A DNA stretch of 64,000 nt from positions 122-64,121 of the forward strand of contig JACPOZ010000006.1 of NCBI GenBank assembly GCA_016191235.1, in the 5' to 3' direction. Below the pieces are notes generated by a model. The model saw nothing but the letters and a program-made list of their open reading frames with translations. It was not told where the DNA came from and made no database searches. A program made the position numbers and the translations under genes. Numbering within the stretch: position 1 is the first letter of the stretch; each line of letters starts with the position of its first letter. The DNA is from Gammaproteobacteria bacterium (lineage in GTDB: Bacteria > Pseudomonadota > Gammaproteobacteria > Ga0077554 > Ga007554). This document shows positions 1-64,000 of this stretch, piece after piece.

Positions 1-1171
1 CGCCCGCTGGAAAAGATACGCGGCATCTTTGGCGACTCCAAAGCACGGATCATCACGCTCGTTCGGCGCTCAAAAAAACGGCCTGCAACAGTTGCGGAAG
101 AACGCGCTCTGGCTGGTACGACAAGAAGCTTCGGCAAGTTCGCGACCTCTCCTGTGGCGACACACGTATCTATCTGGAAATCGAAATTCGACGGGTGCTT
201 TGTCGGCACTGCGGGAAAGTGAAACGCGAACGACTCGACTTTCTCGCCGACACCCCACTCTATACCAAGCGGTTTGCTTGGTATGTAGGCAGACGGTGTC
301 GCGCCAGCACGGTGTCGGACATTGCCCGCGAATTGCTTCTGGACTGGCACACCGTCAAGGAACTGGACAAGCAATACATGACCGCGCAACTGGAACGCGC
401 CGGAACGCCAGCACCCAAGGCCATTGGCATCGACGAAATATCGATTCGCAAAGGACATACCTATCGCATTGTAGTCAGCGACTTGATCCGTGGTCGTCCC
501 ATCTGGTTTGGCGGCGCCGACCGTTCGGAGGGCAGCATGCGACAGTTCTATGACTGGCTGTTCGATGCGAAAACCAAAGGCATTCGTCTTGCAGTGATGG
601 ATATGTGGAAGCCCTTTCGTAACGTAACCAACGAACGCGCTCCGCAGGCGGCCATCCTGTTCGACAAATTCCACATCATGAGCCATCTCGGCGATGCCCT
701 GGATAAAGTCAGAAAGATGGAATATGCACGTCTTCAGGGCAAGGATAGGCGCTACATTAAGGGGCAGAAATACGTACTGCTTTCCAATCACGAAAATCTG
801 ACGCTGGACGGCAGACGTTCTTTGAAGGCTTTGCTGGCGGCGAACAAACGGCTGAACACGGCGTACCTGCTGAAAGAGTCGTTTGGCCAGTTGTGGGATT
901 ACAGGAGCGAAGCATGGGCGCGGCGTTTCTTCGAGAATTGGAAAGCCAGCCTGAAGTGGCAACGCCTGAAACCTTACGAGTTGTTGCCGGGATGATTGAG
1001 CGCCATTGGGATGGGATCGCAGCCTATTGCAAGCCAGAGAATAAAGTTTCACTCGGCTTTATTGAGGGACTCAACAACAAGATACGCGTCATCCAACGCC
1101 GTGCATATGGTCTGAGAGATGAAGAATATCTGCGACTAAAAATACTCACGTCTATGCTCCCGAGGCTCTAA
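1..1171 (+). pseudogene. ISL3 transposase in three frames: -1 shift at the A7 run (72-78) and a second frameshift near 985
   Basis: Frame 1 RPLEKIRGIFGDSKARIITLVRRSKK continues in frame 3 as TACNSCGR...(ORF 195-995); the C-terminus MIERHWDGIAAY... is in ORF 893-1171. Confidence 0.75.
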
Positions 1172-1209
1172 AAAACATGAAATTTACCCACACGATCACG
1201 CGAAGAGCC
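1..1209 (+). mobile_element. ISL3-family insertion sequence, left end outside the window
   Basis: Transposase motifs GIDEIS, AVMDMWKPF, FDKFH and EGLNNKIRVIQRRAYG; right end ...GCGAAGAGCC at 1209 (reverse complement GGCTCTTCGC, typical ISL3 terminus). Confidence 0.9.
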
Positions 1210-1227
1210 CATATTTTATTTGCAGGC

Positions 1228-1614
1228 TTAGAGTGTCACGAAAATATCAGAAAGCATACTCGGGCCATCTGAAGCATTGATTGGTTTGAGGACATAACTT
1301 GTAATTCCTTGCTTGCTGCATTCCATGATTGAGTCCTTGTCGGCAACTGAAGTAAGCATTATTACTGGAATGGCCTTGTTAGTTTCCCGAATCTTTTTCA
1401 GGGTTGCTTTTCCGTCCATTATTGGCATGACAATGTCCAAGAATATCAAGTCTATCTTCTTGTTGGAGGTATCGAGTATTTTTATCGCTTCCCGGCCATT
1501 TTCGGCTTGAATAACGTGTTCATATCCCATCGTTACCAGAACGCGCCTGAGCGATTCACGCATTATATGCGTGTCGTCAACAATCAGTATCGTTGAATTT
1601 TTATCTAACATCAT
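1228..1614 (-). CDS. Single-domain response regulator (CheY-like)
   Basis: ILIVDD, FLDIVMPIMDG, IMLTS and YVLKP receiver motifs. Confidence 0.9.
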   Translation of the reverse strand: MMLDKNSTILIVDDTHIMRESLRRVLVTMGYEHVIQAENGREAIKILDTSNKKIDLIFLDIVMPIMDGKATLKKIRETNKAIPVIMLTSVADKDSIMECSKQGITSYVLKPINASDGPSMLSDIFVTL

Positions 1615-1626
1615 TCACACCGTCAT

Positions 1627-2157
1627 TTAGCTCAAAAGATAGCTGAAATAAAATCGCCCAATATTTTTTATATCGATTGGAACAGTAAAGATCTGTTTAA
1701 CATCCGTCAATAAAAACTCGCTATCTTGCTTGTTAAATATATAGAGAGGTGCACTGAAGCTAATTCTGTACTTTGTATTGTTTATACTACGAGTCGCAAG
1801 CCCAATAACCGTGTTCGAGAATTCAGCCAGCGCCTCTCTGATGTCATCATTTAATACTGTAAAATTTTCAATAGTACCCAACATCTTTGAGCGCACTCGA
1901 TTTCCAATCGCTATGGATGTGCTCAGATCAAAATTCATAATTATTTTTCCAGAAGCAGCAATATCACCAGAAGTTTTTGAAGATACACATACTGCAAACT
2001 CTTTAAAGACAAACACGTCAAGTGGGTCGCTATAACCTAGAAGGTCACTTGTACCATGTAAGTCAGCCATGCGGTTCAGGGCAACAATTGTTTCGTTAAT
2101 TAATGGCAACAATATCGAGTTACGTATATTGTCGGGTAGTTCACCTTGTAGTTCCAT
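1627..2157 (-). CDS. CheX-like phosphatase family protein
   Basis: EALAEFSNTVIG (ExxN motif) and ISFSAP; directly upstream of a CheY-like gene. Confidence 0.6.
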   Translation of the reverse strand: MELQGELPDNIRNSILLPLINETIVALNRMADLHGTSDLLGYSDPLDVFVFKEFAVCVSSKTSGDIAASGKIIMNFDLSTSIAIGNRVRSKMLGTIENFTVLNDDIREALAEFSNTVIGLATRSINNTKYRISFSAPLYIFNKQDSEFLLTDVKQIFTVPIDIKNIGRFYFSYLLS

Positions 2158-2247
2158 GTATTTAGATGTTCTGCAGTTATGGTTTACAGGTATAGGATCG
2201 GCATTAATGGGAATATACTTAACCCTACCTCAACATAAAAATCGATC

Positions 2248-3168
2248 ATGACCCTCACCGAACTCCGCTACATCGTCGCCGTCGCCCGTGAGCGCCATTT
2301 TGGGCGCGCGGCGGAGGCGTGTTTTGTCAGCCAGCCTACGTTAAGCGTGGCGGTGCGCAAGCTGGAGGATGAGCTGGGCGTGGTGCTGTTCGAGCGCGGC
2401 CCAAGTGAAGTAACGGTGACGCCGGCAGGAGAACGCGTCATCGCACAGGCGATGCGCGTGCTGGACGAGGCGCGCACGCTCAAAGAGCTTGCCAGACAGG
2501 GGGAGGATCCGCTATCCGTCCCAATGCGCCTGGGCGCGATCTACACCATCGCACCTTATCTATTGCCCCACCTGATTCCGGTGCTGCATAAACGTGCACC
2601 GCACATGCCGCTGCTGATCGAGGAAAATTATACCGGCACACTGACCGGACGCCTGCAGCAGGGCGAACTGGATGTGATCGTGATCTCGCTGCCCTTTGAG
2701 GTGCCCGGCATTATCACCCAGCCGCTGTACGACGAAGATTTTGTGGTGGTGTTGCCCGCTGGGCACCCGCTGGCGAAAAAAACCGCCGTCAAGCCGGCGG
2801 ACATCGCCGATGAGACGGTATTACTGCTGGGCGCAGGTCATTGTTTCCGTGACCAGGTGCTGAGTGCTTGTCCGGCCTGCCATCGCGGCAGCGCCGTACC
2901 CGGCAGCCTGCAAAAGACACTGGAGGGCAGCTCGCTGGAGACTATCCGACTGATGGTAGCTTCCGGTGCGGGGATCACGGTGCTGCCGGGCACTTCGGTA
3001 AGCATACGGCACAACAAACTGCTTGCTGTGCGCCCCTTTGTTAAACCCGTCCCCACCCGCAGAGTAGCGCTGGCCTGGCGTAAGAGCTTCACCCGGCCCG
3101 AAGCGATTCAAGCCATCCGGCAGGCTATCCTTTCCTCGGATCTGCCAGGCATACGCCCTATTATATGA
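2248..3168 (+). CDS. oxyR: Hydrogen peroxide-inducible activator OxyR (LysR family)
   Basis: LysR HTH (HFGRAAEACFVSQPTLS) and redox-cysteine motif GHCFRDQVLSAC. Confidence 0.93.
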   Translation: MTLTELRYIVAVARERHFGRAAEACFVSQPTLSVAVRKLEDELGVVLFERGPSEVTVTPAGERVIAQAMRVLDEARTLKELARQGEDPLSVPMRLGAIYTIAPYLLPHLIPVLHKRAPHMPLLIEENYTGTLTGRLQQGELDVIVISLPFEVPGIITQPLYDEDFVVVLPAGHPLAKKTAVKPADIADETVLLLGAGHCFRDQVLSACPACHRGSAVPGSLQKTLEGSSLETIRLMVASGAGITVLPGTSVSIRHNKLLAVRPFVKPVPTRRVALAWRKSFTRPEAIQAIRQAILSSDLPGIRPII

Positions 3169-3204
3169 TAGTAATAAACTATCAATATAATAATAACGAT
3201 TAAT
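3168..3204 (+). promoter_or_regulatory. OxyR binding site upstream of rubrerythrin
   Basis: ATAG-N7-CTAT-N7-ATAA-N7-TAAT matches the spacing of the OxyR consensus ATAG-N7-CTAT-N7-ATAG-N7-CTAT. Confidence 0.8.
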
Positions 3205-3299
3205 TAGATTAATTACTCTTGTGCGTCTAATATGCATCTTACGTGGTTACGGCCACATCAATGTGAGATGTCACACCCTTGGATACACAGGAGAAAATC

Positions 3300-3773
3300 A
3301 TGAAACACGACGGTTCGGTAACCATCCAGAATCTTGAAGCGGCCTTCGCCGGCGAGTCGATGGCATATATCAAATATATGTACTTCGCCAAAATCTGCCG
3401 TGCGCAGGGAGACGAGGAAACCGCCAAGGTCTTTGAAGATACGGCGGCGCAGGAGGTGCAGCATGCCTTCGGCCACCTTGATTTGCTTTACCCTAAGGAC
3501 CGGATGGATGCCGCACGCTGCCTGGATATGGCAATTGCCGGGGAAACCTACGAGTACACCGAGTTGTACCCCAAGTTCCGGCACTTGGCGGTGCAGGAAA
3601 ACAACGAGGCGGCGGTGCGTGAATTCGACGAACAAATCGCCGAGTCCGTCGAACATGCGCAACGCTTTCAAGCGACGCTGGAAAAAGCCGCCAAACGGTT
3701 TGCCGCCTTGGCCAAGGTTGAGGAGCGTCACGCCAACCACTATCGTGCGACACTCGCCAAAGTGCGCGGTTAA
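3300..3773 (+). CDS. rbr: Rubrerythrin family protein (no C-terminal rubredoxin domain)
   Basis: NLEAAFAGES, EVQHA, GETYE and EERH diiron motifs; GGAG RBS before ATG 3300. Confidence 0.9.
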   Translation: MKHDGSVTIQNLEAAFAGESMAYIKYMYFAKICRAQGDEETAKVFEDTAAQEVQHAFGHLDLLYPKDRMDAARCLDMAIAGETYEYTELYPKFRHLAVQENNEAAVREFDEQIAESVEHAQRFQATLEKAAKRFAALAKVEERHANHYRATLAKVRG

Positions 3774-3809
3774 GTTGCTCATTTAAGAATGATTAAGAGG
3801 AAAGAGATG

Positions 3810-3980
3810 ATGAAAAAATGGCAATGTGTAGTCTGTGGCCTGATCTATGATGAAAGCGCCGGAATGCCTGCGGAAGGCATCGCTCCGGGTACGCGCTGGG
3901 CGGACATCCCCGATAACTGGGCCTGCCCGGATTGCGGGGTAGCAAAAAGCGATTTCGAGATGGTCGAAATCGCGGCATAA
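3810..3980 (+). CDS. rubA: Rubredoxin
   Basis: CVVCG...WACPDCG. Confidence 0.95.
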
Positions 3981-3998
3981 TCCTATAAAAAGGCGGTT

Positions 3999-4068
3999 AG
4001 CCACAAAGGACACAGACATAATGCAGGTTCTGCGTGTTTTCCTCTGTGTTCCCTGTGTCTCTGTGGCT
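3999..4068. repeat. CACAGAG/CTCTGTG-type imperfect palindromic intergenic repeat
   Basis: AGCCACAAAGGACACAGA...CTCTGTGTTCCCTGTGTCTCTGTGGCT; related copy at 44285-44401. Confidence 0.6.
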
Positions 4069-4108
4069 TTTTATTCGGTTTACCTACATCATCACTCCTG
4101 GAGATCCC

Positions 4109-5254
4109 ATGAACCCCATCATCATCGTCGGCAGCGGTCTTTCGGGTTACACCCTGGCCCGCGAATTCCGCAAAATCGACAAAGAAACGCCATTGCGGAT
4201 CATCACGGCGGATGACGGGCGCGTTTATTCCAAGCCTATGCTTTCCAATGCCTTGAGCAACGGCCGGACACCGGATCAGCTGGCCACGGCTGACGCCACA
4301 CAAATGGCGGCCCAATTGAATGCGGTGATCCAGACACATAGCTGGGTGAACGCCATCGACACGGCGCGTCACATCATTTCCGTGGATGGCCAGGAGCTGG
4401 AATACGCCAAGCTCGTGCTTGCGCTGGGTGCCGAGGTGATCAAACCCGCATTGAAGGGCGATGCCGCTGATGCCGTGATGTCGGTGAATGACCTGGGCGA
4501 CTACACGCGTTTTCGTGCTGTCATTACCGACGCCAAGCATGTCGCTATCATCGGCGCGGGGCTGATCGGCTGTGAGTTCGCCAACGACCTGCGCAGTGCA
4601 GGTATCGCCGTGGATGTCATCAGCACCGGCAACGCACCTCTCAATCGCCTGCTGCCCGAGGCGGCCGGGCATGCATTGCAGAGGGGTCTGGCGCATATCG
4701 GGGTCAACTGGCACATCGACAAGGCTGTTACGGCGGTAGACCACCGTGGTGCTCAGGGCTACCGCCTTACACTCTCTGATGGCTCAAGCGTCGAGGCAGA
4801 TGCGGTGTTGTCCTGCGTGGGCCTGCGTCCGCGTACCGCGCTGGCCAGTGCTGCGGGTATACACACAGCGCGCGGCATCGCGGTGGACCGCTTTCTTGCC
4901 ACCAGCGCGCCTGATGTTTATGCCATGGGTGATTGCGCCGAGGTAGAAGGCCTGGTGCTGTTCTACGTCATGCCTCTGATGAACGCCGCACGCGCCCTGG
5001 CGAAAACCTTGGCAGGCGCGCCTACCCCGGTCGGCTACCCGCCCATGCCGGTGGTTGTGAAAACACCGGCACATCCCGTAGTCGTTTCCCCGCCGTCACC
5101 CGGCGTTATGGGCGCATGGAAGATCGAGGTATTGGAAGCTGGCGTGCGCGCGCTATTTTTCGATGCCGACAACAAACTGCGCGGCTTTGCCTTGACTGGC
5201 ACAGCGGTGAGTGAAAAAAATGCGCTGGTCAAGGAGTTGCCAGCGCTGCTTTAA
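4109..5254 (+). CDS. rubB: Rubredoxin-NAD(+) reductase
   Basis: IIIVGSGLSG, YSKPMLS, GAGLIGCEFANDL and VVVKTP; follows rubredoxin. Confidence 0.9.
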   Translation: MNPIIIVGSGLSGYTLAREFRKIDKETPLRIITADDGRVYSKPMLSNALSNGRTPDQLATADATQMAAQLNAVIQTHSWVNAIDTARHIISVDGQELEYAKLVLALGAEVIKPALKGDAADAVMSVNDLGDYTRFRAVITDAKHVAIIGAGLIGCEFANDLRSAGIAVDVISTGNAPLNRLLPEAAGHALQRGLAHIGVNWHIDKAVTAVDHRGAQGYRLTLSDGSSVEADAVLSCVGLRPRTALASAAGIHTARGIAVDRFLATSAPDVYAMGDCAEVEGLVLFYVMPLMNAARALAKTLAGAPTPVGYPPMPVVVKTPAHPVVVSPPSPGVMGAWKIEVLEAGVRALFFDADNKLRGFALTGTAVSEKNALVKELPALL

Positions 5255-5271
5255 AATTGCTTTTTGTAGGA

Positions 5272-7716
<2,445 letters not shown>

Positions 7717-7764
7717 CTATACCTGGAAGCGTATTGTAACATATTGTTACTGTGTAGAATCCTG

Positions 7765-8847
7765 TCAAAAAGTCCGTTCCGTCACTACGCCGTGTTCCAC
7801 GTGGAACATCTTCCTCCCGGCTATTTCCGGCACATGGATCAATTCTCTATCCGTGGTCGTTACCATTATCTGTGCGTCAAGCTCACAGAGTAGATCTATC
7901 AATTTTCTTCGGTGTTGTGTATCCAACTCGGCAGGCAGATCATCCACCAAAATAATGCACTGGCGTTGTGCGCGAACTTTTAGAAGCGCGGCCTGCGCTA
8001 GATACATTGCGCATATCAGTAATTTTTGCTGCCCCCCCGAGGTGTATTCCTGCGCAGGCTTGCCGGCAACCTCAATCATAACGTCGGCGCGGTGCGGACC
8101 CCTGCTGGTATAGCCAAGCGATCGGTCTTTTTCCAGCGAACGCGCCAGCACCTCACGATATTCGGCATCCTGAGCCCAACCGCGCAAATAACGCAGCGAC
8201 ACCCCTTCAAGAGGAAGCAGCTTTTCCACAAACCCAACGAACAACGGCAAGTAATCACGCAGGTATTCACGCCTGAGTGAATCTATTCGGCTTGCGCTTT
8301 CCTGCAACTCCATACTCCACACATCTTCCGGCATGGAACGGCCAGAACAGCGCAACGATGCATTCCTTTGTTTAAGGGCGCGGCAATAGCGCGCCCAGAC
8401 AGGCATAAAGGCATGTTCCACGTGGAACACACCCCAGTCCATAAAGCGGCGGCGCTGCCGTGGACCCAGGGTTAGTATTTTGTGGCTGTCGGGGTTAATT
8501 AGAAGAAGCGGTAGATGAGTGACGAGATCCGAGGTGCGCTCCAGCGTCTGCCCCGCCGCACGCATGCGCATCTTTTCCGCCATATATTCAATGCCCAGCG
8601 GAATACGCTGCTCAGCACTAATGTTCACCTGACCAACTACAGTAAAACCGTCTGCGCCCTTGCTGATAACATTCTGGATATGAGAGGAACGAAAAGAACG
8701 CGCCCGCCCCAGCAGGTAAATAGCCTCCAAAAGACTTGTTTTACCGCTGGCGTTAACGCCATGAATAATATTCAGGCACGGGGCAGGTTCGATATGGGTC
8801 TCGGCAAGATTCCGGACGTTTTTGATATAAAGGGAGGCCAGGCTCAT
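7765..8847 (-). CDS. recF: DNA replication/repair protein RecF
   Basis: GVNASGKT, GPHRAD and SGGQQK; lies between dnaN and gyrB. Confidence 0.97.
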   Translation of the reverse strand: MSLASLYIKNVRNLAETHIEPAPCLNIIHGVNASGKTSLLEAIYLLGRARSFRSSHIQNVISKGADGFTVVGQVNISAEQRIPLGIEYMAEKMRMRAAGQTLERTSDLVTHLPLLLINPDSHKILTLGPRQRRRFMDWGVFHVEHAFMPVWARYCRALKQRNASLRCSGRSMPEDVWSMELQESASRIDSLRREYLRDYLPLFVGFVEKLLPLEGVSLRYLRGWAQDAEYREVLARSLEKDRSLGYTSRGPHRADVMIEVAGKPAQEYTSGGQQKLLICAMYLAQAALLKVRAQRQCIILVDDLPAELDTQHRRKLIDLLCELDAQIMVTTTDRELIHVPEIAGRKMFHVEHGVVTERTF

Positions 8848-8900
8848 TAAAAATAATCTAGCCTGAATGTTCCAAGCTGAAAATAAGCATTATCCGGGTA

Positions 8901-10001
8901 TTACAGCCGCATCGGCATCACAACGTACTTGCAGTGCTCCATGCCGACACCTTGTATCAAACAACAGCTATTGGCATCCGAAAGCACCAGCTGCGCCTGC
9001 GCTCCGGTAACGGCAGAAAGCGCGTCTATCACGTAACTTACGTTAAAGCCAATTTCCAGGGTATCGCCCTGATAGTCGACAGCGACTTCTTCTTCCGCTT
9101 CTTCCTGCTCCGGGTTGTGGGCAAAGATGCGCAGGCTACCTTTCGCCAACTGGAAGCGCACGCTACGGTGTTTTTCATTGGAAAGAATCGAAGCACGCAC
9201 CAACGCCTGTTTGAGCGTTTCCTTGTCACTGATGACGAGTTTGTCGCCGCCCTGCGGTACAACGCGCTGATAGTCGGGGAAGCGTCCATCGATCAGTTTG
9301 GAGGTAAAGCTTATCTCCGGTGTTGAAAGCTGGATATGGTTGGCGCCAAGTTGGACCTGGATCATCCGATCCGAATCCTCAAGCAACCGCGACAGTTCTT
9401 GTATACCCTTCCTCGGTATAATGATCTGTTGGATTTCTGAGACTTTTATATCGACATCGGCATCACACAGTGCGAGTCGGTGGCCGTCGGTAGCGACCGT
9501 GCGCAACCTGCCATCGGCAATCTCCAACAACAGCCCATTCAGGTAATAGCGAATATCCTGTTGCGCCATCGCAAAGCCTGTCCGGTCAATGAGATTTTTC
9601 AAGACATTTTGTGCAACGGAAAAACTGATCACTTCACTGAATGAACCGATATTCGGAAATTCGGCTGCAGGTAGTGTAGACAGGGTAAAACGGCTCTTGC
9701 CGGAACGGATCACTGTACGCTCACCTTCTACCGTGAGTTCCACTTGGGCCTGTTCGGGCAAGGCGCGGCAGATATCCAGGAACTTACGTGCAGGCAAGGT
9801 AGTTTCACCAGCCTCGGAACCGTCGAATTGAGTACGTGCCGTCATCTCGATTTCGAGATCTGTCGCCGTAAGAGACAACCCCTCCCTATCAGCCTTGAGC
9901 AGCACGTTGGACAGAATGGGTAAGGTCTGCCTGCGTTCCACAACACCACAGACCAATTGAAGCGGTTTCAACAAGTTTTCGCGCTGTATTGTGAGTTTCA
10001 T
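8901..10001 (-). CDS. dnaN: DNA polymerase III beta clamp
   Basis: ATDLE, ATDGHRL and VVMPMRL. Confidence 0.99.
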   Translation of the reverse strand: MKLTIQRENLLKPLQLVCGVVERRQTLPILSNVLLKADREGLSLTATDLEIEMTARTQFDGSEAGETTLPARKFLDICRALPEQAQVELTVEGERTVIRSGKSRFTLSTLPAAEFPNIGSFSEVISFSVAQNVLKNLIDRTGFAMAQQDIRYYLNGLLLEIADGRLRTVATDGHRLALCDADVDIKVSEIQQIIIPRKGIQELSRLLEDSDRMIQVQLGANHIQLSTPEISFTSKLIDGRFPDYQRVVPQGGDKLVISDKETLKQALVRASILSNEKHRSVRFQLAKGSLRIFAHNPEQEEAEEEVAVDYQGDTLEIGFNVSYVIDALSAVTGAQAQLVLSDANSCCLIQGVGMEHCKYVVMPMRL

Positions 10002-10209
10002 AATATTACCTAAATATTTAAAATTATTATTATAGTTATAATGCCCTGTAAAACCCTGTATATCTATAAAAAAACATTTAAAAATATAGCGTTATATGAT
10101 TTATAAGGAGGCTCAAAACTGTATCTGAAAGCCCACCTGATCCTGTTGATGTTTTGTGGATAATTTTATTTTTTTAAAAATTACTAAAGTTACCCACAGA
10201 TTATAAACA
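10002..10209. other. Probable oriC part between dnaA and dnaN
   Basis: Very AT-rich; perfect DnaA box TGTGGATAA 10155-10163, one-mismatch TTACCCACA 10190-10198, degenerate TTATAAACA 10201-10209. Confidence 0.7.
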
Positions 10210-11574
10210 TCAATTAGTCAGGGTTCTCAACAGGTTCGAATAGTCCTGGTTAATGTGGTTATCGCTCTCTTTCAACTCTACTACTTTTCTGCACGCATGC
10301 AGCACTGTAGTGTGATCCCGTCCACCAAAGGACTTTCCTATTTCCGGCAGGCTGTGCTTGGTCAGCTCTTTGGCAAGAGCCATGGCAAGCTGGCGCGGAC
10401 GAGCAACTGAACGTGTGCGCCGCTGGGAAGTAAGATCGGCGACACGGATCTTGTAGTAGTCCGCCACAGTCTTCTGGATATTTTCAATCGTCACCAGACG
10501 GTCCTGAACCGCCAGCAGGTCGCGTAGCGCCTCTTTGGTGAACTCAACGGTAATGGGCTTACCGGTGAAGCGTGCATTGGCAATAACGCGGCGTAGCGCC
10601 CCTTCCAGTTCGCGTACATTGGAACGAATGCGCTTTGCAATGAAGAAGGCAACCTCACTGGGTAGCTCACACTGGGTTTGTTCGGCCTTGTTCATCAGGA
10701 TGGCGACGCGTGTTTCCAGCTCAGGCGGCTCGATATGTACCGTCAGGCCCCATCCGAAACGCGATTTGAGACGTTCTTCCAGGCCATTAACCTCTTTCGG
10801 ATAACGGTCGCAGGTCATGATAATCTGCTTCTGTCCTTCCATCAAGTAATTGAATGTATGGAAAAATTCTTCCTGGGAACGTTCCTTGCCGGCAAAGAAC
10901 TGAATATCGTCGATAAGCAGGCCATCCACCGAGCGGTAATAGCGTTTGAAGTCGTCGATGGTGTTGTGCTGTAACGCTTTTACCATATCGACAACAAATT
11001 GTTCTGAATGCAGGTAGATAACCTTGGCATCTGGTTTGGCCTTTACCATCATGTTGCCGATGGCGTGCATCAAGTGCGTTTTGCCCAGGCCGACGCCCCC
11101 ATAGATGAATAAAGGGTTATAAGCCCCGCCAGCGTTTTCCCCTACCTGCAGGGAGGCGGCATGCGCCAACTGGTTGGACTTGCCGCTAACAAAGGTATCG
11201 AAAGTGAACTCCGGCTTCAGATTGCTGACGTGGTCCATCCCGGACGTATCTTCTTTTGTGTTGGGATGGAACCGTCTTTTGATTGAAGCGGGTTTGGCTG
11301 TCGCGGCGGCGGAAAGGGTGTTTGCCACCTTGGAACTGCCGATTTCGAGAATCAACCGGGGGGACTCGCCATCCCCTGATTTTGTAAGTATATCGTTGAT
11401 CTGGCTTGAGAATCGTTCATTAACCCAATCCAGGACAAACTGATTGGGCGCAAGAAGACGTAGCGAAGACGCATCCTCGACCGCATGCAGTGGACGAATC
11501 CAGGTATTGAACTGTTGTGGCGTGAGCTGGCTTTCCAGCCGCTCAAGACATCGTTGCCACAAAGAAAGCTCCAC
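10210..11574 (-). CDS. dnaA: Chromosomal replication initiator DnaA
   Basis: [22 protein letters not shown] and [11 protein letters not shown]. Confidence 0.99.
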
Positions 11575-11643
11575 GGATACAAGTCTCCAGAAAGGCGGTG
11601 ATATGGGACACCAAGGACGGAAGTCTATACCTCTTGGGGAAGG

Positions 11644-11740
11644 TTATCCACAACCTTGCGGCAGCTTTTTTTTAACTTTTTGAAAGAAAAGAAAATTTTG
11701 TTAATTATTTGTTTTAAATAATAATTTTAAAAATTTTCAG
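11644..11740. promoter_or_regulatory. DnaA box and AT-rich tract upstream of dnaA
   Basis: Perfect TTATCCACA at 11644-11652 followed by a nearly pure A/T stretch. Confidence 0.7.
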
Positions 11741-11803
11741 GGAGGATTAAAGCAGAAATATTTGGCCTTTGGCTATCAGAATGTGGGCTAATGCCTGTGA
11801 GGT

Positions 11804-12628
11804 TCAAAGGGGCAGCGGTATCATCCCCTGCGTCGAGATGGCTACCTTGCCTCCCGGCCCAGGGCTGCCGAAGAAGCGCAGGGCCTGTTCCAGGTCGGGG
11901 CGGCCGGGATCGCGCAGGGAAAGGCTGCCGGTGAATTGATAGGCGCCGTCGGGCTTGAGGCGCAGCAGACCCTCGGCGCGCAACGGGCTGCCGGGGCTGT
12001 CCTTGAGCACGCCTTTAATCTCCTGGCCGCTGGTCTCCAGCGTCATTACGAAATTGCCCAGCGCGGTTTTGGGTGACATCAGGCCTGCGTTGCTCCAGGT
12101 GAGCGTGCCGTTCACCGCAGACAATTTTTTGTCCAAAAACGCGACCTCCGCCAGGACGATGTTCAGCGTGCCATCCAGGCCAGTGCCACTGATATTCAGC
12201 ATATTTTCCAGCGCTGTTGCGGGTAGGCGGGTTTCAACGTCGCGCAGGTAGATGCCGCCACCCAGCGTGCGCCCGGCGACAGCTTGGGTGTGGCGGCCCG
12301 CCTCGTCAAAGTCCAGGGCAACTTCGGTGTGCCCCAGCAGTAGCGCCCACGGACGAACATGCCAGGCCACCGACTGGAATTGTCGCGCCCCCGTTACCGC
12401 CAGCGCCGCTTTTCCTGACCATGCCGTACCCTCAATCTCATAAAGCTGGAGTGGGGCAATCCGCTCCTTGAGCAGGGTATAGGCACGCGCAGCGGGCATT
12501 GTGACCAGCAGAAATGCCAGATACATCAGCAGCGCGAACGCAACATAGCGCCAGCTATGGGCTATAAAAGCGCGCACTGTGCCCAGTTGAAACCCATTAA
12601 AGCGGAAGGATTTCATGTTATCCGCCAC
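11804..12628 (-). CDS. gspN: Type II secretion protein N
   Basis: N-terminal TM, TMPA, GTAWSG and WHVRPWALLLG; last gene of the gsp run. Confidence 0.88.
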   Translation of the reverse strand: MADNMKSFRFNGFQLGTVRAFIAHSWRYVAFALLMYLAFLLVTMPAARAYTLLKERIAPLQLYEIEGTAWSGKAALAVTGARQFQSVAWHVRPWALLLGHTEVALDFDEAGRHTQAVAGRTLGGGIYLRDVETRLPATALENMLNISGTGLDGTLNIVLAEVAFLDKKLSAVNGTLTWSNAGLMSPKTALGNFVMTLETSGQEIKGVLKDSPGSPLRAEGLLRLKPDGAYQFTGSLSLRDPGRPDLEQALRFFGSPGPGGKVAISTQGMIPLPL

Positions 12629-13115
12629 CCTCCAGCTCTACGCGGGCATTGACCGAACCGGCGCTGCCGTTTTGATGGTCGATGCTGATGCTGGTGATGC
12701 GCACGCCGTAGGTATTTTGCAGGTCACCCAGCCACAACAGTACATCATCAAATATGGCCTGCTCAAACCAGACACGCACGATGCTGGTTCCTTCCGGCTC
12801 GATGCGCTTGAGTACCGTGCCCAGCCGGTCTTTGCGGGCCGCCTGATCCACCACTGCGAGCAGGGACTGCCCGCCCATGCCCGCCCTCATGCTTGCCGGC
12901 ACCTGGGTCGCGCGCAACCGTTGCACCTCCAGGGCGGCGTTTTGCATCCACAGCTTGAGTGCCCGCTGTTCCTGTACGGTCTGCTCCAGCCGTGCGGCAC
13001 GTGTACTAAACGGCTGCCACACCAGGACATAAATCAGAATCATGGTAAGCAGAATACCGCCGAAGATCAGCGCGTTGCGCTCGCGTGGATCAAGACTTGC
13101 GAGCCATGCCTTCAT
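12618..13115 (-). CDS. gspM: Type II secretion protein M
   Basis: W..L.PRER, single TM, RIEPEG...VRVW. Confidence 0.92.
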   Translation of the reverse strand: MKAWLASLDPRERNALIFGGILLTMILIYVLVWQPFSTRAARLEQTVQEQRALKLWMQNAALEVQRLRATQVPASMRAGMGGQSLLAVVDQAARKDRLGTVLKRIEPEGTSIVRVWFEQAIFDDVLLWLGDLQNTYGVRITSISIDHQNGSAGSVNARVELEGGG

Positions 13116-14341
13116 GATGTCTTGCCCTTGATCTGGAGCAGCGCCTCTACCCTGCCGTCGCGGTTGGCGGCAGACTGGATGTCGACACTCAAGCCGCGTT
13201 GCGTCGTCAGTCGCTGCTTGAGCTTATCCAGGCTTTGCAGATCAGCGATGAGCAGGGCGAGGTCGATTTTTCCTTCGTTATAGCTGATGCGCTGCACTTC
13301 CACGCTGGGGGTTTCCTTGAGGCCTGGACCGATATCGGCGAGCAGCCCCATGAAACCAGCCTCATCCGCGCCACCGCCGCGCAATTCCTTCAGGCGTTCC
13401 TCCATCTGCACGCGCGCATTGACCACCTTGCGCGCATCGGGGAAGGTTTGCAGATAGACCTGCTCAATCTGTTTTGCCAGGGTCTGCCTCTCGCTATTGA
13501 GGCGCATATAGTCAGCCACCGTCATGCCGCCTTGGATCAGCAGCAATACCGCTGCCAGGGCCGCCACAGGCCGCCAGGGCCGCCACAGCCTGCCTAGTTG
13601 CTCGTGGCGGCTATATGCGCCTTGCAGCAGGTTGATGGCGCCTGGTTCGTCATAACCACGGGAGAGTATGGCCAAGACGGGTTCGTCAACCGTTTCGGTG
13701 TCGATGGTTGTGTCCAGATCGTATGACAGTTCGGGTGGGGCGTTATCACTTTGGTGAATAATGCGGATCCGCTCAGGCCGTGCGTCACCCGCCTCATTCA
13801 ACGCCAGCCGCAGCAGCGTGTCGAGGTTATCGCCGTCGGCCACGAAGCCGGTCTGGTGCGCGGTGCGTACCAGCGCCCTGTCCCCGTCCATCAGCACCGT
13901 CCATGTCCCGTTGACCCAAGGCAACGCCAGTATATCCGGCGCGATGGCATCCGGCTCGATACCGGCCTGCCGCAGACATTCCAGCCATGCGCCGAGCTGC
14001 GTCTTGACCATCACCGCAGTGCTGGTGCGTCCATCGTCGTGGCGCTCGCCCAGCGCAAAGTGCAGGTTATCGACATCGCTAGCCAGCTGTTCTTCCAGCG
14101 CATAAGGCACGGCGCTGGCGATTTTTTGGCGACTACCGCCCGGTACGGTGGCGGTGGTCAACAGCACCTCTGCGCCTGGCACCAGCAGGATGACGCGGCA
14201 GCCTGCCGCGGCGGCGGCGACTTCCGGCAGGGGGGCATGATGCACCGTGAGGTCATGCCTGGCCGGCTCGTCCATGCGTAGCCAATCCACCTCGTCCGGG
14301 CTGGATGGATTAAAGCGTATAAATAATTTCACGCGCATCAA
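13112..14341 (-). CDS. gspL: Type II secretion protein L
   Basis: VPYALEEQLA, PDILALP and INLLQG. Confidence 0.93.
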   Translation of the reverse strand: MMRVKLFIRFNPSSPDEVDWLRMDEPARHDLTVHHAPLPEVAAAAAGCRVILLVPGAEVLLTTATVPGGSRQKIASAVPYALEEQLASDVDNLHFALGERHDDGRTSTAVMVKTQLGAWLECLRQAGIEPDAIAPDILALPWVNGTWTVLMDGDRALVRTAHQTGFVADGDNLDTLLRLALNEAGDARPERIRIIHQSDNAPPELSYDLDTTIDTETVDEPVLAILSRGYDEPGAINLLQGAYSRHEQLGRLWRPWRPVAALAAVLLLIQGGMTVADYMRLNSERQTLAKQIEQVYLQTFPDARKVVNARVQMEERLKELRGGGADEAGFMGLLADIGPGLKETPSVEVQRISYNEGKIDLALLIADLQSLDKLKQRLTTQRGLSVDIQSAANRDGRVEALLQIKGKTS

Positions 14342-15273
14342 TACGCCCCTTGCCCGCGCATGACCACTTGCGCCTTGCCGTCCGTCGTGCGTGAGACCAG
14401 GCTGAACAGCCGCGCCTGGCCGCGCCCGTATTGAGCGGCGGCGTCGATCAGGAAATAATTGCTTGCCACCGCAAAACCTTCCTGCTTAATGTCACGGCTT
14501 TTCACCATCGGGCTGTTCAAAAATTTTTGTATGTCAGGATAGCCTTTCAGGCCACGATCTTGCACCATGCCATCGGCATCGGCCTTGGATATGTTGTCCC
14601 CCAGTGTCATCAGTACCTCAGACTTTGCGGTATTAATATTGATCTCAGTGCGCATCGGCAAGGCGCAGACAAACGGTGCCAGGCGCGCCACGGTCTCGGC
14701 AGTAAACCCCTTGACCAGCCGTAGTTCGCTGACGCTGGACAGCGGCGCATTGGCAGCCCGGTAGGGCGGGGTGCGCAGCAGGTATTCGTTGTCCTCGGCG
14801 CCGTCCAGCGATACCTTTTCGCTGTCGGGATCGATCCAGTCCACGATGGGCTGTGCCAGCGCCGGATCGAGCTGCAACGCCCGCAACAGGCGCTGGAAAC
14901 GCGCTATATCCGGTGCGCTTGGCTTGCCGTCGGCACTGACCAGATTGTTGAGATTGAAGCGCCCCTGCATATCCTCGATCCGTCCCGCGATCTTGCCGCC
15001 CTCCACCTCCAGCGGCGGCAGCACCGTAGCCCAGGCTTCGCCCAGATTGTCCGATGTGTTGTCACGCCGGTCTTGCGCCAGTATGCCCAGCGCCCAGCTT
15101 TCCACCCCCAGCGCGAACAGATAAGCCTGGTCGCCCTCCAGCACATTTGCGCTGCGGCGAATGTCGAGCTGCTGGCGCGTTGCCATGCTCACCGCAATCA
15201 CCACTACGATGGCGGTCACCAGCATCGCCGTGATCAGGGCAACGCCCGACTGGGATCTTATGCTGCGCCTCAC
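14338..15273 (-). CDS. gspK: Type II secretion minor pseudopilin K
   Basis: QSG/VALI prepilin site and DMQGRFNLNNL; GTG start overlaps the gspJ stop. Confidence 0.93.
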   Translation of the reverse strand: MRRSIRSQSGVALITAMLVTAIVVVIAVSMATRQQLDIRRSANVLEGDQAYLFALGVESWALGILAQDRRDNTSDNLGEAWATVLPPLEVEGGKIAGRIEDMQGRFNLNNLVSADGKPSAPDIARFQRLLRALQLDPALAQPIVDWIDPDSEKVSLDGAEDNEYLLRTPPYRAANAPLSSVSELRLVKGFTAETVARLAPFVCALPMRTEININTAKSEVLMTLGDNISKADADGMVQDRGLKGYPDIQKFLNSPMVKSRDIKQEGFAVASNYFLIDAAAQYGRGQARLFSLVSRTTDGKAQVVMRGQGAY

Positions 15274-15920
15274 CGCACCACACCCTCTGGTGCGGCCGGT
15301 GTCGCTGCAATAGCGCCCGGCACGCGGAACATGCGTGGAATGCGCCCCCAACCCTCGACATCAATACTGACCTCCATGGCGCGCGGCAGCATCACTTGCG
15401 AGCTGTTGTCGGTGGTGGCGGGCGGCCATTGCAGCTGCCATTTCATTTGCGGGTCGAGGAAGCGCATCTCGAAACCCTTCACCTTGTCGAGCAACACCGT
15501 TTCCTGCGGACGGTCTCCCGGCGCGCGGTCGAGCATCGCCCATGTCAGGCGCAGCAGCTTTCCATCGCGCACCGAATAGGCGACGCGTTGCAGGGTGCTG
15601 CGCGCCCGTCCTGCTGGATTATTCCAGCCTGCACGGGTAAATTCCAGCGCACTGTTGCCGCCGCTTGTGGCGCCTCTCATGGCCGGCTGGAGGCCGCCCG
15701 CGTCGTCGCGGATGCGCCGCGCGGCAGCCTGCTCGGCGTCTCTTGCCATCAGCACAAAGGCTGTTTGCAGCGCGGCCAGGCGCGTCGCCTGTTCTTCAGT
15801 ACGGTTGCGCGTATCGAGCACACTGCGCAGCCCGCCGTAGACCAGCGCCGACACCACCGCGAAGATTGCCAACGCTACTACCAGCTCGATCAGCGTAAAG
15901 CCTTGCCGTGCGCTTCTCAC
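15270..15920 (-). CDS. gspJ: Type II secretion minor pseudopilin J
   Basis: QG/FTLIELVVALAIFA and RSTLQRVAY; GTG start overlaps the gspI stop. Confidence 0.93.
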   Translation of the reverse strand: MRSARQGFTLIELVVALAIFAVVSALVYGGLRSVLDTRNRTEEQATRLAALQTAFVLMARDAEQAAARRIRDDAGGLQPAMRGATSGGNSALEFTRAGWNNPAGRARSTLQRVAYSVRDGKLLRLTWAMLDRAPGDRPQETVLLDKVKGFEMRFLDPQMKWQLQWPPATTDNSSQVMLPRAMEVSIDVEGWGRIPRMFRVPGAIAATPAAPEGVVR

Positions 15921-16300
15921 TGCGGACGCCCGGCATAGGCCACCAGGCGGGCCAGGGATTGGCCGCCATCCTGGCGGGTGCGCACCTCCACATCGAGGCG
16001 CCGCACATTGGCGTCGGCAGTGCCCGCCACCGTCATGCTCCAATACCAGGCGCGCTCGGCGAGCAGCGCCTCGCCCTTGGTAACGCCGGTGTCCGGGAAT
16101 ATCGCGCCCGTTTGCACTTCCGCCACCTTGTTCATCGCCACCCAGTGCGCCAAGGTGCGGTCACGCAAATGGGCGGCATTGCTGACATTAGAACTGATGC
16201 CGTTAATGACGGCTGCCAGGCTGATCGCCAGCACCGCAAGGGCCACCAGCACTTCGATCAGGGTGAAGCCGCGCTGGACGCGGCTACCTCTTGGCAGCAT
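15917..16300 (-). CDS. gspI: Type II secretion minor pseudopilin I
   Basis: RG/FTLIEVLVAL and LAHWVAMN. Confidence 0.93.
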   Translation of the reverse strand: MLPRGSRVQRGFTLIEVLVALAVLAISLAAVINGISSNVSNAAHLRDRTLAHWVAMNKVAEVQTGAIFPDTGVTKGEALLAERAWYWSMTVAGTADANVRRLDVEVRTRQDGGQSLARLVAYAGRPQ

Positions 16301-16859
16301 TTCCCGTTTCGCTCATTTCAACTCTACCGCCAACATCACCTTTAAGCTGATAGCTGCTGCCGTTGGCCTTGCTCTGCAAGGTGATCTGAAAAGGCGTTAC
16401 TTCACCACTCGACAGGAGATAGATACGAGGCTGGGATGCGGGTTTTTCCGCATCGGCTTTGCCTAGTGCCACCGCTTCGCCTTCGACGTTTATATCGAGG
16501 CGCACCCCTTCCGGCAGCCGTCGTTCACGCAACGTATCGTCACCGCTAATACGGCGCCATTGATCCTTGTCGAAAACCACAAACTCATAGCCGCCCGGTG
16601 TAAATTGCAGAGCCATCTCCCGCGATTGCAGCACTGCCTCCTGCGCCGCCAGGGTAATCAGCCCCGCTAGCCGCTGGCTCTCTTCCTGGACAACACGGTC
16701 CGTGCTCCGTCCAATGGACAGGCTGGCGAAACTCAGGATGATGCCGATGATCACGATCACCACCAGGATTTCCAGCAAAGTGAAGCCTGCGTTTCGAGCC
16801 TTTAATAATTTACAGGCATCACACCGAGGCACTCCATCAAAGCCAACATCAAGTTTCAT
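16284..16859 (-). CDS. gspH: Type II secretion minor pseudopilin H
   Basis: AG/FTLLEILVVIVIIG and LSSGEVTPF; start uncertain. Confidence 0.9.
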   Translation of the reverse strand: MKLDVGFDGVPRCDACKLLKARNAGFTLLEILVVIVIIGIILSFASLSIGRSTDRVVQEESQRLAGLITLAAQEAVLQSREMALQFTPGGYEFVVFDKDQWRRISGDDTLRERRLPEGVRLDINVEGEAVALGKADAEKPASQPRIYLLSSGEVTPFQITLQSKANGSSYQLKGDVGGRVEMSETGNAAKR

Positions 16860-17137
16860 CTAAATGAGACGGTGGCTAAAACTTAAAAAATCGCTGTAGA
16901 AAAACCCGATTCCGAACACCCTGTTCAGCCTGAAGGGATATTTTTTGAGATAGGCATCTATCACGGTATCGCTCTATTTTTGAATTCAGATCGTTTGTTG
17001 GCGCGTAAATGCCGTCCTTTGACGCTTAGATCCATTTTGGGCCAGGATACCGGTTCATCATGCCTTTACGCAGCATAACCATGATGCGCCAGTTTCTCAA
17101 TATTGTGCATCAGCCCAACGCAGTCCGACAGGCTGTC

Positions 17138-17300
17138 AGGGCTGTTGACGTTTGTCCAGCCGTTGCATTGTGCCCCAAAAGGCGTGAGGAGAGAAGTTTG
17201 GTTATTCCAAATGAACGACGAGCAACACCGCATGGCGCATTTTGGGGCGTAACCCGGAGGGAGACGGCTCGCAACGGCTGGACAAACGTCAACAGAGCCT
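17138..17300. mobile_element. MITE-like element
   Basis: 25-bp perfect inverted repeat CTGTTGACGTTTGTCCAGCCGTTGC (17142-17166 / 17271-17295), inner stem GCCCCAAAA/TTTTGGGGC, no credible ORF. Confidence 0.75.
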
Positions 17301-17311
17301 ACCCCAAGAAA

Positions 17312-17665
17312 TCACACAGAAAACGACGATCCGCACCCGCATGTAGTGGTGGCGTTGGGATTGCGGATGACAAAATGCGCGCCTTCCAGTCCTTCGGTAT
17401 AGTCGATCTCGGCGCCCATGAGGTATTGGTAGCTCATAGGGTCAACCAGCAAGGTGACGCCACCTTTTTCAACAAGGGTGTCGCTCTCGTCAACGCTTTC
17501 TTCAAAGGTAAAACCATACTGGAAGCCCGAGCAGCCGCCGCCCGAGACAAAGACGCGGAGCTTCAGGCTGTCGTTGCCTTCCTCGACGATCAATTCCCTG
17601 ACCTTGTTGACCGCGTTATCGGTGAAATTCAGCAGGGCGGGTGTTTCAATGGCAACTGCGTTCAT
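17312..17665 (-). CDS. erpA: Fe-S cluster insertion protein ErpA
   Basis: [13 protein letters not shown] and TTCGCGSSF. Confidence 0.95.
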
Positions 17666-17792
17666 GATGATCTCCGGTAAAACATAGGATTACTTGCGGT
17701 TTTTGACAATCAACCGGCAGGAATGGTTCGATTCTGCTGCTTGGCTTGCTGTATGTCAATAATCAGTCTAAGGCAACGGTATGGCAGCGGAT

Positions 17793-19976
17793 TTACCCCC
17801 GCCGCTTTGCCGCCGTGGCTGGCCTTCCCGACCCGCCGCGCTTGGCTGCGTGGTCTGCGCGCATAGGGCGTTTGGCCATGGGCCTGTCAGTTTTTATTTT
17901 TCCCGTCCGCCGCACACCTTCCGGTGCTGCACCCGTCCCCGCAGGTTGCCAGGCGGGGATGAGGTGGTGTTTGCCGTTGCCGATCAGGTCGGCGCGCCCC
18001 ATGTTTTTTAACGCCTCGCGCAACAACGGCCAGTTTTCGGCGTCGTGGTAGCGCAAGAAGGCCTTGTGCAGACGGCGCTGGCGGCCGCCACGCGGTATGA
18101 CCACGTCTTCACTGGCATGCGTTACTTTGCGTAGCGGGTTTTTGCCGGAGTGATACATGGCGGTGGCGGTGGCCATGGGCGAAGGCAGGAAGTTTTGCAC
18201 CTGGTCGAGGCGGAAGTTGTTCTGCTTGAGCCACAGCGCCAGTTGCAGCATGTCCTCGTCCGTCGCGCCGGGATGGGCGGCGATGAAGTAGGGAATGAGG
18301 TACTGCTCCTTGCCGGCCTCTTTGGAGTATTTCTCGAACAGCTCCTTGAAGCGGTAATACGAACCCATGCCCGGTTTCATCATCTTGCTCAGCGGGCCTT
18401 CCTCGCTGTGCTCGGGGGCGATCTTGAGGTAGCCGCCCACGTGATGCGTTACCAGTTCCTTGACGTATTCCGGCGACTCCACCGCCAGATCGTAGCGCAG
18501 CCCCGATGCCACCAACACCTTCTTGATCCCAGGCAGCGCGCGCGCCTTGCGGTAGAGCTGGATCAGCGAGCTATGGTCGGTGTTGAGATTGGAGCAAATA
18601 TCGGGGTAGACGCACGAGGGTTTGCGGCAGGCGGCCTCGATTTCGGGGCTTTTACAGCCGATGCGGTACATGTTGGCAGTGGGGCCACCGACATCGGAGA
18701 TCACGCCGGTAAAGCCTGGTGTGTTGTCGCGGATGCTCTCGATCTCGCGCAAGACGGAACCTTCGGAACGGCTCTGGATGATGCGCCCCTCGTGCTCGGT
18801 AATCGAGCAGAAGGTGCAGCCGCCGAAGCAGCCGCGCATGATGTTCACCGAGAAGCGGATCATTTCGTAGGCTGGGATGCGCGCGCCGCCATAGGCGGGA
18901 TGTGGCAGGCGGCTATAGTTCAGGTCGAATACCCCGTCGAGCTCTGGCGTGGTGAGCGGGATCGGCGGCGGATTCAGCCACACGTCGCGGTCGCCGTGGC
19001 GCTGCACCAGGGCACGGGCGTTGCCGGGGTTGGACTCGATGTGCAGGATGCGTGAGGCATGGGCATAGAACACCGGGTCACGGCTGACCTGCTCATAAGA
19101 AGGCAGACGGATCATGCTCCGATTGGGGTCGGTTTTGACCACGCGGCGCTGGAAACGCACCACGTGCGTCCCTTCCGGCGGTGTGTTGCTCTGCGCGGCT
19201 TGGGCAGGCTCCATTTCGTAAGGGTCGCGGTGCGGCTCGACGCGCCCTGGGGTATCTACCTCAGTCGAGTCAATTTCCGTCCAGCCTTCAGGCAGGTGCT
19301 TGCGCATGAAGGCCGTGCCGCGCACATCGGTAATGTTGGCGATGGGTTCCCCCGCCGCCAGGCGGTGGGCAATCTCCGCGATCTGGCGCTCACCGTTGCC
19401 GAACACCAGCAGGTCGGCACGCGAATCGGGCAGAATGGAGCGGCGTACCTTGTCGGACCAATAATCGTAATGCGCGATGCGCCGCAGGCTGGCCTCGATG
19501 CCGCCGATGACGATAGGCGCATCCTCAAATGCCTCGCGCAGGCGCTGACAATAGACGACTACGGAGCGGTCCGGGCGCTTGCCTGCCTCGCCGTGCGGGG
19601 TGTAGGCGTCGTCGGAGCGGATGCGCCGTTCCGATGTGTAGCGGTTGATCATCGAGTCCATGTTGCCGCCGGTCACGCCAAAGAACAGGTTCGGCCTGCC
19701 CAAGGCAGTGAACGCCTCGGCGGAGGTCCAGTCTGGTTGGGCGATGATGCCGACGCGGAAACCCTGCGCCTCCAGCAGCCGCCCGACCACCGCCATGCCG
19801 AAGCTGGGATGATCTACATAAGCGTCGCCAGTGACGATGATGATGTCGCACGAATCCCAGCCCAGCTCCTCCATCTCGGCGCGCGACATCGGGAGCACGG
19901 GCGCCACGCCGAAGCGTTTGGCCCAGAATTTACGGTAGGAAAAGATGTTGGGAGCGGCGTTCATAATTGTTGACAT
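17793..19976 (-). CDS. ygiQ: YgiQ-family radical SAM protein
   Basis: [11 protein letters not shown] and GCFGGCTFC. Confidence 0.93.
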
Positions 19977-19989
19977 TATAACTCAGTCT

Positions 19990-20802
19990 TTATTCGCTTG
20001 CGCTGAAATCCTCCAGCATCGCCATCTCTGCCTCGCTGAACCCTGCCGCCAGCCGGGCGTTACGATGAAATGGCGGGCGGAACTGAGGGGCATTGTATTC
20101 GCGCAGCAACTGGCGGAACGTGGCGATGGGATCAAGCGCGCGCCGGGCGCAGAACCAGGCGTACCAGCGATTGCCGGTGCGGACATGGCCGATCTCGTCA
20201 CGCAGGATGATTTCGAGAATCTCCACCGCCCTTTTGTCGCCGCAGGAGGCCAGCTTGTGCATGATGGCGGGGGTGACATCCAGACCGCGCGCCTCCAGCA
20301 CGCGCGGCACCAGCGCCATGCGTACCAGAGGATCATGGGCGGTCTTCATGGCCATGTCCCACAGGCCATTGTGCGCAGTGAAATCCCCGTAATCGAACCC
20401 GAGTGCGCGCAAATGATCGCACAGCAGGGTGAAGTGGTAGGCCTCTTCTGCCGCGACCTTTAACCAGCCGTCATAATAATCTTTGGGCAGGTCCCGGAAG
20501 CGGTACACCGCATCCAGTGCCAGATTGATGGCATTGAACTCAATGTGGGCAAGGGAGTGGATCAATGCTGCTCGGCCTTCCAGCGTGGAGACCTTGCGCT
20601 GCTCTACCGCGCGCGCGGATACCAGCACCGGCTTATCCGGACGGCCGGGTTCGCTGATGGGTTCGGGCGGTGTGCGACTGTTCTCTAAAGTCAGTCGGCC
20701 TTGCCGCCAGTCCGCCTCCAGCGCGGAAACCAGCGCGAGCTTGGCGTCAACCTCGCGGGCGAGGAGGCAAGTTAATGCGCGGCGGAATAGATCTTCTGGC
20801 AT
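19990..20802 (-). CDS. Ferritin-like domain protein (DUF455)
   Basis: HSLAHIEFNAINLA, EARGLD and DEIGHV. Confidence 0.88.
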   Translation of the reverse strand: MPEDLFRRALTCLLAREVDAKLALVSALEADWRQGRLTLENSRTPPEPISEPGRPDKPVLVSARAVEQRKVSTLEGRAALIHSLAHIEFNAINLALDAVYRFRDLPKDYYDGWLKVAAEEAYHFTLLCDHLRALGFDYGDFTAHNGLWDMAMKTAHDPLVRMALVPRVLEARGLDVTPAIMHKLASCGDKRAVEILEIILRDEIGHVRTGNRWYAWFCARRALDPIATFRQLLREYNAPQFRPPFHRNARLAAGFSEAEMAMLEDFSASE

Positions 20803-20905
20803 GGCGTGTTCGATATTCGGCGGACTTCTTTGATTTTACCTCCAAAAGCAAGGATAATAGGAAATAATTCTCTCCCTCTGTTAGCCTAAGATTAAGGAAA
20901 CCACC

Positions 20906-21913
20906 ATGCAAAACGGCACTACCCTTAACCAGTTTCTTATCGAAGAACGGCGCCGCCTGGGTGGCACGGACAGCGATCTCCCAGCGCTGATCAACGACAT
21001 TGCCGTCGCGTGCAAGCGCTTGTCCTATGTGATCAGCCAGGGCGCATTGGTTGGCGTGCTGGGCAGCGCGGGCAGCGAGAACGTGCAGGGCGAGACACAG
21101 AAGAAACTGGATGTGCTCTCCAACGACATCATGATCGAGGCCGCTCAGCGTGGCGGCTATCTTGCAGGCATGGCCTCGGAAGAGATGGATGACCTATACC
21201 CCATCCCCGCCGAGTACCCAAAAGGCAAGTACCTGTTGATGTTCGATCCGTTGGACGGCTCCTCCAACATCGACGTCAATATCTCCGTCGGCACCATCTT
21301 CTCCGTTCTGCGCTGCCCGGAAGGCGTAACCAATCCCGCCGTCGCTGATTTCATGCAGCCCGGCACCCAGCAGGTATGCGCTGGTTATGCGCTCTATGGC
21401 CCCTCCACCCTGCTGGTGCTGACCACCGGCCATGGCGTCAACTGCTTCACATTGGACCACAACGTCGGCGAGTTCGTGCTGACCCAGCCGAACATGCGCA
21501 TTCCCGAGGATACCCGTGAATTCGCTATCAACGCCTCGAACGCACGCTTCTGGGAAAAGCCTGTAAAGCGTTATGTCGACGAATGCGTGGCAGGCAAAGA
21601 AGGGCCGCGCAAGGAAAACTTCAACATGCGCTGGGTCGCCTCCATGGTCGCCGAAGTTCACCGCATCCTCACCCGCGGCGGTATCTTCATGTATCCGCGC
21701 GACACCAAGGACCCCTCCAAGGCTGGCAAGCTGCGCCTGATGTATGAGGCCAACCCCATGTCCTTCATCGTCGAGCAGGCGGGCGGAGCGAGCTCCACAG
21801 GCCGCGAACGTATCCAGGAAGTGCCGCCCACCGGACTGCACCAGCGCGTTGCCGTGATTCTTGGCTCCAAGAACGAAGTCGAGCGCGTTGTGGCGTACCA
21901 CAAAGAAGGTTGA
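20906..21913 (+). CDS. fbp: Class 1 fructose-1,6-bisphosphatase
   Basis: FDPLDGSSN and [11 protein letters not shown]. Confidence 0.97.
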
Positions 21914-21926
21914 TGTGACCTCATTA

Positions 21927-21962
21927 GAAGGGGCGGAGTGCATTCGCCCCTTCCCCTGTTTT
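21927..21962 (+). terminator. Hairpin after fbp, probable terminator
   Basis: GAAGGGGCG...CGCCCCTTC followed by a T run. Confidence 0.55.
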
Positions 21963-21992
21963 TAGGTTTAATCCCAGCACTGTTCACTTAAC

Positions 21993-22023
21993 GTAGGTTG
22001 GGTCAAGCGAAGCGGACCCAACA
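21993..22023 (+). repeat. GTAG-type REP-like palindrome
   Basis: GTAG followed by GTTGGGTC-AAGCGAAGCG-GACCCAAC. Confidence 0.6.
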
Positions 22024-22066
22024 GTGTACCCGTGAAGCCCAGTTTGGGAATTTAAGAGAAATCGCC

Positions 22067-22101
22067 TTGACAGGCACCTTCCATAGACGGTAAAGTGCGC
22101 G
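22067..22101 (+). promoter_or_regulatory. Sigma70 promoter of the tRNA operon
   Basis: TTGACA-N18-TAAAGT followed by a GC-rich discriminator GCGCG. Confidence 0.6.
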
Positions 22102-22113
22102 TCTAATTTTTGA

Positions 22114-22189
<76 letters not shown>

Positions 22190-22234
22190 AGTTTCAAAGG
22201 TTGGTCTAACCGCCTTTTTGTTGAAGCCGTTTAC

Positions 22235-22311
22235 GTCCCCATCGTCTAGCCGGCCTAGGACATCGCCCTTTCACGGCGGTAACAGGGGTTCGAATCCCCT
22301 TGGGGACGCCA
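22235..22311 (+). tRNA. tRNA-Glu(TTC), integration target
   Basis: GTCCCCATCGTCTAG...CTTTCAC...GTTCGAATC...GGGGACGCCA. Confidence 0.97.
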
Positions 22312-22356
22312 TATAAATCAAAGGGTTAGGAAGACTTAGCCCTTCTTCTTTCGCCG

Positions 22357-22376
22357 GTGCCAAACTGCTGCCAAAC
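22357..22376 (+). repeat. Probable integrase arm-type sites (TGCCAAAC twice)
   Basis: GTGCCAAACTGCTGCCAAAC; same doublet at 29951-29970 and a variant at 30171-30189. Confidence 0.7.
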
Positions 22377-22653
22377 GAGCGTTGTTGGCGGCGCTGTCCA
22401 GTCGTTCGGCCAGCAGGTTCACGGTTTCCCGTGCAGCACTGTCAGGATAACGATCCACTTCTTTCCAGTCGGGTGAAATGTCGGGGCATACCATTAGCCA
22501 ATGTTCCCCCCTAAAAACTTCAGTATGATAATTTAATAATTATTCATGCCGAGTTCCAAAACCTGGCTGTGCAAAAATCTGTCTATACGCACGCTTTTGG
22601 TGAATAAGCTGTAGAGTTTAATACCCCCGGGGGGTAGCCCCATTCTAAATTCT

Positions 22654-23307
22654 CTACAACTCGATTTTGCGAAACAGATTCAATTCATCGCCGATACCCC
22701 CCAACGCACCTTCAATCATCGACATTCGCTGTCGAATTCTGTCCAGCGATATGTCGACATGTGCATCATGTACGATTGTCAGCCGCTTATAGGTGCGTAT
22801 GTGCATTCCCTTCGGCTTGATGCCATGCCCGTTCAAGATGCCCGGTTCCCACTTAAGCCGATCCCGAATTTTGTCTGCCCGCCGCGTTGCGCGGTCATCC
22901 AGGTTTTCCCGCTGACAGTGATAGGCCAGCCGGTAGCAGTGCCGACAGGCGAATATAGTGCCACCGTAGAGAATAGCCACCCGACGCCCACAGCCGTCGG
23001 CAGGACAGCGGAACCATGCCCGCATCCCGCCGTAATTGCAGGCTGTCCATTCGACCCGAACGGGGTAGTTCTCACTCTTCCATTCATCGTCGCCGCGCTG
23101 GTGCCTGTAGTCGAGAATCACCCGGTCAGCCTCCATCCTAACGTTAATAGATGCCACCTTTTCGCCATTGCGCGTCCAGCTCCAGCCGAATGATCGCCCC
23201 GCTGACAACAGGCCGTCTCGTTGCAAGCGCCGCACATCCAGTGCGCGGTAATCACCCGTTGTGTTCTTCCCGCCTTGATCCCGCCGTCCGCTACCCATTC
23301 CGCCCAT
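22654..23307 (-). CDS. Uncharacterised Cys-rich (putative Zn-binding) element protein
   Basis: MGGMGSGR start; CPADGC...CRHC cysteine pairs; 217 aa. Confidence 0.75.
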   Translation of the reverse strand: MGGMGSGRRDQGGKNTTGDYRALDVRRLQRDGLLSAGRSFGWSWTRNGEKVASINVRMEADRVILDYRHQRGDDEWKSENYPVRVEWTACNYGGMRAWFRCPADGCGRRVAILYGGTIFACRHCYRLAYHCQRENLDDRATRRADKIRDRLKWEPGILNGHGIKPKGMHIRTYKRLTIVHDAHVDISLDRIRQRMSMIEGALGGIGDELNLFRKIEL

Positions 23308-23452
23308 TTTTTCACTCTCCGATTTTGCCTAAATCATTAGGCAAGTTTAGCCAAATGCACATTTACATTGCTGCCGAAAACCTACCAAACCTATGAGCCG
23401 CCTACGTTTCAGGCGTGTGGCATGATGCAATTATTTCGCTGATTTGTTGATA

Positions 23453-24271
23453 TTAACGCCCATTGCGTAGCTCTTTCAGCTTCAAAAGCATGGCTAAAGT
23501 GCGTTCAAACTTGCGGTCAAGATGCGTTTCATAGCGATTGAGCTTCTCCAGCTTGTATGCCTGTAAGCCTTCGCCCAGCGTTTGTGCCTTGATCGCCTCA
23601 TGGTGGCGAGCTTCCTTTTCCATGCCCATGCACAGCGGTTCCAGATGCTCGTGTATGAAATCCACCAGACCTTCGGCTGTTGCGGTGTATTCCTCTTCCT
23701 CGACATACTGTAGCCACCAGTCGCGGGAATCCGGCAGCAGTGCGCGCAAGGCTTTGTCATAGGCATTCGCGCCGCCACGCCGCAAGATTGCCGATGCCTT
23801 CTGCGTCGCCTCCAGATCGTGCCGCGTATTCCGCTGGCGCTCGGCGATTTCTTCCGTAGTCATGTCCATCAGATCGCGCAGGTCGGTGCTCTTGCCGGAT
23901 AGCCCGAACTCGAACGGTGCCGCCGCCGGGATCACGCCCTCGGCATTCCGTGCTGAACCTTTCAACCCCTGATTGATATTCGCGCCTTCGGCCAACAGCA
24001 CCCGCCGCTTGCGCCAAATGATTGAGGCAAGCTCTTCGATCAGATGCCGTTCGGTCATGCCTGCCGGTCGGTGTTCCTCGATCAGCGCCGCCAGCAGGTC
24101 AGTAAATTCGCCATGATCTTCATGAGCCAGCACCACCAGCCGGGAAAGGATGCCGTGCTTCATGGCGTTGAAGCGCACGGCCTCATAGCTGGCCTTCGGT
24201 GCTTCGGTGTCAGTCGTCGAACAGGATGTCACGGCGGAATCGCTCAGTAGTTCAGCTTCAAGTATTTGCAT
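23453..24271 (-). CDS. Uncharacterised helical protein with NAMKHG motif
   Basis: 272-aa ORF with RBS, co-oriented with the replication genes. Confidence 0.75.
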   Translation of the reverse strand: MQILEAELLSDSAVTSCSTTDTEAPKASYEAVRFNAMKHGILSRLVVLAHEDHGEFTDLLAALIEEHRPAGMTERHLIEELASIIWRKRRVLLAEGANINQGLKGSARNAEGVIPAAAPFEFGLSGKSTDLRDLMDMTTEEIAERQRNTRHDLEATQKASAILRRGGANAYDKALRALLPDSRDWWLQYVEEEEYTATAEGLVDFIHEHLEPLCMGMEKEARHHEAIKAQTLGEGLQAYKLEKLNRYETHLDRKFERTLAMLLKLKELRNGR

Positions 24272-24286
24272 GATTTCCCCCTTCCT

Positions 24287-24652
24287 CTAGTGCGTCGCCT
24301 GCCCGTGGATTAACGCCAGCAAGCGCCACGGGTCATACTTCGCCTTGTCTATCAGCATTTCCAAGGTCGCCACATGGCGGATAGCAATCGCCAGAATGAC
24401 GTTATGCGGGTCGCTGTCCGTGTCGGCGTAGAATGCCCGTTGTATATCGGGAGTCTCTTCCAGCAGGGTAATGACTTTTTGCCGCCGGGTTTCCCGTTGT
24501 AGCTCGGCCAGTATTTCCGTCTTGCTTTGCTTGAGTTGCTGCACCATCTCGGGTGACAGGTTGTCAGCGGGTGAAATATCCAGATAGCCGCCATCCGCAA
24601 CAATCGAACATCCCTTGCGCCGTAGTTCAAGAATCAACTCAAGTGCGCCCAT
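24287..24652 (-). CDS. Hypothetical protein downstream of the primase
   Basis: 121-aa ORF 2 nt from the upstream stop; N-terminus resembles small docking-type domains seen beside element primases. Confidence 0.6.
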   Translation of the reverse strand: MGALELILELRRKGCSIVADGGYLDISPADNLSPEMVQQLKQSKTEILAELQRETRRQKVITLLEETPDIQRAFYADTDSDPHNVILAIAIRHVATLEMLIDKAKYDPWRLLALIHGQATH

Positions 24653-24654
24653 GA

Positions 24655-26816
24655 TTAAACCCTCAAGTGAGAAAGGTTAGGTACGGTGGTTGCGGTGGAA
24701 TCCTCCCGAAGGGGTTCAAATTTCCCGAAGGGGTTCACACTATTTTGTTGAACCTCTTCGGCCCCTTCGTGAACCCCTTCGTATTTTCCACCGGGCAAGC
24801 TCCAAAACCAAACGCCTTTCATGCCATCTTTTTTCGATACTACGCCCAGCCGTTTCTTTGCCCTCTTGATAGTGGAAAGCGAAAAACCTGCGCCTTTGCA
24901 TTCCTGCTCAAGTTCTTTTTGTGCCACCGCTCCATCGGCTAGCGCATCACGCAGAAATGCTTCTACACTTGCTCCATCGCTTTCATCTTCTCCGGTGTTT
25001 TCAGCCAGCAATTCAGCCGCTGTTCCGTCCACCGCTTGACCCCAAGCGCATAACTGGAGAAAACGCCCTTGTGGTCGTCAAGTTCTTTCTGGTGCAGGTC
25101 ATATTCAAAGCCGCCGCTGTCCAGGCCGATATTGCTTTTCGCCCGGCAAAATATCCGTTTAACCTTGCCGCCTTCATTGATCTTGCCTGTTGCCAATACC
25201 ACCCGCGCCAATGCAGCGAAGGCCAGGGAGCCGGTTACCCTCTCCATCGGGTCTTTGCCGCCCGTCCCTTTGGAAAAGTGAGAAATACCTAACACGGCAC
25301 AATCCAGCTTTTCACCAAAATCAACCAGGGGTTGCAATGCCCGCCGCACCTCGCCGTTTTTGTGGCTGTCACCCGCAACCGCGTTGACAACAGGATCAAC
25401 CAATAACAAAACAACATCGCCAATCCTTTCGGCAGCATCCATCATGGCCTTAATGTCCGTCGCCGGATCAAAGCTGCGTACCTCACCCCGGTGTTGAACA
25501 TCGCCGATAAAATGCACCTTTGCCATATCCGCGCCAGCGGCAAGCAATCTCGGCACCAGCGTATCTTTCGCGCTATCTTCTCCTGACCATATCAGCACGT
25601 TACCCACGGGTGCGCGCGTACCGTCTGGAAAGCGCCCGCCGATGCTTACCGTTGCGGCGAGGGCTATTGCAATTGTGGTTTTACCAGTACCAGCTTGTCC
25701 TGCGAAAATATGGAATTTTCCACGCGCTAACCACCCATCCCATAACCAGCGGATTGGTTCGGGCTTGATGTTGGCAGCACACGTTATCTGCACCTGTGGG
25801 ATGTTTGCCTTGTGCGCTCCTACAGCGTCGCCCGTTGTGTTTGTTTGTTCCGGCAGGGTCATTGCATCGCCCGAAGTTAAAGCGCCCGTTATGGCGTGCT
25901 TGACGGCTTCCAGCCCTTGAGCTTGATGCAGGTCGTTAAAGTCGGTCGCGCCATCCGGTCGGTTAGTGCCAAAGTCTGGGATAGCCAGCAGTCCGCCCAC
26001 AGATCGCGCCGCCTCAGTGGCCTTGGTCAATCCGGGGTTACCCTCGGTTTGGTAATCATCATCGGCGCACAGTATCACGGGCGGGGCGGGGAATTTCTCG
26101 CGCATGGTCTTTGCCACCGCCAGCAGGTTACCAGCATTGAAGGCCACCGCTACCGGGTAGCCCGTGGCTTCGTGGATGGTCGCGCCCGTTGCAAAGCCTT
26201 CGGCAATACACAGCGCCGCCGCACCTTTCGTGGTGCCGATACTGAAATAACAGCCCGCCACGCGCCCGCCGGTTAAAAACTTCTTGTCGCCATTGGCTTC
26301 GATGAATTGCAGGGAATACAGATCACCATCGGCACGTAGGGGGATCACCAGCGCCCCGTTGTACAGGCGTGCCCCGTTGGCCTTGATACGCTTGCGCACA
26401 AGGTAGGGATGATCGTCTGGGGCGGGTCGTGCAGCTCTCCATGTGGTAGCCGCTCTTGTCGCCGCCCCAGCGCGTGCTTGTTCGCGTTCGGCCTCGGCTT
26501 CCAGTGCCTTGCGTTCCCGCTCGGCGACTTCCTCCGGTGTCTGCTTCTGGTGCGTTCCATCATCGCGCCAGCCGTTCGCCTTGGCTTCATGGAACAGCGT
26601 CCCGATCGTCACCCTGCCATCGGCCCGGATGCCCTTCCACACGGCGCGGGCGTCTTGGTCGTTGTAGCTTTCGTCTTGCTGGCTCCATTCGCTCCACAGG
26701 TCAAAGCCGGTATCGCCAAGATCGGACTTGATCGCCATGCCCATCTTCACCCAGGTATCGCGGTCACTGGTTGGAATGAAATGCAGGGCTTCCCTGGTGC
26801 GGTTAAGGCCATTCAT
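24655..26816 (-). pseudogene. Primase-helicase (PriCT-2 + TOPRIM + RepA-like AAA) with a frameshift near 25045
   Basis: RDTWVKMGMA...WSEWS, AEGFATG/CADDD/DFNDL, Walker A GQAGTGKT, LVDP and HFSK; C-terminus continues in ORF 24655-25032. Confidence 0.82.
24705..24781. repeat. Iteron-like array, candidate element origin
   Basis: CCCGAAGGGGTTCA twice (24705, 24724), short AT-rich spacer, then inverted copies TGAACCTCTTCG, GCCCCTTCG and TGAACCCCTTCG. Confidence 0.7.
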
Positions 26817-27224
26817 GCCGCACCCACTTTGCCAGTCATCAAAACATACAGCCCTGGCGCCAGCCATGGAAGCGACGCGTAAGCGAGCGATGGCTGGCAA
26901 CCCCCGGATAGCCTAGGGCGTCCTGTTTTGTCGGAGTCTGCGCGAGAGCGCAGGCGTAGACAAAATGGGATGCCAACGAAAGGCGTAGAGTCATTGTGGT
27001 AGCTGTGGTGCGCTGCGTAGTCGCGCGCCGCTGCGGACGCAGGACGGTCCGGGCTGCCGAAGGCATGGTTGCCGCCGAGCGCAGGCGTTTTGGGACAGGG
27101 TTGTCCCAAAATGTATACCGAGCACGGCGGCAACGGGATTGTTTGCGGTAGAATTGTGCGTGTCAGCTACACAACTTCCGCGCCCCTTCATTGGGGCGTT
27201 TTCTTTTCTGGTCATGGCGCCCCC

Positions 27225-27416
27225 TTAAACTTGCGGGTTACGAACGCGCGAATCTACCCAGCCAGCAACATCAGCAGCGCGCCAAGCAACAGCTCGCACG
27301 CCTAGATTTATCGGGGCAGGGAATTCACCAGCTTTAATTTTTGCGTAGATGGTAGAGCGCCCAAGGCCAGTTATTTCACGGACTTGAGGCAGGCGGAACA
27401 GCTTGTTATCTGACAT
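27225..27416 (-). CDS. alpA: AlpA-family regulator/excisionase
   Basis: RLPQVREITGLGRSTIY...FPAPINLGVRAVAW. Confidence 0.93.
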   Translation of the reverse strand: MSDNKLFRLPQVREITGLGRSTIYAKIKAGEFPAPINLGVRAVAWRAADVAGWVDSRVRNPQV

Positions 27417-27484
27417 TTTGTTATCCTAAATTAATAGTTTTCAAAATGCCGAAGGCTGGGGTGTATTGGGGGCATGAAAATGTA

Positions 27485-27513
27485 TTGACATTTTACCAAT
27501 ATCAAGCTATATT
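27485..27513 (+). promoter_or_regulatory. Near-consensus sigma70 promoter divergent from alpA
   Basis: TTGACA-N17-TATATT. Confidence 0.7.
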
Positions 27514-27519
27514 GTACAC

Positions 27520-27648
27520 ACAGTGTTCGTTAAATGAATTTAACCTCACTGTTTGGGAATCCGTCATAAGAAACCCCCCTGTCCTTCGGCTGCTTAGCTA
27601 AGGTCAACAAAACCCCGCGCCCTAGTGAAGCACGGGGTTTTGTCTTTC
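27520..27648 (+). ncRNA. Candidate small RNA (~125 nt)
   Basis: Lies between the promoter and a terminator; 5' stem ACAGTG..GTTAAA/TTTAAC..CACTGT; only an 11-codon ORF without RBS. Confidence 0.45.
27607..27648 (+). terminator. Intrinsic terminator, possibly bidirectional
   Basis: ACAAAACCCCG...CGGGGTTTTGT followed by CTTTC. Confidence 0.7.
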
Positions 27649-27865
27649 TGTCCTCAGCGTCTCGTATCAAATGGCTGTGACCACAGTCTTGTGGTTTCCC
27701 AGCGCATCCAATAGAACATAGTGTACCATACTTGCGTCCTATATGGATTGGTTTCAGCGCGCCATCATAAATCTGATTATTATTAGATAGTTAATGCGGT
27801 CTTGCGAGTTTTTTGCGGATCATATTTCCCGGTGTTCGCCCCGTCGGGCTAGGCGCGGCAAACCA

Positions 27866-28192
27866 TCAAGCCGCGTTCCGCTCCGTGCTCACCCCAATCG
27901 AAATGCCTTCCGATGCTTGCAACACCTTTAACACCTCAACGAAATGGCCGATGCTGGGATTGCCGCGTTGACCCAGCATGCGGTGTAGACTCTTTGCGGG
28001 TATGCCGGTGCGTTCTGCCAGCGCTTCAAAGCCGACGGTGGCGTTGATGTAATCACGCAACATGGCCTTGCCTGCATCCAGGTCACCCTCTAAGAAATGA
28101 GTGATGGCCTCGGAGAGCATGGCTTCCCGAAAGGTGCGGTCGCGTTGTGCGCGGGCCATTACGGTGTCTCGAAATGCTTTGGTCAGTGCCAT
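27866..28192 (-). CDS. HTH antitoxin (addiction module antidote type)
   Basis: LRDYINATVGF..LAERTGIPAKSLHRML...GNPS; directly downstream of the toxin. Confidence 0.85.
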   Translation of the reverse strand: MALTKAFRDTVMARAQRDRTFREAMLSEAITHFLEGDLDAGKAMLRDYINATVGFEALAERTGIPAKSLHRMLGQRGNPSIGHFVEVLKVLQASEGISIGVSTERNAA

Positions 28193-28194
28193 GG

Positions 28195-28524
28195 TTACCT
28201 CGTTTCGCGTTTGCGGTGCTTGTAGTCTTGCCAGCGGGCTTGCGCCTCGGCAATGTCTTTGTCTTGGCGCTGCTTGGTTCCGCCAGCCAGGAGCAGGATG
28301 AACCGGTCGGCCTCGCGCCCGAAATAGAGGCGATACCCTGGCCCAAAGTGAATGCGGCGCTCGAACACGCCGCCGCCCACGCCTTTCACCTCGGACTGGT
28401 TTCCCTGTTCCAGTTGATAAAGGGCGGAGACCACTTTGGCGGCCGCGCGGGCATCCAGGTCATCAAACCAGCGGCCAAAGGGAGAGCAGCCGTGTTTGTC
28501 CAGGTATTCTTGAACTATGGTCAT
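28195..28524 (-). CDS. RelE/HigB-like toxin (addiction module killer type)
   Basis: SPFGRWFDDL, RIHFGPGYRLY and LLAGGTKQRQDKDI. Confidence 0.9.
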   Translation of the reverse strand: MTIVQEYLDKHGCSPFGRWFDDLDARAAAKVVSALYQLEQGNQSEVKGVGGGVFERRIHFGPGYRLYFGREADRFILLLAGGTKQRQDKDIAEAQARWQDYKHRKRETR

Positions 28525-28673
28525 CTTATGGTAACTTATCGGTTACTAAGTAACAAGCTGAAGGGTGGGCGTGTTTTCTTCGGCGCGTCCTTTGTCTTGG
28601 GCGGCGCCATCATGCAGCCGTATAACCTCCGCACCAGCTTTCAGCTTGTCCAGATAGTCCGCCCATTGCTGCA

Positions 28674-29939
28674 TCATCGTATCGCTTGCACTTTACTTGC
28701 TGATTTGTGTCCAAAACTCGGCAAGAGTGTCTGGACGGCATTCTTCAAGGTCTGGTCGCACAAGTGGGCGTAATGCCTTGACGTAATGCGAGTGTCAGAG
28801 TGTCCCAGCAGTTTTGAGATAGTCAGCAAGTCAGCTCCCGCCTGGGCAAGCAATGAAGCATAAGTATGGCGCAGTTCGTGAAACCCTATCTCAGGTTCGA
28901 TCTTCGCAATGGCGCAAGACTGTTTCAGCAAGCGTGAGTAGTGATTCTTTCCCCAGGGTGTACCGTCTTCGCGGGTGAAGACCGGCTCCTTGCCCGATCT
29001 GCCAGCGATTTGAGACTTGAAGAAGTCCAGCCCTTCGGCAGACAGCGGGACATGACGACCCCGGCCTGATTTGGCCTCTGGTGAAACATAGATCATGCCG
29101 GTATCTGTGTTTACGTCAGCAACACACAAGCGGGCAAGTTCGCTGTAACGTGCGCCGGTGAACAGCGCTGATTTCACCAGTTGGCGAAAATCGGGACGGC
29201 AGGTATTTATCAGGCGTGTGCATTCTGCTTCTGTGAGAAAGCGGGTAATGGGTTCGTCGGCATTGGCAAACGGTTTTACGCGCCGCCACGCGGCATTGTC
29301 GGGAATAAGTTCGTCTTGAAAGGCTTTGTTAAGAATCGCCTTGAGAACGGTCAATATGCGGTTGGCTGTCGATTTGCGTGAGCGCTTTTGTCCCTCGGTA
29401 ACCGGCTTGTCTTTGTAGGCGGGTTTTGCGCCGGTACGGACGCGAACGCGGGCGGGTTGAGCCGCCAGGGTGTTGTGCCAGTGTCGTATCTCGTGGGTGC
29501 TGATCTCGGTGATTAGCCGGTTGTTGAAGTGGGGGAGAATATGGGCCTTGATGGTGGTTTCAGTTTCTTTATAGGCTCGGCGGTGTTCCCGATACCATTT
29601 CAAATAACGCTCGACGGCCTCGGCTACGGTGACAGGCCTTAGGGTGACCTTGGGGTTTGTGATTTCTTCAATAAACGCCCTTGCCAAGTCTTGGGCTTGA
29701 ATGAAGCTCAATACGTCCACGCCGTTGGTGTCACGGTGGTCGTCAGCCACCCCCAGCTTCCGGTAGTGGTATTGGGTGCCGTCCCAGATGCGGGCCTGCC
29801 ATGTACCGAAGCCCTCCCCGGTTCGCCGGTAGCCAAGCGCCACCCCTTCGCAAATGGTCACAAAATTGCGGCTACCGATGGGGAGCTTGAGCCGCGCCGT
29901 CCGGGTTTCCAGCTTTACTGATCGCTGTGATCTTGCCAT
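28674..29939 (-). CDS. int: Tyrosine integrase
   Basis: TGARYSEL, HELRHTYAS and LLGHS...HY catalytic motifs; next to the att repeat. Confidence 0.95.
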   Translation of the reverse strand: MARSQRSVKLETRTARLKLPIGSRNFVTICEGVALGYRRTGEGFGTWQARIWDGTQYHYRKLGVADDHRDTNGVDVLSFIQAQDLARAFIEEITNPKVTLRPVTVAEAVERYLKWYREHRRAYKETETTIKAHILPHFNNRLITEISTHEIRHWHNTLAAQPARVRVRTGAKPAYKDKPVTEGQKRSRKSTANRILTVLKAILNKAFQDELIPDNAAWRRVKPFANADEPITRFLTEAECTRLINTCRPDFRQLVKSALFTGARYSELARLCVADVNTDTGMIYVSPEAKSGRGRHVPLSAEGLDFFKSQIAGRSGKEPVFTREDGTPWGKNHYSRLLKQSCAIAKIEPEIGFHELRHTYASLLAQAGADLLTISKLLGHSDTRITSRHYAHLCDQTLKNAVQTLLPSFGHKSASKVQAIR

Positions 29940-30400
29940 GGTGGGTCTCCGTGCCAAACTGGTGCCAAACTGATGGCGCTGGATTAGCTTAGACCTTGTT
30001 GGACGACAAATCAAGCAACTATTTGATAAATAAATGATTGGTGTTGTCCGGCGAAGTCCAGGATAGTCCATGAGGCGGCTCTTTCACAGCGGTAACAGGG
30101 GTTCGAATCCCCTTGGGGACGCCATATTAAATCAAAGGGTTAGGCGAGCCTAACCCTTTTTCTTTTGCCAGTGTCAAACGGTGCCAAACAAGCGTTGTCG
30201 GCATATGTGTCAGGCGTCGCTATCTGCCTCGCCTGTCACATCGGTCACGCCAACATCATCAGGCTCATCGTAAGCGTAGCCTGTCGCGTCCCAGACAGCG
30301 AGGCGCACCAGGAACGCATCAAAGCTCTTTACTGGCACCTCCGCCATATGATCCCACCAGCTCGCGTGATATGCGAGCCGGTTCGTTGCCGTCACTTTCG

Positions 30401-31852
30401 TTACTTTGACTCCTGTTTGCGGCGGACCACGAAGCTCACCACGCCAAGGCCCGCCAGCATCATCGCGTAGGTGTTCGCCTCCGGAACGGCCGCGATATTT
30501 TGAGCCGTATAGATAGTGGCAGCGCCCGTACCCAGGGCGGAGGTACCCATATCCGCATTGCTTACGGCGAAGACATAGAAGTTGTTCGGACCGGAGGTGG
30601 CGGGGTCAAAGTCATTGTCGTTGGTCATGTACAGCGTATGCCTGCCGTCTGCCAAATCCTGGCCGAATGCGAAACCCTCGATCTTGGATGGAATTTGCGT
30701 GTCGGCGATGCCTTTAGCATTGAGCGCGGCTCTCACGTCCAAAAACAAGGTCTTGCTCACTGCGGGGGTTGACGTGGTGAGACTGGCCACGCCGCTCACA
30801 TCCGTAGCACCGGCAATGTCGATCTTGAACAGTTGTTTGACGGAGGCGGCAGAGCCGTCGCCCAGGCCCTTGCCGTCACGTTCGTCGACCAGGAACTCAT
30901 GATCGTTGATGGCAACGATTTCGCTCACGCCTGTACCGTTCGTCAATCTATAGCCGTATTCTTTCGTGGCCCCTGTCGCGATATCAATCGTGACGAGCCG
31001 GAGTTGTTTGCCGGCATCCTGAAGCAAGGGCGCCTGCATGACACCCACCAAGGTCTTTCCGTCCGGCGTGATCGCCAGACCTTCCATGCCCTTGTTGGCT
31101 ACCCGGCCTGACGTGTTAGTGGGAGAAACCTCTGAAGCGGTCGTGGGTCCCTGGATTGCCACGGCGAGATTGCCAGGGAGCGCAAAAGACTTGATGCGCT
31201 GGCCGGTGGCACGATCAAACTGATAAACGTAAGGGCCATATTCGTCGGAAACAAAAATGCTCTTGCCGTCGTTGGAGACGCGCACGCCCTCGGGATCAAG
31301 CCGGGCATTGTTGGGATTGCTTGAAGGTAGGGTGGGGTTGAAGCCATCCGAGCGGCCGGTGAAGTAATTGGTGCCGTTGATGGCGTTCAAAGCCGGCACG
31401 CCGCTGCCCAGCGTATGAGTAGCATCGGTCCCTAAGGCGCCTGTACCGTAGGTAAGCGGGGTCGCGCTCGACAGCAAGGTGGTCTTGGTCAGCGTCGGCG
31501 TGAGGTTATACGCTAGGCCAGGGCCTGCATTCACCGTCAGGTTCATGCTGATCGTTTGGAAGCGGTCGATGTAGGAGGTGGTATCACCCACCAGTGGATT
31601 ATATGCAAGGGCATTGGGACCACGGTCTGGCAGGGCTAGGAAAGTGTTGCCCCCTGCCCATGCAAAGCCGGAACCCAAGCCGCCGAGCAGATTGCCGGCG
31701 ACACCGTTCTCAAGCAAGCCGGCCGTCTCCGTTGACATGTCCTGAACGCTGCCGCTCAGGCTGCCAATTGCGATCAGATCGATACTTGCATGGGCCGCAG
31801 TCGTGGAACAAATCGAGGCTATGAGAACAGGTAGTAGCGATTTTCTTTTCAT
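30401..31852 (-). CDS. Phytase-like esterase family protein with PEP-CTERM sorting tail
   Basis: Signal peptide; DRGP, DPEG, SDEYGP, NKGMEG, KIEG and NDNDF motifs; tail VPEANTYAMMLAGLG...RRK. Confidence 0.88.
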   Translation of the reverse strand: MKRKSLLPVLIASICSTTAAHASIDLIAIGSLSGSVQDMSTETAGLLENGVAGNLLGGLGSGFAWAGGNTFLALPDRGPNALAYNPLVGDTTSYIDRFQTISMNLTVNAGPGLAYNLTPTLTKTTLLSSATPLTYGTGALGTDATHTLGSGVPALNAINGTNYFTGRSDGFNPTLPSSNPNNARLDPEGVRVSNDGKSIFVSDEYGPYVYQFDRATGQRIKSFALPGNLAVAIQGPTTASEVSPTNTSGRVANKGMEGLAITPDGKTLVGVMQAPLLQDAGKQLRLVTIDIATGATKEYGYRLTNGTGVSEIVAINDHEFLVDERDGKGLGDGSAASVKQLFKIDIAGATDVSGVASLTTSTPAVSKTLFLDVRAALNAKGIADTQIPSKIEGFAFGQDLADGRHTLYMTNDNDFDPATSGPNNFYVFAVSNADMGTSALGTGAATIYTAQNIAAVPEANTYAMMLAGLGVVSFVVRRKQESK

Positions 31853-32162
31853 TAGGTAGCTCCTTTTATATATTTAGTTTATTTGTCTGATGAGTTTTTG
31901 TGCGTTGTTAGCGAATAGTTAACACCTACTCCCCCAATTCTCGTGGGAGATTATTGCTGGCATGTGACACCGGCATGGTTCTTTTGGACTATGGACGGAA
32001 GATTTCTGGATCAGAGTTGCACCACATCCAAAAAAACCGGGTGGGGTAACCTGAGAGCAACGGACACTCATGATCCTAGAAACGGCAGTTGACCGCTTCC
32101 TTTGGCAGTGGGCAATATGTTTTAAGTGGACTTTTTCACGTCCTGCGGGTTCACCTGCTTGG

Positions 32163-32240
32163 TGAGTCCGCTACGGGATGGATTGCACAGAAAGGAGGAG
32201 AACATGAAAGAGAAGCAGCGCTACTCGCCGGAGTTCCGGG
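32163..32240 (+). pseudogene. IS3-family left-end/OrfA remnant
   Basis: TG start, AGGAG RBS, then MKEKQRYSPEFR, truncated. Confidence 0.5.
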
Positions 32241-32295
32241 CAGAAGGGTGCCGCCAACATGCGGTTCGGTTATGAAGACGGTAGGGGCTACGGCC

Positions 32296-32447
32296 ATGAG
32301 CAAACCGGCGCATCCCTATTTTGGCCATTGCTGCCCGGCGGAGATCATCGGTCACACTGCGTGGCTATAATTACCGTTTCACCCTGAGCTTTCGTGACGT
32401 GGATGAATTACTCGCCGCCCGGGGCATATTAGTGACCTGCGAGGCGA
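32296..32447 (+). pseudogene. IS6-family transposase N-terminal remnant
   Basis: PAEIIGHTAWL / YRFTLSFRDVDELLAARGILVT across a frameshift. Confidence 0.75.
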
Positions 32448-32459
32448 GGCCTACAGACA

Positions 32460-34352
32460 TCACAACGCCACCTGCGCCCCCAGTTCGATCACGCGGTTAG
32501 TGGGAATTTTGAAAAAGGTCATGGCGCTGGAGGCGTTGCGCGCCATGCCGATGAACAGCTTTTCCCGCCACAGCGACATTCCCGGTATGCGTGTAGCGAT
32601 GAGGGTTTCACGGCTCAGGAAAAAAGAGGTTTCGAGCATATTGAATTGCGGGCCGAGTGGTTCGCATCGGGCAAGGGCTTTGGGTACGTCGGGGTCATCC
32701 TTGAAGCCGAAATGCATGATGATGCGGGAGAAGCCGTTGCCCAGCGGCTCCACTTCAAAACGGTCTTGCACGGGCACGTAGGGGATGTCTTCGGTGACGA
32801 TGGTAAGGAATATCACTTTCTCGTGCAGCACCTTGTTGTGGGCAAGGTTATGCAGCAGGGCGTGGGGCACGCCCTCGCAGCTCGTGGTAAGAAAGACCGC
32901 GGTACCGGGGACGCGCATCGGTGGATGGGCCGCGATCGTCGCCAGAAAGGGAGCCAGCGCCATCGCCTCGGCGCTCAGGCGGGCTATAAGAATTTCGCGG
33001 CCTTTTTTCCATGTCGCCAGGATGGTGAAGACGATGGCGGCGATGACCAGGGGAAACCAGCCGCCGTGAGCAATTTTCAGGGCAGTAGCGCCGAAGAATG
33101 CAAGGTCGATCACAAGAAACAACAACATGACCGCCGCCGCGGCAGCCCAGTTCCAGCCCCACAACGTGCTCACCACAACGAAGGCGAGGATAGTGTCGAT
33201 CGCCATGGTTCCGGTTACAGCGACACCGTAAGCGGCGGCCAGGTTGCTCGAAGATTCAAAACCGATCACTAATGCCACAATGCCAATCAGCAAGCCCCAG
33301 TTGATGAGGGGCAGATAAATCTGCCCTGCTGCCTTGTCGGAGGTGTGCAGCATCTCCATGCGCGGCGCGTAACCGAGCTGAATGGCTTGACGCGTCACAG
33401 AGAAGGCACCGGAGATCACTGCCTGGGAGGCGATAACCGTAGCCGCCGTCGCCAGCGCGATCAGGGGATACAGGGCCCAGGAGGGGGCCATCATGAAAAA
33501 GGGATTGCGCGCGGTGGACGGGTCGTGGATAAGCAGCGCACCCTGGCCGAAATAGTTGAGCAGCAGGGCGGGCAGAACCAGGAAGAACCATGCGACCTGG
33601 ATGGGCTTTTTGCCAAAATGCCCCATGTCAGCGTACAGCGCCTCGGCGCCAGTCACTGCTAGCACCACCGTGCCCAGTGCGAGGAATCCTTGCCACTTGT
33701 TATGAAGAAAGAACTCGACGGCGTAGGCGGGGTTAACAGCCGCCAAGATCTGGGGGAAATTAACAATGTTGACAATGCCGAGCACAGCGAGTGTTGTGAA
33801 CCAGAGACCCATGACCGGCCCGAAGAGCGCTCCGACCCCTGCGGTACCCCTGCGCTGAAACAGGAACAATATCACCAGGACTGCCAGCGCCACGGGAATT
33901 ATGTAGGGTTCCAGTGCAGGGGCGGCGATTTGCAGACCTTCCACGGCACTAAGCACCGAAATCGCAGGCGTGATCATGCCATCGCCATAGAATAAGGCCG
34001 CGCCAAACAGGCCCAGCGATGCCAGCAACCAGCGCGCGCGGAAACTGGTTGAGGTGGCCCGCTGCGTCAAGGCAATGAGCGCCATGATCCCACCCTCGCC
34101 CTTGTTGTCGGCCCGCATGATGAACGCCACATACTTGAGAGAGACAACAATTACCAGCGCCCAAAAGATCAGGGAAAGTATGCCGAACACATGGTCCAAC
34201 TCAGGAGCGACCGCATGGATGCCGCCGAAGGTCTCCTTCATGGCGTAAAGCGGACTCGTTCCGATATCGCCATAGACGACGCCCATCGCACCCACCATGA
34301 GAGGGAGCATGTCGCGCTGGCGGGAGGCTTGAGGATTATTGGGTGATATCAT
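32460..34352 (-). CDS. kup: Potassium transporter Kup
   Basis: GVVYGDIGTSPLY, ADNKGEGG and EALYADMGHF. Confidence 0.97.
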   Translation of the reverse strand: MISPNNPQASRQRDMLPLMVGAMGVVYGDIGTSPLYAMKETFGGIHAVAPELDHVFGILSLIFWALVIVVSLKYVAFIMRADNKGEGGIMALIALTQRATSTSFRARWLLASLGLFGAALFYGDGMITPAISVLSAVEGLQIAAPALEPYIIPVALAVLVILFLFQRRGTAGVGALFGPVMGLWFTTLAVLGIVNIVNFPQILAAVNPAYAVEFFLHNKWQGFLALGTVVLAVTGAEALYADMGHFGKKPIQVAWFFLVLPALLLNYFGQGALLIHDPSTARNPFFMMAPSWALYPLIALATAATVIASQAVISGAFSVTRQAIQLGYAPRMEMLHTSDKAAGQIYLPLINWGLLIGIVALVIGFESSSNLAAAYGVAVTGTMAIDTILAFVVVSTLWGWNWAAAAAVMLLFLVIDLAFFGATALKIAHGGWFPLVIAAIVFTILATWKKGREILIARLSAEAMALAPFLATIAAHPPMRVPGTAVFLTTSCEGVPHALLHNLAHNKVLHEKVIFLTIVTEDIPYVPVQDRFEVEPLGNGFSRIIMHFGFKDDPDVPKALARCEPLGPQFNMLETSFFLSRETLIATRIPGMSLWREKLFIGMARNASSAMTFFKIPTNRVIELGAQVAL

Positions 34353-34557
34353 AAATCCATGGGGCTACGGTAGGTGGGCTGGGCGCTTGTTTAGAGTAAA
34401 CGCGCATTGTATCGCTTTGGCAGGAGCGTAGCGCAAGGACTTTTGATCGGAGGCTTTCGAGATGCCTGCTTTCCTTGCCGGTTATAACTGGATGGTTATT
34501 TAATAGGGAATGCGTGGATCTGCGATGGGTTCATTCCTTTTGCCTTACAATAGCCCC

Positions 34558-35592
34558 ATGACAAACTCACCCACCCTGACCATACTCGCTCCCGGCCTGT
34601 TCGGCCCGCCGGGCTTGCGCGCTGCCGATTTCGCCAATCTCAACTGCGCGGCGGTGGAGACCTTGCTTGCCCGCGCTGTCGTGGAAGATATCCCGGCCAA
34701 GAGCCTGGAAGCGACGCTGTTTCATCTGTTCGACGTGGAGCGCGACCCGGCGCAGGATATGCCGGTGGCGGCGGTGACGCGGGCGGCGGACGTTGGGGAG
34801 CGGTCCGATGCCTTCTGGCTGCGTGCCGATCCGGTGCATCTGCGCGCCGATCAAGCCCATTTGATACTGTTTGACAGCCAAACATTGAAGATTACCCAAG
34901 CCGAGGCAGACAGCCTGGTGGCGGAGTTAAACGCGCTGTTTTCCCCGGATGGCTGGCATCTCGAAGCGCCACACCCTGAACGGTGGTATCTGTGCCTGCC
35001 GGAAGACCCGCACATCCGCACCTATGATCTGCGCGAGGTGTTAGGCCGCAGTATTGATGGCTTCCTGCCCTCCGGCGCACGGGGCAGGCGCTGGCATACC
35101 GTGCTCAACGAAGTGCAGATGCTGTTCCATGCCAGCCCGGTGAATCAGGCCCGCATGGCGCGCGGCGCACCCCCCATCAACAGCGTGTGGTTCTGGGGCG
35201 GTGGGTATACGCCTAGCACTATACCGGCACGGTGGAGTCATATGTGGAGCAACAATCCGGTAGCAATGGGGCTGGCGCATCTCGCGGGCATCCCTCATGC
35301 CGCCGTCCCTGATTCCGCAAGTCACTGGCTGGAGTACAACCCTGCACCCGGCGCGCACCTGATGGTGCTGGATGCGGCATACAGCGCGGCCCTTTACGGC
35401 GATGTCGGCGCGTGGGGTGCGGCGCTGGAGCAGCTCGTCGACAACTGGTTTTCACCCTTGCTGGATACCTTGAAACGGCGCGATATAAATGTGCTGGATA
35501 TTCTCCCCGCCGATGGCAGGATGTATCGTATCACCCCGTCATCATTGCGCCGCTTCTGGAAGCGGCGGCGTTCTTTGGAAACCTATTTGTGA
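34558..35592 (+). CDS. Phosphoglycerate-mutase-like / RpfE-type protein upstream of recJ
   Basis: WLRADPVHL, NEVQMLFH..PVN and INSVWFWGGG. Confidence 0.8.
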   Translation: MTNSPTLTILAPGLFGPPGLRAADFANLNCAAVETLLARAVVEDIPAKSLEATLFHLFDVERDPAQDMPVAAVTRAADVGERSDAFWLRADPVHLRADQAHLILFDSQTLKITQAEADSLVAELNALFSPDGWHLEAPHPERWYLCLPEDPHIRTYDLREVLGRSIDGFLPSGARGRRWHTVLNEVQMLFHASPVNQARMARGAPPINSVWFWGGGYTPSTIPARWSHMWSNNPVAMGLAHLAGIPHAAVPDSASHWLEYNPAPGAHLMVLDAAYSAALYGDVGAWGAALEQLVDNWFSPLLDTLKRRDINVLDILPADGRMYRITPSSLRRFWKRRRSLETYL

Positions 35593-35604
35593 AAAAGGCA
35601 GCAC

Positions 35605-37383
35605 GTGAAAAATAGCAAGAAGCACCCTGAAGGGCATAAACAAGAAAAGATCATCGTCAGGCGCGCTGCCGCTGACGGCGCCGCATTGCCTGCGGAAATA
35701 CACCCGGCACTCAGGCGCATTTATGCCGCACGCCACGTGTCTTGCGCGCAAGAACTGGAAAAAACGCTGGAACGGCTACCGCCTGCCGCACGGCTACGCG
35801 GCATCGAGCCTGCCGTCGATTTATTGTGCGCGGCGTTGCGTGGCAACAAGCGCATCCTGATCGTGGCGGATTTCGATGCCGACGGCGCGACCAGTTGCGC
35901 GGTGGCGGTGCGTGCCCTGCGCCTGCTGGGGGCAAACGATGTGCGTTTTGTGGTGCCCAACCGCTTCGAGTTTGGTTATGGCCTCACGCCGGAGATCGTT
36001 GCGGTGGCGGCACAGCAGGAGCCCGATCTGCTTATCACGGTGGACAATGGTATATCCAGTATCGACGGCGTGGCTGCGGCACGCCGGCATGGCATGCAGG
36101 TGTTGATCACCGACCATCACTTGCCCGGTGCGGTGCTGCCCGAGGCGGATGCCATCGTCAACCCCAACCAGCCGGGCGACAGCTTCCCCAGCAAAAACCT
36201 GGCGGGTGTGGGTGTGATTTTCTATGTGATGCTGGCGTTGCGTGCGCGGTTGCGCGAGTCGGGCTGGTTCGAGAGCCGAGGCATCCCCGCGCCGAACCTT
36301 GCGCAACTGCTCGACCTGGTGGCGCTGGGCACAGTTGCCGATGTCGTACCGCTCGATCATGTCAACCGCATCCTCGTGTCACAGGGGTTGGCGCGCATCC
36401 GTGCGGGCGCGTGCTGCCCCGGCATCCGCGCACTGCTCGAAGTGGCGGGCAGGCCGCGCGAACGCATCAGCGCGGGCGACCTGGGGTTCGCCGTCGGACC
36501 CAGGCTCAACGCTGCGGGCCGCCTCGATGACATGGCCCTGGGTATCTCGTGCCTGCTGACGGACAGCGACCTTGAGGCGCAGGCCATGGCCAGGCAACTT
36601 GATCAGCTCAACCGCGAGCGCCGCAGCATCGAAACACAGATGCAGGACCAGGCGCTTGCAGCCCTTGCCGATTTGCCTATGGACGACGGTGCAACGCTTC
36701 CTGCCGGTTTGTGTCTGTTTGACGAAACCTGGCACCAGGGTGTGATCGGTATCCTCGCCTCACGCATCAAGGACCGCTGGCACCGCCCGGTGATCGCCTT
36801 CGCCCTCGCCTCCATTAATAAAACTGGCGAGATCAAAGGCTCGGCGCGCTCCATTCCCGGCATCCACATCCGCGACGTGCTCGACACCGTTGCGGCCACC
36901 CACCCCGGCCTGCTCAGCAAATTCGGCGGCCACGCCATGGCGGCAGGCCTGACCCTCAAGCGCGAACATTATGACGCCTTCAGCAAGGCCTTCGATGAAG
37001 AGGTGCGTCGCCAGCTGGGTGAGAATGCGCTGCAAGGCATCGTCCTCAGCGACGGCGAGCTGTCCCCTGGCGATATCAGCCTGGATCTGGCCGAAACCCT
37101 GCGCAATGGCGGCCCGTGGGGTCAGGGCTTCCCCGAGCCGATCTTCGATGGCCAGTTCCAGGTCGTGAACCAGCGCATCGTCGGCGAAAAACACCTCAAA
37201 ATGGTGCTAAAAATAGCGGGTGACTCACGGATATTCGATGCAATAGCCTTTAACGCAAGCGACGCGGCAGCGTTTCTGGAGGGATCACAGCAATCGCATA
37301 TTGCGTATAAGCTGGATGTCAACGAGTATCAGGGACGCCGCAGCGTGCAGTTGATTGTGGAGCACATTGTGGGGCCGGAGTAG
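35605..37383 (+). CDS. recJ: ssDNA exonuclease RecJ
   Basis: DFDADG, TDHH, LNAAGRL and FGGHAMAAG. Confidence 0.98.
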   Translation: MKNSKKHPEGHKQEKIIVRRAAADGAALPAEIHPALRRIYAARHVSCAQELEKTLERLPPAARLRGIEPAVDLLCAALRGNKRILIVADFDADGATSCAVAVRALRLLGANDVRFVVPNRFEFGYGLTPEIVAVAAQQEPDLLITVDNGISSIDGVAAARRHGMQVLITDHHLPGAVLPEADAIVNPNQPGDSFPSKNLAGVGVIFYVMLALRARLRESGWFESRGIPAPNLAQLLDLVALGTVADVVPLDHVNRILVSQGLARIRAGACCPGIRALLEVAGRPRERISAGDLGFAVGPRLNAAGRLDDMALGISCLLTDSDLEAQAMARQLDQLNRERRSIETQMQDQALAALADLPMDDGATLPAGLCLFDETWHQGVIGILASRIKDRWHRPVIAFALASINKTGEIKGSARSIPGIHIRDVLDTVAATHPGLLSKFGGHAMAAGLTLKREHYDAFSKAFDEEVRRQLGENALQGIVLSDGELSPGDISLDLAETLRNGGPWGQGFPEPIFDGQFQVVNQRIVGEKHLKMVLKIAGDSRIFDAIAFNASDAAAFLEGSQQSHIAYKLDVNEYQGRRSVQLIVEHIVGPE

Positions 37384-37396
37384 TGCCCCACCGTCA

Positions 37397-37777
37397 CTAA
37401 TGCAATAATTCATGGGTAAACCTGTCGCGCCCTTTCCAGAAATTACACTGCGGGCATGACTCGCCCTCTGGATAATCAATACCCTCCTCATGAGGGCAGC
37501 CTATAATTTCCTCGACCATAGCAACAGACCCGGCCTCGTTTTGCTCGATAAAGGCAAGCACTTCCCCCAATATTTTTTCCGATTTCCTTATGTCGCTCTC
37601 CGAAAACCATTTTTTCATTGGCTCTGCTTCAGCACCTTCGGTTTTCACAATCCCACAAACCAGTTTAGTGGCGGCTTTGTTGGTTGGGCCATAAAACGCT
37701 ATCGTCGCAACGGGATAGCCCATGTGACTCTTGCTGGCTTTCTTGGAAATGAGTTTTTTGTATTTACCTTGTGGCAT
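37397..37777 (-). CDS. Hypothetical protein
   Basis: 126-aa AT-richer ORF with GCPHEEGIDYP...CPQC motif. Confidence 0.7.
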   Translation of the reverse strand: MPQGKYKKLISKKASKSHMGYPVATIAFYGPTNKAATKLVCGIVKTEGAEAEPMKKWFSESDIRKSEKILGEVLAFIEQNEAGSVAMVEEIIGCPHEEGIDYPEGESCPQCNFWKGRDRFTHELLH

Positions 37778-37900
37778 GTTTGTTTCCGTGGTTTGTTGAT
37801 GCTTGAGCTAACCAGCATGCGGAAAGCGCGGTTTTTTGCACCCTGGTTGAGCAAATTGTTGACGCTCAGGCATCAAATTGAACCCTATCATGGAATTTGC

Positions 37901-38746
37901 CTAATTATCCGCAATATCCAGCAATCCCAGCACCCCCTCCAACCCGCAATGATTAAGTACCGCCCCCGCCTGTGCCTGCACAGCGGGTTTGGCGTGATAG
38001 GCAATGCTGAATCCAGCGGTTTTCATCATTTCCAGGTCGTTGGCGCCGTCACCCATCGCAACGGCCTGGGCGGGCGAGATGCCGAGCTGCTTGCATAAAT
38101 CCAGCAGGAATTCGGCCTTACCCTTCGCGCCAGTGATGTCGCCAAGGATGCGGCCAGTGAGGTGGCCGTCGACGATTTCCAGCACATTGGCGCGGGCATA
38201 GTCGAGATTGAAGCGCTCCTTGAGGCGTTCGGTGAAGAAGGTGAAGCCGCCGGACACCAAGCCAATCTTGATGCCCTGGGCGCGCAGACCGGCGATCATC
38301 TGTTAGGCGCCGGGATTCGGTCTCAGGCGTTCGTTGTAGACGTGCTCCAGCGCATCCGCGTGCAGGCCTGCCAGCAGGGCGACACGCTGCGTGAGCGAGG
38401 TCTCGAAATTGATCTCGCCACGCATCGCCGCGGACGTGATGGCGGAGACTTGGGGTTTGACGCCGATGAAGTCCGCGATCTCGTCGATGCACTCGATGTT
38501 GATCAGCGTGGAGTCCATATCGGTGACCAGCAGACGCACCTGATCGGGGCGGAAGTCCTGTGGCAGCAAGTTGATATCGATGCTGGCCGTGGCGCGCAGT
38601 GCCGCCACTGCTTCGGCGGCAATAGGCGCTTCTGAACGCAGCCTGTAATAGCCGCTACCATGGTCAATGTCGCAATGTAGCTGAGCGGCAATGGCACGGG
38701 CGGTGTCTTTGGTGAGATTGGAACCTTGAAGTATGACGGTAGGCAT
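37901..38746 (-). pseudogene. serB: Phosphoserine phosphatase with an in-frame TAA at 38303-38305
   Basis: DMDSTLI...ECIDE motif I upstream and VSGGF, GDGANDL downstream in the same frame; reads ...GCC TAA CAG ATG... Confidence 0.88.
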
Positions 38747-38795
38747 GGTTTGTTGTGTTTGGAGGTTGGTAGGGGTGTCATTGTACAACAGGCTG

Positions 38796-39956
38796 TTACT
38801 CCCCCAAAAACAGACCCAACAAATCATTCAGAAAGCGCCTGCCCAGCTCAGTGGGACGAATGGTGTGGATGTCCCATTCGATCAGTCCTTTTTTTTCCGC
38901 CTGCTGCAAGCCTTGTTTCACGATGGAGATCGGTTGACCGGTATGCTCAGCAAATAACGCTACCGGAAAGCCATCGGTGAGGCGCAGGGCGTTCATCATG
39001 AATTCCAGGCCGACATCGTTGCGCTTCAGTGGTTGTGTTCCGCCGATGCGCGCAGGGGTAGCCGCCTTGGCCAGGTAATCTCGCGGGTTTTTGACTTTCC
39101 AGCTGCGGGTGATGCGTTGGTGCTGCGCATCGCTGATCTTGCCATGCGCCCCCGCGCCGATGCCCAGATAATCGCCGAAGCGCCAGTAATTCAGGTTGTG
39201 GCGGCATTCATGGCCAGGTTGAGCGTAGGCGGATACCTCGTATTGCCGGTAACCGTGAGTCGCGAGCTGATGCTGGCACTGTTCCTGCATCTCCCATAGT
39301 GCGTCATCCTCCGGCAATGCGGGGGGGTTAACGTAAAAGGCGGTATTCGGCTCAAGGGTGAGCTGGTACAGGGAAATATGCGCGGGTTGAAGGGCGATGG
39401 CGTGCCCGATGTCGGTCAGCGCCTGGGCAACGGACTGTCCAGGCAGGCCAAACATCAGATCAAGGTTGAAGTTATCAAAGCCGGCGGCATGTGCGGTTTC
39501 TGCGGCAGTGAACGCCTCGCGCGCACCATGAATGCGTCCTAACTTTTGCAGCATTCCGGTGTCGAAACTTTGTATGCCGAGCGACAAACGATTGACGCCG
39601 ACGGCGCGGAACTCGCGGAATTTACCGTATTCCCAGGTGCCGGGATTGGCCTCCATGGTGATCTCGATTCCAGGCTTGCAGGGTAGCCGCGCGCGAATTT
39701 CAGAAAATAGCTGGTCGAAGGCGGCGGGCGAAAACAGGCTGGGCGTTCCGCCGCCGATGAAGATGCTTTCAATAGAGCGCCCCCACACCGACGGCAGCTC
39801 CTGTTCGAGGTCGGCGATCAATGCCGCAATGTATTCGGCCTCAGGCAGGGCGTCCTTTGCCTCGTGCGAATTGAAATCGCAATACGGGCACTTGCGCACG
39901 CACCAGGGCATGTGTACGTACAGGGAGAGCGGCGGCAGGGTGGTGAAATTGAACAT
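38796..39956 (-). CDS. hemW: Radical SAM heme chaperone HemW
   Basis: YVHMPWCVRKCPYCDFNS and HNLNYW. Confidence 0.95.
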   Translation of the reverse strand: MFNFTTLPPLSLYVHMPWCVRKCPYCDFNSHEAKDALPEAEYIAALIADLEQELPSVWGRSIESIFIGGGTPSLFSPAAFDQLFSEIRARLPCKPGIEITMEANPGTWEYGKFREFRAVGVNRLSLGIQSFDTGMLQKLGRIHGAREAFTAAETAHAAGFDNFNLDLMFGLPGQSVAQALTDIGHAIALQPAHISLYQLTLEPNTAFYVNPPALPEDDALWEMQEQCQHQLATHGYRQYEVSAYAQPGHECRHNLNYWRFGDYLGIGAGAHGKISDAQHQRITRSWKVKNPRDYLAKAATPARIGGTQPLKRNDVGLEFMMNALRLTDGFPVALFAEHTGQPISIVKQGLQQAEKKGLIEWDIHTIRPTELGRRFLNDLLGLFLGE

Positions 39957-40170
39957 GGCAATCCAGGGTATTAACTCAAGAGATTGTAGCAAGCCAGGGA
40001 AATGGACGGGAATGTTGTTTTGATTTTATCAGGCGCGTATATTGCGCGACTTGCAAGGTAAGACTAAGATTAATTTAATGTTCGATTTTTAATGTGCTTA
40101 GGCGCGAGTTGCAAAGTATTTTCGCAGGTTCCGGCACGGGCGCGCCAGCGGATTCAAGGGGTATCAGGTT

Positions 40171-41217
40171 ATGTTTACTAAAGGGTTGGTTGCCGTCGCG
40201 TTGATCTGCGCATCCGCGTTCTCCATGGCGGGCGAGGCTGTCGCACATAAACATGCCCATGGAAAGAAATCCACCGTTATTGCAACGGCTCATAAATCCG
40301 TCGTCAAAAAGGTGGCGGTCAAAGTTGTAAAACGCAAGCACGTCCGTCACGCTAAGTCTGACATCAGGCATGTCGCGCGGGTCAAGCATGCGCGGAAGGC
40401 GAGCTCGCACAGATATGCGGTTGCGCGCAGTGATGACGGGAGTTTGGTGCTGATGTCATCCATGGCACTGGTGGTCAGCCAGGAGGACGAGAAAACAATT
40501 TACGCCAAGCATTCTGACGTAAGAAGCCCAATCGCCTCGCTCACCAAACTGATGACGGCGATGGTTGTTCTTGACGCGAATCTACCCATGAATGAGCCAC
40601 TGATGGTCACCGGGGATGATGTCGACATGCTGCGGGGATCGAGCTCCAGATTGCCGGTTGACTCCGTGCTCAGCCGTGAAGACATGTTGCATCTGGCGCT
40701 GATGGCCTCGGAAAACCGCGCCGCATCCGCGCTTTCACGTGCCTACCCCGGTGGCCGCCACGCATTCGTCGAGGCCATGAACCGTAAGGCGCGCGAGATC
40801 GGGATGACGCAAAGCCGCTTTATCGACTCCACCGGTTTACATGCCGAGAACAGTGCCACCGCGCAGGATCTGGTCAAAATGGTCAAGGCCTCTTACCAGT
40901 ATCCGCTAATCCGCCGCTTCAGCACCTCCGAATCCTACGACGTGGCGCTCAACGAGCGCTCTCTTCCCGTGCATTTCAGAAACACCAATGCCCTGATAAA
41001 GAACGTCGGCTGGGATATTGGCCTGAGCAAGACGGGATATATCAACGAAGCGGGGCGCTGCCTGGTAATGCAGGCGCGGATAGCGCAGCAACCGGTGATT
41101 ATCGTGCTGCTCGATTCACAAGGTGCCTATACGCGTATTGGTGATGCCAATCGCGTGAAGAAATGGATAGAAACCAAGGCGCTGCGCGCATCGAGCAGGA
41201 CGGCGAAGTTTGGCTGA
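40171..41217 (+). CDS. pbpG: D-alanyl-D-alanine endopeptidase (PBP7-like)
   Basis: ASLTK (SxxK), SEN and KTG; signal peptide and Lys/His-rich N-terminus. Confidence 0.88.
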   Translation: MFTKGLVAVALICASAFSMAGEAVAHKHAHGKKSTVIATAHKSVVKKVAVKVVKRKHVRHAKSDIRHVARVKHARKASSHRYAVARSDDGSLVLMSSMALVVSQEDEKTIYAKHSDVRSPIASLTKLMTAMVVLDANLPMNEPLMVTGDDVDMLRGSSSRLPVDSVLSREDMLHLALMASENRAASALSRAYPGGRHAFVEAMNRKAREIGMTQSRFIDSTGLHAENSATAQDLVKMVKASYQYPLIRRFSTSESYDVALNERSLPVHFRNTNALIKNVGWDIGLSKTGYINEAGRCLVMQARIAQQPVIIVLLDSQGAYTRIGDANRVKKWIETKALRASSRTAKFG

Positions 41218-41224
41218 CCGCATG

Positions 41225-41496
41225 CTAGTGCCGTGTCACAGGGGTTTTGACGCCTGCTGAGCCTCTGAGCGGGCCGGGGGTTAGGCGCGCCGACGAAGGC
41301 ATAGCCTGACGCTATGTCGAGGAGGCGCAACAACGCTCCCGGCCCGCTCAGAGGCTCCCTCCGGGCGGCGCTGGAAAACGCTGTGGCGGTGTTGCCGCCC
41401 CTTGACGTGGGACCCGCCACGCCAGCGGGGCGGCGCCTTGCCACAGCGTTTTGCAGCGCCGCAGCAGGCGTCAAAACCCCTGTGACACGGCACTAG
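41225..41496. mobile_element. MITE-like element, 272 bp, CTAG at both ends
   Basis: 35-bp perfect inverted repeat CTAGTGCCGTGTCACAGGGGTTTTGACGCCTGCTG plus two large internal stem-loops. Confidence 0.85.
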
Positions 41497-41511
41497 GCCC
41501 TTACGCCATTT

Positions 41512-42099
41512 TCAGGTTAATGCGCTGAGCAGTTGACGCAGGGCTTGCCCGCGATGGCTCAAGCGGTTTTTCACCTCTGGCGCAAGTTCCGCGCCGGAGC
41601 AATTCCGCCGCGGCACGAGGAACACTGGATCGTAACCAAAGCCATGGGTGCCGCGCGGCGTGAACAGAATGCTTCCTTCCCAGGTGCCCTGGCAAATGAT
41701 CGGGGTGGGGTCGAGGGCGTGCCGCATGTAAACCATAAAGCATTGGAAGCGTGCCGAACGTTGAGGCTCTGGGACATCGGCAAGATCGGCAAGCAGCTTT
41801 TCCAGATTGGCGCGGTCATCGGCACCCGGCCCTGCATATCGCGCCGAATAGATGCCGGGTGCGCCATTGAGGGCGTCCACCTCAAGCCCGGAATCATCGG
41901 CGATGGCAGGCAGGCCGGTGTGCTGTGCTGCGTTACGCGCCTTGAGGATGGCGTTCTCCACGAAGGTCAGGCCCGTCTCTTCTATTTCCGGGACGCCGAA
42001 CGCCGACTGGGGCAGCACTTCGATATAATGCCCCGCCAGCATTTCGCTGATTTCACGGGCCTTGCCTGCGTTGTTGCTGGCCAGCACAATGCGCTTCAT
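41512..42099 (-). CDS. rdgB: dITP/XTP pyrophosphatase
   Basis: ADDSGL, GFGYDP and SHRG. Confidence 0.96.
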   Translation of the reverse strand: MKRIVLASNNAGKAREISEMLAGHYIEVLPQSAFGVPEIEETGLTFVENAILKARNAAQHTGLPAIADDSGLEVDALNGAPGIYSARYAGPGADDRANLEKLLADLADVPEPQRSARFQCFMVYMRHALDPTPIICQGTWEGSILFTPRGTHGFGYDPVFLVPRRNCSGAELAPEVKNRLSHRGQALRQLLSALT

Positions 42100-42112
42100 G
42101 TGTACGCTCCGG

Positions 42113-42829
42113 TTAGCCCTGTAACGCTGCCTGTTGTTTCTTGATCAGGTCGCTAATGCCAGTTTTGGCGAGCTCGATCATGGTCAGCAGTTCGTCCATA
42201 CGGAAGGCGTGGCCCTCGGCGGTACCCTGGATTTCAACAAAAGCACCCGCCTCGTTCATGATGACATTCATGTCGGTCTCAGCCTCGGAATCCTCCTTGT
42301 AATCGAGATCCAGCACCGGGAGTCCCTGGTAAATGCCCACCGACACGGAGGCGATAAAGCCGTGGATAGGGTTACCTTTGATGAGGTTGCGCTTGCGCAA
42401 ATGGGCAATGGCGTCAACCAGTGCGACGTAGCCGCCGGTGATCGAGGCGGTACGCGTGCCGCCGTCCGCCTGGATAACGTCGCAATCTACGGTAATGGTG
42501 CGCTCGCCCAGCGCTTCCATATTCACCACGGCACGCAACGAGCGCCCGATGAGGCGCTGGATTTCCATGGTGCGCCCGCCCTGTTTGCCTTGTGCCGCCT
42601 CGCGGCCCATGCGCTGACCGGTGGAGCGCGGCAACATGCCGTATTCCGCCGTTACCCAGCCCTTGCCGGTACCTTTCAGGAAGCGCGGGGTCTTCTCTTC
42701 CACAGTGGCGTTACATATGACCTTCGTATCGCCGAACTCCACCAGTACCGAACCTTCGGCGTGCTTGGTATAGCGGCGGGTTAGTGTAATAGGACGCAAT
42801 TCGTCTTGAGCTCGACCGCTGGGGCGCAT
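42113..42829 (-). CDS. rph: Ribonuclease PH
   Basis: [17 protein letters not shown] and [12 protein letters not shown]. Confidence 0.98.
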
Positions 42830-42997
42830 GGGTTCAACCTTCTTAATGGAATGGAAAAATAACGGCGGATTATACCCTGAATTCCAATCGCCGTTTTTAA
42901 CCCGAATGTTTCATAAATTCGGGTTAAGATCATAAGAGCGTTACGCTTCAGACCTGAAACCGCCAGTCCTACCTGCTTTTTATAGGTTAAAACGCTG

Positions 42998-44110
42998 CTA
43001 CAACGCGAGCGCGGTCTCTGCCTCTGTGTACGGCATCCCCAGGTCCTCCGCCACGCCACGGCAAGTTAGTGCGCCACGATGGGTATTGAGTCCCGCACGC
43101 AAGGTTGCGTCGCCGCGTAAGGCGTTCAAACCGTTGTCTGCCAGCGCAATGATGTAGGGCAAGGTCTGATTGACCAGCGCAAGCGTGCTGGTGCGCGGCA
43201 CTGCCCCCGGCATGTTGGCAACGCAGTAATGCACCACGCCGCCGACGATGTACGTGGGATCATGATGGGTGGTGGGGTGGGTGGTCTCCACGCAGCCACC
43301 CTGATCGACCGAGACATCCACAATCACGCTGCCGGGGCGCATGCCCTGTAGCATGTCACGCGTTATCAGCCAGGGTGCGCGGTGACCGGCGATCAGCACC
43401 GCGCCGACCACCAGGTCGGCATGGAACACGGCATCTTCGATATTTGTCTCGTTGCTGGTGCGGGTCTGAAGCCGTCCCATGAAGATGTCATCCAGATATT
43501 GCAGGCGCTCGTGGCGCGTATCGAGGATGGTCACCTGCGCGCCCATGCCCACGGCGATTCTGGCCGCATTGAGGCCCACTACGCCACCGCCCAAAATCGC
43601 CACCTGCCCCGGCGATACCCCCGGCACTCCACCCAGCAGCACACCGCGCCCACCCATATGTTTCTCAAGGCAGGTTGCACCCACCTGGGTAGCCATGCGC
43701 CCAGCCACTTCGCTCATCGGCGCAAGCAGGGGAAGATGACCGTTGGAAGTCGTCACGGTTTCATAGGCAATGCCGGTGACGCCCGATGCCAGCATGCGCT
43801 CGGCCAGCGCGCGGTTGGCAGCCAGGTGCAGGTAGGTGAGGAGCGTGAGATCCTGGCGCAAAAAGGCGTATTCGGATGCAATAGGCTCCTTCACCTTCAC
43901 CACCATCTGTGCGGACCACGCCGCTGCGGCGTCGGGCACAATTTCGCCGCCTGCGGCGTGATATTCGCCATCCATGATGCCGCTCCCCAAGCCCGCGCCC
44001 CTTTGCACTAAAACACGGTGGCCGCGGCGGGAGAGTGTTTGCACCACGTCGGGCGTCATCCCAACCCGGTTTTCATCGTCTTTGATTTCTTTGGGAAGGC
44101 CAATAAGCAT
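42998..44110 (-). CDS. ald: Alanine dehydrogenase
   Basis: PKEIK, KVKEP, YLHLA, MSEVAGR and NMPGAVP. Confidence 0.96.
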
Positions 44111-44401
44111 GGGAGGTTCCTTTCAAAATGCATGTAAATATCTGATAAACTCAAGTGAGATCACGCCAGCCGGGTCGCCCGATATTTCAGGACTTCCGGC
44201 TTCATGATACTGCTGTAAACCCCGGGTGCAAAGCAAAGTCCAGGCAGATTTTTTCGTTAACATATCAACCTAAAAACGGCATTTCACCCCAGAGCACACG
44301 GAGAACACAGAGGAAAAACAAGACCTTGGCACGGTATACTGCATCACCTGCCGGGTGGCTGTACTGTTACGCTAACCTTATGAATTTCTTTGTGTCCTCT
44401 G

Positions 44402-44494
44402 CTAGCAGCCTGTCTGACTTAGGGGATCGTAGCGAGAAAGCGGTCCATTTTCCGCTTTCGCAGTAGATTCGACCTAAGTCAGGCAGGCTGCCAG
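44402..44494. mobile_element. Mini MITE-like element
   Basis: CTAGCAGCCTGTCTGACTTAGG ... CCTAAGTCAGGCAGGCTGCCAG (22-bp inverted repeat, 2 mismatches). Confidence 0.65.
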
Positions 44495-44536
44495 GGTTCA
44501 ATAGCTTTTTTTAGGATCGGTTCTGGAGGGTAGAGA

Positions 44537-45037
44537 GTGGATGTTTCGACGACGGCGTTCGTCCTGCGACTGGCATTGGCGGTGCTGCTCATCCCTGTTG
44601 TGTTACTCGCACTGGGACTGGCGTGGAACCGCTCTCCCTTTGGCGAGCCGCCGGGTTTTGCCGTCCGGCTCAAGACATATCTTACGACGCATGTGGCGGA
44701 AGTGCGTGATGACGCGATTTTTCCCGAGCTGCGTCCGCGCCATTATGATCTTGCAATGCAGCCTCTGTTCGAGGCGCTAAGCCGTGCGGCGCACGATTTG
44801 GGGTGGGAAATTGCCGGAATTGACGCTGAGCACAAGATTTTGCGCGCAGTGGTGGCCACGCCGGTATGGCGCTTCAAGGACGATGTAACTGTCTGGCTGC
44901 AGCCTTCGCCGCAAGGAGGAAGCGCTGTCTATGTGCGTTCGGAATCGCGCATTGGAAAGGGTGATTTGGGGGCGAACACCCGGCATGTCCTGGATTTTAT
45001 CCAGGCAACAGAGAAAATCATGGACGCGAAAAAATAA
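44537..45037 (+). CDS. DUF1499 family protein
   Basis: TPVWRFKDDV, RSESRIGKGDLGAN; N-terminal TM. Confidence 0.8.
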   Translation: MDVSTTAFVLRLALAVLLIPVVLLALGLAWNRSPFGEPPGFAVRLKTYLTTHVAEVRDDAIFPELRPRHYDLAMQPLFEALSRAAHDLGWEIAGIDAEHKILRAVVATPVWRFKDDVTVWLQPSPQGGSAVYVRSESRIGKGDLGANTRHVLDFIQATEKIMDAKK

Positions 45038-45060
45038 AAGCCGGCACTAAGGCCGGCTTT
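45037..45060. terminator. Bidirectional terminator
   Basis: AAAGCCGGC-ACTAAG-GCCGGCTTT between convergent genes. Confidence 0.75.
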
Positions 45061-45091
45061 CAAGAACAGCAATGCTATAAGTTACAAACTT

Positions 45092-45319
45092 TTACTGACC
45101 AGCGGCAGGAGCAGCAGGAGCAGCAGCGCCTTCGGCAGGAGCAGCAGCGCCGCCTTCGGCAGGAGCAGCAGGAGCAGCTTCAGCAGGAGCGGCAGGAGCA
45201 GCTTCGGCAGGAGCAGCAGCTTCGGGAGCGGGAGCAGGAGCTTCGGCTGTTTCTTCCTTTTTGCCGCAAGCAGCCAGGGACAACGCCAACAAAGAAGCAA
45301 GGAGAATTGGGTGTTTCAT
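45092..45319 (-). CDS. Small Ala/Pro/Glu-rich lipoprotein
   Basis: Lipobox LAAC followed by APAEAA repeats. Confidence 0.85.
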   Translation of the reverse strand: MKHPILLASLLALSLAACGKKEETAEAPAPAPEAAAPAEAAPAAPAEAAPAAPAEGGAAAPAEGAAAPAAPAAGQ

Positions 45320-45544
45320 GTCAGTTCCTATAATCCTAATGAAAAAAATAAACGCGAATATCCACCATTTCCCGATACTGAAAACAGTTAAGTATCGAGC
45401 AAGCGCCATATTCTAGTGCTATTTGAGAAATTTTCCAATAGTTTAGCAATATTTTTTGGAGTGTCTCCAGAATTTGCGGGCCATGGACCGCCCTCATACG
45501 GTTAATCCTGCACGCCAATGATATAATTTGATTGTTGGTTATGT

Positions 45545-46297
45545 GTGATTTTGTCTTCCAGCGTTATGTGGAAATATTCGGAGGTTGTCTTGCCGCTGAG
45601 TCTGGATGGCCATCTTTATGATGGAGAAACCGATGTCCCTTGCGTCAGCGCGCCCTTGACCATAGCGGGTCCTGCGGGCAATTTGGAGGCTATTACCTCG
45701 TTGCCGCTTGAGGTGGAGGCGATGCGTGCCGTAGCGGTGATCTGCCATCCGCATCCACTTTTTGGCGGCACCATGGCCAATAAGGTAGTGCATTACATGT
45801 CCCGCACCTTTAATGAGCTGGGCGTGGGGACGCTACGCTTTAACTTCCGGGGTGTGGGGGCGAGCGCGGGCAGCTATGCGCACGGCGTTGGCGAAACGGA
45901 AGACCTGCTGGCGGTGCTGGATTGGGTTGAAGAGCAGTACCCAGAACATGCTGTCTGGCTGGCGGGCTTTTCTTTCGGGGCCTACGTTGCGCTATGCGGT
46001 GCTGGCCGCAGGCCGGTGGCACGCCTTATTACGGTGGCGCCGCCAGCGAATCTTTTTGATCTTGACGCTGTACCTTTGCCGTCATGTCCGTGGCTGTTGA
46101 TTCAAGGGGATCAGGATGAGATCGTTCCCTGCGACGAGGTACTGGATTGGGTGGATGGCCTGGCGCGCCCACCGAGGGTTATCTGCATGAAGGGGGTTGA
46201 CCATTTTTTTCACGGTCATCTCAACGATTTGCGCGACAGGCTCAAGCAGGCGCTTGCGCCTCGTGGCACTAAAGCTGGGGATGCGAAGGTGGCATGA
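45545..46297 (+). CDS. Alpha/beta hydrolase
   Basis: CHPHPLFGGTM, GFSFG, GDQDE and HFF; true start probably further downstream. Confidence 0.9.
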   Translation: MILSSSVMWKYSEVVLPLSLDGHLYDGETDVPCVSAPLTIAGPAGNLEAITSLPLEVEAMRAVAVICHPHPLFGGTMANKVVHYMSRTFNELGVGTLRFNFRGVGASAGSYAHGVGETEDLLAVLDWVEEQYPEHAVWLAGFSFGAYVALCGAGRRPVARLITVAPPANLFDLDAVPLPSCPWLLIQGDQDEIVPCDEVLDWVDGLARPPRVICMKGVDHFFHGHLNDLRDRLKQALAPRGTKAGDAKVA

Positions 46298-46304
46298 CTG
46301 GTGG

Positions 46305-47699
46305 TCAGACCGCCATTTGCTGTGCCATTGCATCAAGCCCTTCGCAGCCTTCCAGCACACGGTTCATTACCATGACTATCTGTACCTCATCCAGTTGCAG
46401 CGCTTGCAAGATAGCGGGCGGCAGGTCATGGCCTTCGCCCTCGCCTATGCCGTGGGTTTTGAGCATACGGTCGGCGATTAATGCCAGGTTGGCATAGGTC
46501 GCGTGCGGGCCGACATAGGCTTCGTTATGGTGTTCACGCACCGTAACGGTGATTTCTTCGGGCAGGCGCCAGGCCCCGGTTAGCCAGGCCCCCATCTGCC
46601 CGTGATTTATGCCCAAGGTCTCGGTTTCCAGTGCGGCGATGGATTTTTCGGGGTTTTTACCCACCTGATCGTTTAATTGTAAAAACTCCTGCTTGAACAG
46701 CCCCCCCATCAGAAGGTGCCCGATGTTGTGCAGCAAGCCCGCGAGGTAGCTTAACCCGGCACGCGGCCGGATGGGTTCGGGCATGGCCTTGCCCAATGCC
46801 TGCATCAGCGCGGCACTGTAGGTGGCGTGGCGCCAGAAGGCGCTTAAACCGAGGGGGCCGTGTTGAGGGATCTTGAATGGCTTTGCCGTGGCCAGTCCCA
46901 AGGCGAGGTTGATGACCATTTCATAGCCCAGCACCCGGGCTATGGCGACTCGCACCGAATCGACGCGGCCCTGATAGCCAAAAAATGACGAGCTGGCATA
47001 GCGCATGACCTGGGCGGCCAGCGCGGGATCCATTTCGACAAGCCTGGCGAGATCCTCCGCACGTGCATTTGGGTTGGCGCTCAGTTGAATGATCTTCTGC
47101 GCCATCTCCGGCAGCGCGGGAAGTGCCCCCATGCGCTCAATGCGGTGCTTGATGTCCTGTGCACGGTCACTTTCATTCTGTGCGGCCCCTTGAGTGTCGC
47201 CGGACGCCGGAAGGCCGTCCTCACGGACTATGGGGCGCGCGAAACTGCCGCCCAGCCAGGCATTGCGCTGCATGATATGAAAGCTTTTGCTGGTCACTTT
47301 GACAAGATGCGCGAGGCTGCCCGAGGTGAAACAGATATCTCCTGACTGAATCAGACTGTCGTCAATGATAGCCCGCACACCGTAAGCCTCTCCCAACGGG
47401 GGGATGAAGCCGGGCTTGCAGTCCCGGAAAATGGCGGTGATTTGCATGTCCTGGGCAGGCTCCAGCTTGCGGTGCAGCATCTTGCAAAGGGCATCGAGAT
47501 CCAGTTCATGCGTGATCGGCATGACGGCCATCACCAGTCCGATCTGGTCTTTCAGGAGCACGGTTTGCGCCAGGGAGCGCGGGGGTATTCCGGCAGCGGT
47601 GGCGGCCTCCGCAAGAGAAGTGATCGCGGGCAGGTCCAGCACGGTGTATACAATCCGGTTGTTGTCCAGGTATTGCTTTATCGTGTACGCGATAGCCAT
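46305..47699 (-). CDS. YbaK/ProX-like plus HDOD domain protein
   Basis: FRDCKPGFIPPLG (YbaK-like); DPALAAQV, FWRHA and AGLLHNIG (HDOD). Confidence 0.88.
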   Translation of the reverse strand: MAIAYTIKQYLDNNRIVYTVLDLPAITSLAEAATAAGIPPRSLAQTVLLKDQIGLVMAVMPITHELDLDALCKMLHRKLEPAQDMQITAIFRDCKPGFIPPLGEAYGVRAIIDDSLIQSGDICFTSGSLAHLVKVTSKSFHIMQRNAWLGGSFARPIVREDGLPASGDTQGAAQNESDRAQDIKHRIERMGALPALPEMAQKIIQLSANPNARAEDLARLVEMDPALAAQVMRYASSSFFGYQGRVDSVRVAIARVLGYEMVINLALGLATAKPFKIPQHGPLGLSAFWRHATYSAALMQALGKAMPEPIRPRAGLSYLAGLLHNIGHLLMGGLFKQEFLQLNDQVGKNPEKSIAALETETLGINHGQMGAWLTGAWRLPEEITVTVREHHNEAYVGPHATYANLALIADRMLKTHGIGEGEGHDLPPAILQALQLDEVQIVMVMNRVLEGCEGLDAMAQQMAV

Positions 47700-47725
47700 G
47701 CGGGTGCCTTCTCTTGCGTGGGGAA

Positions 47726-48898
47726 TCAGGATGCCGTGGCGCAGACCTGGGCGTAGTCGGTGTAACCGCTGGCGTTTGCCTCGTCGCCGCAATGGCGGCA
47801 GTCCGGGTCGCGTTTGACCTTGAATTCGTTGAAGCGTGCACCCAATGCGTCGTAATAGAGCATCCTGCCCACCAGCGGCTCGCCGATGTTGAGCAGAATT
47901 TTGAGTGCCTCGACTGCCTGCAGCACGCCGATCACGCCCGGCATGACGCCCAGCACGCCAATCTCGGAGCAGGACGGCGCCATTTCGGCGGGCGGCGGTT
48001 CGGGAAACATGCAGCGGTAACATCCGCCGCGCTGTTTTTCATAGCCCGGCCAGAACACCGTTACTTGGCCCTCGAAGCGATACACCGCGCCATGCACATT
48101 GGGGATGCCAAGCTTGACGCAGGCATCGTTGATCAGGTAGCGGGTGGGCAGATTGTCCGTGCCGTCCACCACTACGTCGTATCCAGCGAGGATTTCTTCC
48201 ACGTTGTGGCTGCTCAGGTGGGCCTGATAACCAACGACCTTGATCTTGGGGTTGAGGGCTTCGAGCGATTCGCGTGCCGACTCGACCTTGGGGGTGTCAA
48301 CGCGGGCTTCGGTGTGCAGGATCTGCCGCTGCAAATTGCTGCGGTCTACCACGTCATGGTCGACGATACCCAGCGTGCCGACCCCCGCCGCCGCCAGATA
48401 CAGCGCAGCGGGCGAACCCAGTCCGCCGGCACCGATCAGCAGTACCTTGCTGTCCATCAGCTTGAGCTGGCCTGTCTCGCCCACTTCGGGGAGCAACAGG
48501 TGGCGCGAATAGCGTTCGCGTGCATCCGCATCCAGCGTACGGGGTGTCTCGAAGGGCAGGCCGCTATTCTTCCAGCGGTTGAAGCCGCCAGCCACCGAGC
48601 GCACGTCATTGTAGCCCAGGCGTTGCAAGGTCTCGGCAGCAAACAGCGAGCGCACGCCGCCGGCACACATCGTCAGGACGGTATGGGAGGTATCGGGCAC
48701 GGCCTCTTCCACGCGCAGTTCCAGGAAACCTCGCCCCAGGCGCAACGCCCCCTTGGGGCTGCCCTGCGCGATTTCGTCCGCCTCGCGCACGTCGACCAAG
48801 ACCGCGCCCTTGCTTTGCAGGGCCAGCGCCTCTTCAGGCGTGATCTCGGGAATGGTGGCTTTCAGCTCGGCCAGGCGACGGTCTTTGGCTTTCATCAT
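47726..48898 (-). CDS. moeB: MoeB/ThiF adenylyltransferase with N-terminal rhodanese domain
   Basis: DVRE...CAGGVRS rhodanese; RYSRH, GAGGLG, SNLQRQ and CYRC. Confidence 0.9.
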   Translation of the reverse strand: MMKAKDRRLAELKATIPEITPEEALALQSKGAVLVDVREADEIAQGSPKGALRLGRGFLELRVEEAVPDTSHTVLTMCAGGVRSLFAAETLQRLGYNDVRSVAGGFNRWKNSGLPFETPRTLDADARERYSRHLLLPEVGETGQLKLMDSKVLLIGAGGLGSPAALYLAAAGVGTLGIVDHDVVDRSNLQRQILHTEARVDTPKVESARESLEALNPKIKVVGYQAHLSSHNVEEILAGYDVVVDGTDNLPTRYLINDACVKLGIPNVHGAVYRFEGQVTVFWPGYEKQRGGCYRCMFPEPPPAEMAPSCSEIGVLGVMPGVIGVLQAVEALKILLNIGEPLVGRMLYYDALGARFNEFKVKRDPDCRHCGDEANASGYTDYAQVCATAS

Positions 48899-48962
48899 AA
48901 TTCTCCTAACTGGTCGGACGCATTCGGGTATATAACACGGTTGCCATATACTACCAAACTAC

Positions 48963-49064
48963 GACGCACATGGATGTGCTAGTGCCGCAAGAGGCAGGAT
49001 GCCGGGAGCGGCCGACGCACATGGATGTGCTAGTGCCGCAGGAGGCAGGATGCCGGGCGCGGCC
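48963..49064 (+). repeat. Tandem pair of 51-bp repeats
   Basis: GACGCACATGGATGTGCTAGTGCCGCA(A/G)GAGGCAGGATGCCGGG(A/C)GCGGCC twice, 2 differences. Confidence 0.9.
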
Positions 49065-49087
49065 ACGGACACTCTCCGCAACGGTTG

Positions 49088-49894
49088 TTATCCTCCGCCT
49101 GAAAACATCGTATACAGCGTCAACAGTATTTCCACTACGATCAGAATGACAATGTACCATTCCACGCGCAGGCTGCGGTTATGCTGCAACAGATCCAGCA
49201 GCGTCTCCACCGTGCGCGAGATCAGCTCCAGTTTGCGTTCCAGCGCCAGGTGGCGTTCGCGCAGTTCGTATTCATCCACCAGCCGCAGATATAACCGGTC
49301 GAGATCAGGCCGGTCCCACAGTATCTCCGGTTTCTCTCCCATCTCGACTCGCCCCACCATCTTGTGCTGGATCAGCAATGTACCGCCGATATGGCGCAAC
49401 AACTCCTTGCTCTGGTGTCCGCCGCTGCCATCGCGCTGCAAACTGGCCGCCAAAGGTTCAATGCGGTCGAAAACACCGGCGATACTGGCCTCGTAGTGGG
49501 CAAGCACTACGCTTTTGGCGAGGATGTCCGCCACTGTTTGCAGGCGCTCGATACTGAACGCGTGGAGTGAAACCACGCCACCTTCCACGCGTTCATCCCG
49601 CTGCGGATTGATGCTTATTTCGGCTTCTTCCGTCTCCGGCCTGACGAAAGGCTCGTTGATCAGCGGCTTCAAAAGAGACAAAAACGAGGCCTCTTCCATG
49701 GCGTCGAGGTCAAACAAGACCACCACGCCGTAACGGAACAGCACCGCGCAACCTTGCGCGCCCGCGATCACTACCAGTGGCGCGACCGCCAGGCGCTGCG
49801 CAGCCTCTAGTGCGCGCAGATCGATACGCTCGCCTACACACAAGGCGCGCACCCTGACAGTGATTTTGCCTGCAAAGAGTGTCGGCTGCTGCAT
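49088..49894 (-). CDS. RMD1 (DUF155) family protein
   Basis: FRYGVVV, LAKSVVL, PEILW and SLRVEWYIVILI. Confidence 0.88.
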   Translation of the reverse strand: MQQPTLFAGKITVRVRALCVGERIDLRALEAAQRLAVAPLVVIAGAQGCAVLFRYGVVVLFDLDAMEEASFLSLLKPLINEPFVRPETEEAEISINPQRDERVEGGVVSLHAFSIERLQTVADILAKSVVLAHYEASIAGVFDRIEPLAASLQRDGSGGHQSKELLRHIGGTLLIQHKMVGRVEMGEKPEILWDRPDLDRLYLRLVDEYELRERHLALERKLELISRTVETLLDLLQHNRSLRVEWYIVILIVVEILLTLYTMFSGGG

Positions 49895-50896
49895 TTAACG
49901 CACATCCTTGGCGCAACGAAAGCCCAGATCGGCGAATGCCGAATGCGGCGCCAAATAAAATCTGTACGCCCCCCGGTAAAAATGGCTGACGACGTAGTGG
50001 CCAACACCTCCCCAGCCGCCGCCCCTGACGACCTTGTTCTTGCTGCCGAACTCGGCGCTTTCATGGCGTGAGCCAGGATAGGGTAGATACCAGTCATCCA
50101 CCCATTCCATTACATTGCCTGCCATATCATGGACGCCGTATACCGATTTTCCCGATGGGTACGACCCCACGGGAGCGACCCCCGTTTCCCAGTTATCGGC
50201 GCTCCCGGCATTAAGTTTAGAGGGTTCCCACTGGTTTCCCCAGGGATATTCCCGTCCGTCCACGCCACGCGCTGCCTTTTCCCATTCGGCCTCGGTGGGC
50301 AGCCGTTTGCCCGCCCATCTGCAGTAGTCGCGTGCATTGGGCCAGGTCACGCCGGTGACAGGCAGGTTGTCGAGGGTCTTTTGATGTTTTTCGATGGCAG
50401 TCAGCAGCGCCTCCTTGGACATCGTCCGCGTATCTATATCCAGCCGCAGTGTCTCCGCCACAAATTTTCTCAGTTTGTTCACGTCCGCACTGTCCAGGAT
50501 CTCGCGGGTCAGCAGATAACCGTTTTTTTCCCACTGTGCCGGCAGCCAATAATTATTCTGAATGACAAACTCGCGGTATTGCGTATTGGTGACTTCGAGT
50601 TTGTCGATCAGAAAGGCGGGGAGCCGTAGCTTGCGCTGTGGATGTTCGTCGAGATACCAGGGCTTTGCCGAGCCAAATTCCTTGGATTTGCCGCTGGCGT
50701 CGGTTTTGTCGCTGCCCATGATGAACTCACCGGCAGGAATGAGCGCCATATCGTGAGTGGAGGGTTGCGCCGTCCATGCTATGGCCGGGTGAACAATCAA
50801 GAATGTTAGAAGCGCCATGCCGCGTATGGAGGGCAGCAACTTCGGGCAGAATAACACGCTTGCGCAATACCGATCATGGATGGGTTTTCTAGGCAT
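49895..50896 (-). CDS. SUMF1/formylglycine-generating-enzyme family protein
   Basis: FIMGS, RLPTEAEWEKAARG, DMAGNVMEW and GFRC; start uncertain. Confidence 0.9.
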   Translation of the reverse strand: MPRKPIHDRYCASVLFCPKLLPSIRGMALLTFLIVHPAIAWTAQPSTHDMALIPAGEFIMGSDKTDASGKSKEFGSAKPWYLDEHPQRKLRLPAFLIDKLEVTNTQYREFVIQNNYWLPAQWEKNGYLLTREILDSADVNKLRKFVAETLRLDIDTRTMSKEALLTAIEKHQKTLDNLPVTGVTWPNARDYCRWAGKRLPTEAEWEKAARGVDGREYPWGNQWEPSKLNAGSADNWETGVAPVGSYPSGKSVYGVHDMAGNVMEWVDDWYLPYPGSRHESAEFGSKNKVVRGGGWGGVGHYVVSHFYRGAYRFYLAPHSAFADLGFRCAKDVR

Positions 50897-50978
50897 TTTG
50901 CTCTATCTGGTTGACAATAAATCATTTTTTTTTTGATAAAATATTACCATATGCTTCCTCCAGCAAGGGGAAGCCCGC

Positions 50979-51154
50979 TTAGAACCTGTTTACAATCTCG
51001 CTGAAGGGCGCATCGCGGCGTTACCCTGTATATCGTGGCCCCCTCAATTGCTCACATACTCCGTGTATGCTGCGCTTTTTCGGGGGATTTTGCCTTGCGC
51101 TGGGAACCCTTCGCTTGCGCTCTTCCCTTGATCGAGATTGTAAACAGGTTCTTA
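50979..51154. mobile_element. MITE with TTA target duplication
   Basis: 20-bp perfect inverted repeat AGAACCTGTTTACAATCTCG; TTA at both ends; same family as 60401-60591, opposite orientation. Confidence 0.88.
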
Positions 51155-52072
51155 AATCCACTCTTCCCCGAGGAATCTGGCCAGCAATGCCGGATCTTCC
51201 ATCCGATCCAGAAACCATATCAAGGCATTCCCCTCTCGCGCATTGCGCCAGGCGATAAACAGCCGTGGCTCGGGCACTGGGCAGGCTACTTCCTTGATGA
51301 TCAGGCGCCCCGCCGCGAGATCGTCCTTGATCATCGTGCGTGGCACAAAGCCGACGCCCAGGCCCATGCGGTGCGCCTCCAGTTTGGCGCGCATGTCCGG
51401 CACGGTGAGGACATCCTGGCCGGAGAGCAGGTACGAGGTGCGCGGGGGGATGTTACGCGAGCTGTCGGCGGCGGCGATGGCGCGATAGCGCAGGATCTCG
51501 TCGCTGGTCAGCGGTGCGGAACTGCCGGCCAGCGGATGGTCGGGCGTGACGACAAACACGAACGCCATCTCGCCCAGCGCGCGCGTGGCATATCCGCCGC
51601 CCGCCGGACCTTCGCCGCTCACCCCAATGGCAAGGTCGGCGCGCCCTGCCGCCAGCGCGTCCCAGGTGCCTCCGAAGACCTCCGTGATAATGCGCAGCCG
51701 GGTGCCGTGGTTCTCCGCGTAAAATGCGGCGACCAGAGGGTAAATTCTGGTGAGCGGTATCAGGTCGTCGACGGCGATGGCCAACTCGACTTCCCAGCCC
51801 GTCGCCACACGCTTGACGCTGTGCTCAAGCTCGGCGGCGGCACGCAGCAAATGGCGGCCATCCTGCAGCAGCTTTTCTCCCGCCGAGGTCAATTTGGCGC
51901 GGTGGCCGCTACGGTCAAACAGCGCAATATCGAGGTCCTGCTCCAGCTTTTGCACGGTATAGGTGATTGCCGAAGGTACGCGGTGCAGTTCTTCGGAGGC
52001 GGCGGCAAAGCTGCCCTTGCGCGCGATGGCATCCAGCACGTAAAGGGAATCGAGAGTCAGGCGCATATTCAA
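51152..52072 (-). CDS. LysR-family regulator (YhaJ-like)
   Basis: DAIARKGSFAAASEELHRVPSAITYTVQKLE and EVFGGTWDAL. Confidence 0.88.
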   Translation of the reverse strand: MNMRLTLDSLYVLDAIARKGSFAAASEELHRVPSAITYTVQKLEQDLDIALFDRSGHRAKLTSAGEKLLQDGRHLLRAAAELEHSVKRVATGWEVELAIAVDDLIPLTRIYPLVAAFYAENHGTRLRIITEVFGGTWDALAAGRADLAIGVSGEGPAGGGYATRALGEMAFVFVVTPDHPLAGSSAPLTSDEILRYRAIAAADSSRNIPPRTSYLLSGQDVLTVPDMRAKLEAHRMGLGVGFVPRTMIKDDLAAGRLIIKEVACPVPEPRLFIAWRNAREGNALIWFLDRMEDPALLARFLGEEWI

Positions 52073-52242
52073 TGTTTACTAAGGGATGATAAGATGGATG
52101 TAGTCTAATACCAATCTTGCCAGTGTAATATAGCGGCGTTTTTTTCCGTAGAGCCTGTTTAAGGTTTCGCGAAAGCAGGACTAGCCGCTGAATAACTTTT
52201 TTCCGAGAGTATTCGGAGGTTCTTAACCGCGAGGATTTAGGG

Positions 52243-53463
52243 ATGACCCTGCCAAAGAAGCCCAGCGTGAAATTTTTTCCAGTGTTGACGACTACGCGCA
52301 GCAGGCGCTGGGCCAGCGCATTACTTATTCTGCCGATGGCCCTGCTTGCGTCGGCGTGCCGTAATCCTGAAACCCAGGCGCCACCGCCTCCTCCGCCGCC
52401 ACAAGTCAGCGTTGCCAGTGTGATCGAGCGGCAAGTGGCCGACTCGGATGAATTTTCTGGCCGGCTGGAGGCAGTGGAAAGCGTGCAGGTGCGTTCGCGG
52501 GTGACGGGTTACATCGAAAGCATTAGTTTTCAGCAGGGCAAGGATGTGAAAAGGGGCGAGGTGCTGTTCGTTATCGACCCCGGCCCCTATCGCGCAGACT
52601 TGAACCGCGCCGAAGCGGAGCTGGCGCGCTCCCTTGCCCAAGCGGAGCTTGATAAAAGCCAGCTTGCGCGCGCGGAGAAACTGCTTCAGGCGCGGATGAT
52701 AGCGCAGCAGGAATATGATGACCGCGCCAGCGCCCAGCACCAATCGGAAGCGAGCGTGCGTGCGGCAAAGGCCGCAGTTGATCTGGCGCGCCTGAATCTC
52801 GCGTATACCCGTGTCACGTCACCTATCAGCGGCCGCACCGGGCGTGCCGAAGTGACCACCGGCAACCTTGTCACGGGTGGTGATGCAGGCGCGACAGTGC
52901 TGACCACGGTGGTGTCGCATGATCCCATTTATGCCTACTTTGAAGGCGATGAACATGCCTACCTCAAATATGCCGCAGCAACGAAAAAGACGGCACGCAA
53001 CCCGGTATCCATGGGGCTGAGCAACGAGCAAGGCTACCCGCACCAAGGGTACCTGGACTTCATCGACAACCGGCTTGATCCTGCAACAGGCACGATTCGT
53101 ATCAGAGCGGTTTTTGACAACAAGCAGGGACTGTTCACGCCAGGACTGTTTGCCCGCCTTAAACTGGGCGGCGGCCGCTATAACGCGGTATTGATTGATG
53201 ACCGCGCGGTGGGTACGGATCAAAGCAAAAAGTTTGTGATGGTGCTCGGGTCGGATAACAAGGCGAACTATCGCCCGGTGACGCTGGGGCCGGTGGCCGA
53301 TGGCCTGAGAGTAGTCAGAGAGGGACTCAAGGCGGGCGAAGTGATCGTCGTGGATGGGTTGCAGAGGGTGCGTCCCGGGGCCGTCGTAACGCCACAGAAG
53401 GTGCCGATGGAGAAACCGCCCGCGAACAGCCAGGCGAGTTCCGCGCAGCCACAGCATAACTAG
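52243..53463 (+). CDS. RND efflux membrane fusion lipoprotein (MexE/OqxA-like)
   Basis: Lipobox ASAC, SPISGR, DPATGT and VDGLQRVRPG. Confidence 0.92.
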   Translation: MTLPKKPSVKFFPVLTTTRSRRWASALLILPMALLASACRNPETQAPPPPPPPQVSVASVIERQVADSDEFSGRLEAVESVQVRSRVTGYIESISFQQGKDVKRGEVLFVIDPGPYRADLNRAEAELARSLAQAELDKSQLARAEKLLQARMIAQQEYDDRASAQHQSEASVRAAKAAVDLARLNLAYTRVTSPISGRTGRAEVTTGNLVTGGDAGATVLTTVVSHDPIYAYFEGDEHAYLKYAAATKKTARNPVSMGLSNEQGYPHQGYLDFIDNRLDPATGTIRIRAVFDNKQGLFTPGLFARLKLGGGRYNAVLIDDRAVGTDQSKKFVMVLGSDNKANYRPVTLGPVADGLRVVREGLKAGEVIVVDGLQRVRPGAVVTPQKVPMEKPPANSQASSAQPQHN

Positions 53464-53478
53464 CGCGAGGCTACGACC

Positions 53479-56304
53479 ATGAATTTCTCCCGATTCTTTA
53501 TCGACCGCCCGATTTTTGCGGCGGTGCTGTCCATCATGGTTTTCATGGCGGGTGCTCTGGCGATTCCGCAGCTGCCATTGAGCGAATATCCCGAGGTTGT
53601 TCCGCCCTCGGTGGTGGTGCGTGCCACCTACCCCGGCGCGAATCCCAAGGTGATCGCCGAGACCGTCGCTTCGCCGCTGGAGGAGCAGATCAACGGCGTG
53701 GAAAATATGCTGTACATGTCCTCTCAGGCCAACGCCGATGGCGTGATGATGCTGACAGTAACGTTCAAGCTCGGCACAGACATCGATACCGCGCAGGTGC
53801 AGGTGCAAAACCGTGTTTCACAGGCGCTCCCCAGGCTACCTGCGGAGGTGCGGCAGTTTGGCGTGACGACCGTCAAGAGTTCACCCGATCTCACCATGGT
53901 GGTACATCTGCTCTCGCCGGATGAGCGCTATGACGCGGTCTACTTGCGCAATTATGCGCTGCTCAACGTGAAGGACGCGCTGGCACGGGTATCGGGTGTG
54001 GGCCAAGTGCTTATATTTGGCGCGGGCGATTATTCGATGCGGGTATGGCTCGACCCACAAAAAGTGGCGGCGCGTAATCTCACCGCCAGCGATGTGGTAG
54101 CCGCAATCCGTGAGCAAAACCTGCAAGTGGCTGCCGGTGTAATCGGCGCCCCGCCCACCCCTCCGGGCGTGGATTTTCAGCTAAGCATCAACGCCGCAGG
54201 CAGACTCGTTACCGAGGAACAGTTCGGCGACATCATCATCAAGGCAACGCCTGATGGCGCCACCACCCGCTTGCGTGATGTGGCACGCATCGAGCTGGGC
54301 GCCAGCGGCTATGCCTTGCGCAGCCTGCTCAACAATAAATCCGCCGTGGCGATTCCCATTTTCCAGGCGCCGGGATCGAATGCGCTGGAGTTGTCCGATA
54401 ATGTGCGAAAAACGATGGCGGAGCTAAAGCGCGGATTTCCGCAGGGCGTCGATTACAAAATTGTTTACGACCCCACCGTGTTCGTGCGCGACTCGATCAA
54501 GGCGGTGGTGAAAACACTGCTGGAAGCCGTGGCGCTGGTGGTGCTGGTGGTGATCCTGTTTTTGCAGACGTGGCGCGCCTCGGTGATCCCGCTGATCGCC
54601 GTGCCGGTATCGATTATCGGCACGTTTGCGCTGCTGTGGGTGTTTGGCTTTTCGATCAACACCCTGACCCTGTTTGGCCTGGTGCTTGCCATCGGCATCG
54701 TGGTGGATGACGCCATCGTGGTGGTGGAGAACGTCGAGCGCAATATCGGGCTGGGATTGAACCCGCGCGATGCAACCTACAAGGCCATGCAGGAGGTCAG
54801 CGGCCCGATCATCGCCATCTCGCTGACCTTGTGTGCCGTGTTTGTTCCGCTGGCCTTTGTCAGCGGGTTGACGGGGCAGTTCTACAAACAGTTTTCCCTG
54901 ACTATAGCGATTGCAACGGTTATTTCCGCCTTTAACTCGCTCACCCTCAGCCCGGCATTGTGCGCGCTCTTGCTGAAATCGCACAAGGCGCCCAAGGATC
55001 GCCCGTCACGGCTGCTTGATTTTTTGTTCGGCTGGCTGTTCAGACTGTTCAACCGGACTTTCTCCAGCGCATCGAACGGCTACGTGCGCACCGTGGGCGG
55101 CGTCCTCCAGCACAAGACCATCGCCATGCTGGTGTACCTGATTCTGATCGGCGCAGCCTATGTGGTTTTTAACAAGGTGCCCGCAGGTTTTGTGCCCAGC
55201 CAGGACAAACAATATCTGGTGGGATTCGCGCAACTTCCCGATGGGGCTTCGCTGGAGCGTACCGAAGAAGTGATTCGCAAAATGTCGGACATAGGCCTTG
55301 CGCAACCCGGAGTGCGAGACTCTGTTGCCTTTCCGGGATTGTCGATCATTGGTTTTACCAACAGCCCCAGCGCGGGGGTGGTGTTTTTCGGGTTAAAGGA
55401 TTTTAGCGAGCGCCAGACACCCGACCTGTCAGGGTTCGCCATTGCCGGCGCCTTGAACCAGAAGCTCTCCAGCATCCAGGGCGCCTTCATTGCAGCGTTT
55501 CCACCCCCACCGGTGATGGGCCTGGGTTCGATCGGCGGCTTCAAGATGCAAATCGAAGATCGCGCCAACCTGGGTTATGAGGAGCTGTATGGCGCCACGC
55601 AGGGATTGCTGATGAAAGCCTATCAAACGCCAAGTCTGGCGGGCCTTTTTTCAAGTTTCCAGATCAACGTGCCGCAGATCGACGCGGACATCGATCGTAT
55701 CAAAGCCAAGCGCCAGGGCGTGGCGGTCACCGATGTTTTTGACACCATGCAGATTTACCTTGGATCGTTGTATGTGAACGATTTCAACCGCTTTGGCCGC
55801 ACCTATCAGGTTATCGCCCAGGCGGACGGGCCATTCCGCTCGCACGCCGAAGATATCGCCCAACTAAAGACGCGCGGCCTGTTGTCGGCTATCGTGGGTG
55901 TTTGGCTCATGGGTAAGGACAACAACATCTTTACGCAAATGGGCTTTGTGGTGCTGGTAGGCCTGGCGTGCAAAAACGCCATCCTCATTGTCGAGTTCGC
56001 CAAGGTGCTCGAAGACCAGGGCAGAGATGCAATGACCGCCGCCCGTGAAGCCTGCCGTCTGCGTCTGCGCCCCATCCTGATGACCTCGCTGGCCTTCATC
56101 ATGGGCGTGTTTCCACTGGTGATCTCAAGCGGAGCGGGTGCGGAAATTCGCCAGGCGATGGGTATTGCGGTATTCGCCGGCATGCTGGGCGTGACCTTCT
56201 TCGGCCTGTTGTTGACGCCGGTGTTCTATGTGCTGCTAAGAGGTTGGGGTAAACAGCGTGCCGTCACTGATGCGGCGGCTGCATCCACGGACTACCCCGG
56301 ATAG
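53479..56304 (+). CDS. RND efflux permease (MexF/OqxB-like) with apparent in-frame deletion near 55875
   Basis: FFIDRPIFA, GIVVDDAIVVVEN, KNAILIVEF and RLRPILMTS; only 941 aa, and LKTR joins directly to GLLSA. Confidence 0.85.
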   Translation: MNFSRFFIDRPIFAAVLSIMVFMAGALAIPQLPLSEYPEVVPPSVVVRATYPGANPKVIAETVASPLEEQINGVENMLYMSSQANADGVMMLTVTFKLGTDIDTAQVQVQNRVSQALPRLPAEVRQFGVTTVKSSPDLTMVVHLLSPDERYDAVYLRNYALLNVKDALARVSGVGQVLIFGAGDYSMRVWLDPQKVAARNLTASDVVAAIREQNLQVAAGVIGAPPTPPGVDFQLSINAAGRLVTEEQFGDIIIKATPDGATTRLRDVARIELGASGYALRSLLNNKSAVAIPIFQAPGSNALELSDNVRKTMAELKRGFPQGVDYKIVYDPTVFVRDSIKAVVKTLLEAVALVVLVVILFLQTWRASVIPLIAVPVSIIGTFALLWVFGFSINTLTLFGLVLAIGIVVDDAIVVVENVERNIGLGLNPRDATYKAMQEVSGPIIAISLTLCAVFVPLAFVSGLTGQFYKQFSLTIAIATVISAFNSLTLSPALCALLLKSHKAPKDRPSRLLDFLFGWLFRLFNRTFSSASNGYVRTVGGVLQHKTIAMLVYLILIGAAYVVFNKVPAGFVPSQDKQYLVGFAQLPDGASLERTEEVIRKMSDIGLAQPGVRDSVAFPGLSIIGFTNSPSAGVVFFGLKDFSERQTPDLSGFAIAGALNQKLSSIQGAFIAAFPPPPVMGLGSIGGFKMQIEDRANLGYEELYGATQGLLMKAYQTPSLAGLFSSFQINVPQIDADIDRIKAKRQGVAVTDVFDTMQIYLGSLYVNDFNRFGRTYQVIAQADGPFRSHAEDIAQLKTRGLLSAIVGVWLMGKDNNIFTQMGFVVLVGLACKNAILIVEFAKVLEDQGRDAMTAAREACRLRLRPILMTSLAFIMGVFPLVISSGAGAEIRQAMGIAVFAGMLGVTFFGLLLTPVFYVLLRGWGKQRAVTDAAAASTDYPG

Positions 56305-56325
56305 TCATGCTATTCCTGCTGGCCA

Positions 56326-56340
56326 TTCATAAAAACTGAA
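56326..56340. promoter_or_regulatory. LysR-type palindrome upstream of pirin
   Basis: TTCA-N7-TGAA (contains T-N11-A). Confidence 0.55.
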
Positions 56341-56420
56341 CAAGTAGCACAAAGTTATTTGCTATCAACCGCGAAGAGACTGGCTTACGATGGCTTTCTG
56401 CAACACTGGAGAAACTGTAC

Positions 56421-57119
56421 ATGATCATATTGCGTAAAAGCCAGGCGCGCGGCCATGCCAACCACGGCTGGCTGGACAGCTACCACACATTTTCCTTTGC
56501 CGGCTATTACGATCCCGCGCATATGGGGTTTTCCAGCCTGCGCGTGATTAACGACGACCGCATCGCGCCCGGTGCGGGTTTCGGCACGCACGGACACAAC
56601 GACATGGAGATCATTACCTATGTGCTGGACGGCGCATTGGAACACAAGGACAGTATGGGCAATGGCTCAGTGATCTTTCCCGGCGACGTGCAGCGCATGA
56701 GTGCCGGTACCGGCATCACCCACAGCGAATATAATGCATCGAAAACAGAGCCGGCGCATTTACTGCAAATCTGGATTCTCCCGAATCAGACCGGCGTTAC
56801 ACCCAGTTACGAACAGACGCATTTTAGCGAGGCCGACAAACGCGGGCGGTTACGCCTGATTGCATCGCCGGACGGGCGCGATGGCTCAGTCAAGATATAT
56901 CAGGACGCCTCTGTTTACGCGACCGTGCTCTCTGCTGGCGAATCCGTCAGTCATGCCTTGATGGCGGGCCGAAAGGCGTATGTGCATGTTGCACGTGGTG
57001 AGGCGCAGTTCAACGGCCAGCCGCTGGCCGCTGGCGATGGCGCACGCGTGATTGATGAGCACAGCATAAGCTTCACCACCGGCAGCAAGGCAGAGATATT
57101 GCTGTTTGATCTTGATTGA
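56421..57119 (+). CDS. Pirin family protein (YhhW/YhaK-like)
   Basis: [20 protein letters not shown] and HSE. Confidence 0.95.
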
Positions 57120-57148
57120 TAACCCAACACACTAAGGGAGTATTGGAC

Positions 57149-57778
57149 ATGGCCAAGTTGTTGTATATCGAAGCATCACCCAGGAAAGAACGTTCCGCCT
57201 CCATCGAAGTGAGCAAGGTATTTCTGGATGCTTACACGAAATCGCACCCCAACGACCAGATAGAGAAGCTTGATCTGTGGAATATTGCATTGCCGGAGTT
57301 CAACGGCGCGGTGCTCGATGCAAAATACGCCGTGCTGCATGGCGAATCGCACACGCCAGAGCAGGCCAAGGCTTGGAGTGACGTGGTCAATATGTTTGAG
57401 CAATTTAAATCTGCCGACAAATATCTGATCAGCCTGCCGATGTGGAACTTTGGCATCCCCTATAAGCTCAAACACTACATCGACGTAATTAGCCAGCCGG
57501 GGCTGGCCTTTAGTTTTTCGCCTACGGAAGGGTACAAGGGGTTGGTGACAGGCAAGCCAATAGCGGTAATTTATGCGCGAGGCGGCGAATATCATGATGG
57601 TTCCGGCGCGGCCGCCTACGACCTGCAAAAGCGTTATATGGAGCTGTGGCTGGCGTTTATCGGCTTTACCAGCATCCGCTCGATTCTCGTGGAGCCGATG
57701 CTCTACGCGCCCGAGGTGGTGGCGAGCGCCAAGACCATCGCCAAAGAAATGGCCACGACCATAGCAACACATTTTTGA
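57149..57778 (+). CDS. azoR: FMN-dependent NADH-azoreductase
   Basis: ASPR, PMWNFGIP...LKHYID and ARGG. Confidence 0.9.
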   Translation: MAKLLYIEASPRKERSASIEVSKVFLDAYTKSHPNDQIEKLDLWNIALPEFNGAVLDAKYAVLHGESHTPEQAKAWSDVVNMFEQFKSADKYLISLPMWNFGIPYKLKHYIDVISQPGLAFSFSPTEGYKGLVTGKPIAVIYARGGEYHDGSGAAAYDLQKRYMELWLAFIGFTSIRSILVEPMLYAPEVVASAKTIAKEMATTIATHF

Positions 57779-57788
57779 AAGAGTAATC

Positions 57789-58394
57789 ATGCACAACAAA
57801 ATCGCAAAAACCCAGGTACCCATCCACGAGCTTATCGCCATGCGCTGGAGCGGGCGCGCCTTTGACGCCAGCAAGCCAGTAACTCGCGAGGGTATTGTCG
57901 CCCTGGTCGAAGCCGCGCGCTGGGCGCCTTCCTGCTATGGCGATGAGCCATGGCGCTTTATCGTCTGGGATAAAAACACCGATGCCGCCGCATGGCAGAA
58001 GGCATTTGATTGCCTGGGCGAGTTCAACCAGCAGTGGGTGAAAAACGCCCCCGTACTGCTGCTGGCTACCGCCAACAGTGTATTCCACAAAAACGGAAAA
58101 CCAAACCGCTGGGGTCAGTACGACACTGGTGCGGCCAGTGAAAACCTGTGCCTGCAAGCAGCAGCGTCAGGTCTGATGGCGCACCAGATGGGTGGCTTTG
58201 ATGCCGACAAGGTGCGAAAAGCATTCGGTATTCCGTTACAATATGAATGCATGGCAATGATTGCGGTGGGCCATCCGTCTACGGTTGACGTATTGGACGG
58301 CGAGCTTAAAGAGCGCGAACTCGCCGAACGGGTGCGCAGCCCATTGGGCGAACGTTTTTTTGATGGTGGCTGGGGAATCCCCATCAAGGCATAA
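57789..58394 (+). CDS. Nitroreductase family protein
   Basis: RWSGRAF, AARWAPS, YDTGAA and HQMGGFD. Confidence 0.93.
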   Translation: MHNKIAKTQVPIHELIAMRWSGRAFDASKPVTREGIVALVEAARWAPSCYGDEPWRFIVWDKNTDAAAWQKAFDCLGEFNQQWVKNAPVLLLATANSVFHKNGKPNRWGQYDTGAASENLCLQAAASGLMAHQMGGFDADKVRKAFGIPLQYECMAMIAVGHPSTVDVLDGELKERELAERVRSPLGERFFDGGWGIPIKA

Positions 58395-58408
58395 CTAAGG
58401 TATTTTAT

Positions 58409-59065
58409 ATGATGAAGTGGCGTTGCACGGTGGCGCTTGGTGTGTTGTCTACCTCTGTTGCGGCAGGCGCAGCACCGCTGACGGTGATGGTAGGTAATTT
58501 TGCGTCGGGCGACAAATCCGGCTGGGAGGAGCAGGAATTCAAGGGAAAGGTGAATTATTCGGTTGTAAAGGTAGGCAATGGCGCGCACGCGCTGGAAGCG
58601 CGCAGCTCTGGAACAGCCTCCGGCCTGCACAAGAAAGTCTCTGTGGACCTGGAGAAAACACCCTATATCAACTGGACATGGCGTGTTACCAATACCCTCA
58701 AGGGTGTCGACGAAACCACCAAAAAAGGCGACGACTATCCGGCGCGGATTTATGTGATTCTCTCCGGCGGCCTGCTTTTCTGGAAGACCCAGGCATTGAA
58801 TTACGTCTGGTCCAGCACCGAGCGGCCTGCGGACGCCTCTTGGCCGAACGCCTACACATCAAGCGTGGTCATGCTTGCTGTTGATTCAGGAAACAGCAAA
58901 GCCGGCACCTGGGTAACCCATAAGCGCAACCTGCGCGAAGACCTGAAACGCCAGCTCGGGAAGGACGTTAAACATGTCGACGCCATAGCCGTAATGTCTG
59001 ACACCGACAACTCCGGCCAAAGCACCACCGCCTACTATGGCAATATATTCATGTCGAGCGAGTAA
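58409..59065 (+). CDS. DUF3047 family exported protein
   Basis: GDDYPARIYV, LNYVW and MSDTDN; signal peptide. Confidence 0.85.
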   Translation: MMKWRCTVALGVLSTSVAAGAAPLTVMVGNFASGDKSGWEEQEFKGKVNYSVVKVGNGAHALEARSSGTASGLHKKVSVDLEKTPYINWTWRVTNTLKGVDETTKKGDDYPARIYVILSGGLLFWKTQALNYVWSSTERPADASWPNAYTSSVVMLAVDSGNSKAGTWVTHKRNLREDLKRQLGKDVKHVDAIAVMSDTDNSGQSTTAYYGNIFMSSE

Positions 59066-59241
59066 TTGTACTGTGTCACAAAGCGAGCAAGGGAAGAGCG
59101 CAAGCGAAGGGTTCCCGGTGCAAGGCCCCATGTATATAAGGGGCGGGCGAAAGAGCGGAGCATATATGAAGTATGTGAGCATTTTGAGCCAGATTTTAAC
59201 GCCGCAATGCGCCTGTAGTGCTTTGTGACACAGTACAATTA
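59063..59241. mobile_element. MITE sharing the core of the 50979/60401 family but with different termini
   Basis: 22-bp perfect inverted repeat TAATTGTACTGTGTCACAAAGC; core CAAGGGAAGAGCGCAAGCGAAGGGTTCCC...GCGGAGCATA...TATGTGAGCATTTTGAG...AACGCCGCAATGCGCC. Confidence 0.85.
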
Positions 59242-59256
59242 AGAGCCTACCTGTGA

Positions 59257-60339
59257 ATGGATAGGCCGATGAAGGTTCATTTCATATTCCCCCTGGCGAA
59301 AGCCAACTGGCCTCTTGTTCAGTTATTGCAGAAAGCAATTCCCGGCGCCTCATTTGATTGTGGTGGCCTGTCTGGGCTACGATATCAAAACCGTATTCAG
59401 TTGGCCCTTAAACTGCCCAAGTTAATATGGTTTGCATTCCGGAGCGGACTAAGAGTTGCCCGGAGTGATGTACGGCCTGACCTTATTTGTGTCAGCTCCG
59501 ATATGGAGCTGATCGGGCTTGTCATGGCCCGGCTCATATCCCGAAAACGGTTTCCTATAGCCTTAATGGGATTTATATACACCACACGTGAGTCAGCCGT
59601 TATAAATGCGCTACGACGGAGCTATTTTCGGGCGGTGTTATCGCAAACTTTGGGGGTGATATGCTTTTCGAAATTCGAGCAGCAGTACTATTCTGAGCTT
59701 TTTGGTTTAGCGAACACCACGTTTATCTCGACGCTGTTTGGTGGTGTCTTTAACAAGCCGGATGATCTGGAACCAGGCAATTCCGGATACGTGTTATCGG
59801 CAGGCCGTTCAGGGCGAGATTACAAGCGGCTTTGTGAAGCGGTCTCGCAGCTTCCGGTGCAAGCACACATCATATGCGATTCCGCCTTCGCACTTCAGGA
59901 TGCACAGCATTCTGCAAATGTAACGATACTCCGGCAATGCTATGGGCGTGAATACATTAAGCAACTCGCTGGCGCGGACATTGTGGTGTTGCCACTTAAA
60001 AATGAAAAGATATCTTCCGGCCAGATGGTGCTTCTCGATGCAATGGCATTAGGCAAGCCAGTCATTATTACGAAAACGGCTACAAGTGTGGAGTATGGCG
60101 AACACATGAAGACCCTGTACTTTATAGAGCCTGATTCGGTTGATGAATTGCGTTCCGCTATCAATTTCCTTATGGACGATCCAGGCCTGCGATCAAGCAT
60201 AGGGAGTGCGGCCAAAGCACATTATGAGGCGCATCACTCGATCCGGCCTTTCGTTAACGGCCTGGTTAACGTAATTGAACAGATTGTGGTTAAGAATCAA
60301 AAAGCGGCGCCGGGACTCGGGTCAGCCCATGGCTCGTAG
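59257..60339 (+). CDS. GT-B (family 4-like) glycosyltransferase
   Basis: SAGRSGRDY and SGQMVLLDAMALGKPVI; AT-richer than neighbours. Confidence 0.85.
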   Translation: MDRPMKVHFIFPLAKANWPLVQLLQKAIPGASFDCGGLSGLRYQNRIQLALKLPKLIWFAFRSGLRVARSDVRPDLICVSSDMELIGLVMARLISRKRFPIALMGFIYTTRESAVINALRRSYFRAVLSQTLGVICFSKFEQQYYSELFGLANTTFISTLFGGVFNKPDDLEPGNSGYVLSAGRSGRDYKRLCEAVSQLPVQAHIICDSAFALQDAQHSANVTILRQCYGREYIKQLAGADIVVLPLKNEKISSGQMVLLDAMALGKPVIITKTATSVEYGEHMKTLYFIEPDSVDELRSAINFLMDDPGLRSSIGSAAKAHYEAHHSIRPFVNGLVNVIEQIVVKNQKAAPGLGSAHGS

Positions 60340-60400
60340 CGTGCAGGTAGAATGACGTGGTTGTAAAAGATATGGCAAACTTCTGACAAAGCAGGGCGCC

Positions 60401-60591
60401 TTAGAACCTGTTCACGATCTCGGCAAGGGAAGAGCGGAGCGAAGGGTTCAGCGAAGCGAAGGGTTCCCGGTACAAGGCAAAATCGAACGAAAAAGCGGAG
60501 CATACATGAAATAGTGAGCATTTTGAGTTCGCCCCACCCTATCAGGGTAACGCCGCAATGCGCCCTTCAGCGAGATATTGACAGGTTCTTA
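60401..60591. mobile_element. MITE with TTA target duplication, slightly degenerate
   Basis: TTA-GAACCTGTTCACGATCTCG ... CGAGATATTGACAGGTTC-TTA; core homologous to 50979-51154. Confidence 0.85.
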
Positions 60592-60669
60592 ATAAATTCG
60601 TGTGCTGGCCGATAGAAATAAGGCCATATCATCCTGTATTCTAAACCCTCAAACCAAGGAGAACCGTTC

Positions 60670-61074
60670 ATGGAAAAACTTCGCCGCATCGCTCGACCCA
60701 TTAGCCACTTTGTAATTCTCGCCTTTCTCTGGCTTGGCGTTCAGCTTCCCGCTGCCCATGCGGGCATCGTGGGCACCGAGACCCTGGTCAGCTCGGAACA
60801 GGCACAGCAGGATCGTGCGCATATTCTGAAGCTGCTGGAAAGAAAGGACGTTCAGGAGCAGTTGGTGGCTTATGGTGTTGATGCTGAACAGGCCAAGGCC
60901 CGCGTGAATAGCCTCACCGATGCCGAGATGCGCAGCCTGGCGGGCCAGATGGATCAATTGCCCGCAGGTGGCGATAGCGTGGTGGGAATACTTTTCGCTA
61001 TCTTCATCATTCTGCTGATCACAGACATTTTGGGCCTGACCAACATCTTCCCGTTTGTTAAACACAGACGTTAA
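60670..61074 (+). CDS. PA2779-family protein
   Basis: AHAGIVGT, ARVNSLTDAE, LPAGG and LLITDILG. Confidence 0.85.
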   Translation: MEKLRRIARPISHFVILAFLWLGVQLPAAHAGIVGTETLVSSEQAQQDRAHILKLLERKDVQEQLVAYGVDAEQAKARVNSLTDAEMRSLAGQMDQLPAGGDSVVGILFAIFIILLITDILGLTNIFPFVKHRR

Positions 61075-61087
61075 ACCCACTCTCGCC

Positions 61088-62047
61088 ATGCCGATCAAAC
61101 GGCCGCCCGGTGCGATCCGGGCGGCTTTTTGGCTGATGGTTGTGCTGCTCGTTACGGGCTGCGGCGCGCCCCTGCAAATCGACCACCTGCTGAAATCGCC
61201 CGATGCCATCGGGCCGCCGGTGGAGCTGACTGCCGTCCCCTTTTTTCCACAGGAAGATTTTCAGTGTGGCCCGGCTGCGTTGGCCACGGTGCTGAACTGG
61301 TCGGGCACCGTCGTCACCCCCGAGGCGCTGGCGCCCCAGGTGTACCTGCCGGAGCGGCAGGGCAGCCTGCAAATGGAGCTGCTCGCCGCTACCCGTCGCG
61401 CCGGGCGTATTCCGTATCTCATCCAGCCCAGGCTTGAGACGCTGCTCGCCGAAGTCCGGGCGGGCAATCCGGTGCTGGTTTTACAGAATCTGGGATTAAG
61501 CTGGTATGCCAAATGGCATTACGCAGTGGTGGTGGGGTTTGACCTCCGCCAGGACTTGGTGATCCTGCGCTCGGGCCGCGAACGGCGGCATGTCGTGCCG
61601 TTCAAGCTGTTCGAGCGCACCTGGAGGCGCAGCGATTATTGGGCAATGGTTGCCTTGCCCCCAGATCGCCTGCCTGCAAGCGCGGAGGAGATGCCTTATC
61701 TGCGGGTTGTTGCCGGGCTGGAGCGGCTACAACGCTGGCAAGAGGCCAAGACCGCCTATGCCAGCGCATTGACGCGCTGGCCAGGCAGCACGGCGGCACG
61801 CATGGGATTGGGCAACAGCCTGTATGCGATGAAAGACCTGTCCGGCGCGGAACAGGCCTACCGTCAAGTTACTCTGGACGCCCCCACCCTGGCGCCCGCC
61901 TTCAATAATCTGGCGCAGGTGCTCGCCGAACAGGGCCGTCTGCAGGAAGCCGAACAAGCCGCACGGCGCGCCGTGAACCTGGGCGGTCCGCTTCTGGCAA
62001 GTTATGAGGAAACGCTGCAACAGATACTCGCCAGGCGGCTTCATTAA
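61088..62047 (+). CDS. PA2778-family C39-like peptidase/TPR lipoprotein
   Basis: Lipobox VTGC, QCGPAALA, WHYAVVVGFD and C-terminal TPRs. Confidence 0.88.
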   Translation: MPIKRPPGAIRAAFWLMVVLLVTGCGAPLQIDHLLKSPDAIGPPVELTAVPFFPQEDFQCGPAALATVLNWSGTVVTPEALAPQVYLPERQGSLQMELLAATRRAGRIPYLIQPRLETLLAEVRAGNPVLVLQNLGLSWYAKWHYAVVVGFDLRQDLVILRSGRERRHVVPFKLFERTWRRSDYWAMVALPPDRLPASAEEMPYLRVVAGLERLQRWQEAKTAYASALTRWPGSTAARMGLGNSLYAMKDLSGAEQAYRQVTLDAPTLAPAFNNLAQVLAEQGRLQEAEQAARRAVNLGGPLLASYEETLQQILARRLH

Positions 62048-62139
62048 TCCTAAAAACGGTAGTTGACCGCTTTTTTGAGCGGTTAGCGATAGGTTTTAAA
62101 TGGACCTTATTATGTTTTGCAAACTCACCTTGTGAAAAT

Positions 62140-62739
62140 ATGAGCCTGCGCCATAGCTATACCCTGTTCGCTCCGTTTTACGATCTTATGATCAGCGCCG
62201 CAACGCGCCCGGCGCGTGTAGCCAGCTTACGCGCCCTGGGCGATGTCACCGGGCAGACCATCCTCGTCGACGGCATCGGCACTGGCCTGGATATCCCTTT
62301 GCTGCCATCGGGGGCCGAATATCTTGGGTTGGACTACACGCCTGCCATGCTACGCCGCGCTCGTAAACAGTGTGCCGGCAAAAATGTCGCGCTGCATGCA
62401 GGTAATGCCATGGCGTTGCCTTATGCCGATAACACCTGCGACGCTGTCATCATGCACCTTATCCTGGCCGTAGTGCCAAAACCACAGCGCGCATTGGCGG
62501 AGGCGGCGCGTGTGCTCAAGCCGGGCGGCATTATACTCATCCTCGACAAGTTCCTGCGTCCCGGCCAGGCCGCGCCGCTGCGGCGCTTGATCAGCCCCCT
62601 GCTGGGCCAGCTCGCCACGCGCACCGATGTGGTATTTGAAGACCTGCTGGCGGGGTGCCCCCAATTGGCGGTGGTCAGCGACACGCCGGCGATGGCGCAG
62701 GGCTGGTTCAGGTGCATTCTTTTGCGAAAAACCGAATGA
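62140..62739 (+). CDS. Class I SAM-dependent methyltransferase (PmtA-like)
   Basis: APFYD, DGIGTGLD and RVLKPGG. Confidence 0.85.
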   Translation: MSLRHSYTLFAPFYDLMISAATRPARVASLRALGDVTGQTILVDGIGTGLDIPLLPSGAEYLGLDYTPAMLRRARKQCAGKNVALHAGNAMALPYADNTCDAVIMHLILAVVPKPQRALAEAARVLKPGGIILILDKFLRPGQAAPLRRLISPLLGQLATRTDVVFEDLLAGCPQLAVVSDTPAMAQGWFRCILLRKTE

Positions 62740-62775
62740 AGCCCAATTAACTGAGTTCTTACGCCCATGACGCCA

Positions 62776-64000
62776 CTACATGTGAATAAACTCAGACTGC
62801 AACGTCGCAATACTCCGTCCCAGCTCAATCGCATCATGGGGTACCAGCAGGTAATGCCACTTTTTAGTGCCGGTTTTTTCTGCGCTCTCATTGGCAAAAC
62901 CGCACCAGCGCACCGCCGCTTTGGTTTTCTGTTGAACCTCTTCCAGCGGAATTTGATCCGAGCGCTTTGGCTCGATCAGCAAACAGCAGTTTCTGGTTTC
63001 CACCACAAAGTCGGGTTCGTAATTTTTGCCATTGAGGTATTCGATACGGAACTGTCCGGGCGCCGGTTTCATCCAGCGCAGCACATCGTCATCGCTTTCC
63101 AATAATTGCGCCAAGCGCCACTCACCGTCAACGGAACCAAATTTTTGGTAGGGATAACAGCAACGTTGAAAGCCCTTGAACACCATCTGCTTGATTTGTG
63201 ATTTATTAGTGATGGGGGCGCGGAAATCCCGTGGCTGTTCCCCGGCGGCCAGCATGTAGGTGGTGGGGTGGAGAATATCAAAGCCCTGTGTCACCCGACC
63301 GATGTAGTCCGTGGGGGTGGACCAGCTGTTGGCCTTCATCTGCGCCCAGACAAAGTCGCACAACTGCTTTTGCCAGTAGATCAGCACGTTTTCGATTTTG
63401 GCCCGCTCACTGCCCAGATAACTGCCAAGCCGCGCAATCACCTGACCGGCCAGTTTGTAGAGCAGTTCCGCATGTTCATCGTAGTCGATGGCATCTATTG
63501 CCATCAGATTACGCACGATGTAGTTCTCCAGAATCTCCTCTCTGGCTTCGTCCGCGCCCCACTTGATGCGGGTGATGCGATTATCCTCCAGGTGTTGCAG
63601 CAAAATCTCCTGACCGACCGGCTGGAAGTTGATCTTCTCCAGCCCCGCCAGATCAAAATCCTTAAAACCATAATTGACTTCACGGGTAGGCAGCACCGTA
63701 ATCTGGGGGATGTCGATAGTCAGCTCCGCCAGCCGCTCGGTGACGTTGTGAACAATCTCCGATACCTTTTCATCGGTGAGGGCATCTTCCAGCTCCATGC
63801 CGGGCAAAGCATTCTGAGTGGGGATGTTCTCGCGCACCACTCGCTGTACCCGCTCGATCACCTTCTGCCGTACTGTTTCATCCTGAAGCTGTCTGGATGA
63901 GCTAAGACGCGCCGCCTCCTCCTGCACCACCTTCAAGGTGATCTCGGCCACGCGGCTTTGTTCGGCAGTGAACGGTGCACCTTGGTATCTGCCCTGGTCA
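62776..64000 (-). CDS. Type III restriction enzyme Res subunit, C-terminal part (5' end outside the window)
   Basis: Frame open to the window edge; C-terminal nuclease motif YEPDFVVET...LIEPK and WHYLLVPH. Confidence 0.75.
   Translation of the reverse strand, partial: DQGRYQGAPFTAEQSRVAEITLKVVQEEAARLSSSRQLQDETVRQKVIERVQRVVRENIPTQNALPGMELEDALTDEKVSEIVHNVTERLAELTIDIPQITVLPTREVNYGFKDFDLAGLEKINFQPVGQEILLQHLEDNRITRIKWGADEAREEILENYIVRNLMAIDAIDYDEHAELLYKLAGQVIARLGSYLGSERAKIENVLIYWQKQLCDFVWAQMKANSWSTPTDYIGRVTQGFDILHPTTYMLAAGEQPRDFRAPITNKSQIKQMVFKGFQRCCYPYQKFGSVDGEWRLAQLLESDDDVLRWMKPAPGQFRIEYLNGKNYEPDFVVETRNCCLLIEPKRSDQIPLEEVQQKTKAAVRWCGFANESAEKTGTKKWHYLLVPHDAIELGRSIATLQSEFIHM

Follow-up and report, generated by a model that had tools for sequence, protein, structure and literature searches.

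Islands with an integrase gene (int), alpA and a primase gene but without capsid genes are already covered by three descriptions: PICMI of Vibrionaceae (PMC10803314), VEIMEs (PMC9618062) and "Type C PICI" (PMC10085698). According to the available text on PICMI, these elements need only int, iolg, alpA and prim, and are packaged as concatemers without capsid-remodelling genes. VEIMEs also lack capsid genes and, in the available text, are defined as concatemers in virions. The authors of SatelliteFinder recorded more than 6000 "Type C PICI" loci, which they set aside as possible satellites, defective PICI or other mobile genetic elements. We analysed a 64,000-nt stretch of DNA (hereafter referred to as the window) containing a 7.8-kb island that a preliminary description had put forward as a possibly unclassified minimal satellite family; given the three descriptions above, the element is less novel than this claim suggests. 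By its gene set, the element can be assigned to "Type C PICI" or to PICMI-like minimal islands.

Boundaries and attachment sites

The island forms a discrete insert (window positions 22313-30124) at the 3' end of a tRNA-Glu gene. The following features define its ends:

22235-22311, + strand: tRNA-Glu(ttc), the integration target (ARAGORN; Rfam, 57.9 bits)
22265-22317, strand not applicable: attL core, a 53-nt direct repeat with a duplicate (94%) at 30078-30130
30078-30130, strand not applicable: attR core, the displaced 3' fragment of tRNA-Glu (repeat search and Rfam)
22320-22390, + strand: P' arm, a hairpin (22320-22344) followed by a GTGCCAAAC/CTGCCAAAC pair (22357-22376) and then GAGCGTTGTTGGC
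29951-29972, + strand: P arm, two copies of GTGCCAAACTG located 12 nt upstream of the likely int start (TRF)
22534-22644, strand not applicable: conserved non-coding block separating o217 from the P' arm
About 30125-32447, strand not applicable: decayed tandem island, outside the element and missing from the empty site of congener G004

The att duplication reported earlier was confirmed, and Rfam recognised a partial tRNA at 30066-30121, at the right copy. At the empty site of G004, similarity to the window stops at 22312, and the tRNA-Glu gene is followed by 228 nt and then by kup, which matches the window from 32448 onward. Sequence comparison places the P' arm within the element rather than the host: it lies beside tRNA-Glu in G001, G003 and G008, but neither G004 nor G002 has it at the empty site, the match there being confined to 48 nt of att. 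For the non-coding block, identity is 74% with the G001:C57 element (over 115 nt) and 78% with G001:C30 (over 76 nt).

Arm repeats had been described at both ends, and tandem pairs were indeed present beside both cores, but the GTGCCAAAC pair to the right of attR was assigned to the decayed island rather than to the element; the whole 30131-32447 tract is absent from the empty site of G004. The four exact copies of GTGCCAAAC in the window all lie in tandem pairs adjoining att cores (22357/22368, 29951/29962 and 30171/30181), whereas the total of 17 matches with up to one mismatch is not above chance (mean 20.8). The decayed island contains a copy of the P' arm (30134-30189), a 61-aa ORF, a phytase-like PEP-CTERM gene (30401-31852; PF13449, PF07589) and, at about 32089-32447, short ORFs that we tentatively take to be IS fragments.

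Gene content and comparison with described elements

All the protein genes lie on the - strand:

28674-29939, - strand: tyrosine integrase (PF00589, 4.3e-30; PF14659; phrog_1, 2e-65)
27865-28612, - strand: toxin-antitoxin (TA) cassette, an insertion relative to kin (antitoxin 27866-28192, toxin 28195-28524)
27225-27416, - strand: alpA, of an excisionase or regulator family (PF05930, 2.5e-18; phrog_66)
24963-26816, - strand: primase-helicase with PriCT_2, Toprim_3 and AAA_25 domains (Pfam; phrog_2249, 3.7e-89)
24287-24652, - strand: o121, a small protein with a TubC_N-like N-terminal domain (PF18563, 4e-8, 33.7 bits)
23453-24271, - strand: o272, a 272-aa, all-helical protein with no family match in Pfam, PHROG, NCBIfam or PADLOC
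22654-23307, - strand: o217, 217 aa, the terminal gene of the family, with no match in Pfam, PHROG, NCBIfam or PADLOC

The integrase ORF reaches 30071, and its likely start, judging from the sequence, is M45 at 29939. These matches agree with the preliminary description for the integrase, AlpA, the one-strand layout and the three genes without an informative family (o121, o272 and o217); as it had also stated, no terS, capsid, sid/psu or repressor family was matched in the element in Pfam, PHROG and NCBIfam profile searches. The TA pair was likewise recovered, with a toxin of the RelE/ParE family (TIGR02683, 93.2 bits against a cut-off of 62.85, 9.6e-27; phrog_3445) and an HTH-type antitoxin forming a RelE/HigA-type pair, but it is a cassette missing from relatives. 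Its flanks are only 20 nt apart in G001:C30, and X3 contigs jump 27863-28620 and similar spans.

The element fails the defining tests of PICMI, P4, PICI A/B and cfPICI, and does not classify cleanly within these families or as a PLE. Nor is it a deleted prophage, because its relatives carry the same small gene set. It shares with PICMI, as portrayed in the available text of that report, a tiny size, an int-alpA-primase core with genes in one direction, a lack of capsid-remodelling genes, uncharacterised accessory genes after the primase and, in its relative L014, a gene with a 4-nt overlap onto the first gene (6922-8157 and 8154-8951), in the manner of iolg. It differs in its primase (PriCT_2/Toprim_3/AAA_25, rather than DUF3987 or DUF5906), its location (tRNA-Glu, rather than next to fis), its host (a Gallionellaceae-like betaproteobacterium) and its possession of o272-o217 and the TA cassette. 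VEIMEs, again according to the available text, are similarly small and integrative, with an integrase, AlpA and primase/helicases, but are marine and defined by packaged DNA, whereas this element comes from groundwater or drinking water. Like "Type C PICI", it has an integrase together with AlpA plus a primase/replicase and nothing else recognisable; that category is, however, a bin, whereas the family considered here can be defined by o272-o217 and an upstream motif. P4-like satellites resemble it in tRNA integration, int, alpA, a large primase-helicase with a C-terminal domain, iterons in or near the primase gene and a possible small-RNA regulator; they differ in their helicase type and enterobacterial hosts, and no psu, delta, sid or epsilon was found in the element (Pfam, PHROG).

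The element might be a true phage satellite from a new minimal PICMI-like family, in which a helper, possibly virulent, would induce alpA, leading to excision, replication and concatemer packaging, with o272 and o217 acting in helper hijacking or packaging choice. We regard this reading as tentative. The core and gene order agree with PICMI and "Type C PICI", the size (7.8 kb) is appropriate, and the primase is of phage type, with matches in 118 phage records (at most 40% identity over about 47-49% of the protein) in addition to phrog_2249. However, the profile searches picked up neither a terS nor a pac in the element. Nor was the cos-like sequence listed in the preliminary description identified.

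The o272-o217 terminal module

One further feature is associated with the terminal gene:

23325-23344, - strand: palindrome TTGCCTAA-TGAT-TTAGGCAA, the core of a motif of about 26 nt situated some 30 nt upstream of the start codon of o217; candidate operator or cis site

In the predicted o217 protein, a beta domain is combined with a zinc ribbon (CxxxxC...CxxC) and a long helix at the C terminus (AF2 pLDDT 62), and o272 has the conserved N-terminal motifs NAMKHG and WRKRR (pLDDT 73.7); neither structure model gave a fold match above noise. We found 2936 relatives of o217 and 2077 of o272, and the o217 family comprises 13,776 representatives at 50% identity; judging from such homologues, the island family is very widespread, and it is unnamed. 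One metagenome scan yielded 524 o217 relatives, 80 of which were kept. The o272 gene lay immediately upstream of o217 in 32 of the 55 loci with at least 1 kb upstream. A primase cluster was present in 20 of the 25 loci that extend at least 5.5 kb upstream (11 PriCT_2/Toprim/AAA_25, seven RepB_primase-like and two DUF3987), and a first-gene (integrase-position) cluster in 17 of them; Pfam Phage_integrase matched cluster 4 only (10 loci), first-gene clusters 9 and 10 having no match. Of the 39 loci that extend at least 1.5 kb downstream, 11 had a tRNA no more than 2.5 kb downstream. No capsid or terminase family was detected among the scanned cluster representatives, which covered 15 of the 30 largest clusters and only a minority of the single-locus ORFs. 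By gene neighbourhood, the module recurs behind three primase types and is common to hundreds of islands with other primases, other first genes and other tRNAs. Restriction-modification genes were observed in nearby islands, with a type I S subunit in L041 and an N6 methylase as cluster 8.

The palindrome has a single match in the window (chance expectation 0.01). Its strict form was found upstream of o217 in 52 of the 80 metagenome loci, with two other matches in 1.22 Mb, and a relaxed form in 63; the motif is kept from Beta- to Alphaproteobacteria and also occurs at -32 on two plasmids. Homologues of o217 were present on 29 plasmid records (26 typed as non-mobilizable), after an HTH_17 gene and a Rep-like or helicase gene. 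On Phaeobacter piscinae pP18_i (NZ_CP010724.1), the homologue (57% identity) has the motif at -32 and follows an HTH gene of the excisionase family and a gene of replication type; unlike the island, the small plasmids with this module have their own Rep/ParA and a serine recombinase, and lack a tyrosine integrase, o272 and att. We consider o217, with its zinc ribbon and a putative coiled-coil tail, most likely to be a sequence-specific DNA-binding protein tied to the replicon, autoregulating or handling a cis site; a role in transfer would be a guess.

The constancy of o272-o217 while the primase and first gene are swapped suits a life-cycle function, and in this respect favours the satellite interpretation, as do three IMG/VR loci, the only ones with a relative of o217 or o272, one of which is a circular contig of 7295 bp with alpA, a Toprim/DUF927 primase and an o217-like gene. 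IMG/VR membership is nevertheless a classifier's call and no proof of encapsidation, and neither protein has a match in 50,697 phage records or in PHROGs, whereas o217 is found on plasmids. The pair could instead be cargo, an anti-phage defence or addiction module on a defence-carrying integrative element comparable to PICMI with up2 or to P4 hotspots, but this seems unlikely. Its terminal, att-proximal position behind the primase corresponds to that of the defence gene up2 in the available account of PICMI. The island also gained a TA cassette, and nearby islands have restriction-modification genes (L041, cluster 8). Defence cargo in satellite hotspots is usually variable. This pair, by contrast, is constant across primases and tRNA targets, with an operator-like motif conserved between proteobacterial classes, no PADLOC model match and no enzymatic domain in Pfam, PHROG or NCBIfam.

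Replication genes and lesions of this copy

The primase region contains four further features:

24655-25032, - strand: o125, the detached C-terminal domain of the primase-helicase, out of frame here
25040-25046 (near 25043), - strand: frameshift in the primase gene through loss of 1 nt, as shown by alignment with L014, L015 and L017
24707-24781, strand not applicable: iterons, four copies of the 12-mer CGAAGGGGTTCA, two per orientation; candidate replication origin
26856-27132, + strand: MITE-like repeat of 277 nt, in which ends of 59 nt and 227 nt from a longer multi-copy host element are fused

The fused primase-helicase of the preliminary description has its three domains, but the gene is split by the deletion: the C-terminal domain is in frame with the primase in all seven relatives in which both match (L013, L014, L015, L017, L018, L020 and L022). 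In L015, L017 and L019, o121 follows the primase. The first 15 codons of the primase ORF, which extends to 26900, fall inside the inserted repeat, and this makes the ATG at 26816 the likely start; alignments with relatives begin at residue 23-32. The iterons also stood up to scrutiny, such clusters having a mean of 0.23 in shuffled sequences. They sit inside the ORF of the C-terminal domain, and the G001 relative keeps two exact copies. The P4 origin has a similar layout, with iterons in or near the primase gene.

The MITE-like repeat separates alpA from the primase gene and is situated 40 nt upstream of the likely start of the latter. Copies occur at contig ends in the same MAG (C43, C6, C25, C50, C33, C19 and C38), with 9-13 matches in each of three congeners; depth was raised at the repeat in all four runs, and one X1 contig aligns up to 26855 and again from 27132, the 276 nt of the window in between being skipped. 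Because of the primase frameshift and of this repeat, which parts the primase from alpA, replication of the copy is probably impaired.

It is quite possible, if short of an even chance, that we are dealing here with an inert remnant, decaying and fixed in the host lineage; this would be compatible with any of the readings for the family. Contigs with the same deletion come from X1 and X2, runs of two studies; X1 also contains a variant, 93% identical, with one more A after 25043. The host repeat sits close to the primase start, the gene carried by many relatives between int and alpA is missing, and the site is an accretion zone with a decayed neighbour. Conversely, int, alpA, the two att cores and the two arm pairs show no damage. 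The detached domain has also retained an open frame that begins with a GTG of its own, and a primase in two pieces might therefore still function.

Mobility and proposed life cycle

No contig skipping 22313-30124 and no circle contig was found in the four runs, which agrees with a remnant and weighs against a satellite, although rare excision would not show in assembled contigs. In run X3, one contig of depth 3.28 joins 29983 to 22264; its shorter side has 34 nt, about 93 nt in the middle are unaligned, and it fits attP and a variant attR alike. Identical copies of the island occur in several metagenomes; together with the frameshift and inserted repeat, they are equally compatible with an immobile, vertically inherited remnant.

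We favour, as probable, the reading that the insert at 22313-30124 is a tRNA-Glu-integrated island of the int-alpA-primase class that integrates and replicates on its own. AlpA with Int would excise a circle, the primase-helicase would fire the iteron origin, the resulting circles or concatemers would be moved by a helper, and the TA cassette would stabilise the island. By its genes, the island can be described as a hitcher, with integration/excision and replication functions and no transfer machinery, and its transfer is inferred to be helper-dependent. The favoured route, which we would put somewhat below even, is packaging by a phage helper, as in the available accounts of PICMI and VEIMEs; much of the remaining probability is unassigned or falls to no dedicated route. 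In the island's own MAG (78.6% complete), no capsid, TerL, GpA or portal family was found as a marker of a helper. The earlier term "capsid-less phage-satellite-like element" is apt for a compact int-alpA-primase island without packaging or capsid genes, but the phage dependence that it implies is no more than plausible: no resident prophage markers were found in the MAG, and o217 occurs on plasmids.

Conjugative hitching is unlikely. The element would then be iOriT-like, mobilised without its own relaxase, with the 22534-22644 block or the 23325-23344 palindrome serving as oriT for a helper relaxase. Such conserved non-coding blocks are present, the available text of a recent study reports many genomic islands without relaxase and MPF that carry oriT alone (bioRxiv 10.64898/2026.01.13.699239), and the o217 plasmids, mostly non-mobilizable, would also depend on helpers. 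However, protein-family profile searches of the element turned up neither a relaxase nor a T4CP, nor a known oriT. The combination of AlpA with a phage-type primase is, moreover, a hallmark of satellites rather than of known IMEs.

Candidate regulatory RNA

Two features lie upstream of alpA:

27519-27650, + strand: candidate sRNA of about 130 nt, ending in a hairpin (27607-27643) and a T-run
27485-27518, both strands: overlapping divergent promoter-like sites (consensus matches only)

P4 is regulated by a small RNA, the CI RNA. The candidate sRNA proposed earlier retained its predicted features, with an 11/12 promoter, a terminator, an MFE of -41.5 kcal/mol and a fold z of -3.64; sequence comparison revealed no conservation in the G001:C30 relative. 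The + strand promoter-like site reads TTGACA-17-TATATT, and the - strand site, TGTACA-17-TAAAAT, faces alpA.

Gene content and coding layout

The protein-coding ORFs of the 7.8-kb element (22313-30124) all lie on the minus strand. From the far end toward tRNA-Glu they follow the order integrase, toxin, antitoxin, AlpA, primase-helicase and four ORFs of 125, 121, 272 and 217 aa, the last three of which are referred to here as o121, o272 and o217.

Features of the element and its neighbour (window positions)
22235-22311, plus strand: tRNA-Glu, the integration target
After the primase, toward tRNA-Glu, minus strand: ORF calls of 125, 121, 272 and 217 aa
24963-26900 (ORF), minus strand: primase-helicase (PriCT_2 1.1e-20, Toprim_3 1.5e-10, AAA_25 3.6e-36; phrog_2249 3.7e-89)
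27225-27416, minus strand: AlpA (PF05930 2.5e-18)
27866-28192, minus strand: HTH antitoxin, with weak matches only (TIGR02684, 19.1 bits against a cut-off of 53.7; phrog_4268)
28195-28524, minus strand: RelE/ParE-family toxin (TIGR02683, 93.2 bits against a cut-off of 62.85; phrog_3445)
28674-30071 (ORF), minus strand: tyrosine integrase (PF00589 4.3e-30; phrog_1 2e-65)
30125-32447: second piece, with an element-type left-end (P' arm) copy, a 61-aa ORF, a phytase-like PEP-CTERM gene (30401-31852) and short ORFs, which we take to resemble IS3 OrfA and IS6 transposase fragments

The integrase, AlpA and primase domains (PF00589, PF05930 and primase) all fall within 3.3 kb, and the primase domains found with Pfam at E≤0.01 were PriCT_2, Toprim_3/4 and AAA_25 only. 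The 121-aa protein had TubC_N as its sole match (4e-8), no match to o272 or o217 was obtained in Pfam, PHROGs, NCBIfam or PADLOC, and none of the three proteins matched a PHROG. The PADLOC scan yielded nothing beyond a weak AAA match on the primase. Searches of the nine ORFs against Pfam, PHROGs and NCBIfam identified no terS, terL, capsid, packaging, sid/psu-type or repressor family, and no relaxase family was detected with the same three collections. The preliminary description had listed an integrase, AlpA, a toxin-antitoxin (TA) pair and three genes without an informative family on a single strand, and had recognized no terS, sid/psu, capsid gene or protein repressor; the ORF and profile searches bear out both the inventory (with TubC_N in o121 as the only addition) and these absences.

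The TA pair is of the type II RelE/ParE (HI1419/HI1420) kind, with a toxin scoring above the cut-off and a small HTH antitoxin adjoining it downstream. Its flanks are 20 nt apart in a relative of the element in genome G001 (contig C30), and contigs of the public run X3 skip 27863-28620 or nearby spans; the pair is therefore an insertion. The 52-aa ORF at 22336-22494 is unlikely to be a gene, as its matches elsewhere coincide with conserved P'-arm DNA.

Integration site, arm-type repeats and tandem neighbour

A 53-nt direct repeat (22265-22317 and 30078-30130; 94% identity) duplicates the 3' part of tRNA-Glu, and a partial tRNA was identified by Rfam at 30066-30121. The congeneric genome G004 has an empty site: identity with the window is 100% up to and including 22312 and, after 228 unrelated bases, resumes at 32448, in the 3' end of a potassium-transporter gene. 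The window thus holds 10.1 kb of extra DNA, made up of the element proper (22313-30124) and the second piece (30125-32447), between fbp/tRNA-Ala and kup (the names fbp and kup being read from ORFs). The locus therefore combines an integrase with a repeat of the tRNA 3' end at each border, and the site is empty in a relative, as in a tRNA-integrating tyrosine-recombinase island, and the att duplication first noticed in tRNA-Glu is confirmed.

The second piece, missing in its entirety from the empty site of G004, is a decayed island in tandem with the element. In another congener, G003, a different island of ~9.5 kb with five large ORFs (156-1005 aa) occupies the same tRNA-Glu (locus L139, G003:C2:3500-16900), and the 3' fragment of an o217 gene adjoins kup. 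The tRNA-Glu gene is therefore an accretion site in this genus, and L139 is evidence of serial integration and decay there.

The 64-kb window contains four exact copies of GTGCCAAAC, all in tandem pairs beside att cores; the pairs lie at 22357/22368, 29951/29962 and 30171/30181, with a spacing of 10-11 nt. With one mismatch allowed, 17 copies were found, against a chance mean of 20.8, which is not above chance; the signal lies in placement, not number, and in that form the arm repeats initially described at both ends stand. The block to the right of the tRNA, consisting of a hairpin and a pair, is 82-97% conserved beside tRNA-Glu in three related genomes (G001, G003 and G008) and is lacking in G004 and G002, the match at their empty sites being limited to 48 tRNA bases. 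This block is therefore element DNA (P' arm) rather than host DNA. A distance of 12 nt separates the other pair from the likely integrase start (M45 at 29939), which lies downstream of it. We infer that the GTGCCAAAC pairs are integrase arm sites.

The o272-o217 family

o217 had 2936 relatives among clusters at 90% identity and, at 50% identity, 13,776 representatives with E≤1e-3 (7744 with E≤1e-10); o272 had 2077 relatives. o217 is almost always a stand-alone protein of ~200 aa, longer fused forms being limited to four singletons. A metagenome scan recovered 524 o217 relatives, and the locus counts below rest on the best 80 of these 524. In 47 of these loci (32 of the 55 with at least 1 kb of upstream sequence), o272 is the gene directly upstream of o217 and has the same orientation; a 183-aa gene occupies its position in other loci. 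The search for elements with the same gene set, advised in the preliminary description, thus met with success: 25 of the loci extend 5.5 kb or more upstream, and in the arrangement that recurs among them a first gene, in many cases followed by a second, precedes alpA, the primase gene, a small gene, o272 and o217. In 20 of these 25 loci the primase belongs to one of three families (11 PriCT_2/Toprim/AAA_25, seven RepB_primase-like and two DUF3987). A cluster in the first-gene (integrase) position was found in 17 of the 25, five of which have a first gene of 405-411 aa (cluster 9) with no recognizable integrase domain, matching only phrog_37634, a family of unknown function. An antisense tRNA (Arg, Pro, Asn, Ser, Lys or Thr) lies within 2.5 kb downstream in 11 of the 39 loci with at least 1.5 kb of downstream sequence. 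The closest syntenic relative, L014, from a Gallionellaceae MAG, lies beside tRNA-Arg, and its o272 and o217 are 82% identical to those of the window.

Structural comparisons of these two proteins gave no match above noise: with Foldseek, AF2 models of o217 (pLDDT 62) and o272 (73.7) compared with the PDB, and that of o217 also with BFVD, reached a best E value of 0.03, and a wide VIA-align search with both models peaked at noise-level Z scores of 5.4 and 8.0, on coiled coils. PDB sequence profiles gave nothing below E 0.36 and the ESM Atlas only unnamed clusters. The predicted o272-o217 complex scored 0.01, which we count neither for nor against binding.

A conserved motif upstream of o217

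The palindrome TTGCCTAA-TGAT-TTAGGCAA (23325-23344) forms the centre of a ~26-nt motif that precedes the o217 start codon by ~30 nt and is followed by GGAG. Its TGAT core is invariant in all 26 aligned sequences, including those from loci lacking o272. The strict form was found upstream of o217 in 52 of the 80 loci, with two other matches in 1.22 Mb, and the relaxed form in 63, with 16 other matches. In the window and the 80 loci, nucleotide conservation of the palindromic motif AAnTTGCCnAATGATTTnGGCAAAAT exceeds that of the flanking genes. As conservation is in sequence, not base pairing, the motif would be a protein-binding site; the simplest guess is that o217 may regulate its own expression through it.

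Plasmids, phages and possible helpers

Of the 29 plasmid records with a match to o217, 26 are typed as non-mobilizable; no plasmid matches o272. In the three plasmids examined (L143, NZ_CP010724.1; L144, NZ_CP081072.1; L145, NZ_CP026540.1), o217 follows a small HTH gene, of the HTH_17 excisionase family on two and a winged-helix HTH_39 on the third (pDCAR2), and also a Rep-like (PF23343, weak), wHTH or DEAD-like helicase gene. The genes preceding o217 on these plasmids showed no similarity to the o272 profile in hhalign (probability <1%). The conserved motif is retained at -32 on both roseobacter plasmids (Phaeobacter and Leisingera).

Neither o217 nor o272 had a match in 50,697 phage records, and IMG/VR contained three loci with a relative of one or the other. 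The first, L040, is a 7422-nt contig with a 127-nt exact terminal repeat, corresponding to a 7295-bp circle, and carries alpA, a Toprim/DUF927 primase, an o217-like gene (35% identity) and, of an integrase, a truncated form only. The second, an island, combines a pair of integrase genes with alpA, a DUF3987 primase and an o272-like gene, and the third is a prophage edge. Phage_capsid, TerL_ATPase, GpA_ATPase and Phage_portal, sought as signs of a resident helper prophage, were not found in the 78.6%-complete MAG. Among the joints listed for contigs from four public runs, none skips the element, parts of which are without cover in the X3 and X18 contigs, and a single X3 joint, of the "goes back" kind, is ambiguous.

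The replication module and the state of this copy

The preliminary description had listed a fused primase-helicase. Its domains are present, but the gene is not intact: the "125-aa ORF" continues the primase-helicase frame and forms its C-terminal domain in all seven relatives in which both parts match (L013, L014, L015, L017, L018, L020 and L022), and a single-base deletion relative to three aligned relatives detaches it in the window. Logan contigs carry the deleted form with no differences over 401 nt in run X1 and 782 nt in run X2. As these two runs come from different studies, the frameshift is real rather than an assembly slip. X1 also holds a 93%-identical variant with an extra A behind 25043.

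The iterons of the preliminary description were also recovered: four copies of CGAAGGGGTTCA, two per orientation, lie within 75 nt inside the ORF of the detached domain, whereas block-shuffled sequence gave 0.23 such clusters on average. Two exact copies are kept in the G001 relative. This cluster is likely to be the replication origin. The cos-like sequence of the preliminary description was not located.

The first 15 codons of the primase ORF fall within a 277-nt MITE-like repeat (26856-27132), which makes the ATG at 26816 the likely primase start. The MAG has seven more copies (contigs C43, C6, C25, C50, C33, C19 and C38), all at or within ~140 nt of a contig end except the internal one on C38, and each of three congeners has 9-13 matches. 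The repeat lacks terminal inverted repeats and consists of a 59-nt end joined to a 227-nt end (nested hairpins) of a longer multi-copy element, no full-length copy of which was recovered from the MAG or G004. This longer parent breaks the MAG assembly, and short forms are found in congeners (e.g. G003:C24:20149-20433). A DDE transposase fragment beside one G004 copy seems unrelated. One X1 contig joins 26855 to 27132, skipping 276 nt, with unspecified letters at the joint, and a depth bump over the repeat is seen in all four runs.

Between int and alpA, the relative on G001:C30 has a coding stretch of ~900 nt, and other relatives have a 265-267-aa gene with no family match, overlapping the first gene by 4 nt (cluster 7; 6922-8157 and 8154-8951 in L014); the window element has no gene of this kind there. 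Because of the frameshift, the inserted repeat and this missing gene, the copy in the window is likely to be impaired in autonomy. It may even be inert, a possible rather than the expected state.

Comparison with known systems

In addition to int, alpA and primase, PICIs have a small terminase and a capsid-morphogenesis or packaging-redirection gene. SatelliteFinder, in the available text, assigns PICI Type A or B to loci with at least four of five core components, and sets aside more than 6000 int, AlpA and primase loci as "Type C", which may be satellites, defective PICIs or other elements (PMC10085698). The element has three components, corresponding to Type C. The same text lists psu-delta-sid, epsilon and alpha, with alpA and int, as markers of P4-like satellites, an own capsid, a head-tail adaptor or connector and terL for cfPICIs, and a separate marker set for PLEs (PMC10085698); the element displays int, alpA and primase only, and none of the cfPICI or PLE families was matched in it. 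VEIMEs are capsid-less elements inside marine virions, as the available part of their description has it (PMC9618062), defined by concatemers recovered from virus particles; relatives of o217 or o272 occur in IMG/VR at only the three loci described above.

A close parallel is PICMI, the model for which, in the part of the publication available, makes int, alpA and prim mandatory, with DUF3987 or DUF5906 primase profiles; excision, replication and transduction require int, iolg, alpA and prim, of which alpA is by itself enough to trigger excision, and capsid-remodelling genes are absent (PMC10803314). The element co-localizes int, alpA and a (frameshifted) prim, but its primase domains are PriCT_2, Toprim_3/4 and AAA_25, and it sits in tRNA-Glu, rather than beside fis. 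The 4-nt overlap with the 265-267-aa gene in relatives recalls PICMI int/iolg, whereas the window element lacks it.

A deleted prophage, the alternative considered in the preliminary description, would retain remnants of structural or lysis genes and have full prophages as relatives; no such remnants are present in the element, and the 25 related loci are equally compact, with no such genes among their annotated clusters, so that the element is not a deleted prophage. The proposal of an unclassified minimal satellite holds in that the element falls outside the PICMI (primase and fis), P4, PICI Type A/B and cfPICI sets, and has to be qualified in that it is of the Type C/PICMI-like kind. By analogy, it appears to work like PICMI or a Type C PICI, outside the primase-family and fis criteria of the former. 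Its novelty lies in the o272-o217 module that defines the family, in the conserved motif and in the link to plasmids.

Proposed life cycle and significance

The element is integrated at tRNA-Glu and carries recombination and replication modules. Extrapolating from PICMI, excision would be assisted by AlpA, replication would be driven from the iterons and transfer would depend on a helper. This helper might be a phage, which we propose tentatively; relaxase-less islands can also ride on conjugation, according to the available part of a preprint (bioRxiv 10.64898/2026.01.13.699239), and a conjugative helper seems unlikely here.

A broader reading, to which we attach little credence, would be that o217 and its upstream palindrome, often with o272 or the 183-aa alternative, mark a very large undescribed class of helper-dependent replicons, consisting of islands with interchangeable primases and tRNA targets and of small "non-mobilizable" plasmids, with o217 as a new sequence-specific DNA handler passing the replicated element to the packaging or transfer machine of the helper. 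If true, relaxase-less plasmids and capsid-less satellites of environmental Proteobacteria would share an unrecognized mobilization route. Being damaged and derived from an uncultured MAG, the copy in the window is ill suited to experiments. The locus nevertheless provides a clean anatomy of one int, AlpA and primase family outside enterics and vibrios, with the att core and its putative arm sites, a probable origin of iterons within the gene for the initiator, and a two-gene end module and an operator-like motif that are both conserved, and o217, an unnamed family of 13,776 representatives at 50% identity, ties these islands to small plasmids.

Signals upstream of alpA and dispersed repeats

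Rfam searches of 21900-30500 (E≤1) gave only tRNAs and chance matches, such as mir-350, so neither the sRNA candidate of the preliminary description nor the inserted repeat belongs to a known RNA family. This candidate, not conserved in the one relative examined, has a sigma-70-like promoter (11/12) on the plus strand upstream of alpA (27485-27513), overlapping a weaker one facing alpA, and a hairpin with a T-run (27607-27643) at which the unit would end. The unit folds better than all 200 shuffles (z -3.64), making 27519-27650 a fair sRNA candidate. Upstream of tRNA-Ala, a ~50-60-nt sequence at ~21973-22037 has dozens of 85-100% matches across G000-G004 and is a REP-like dispersed repeat of this genus.
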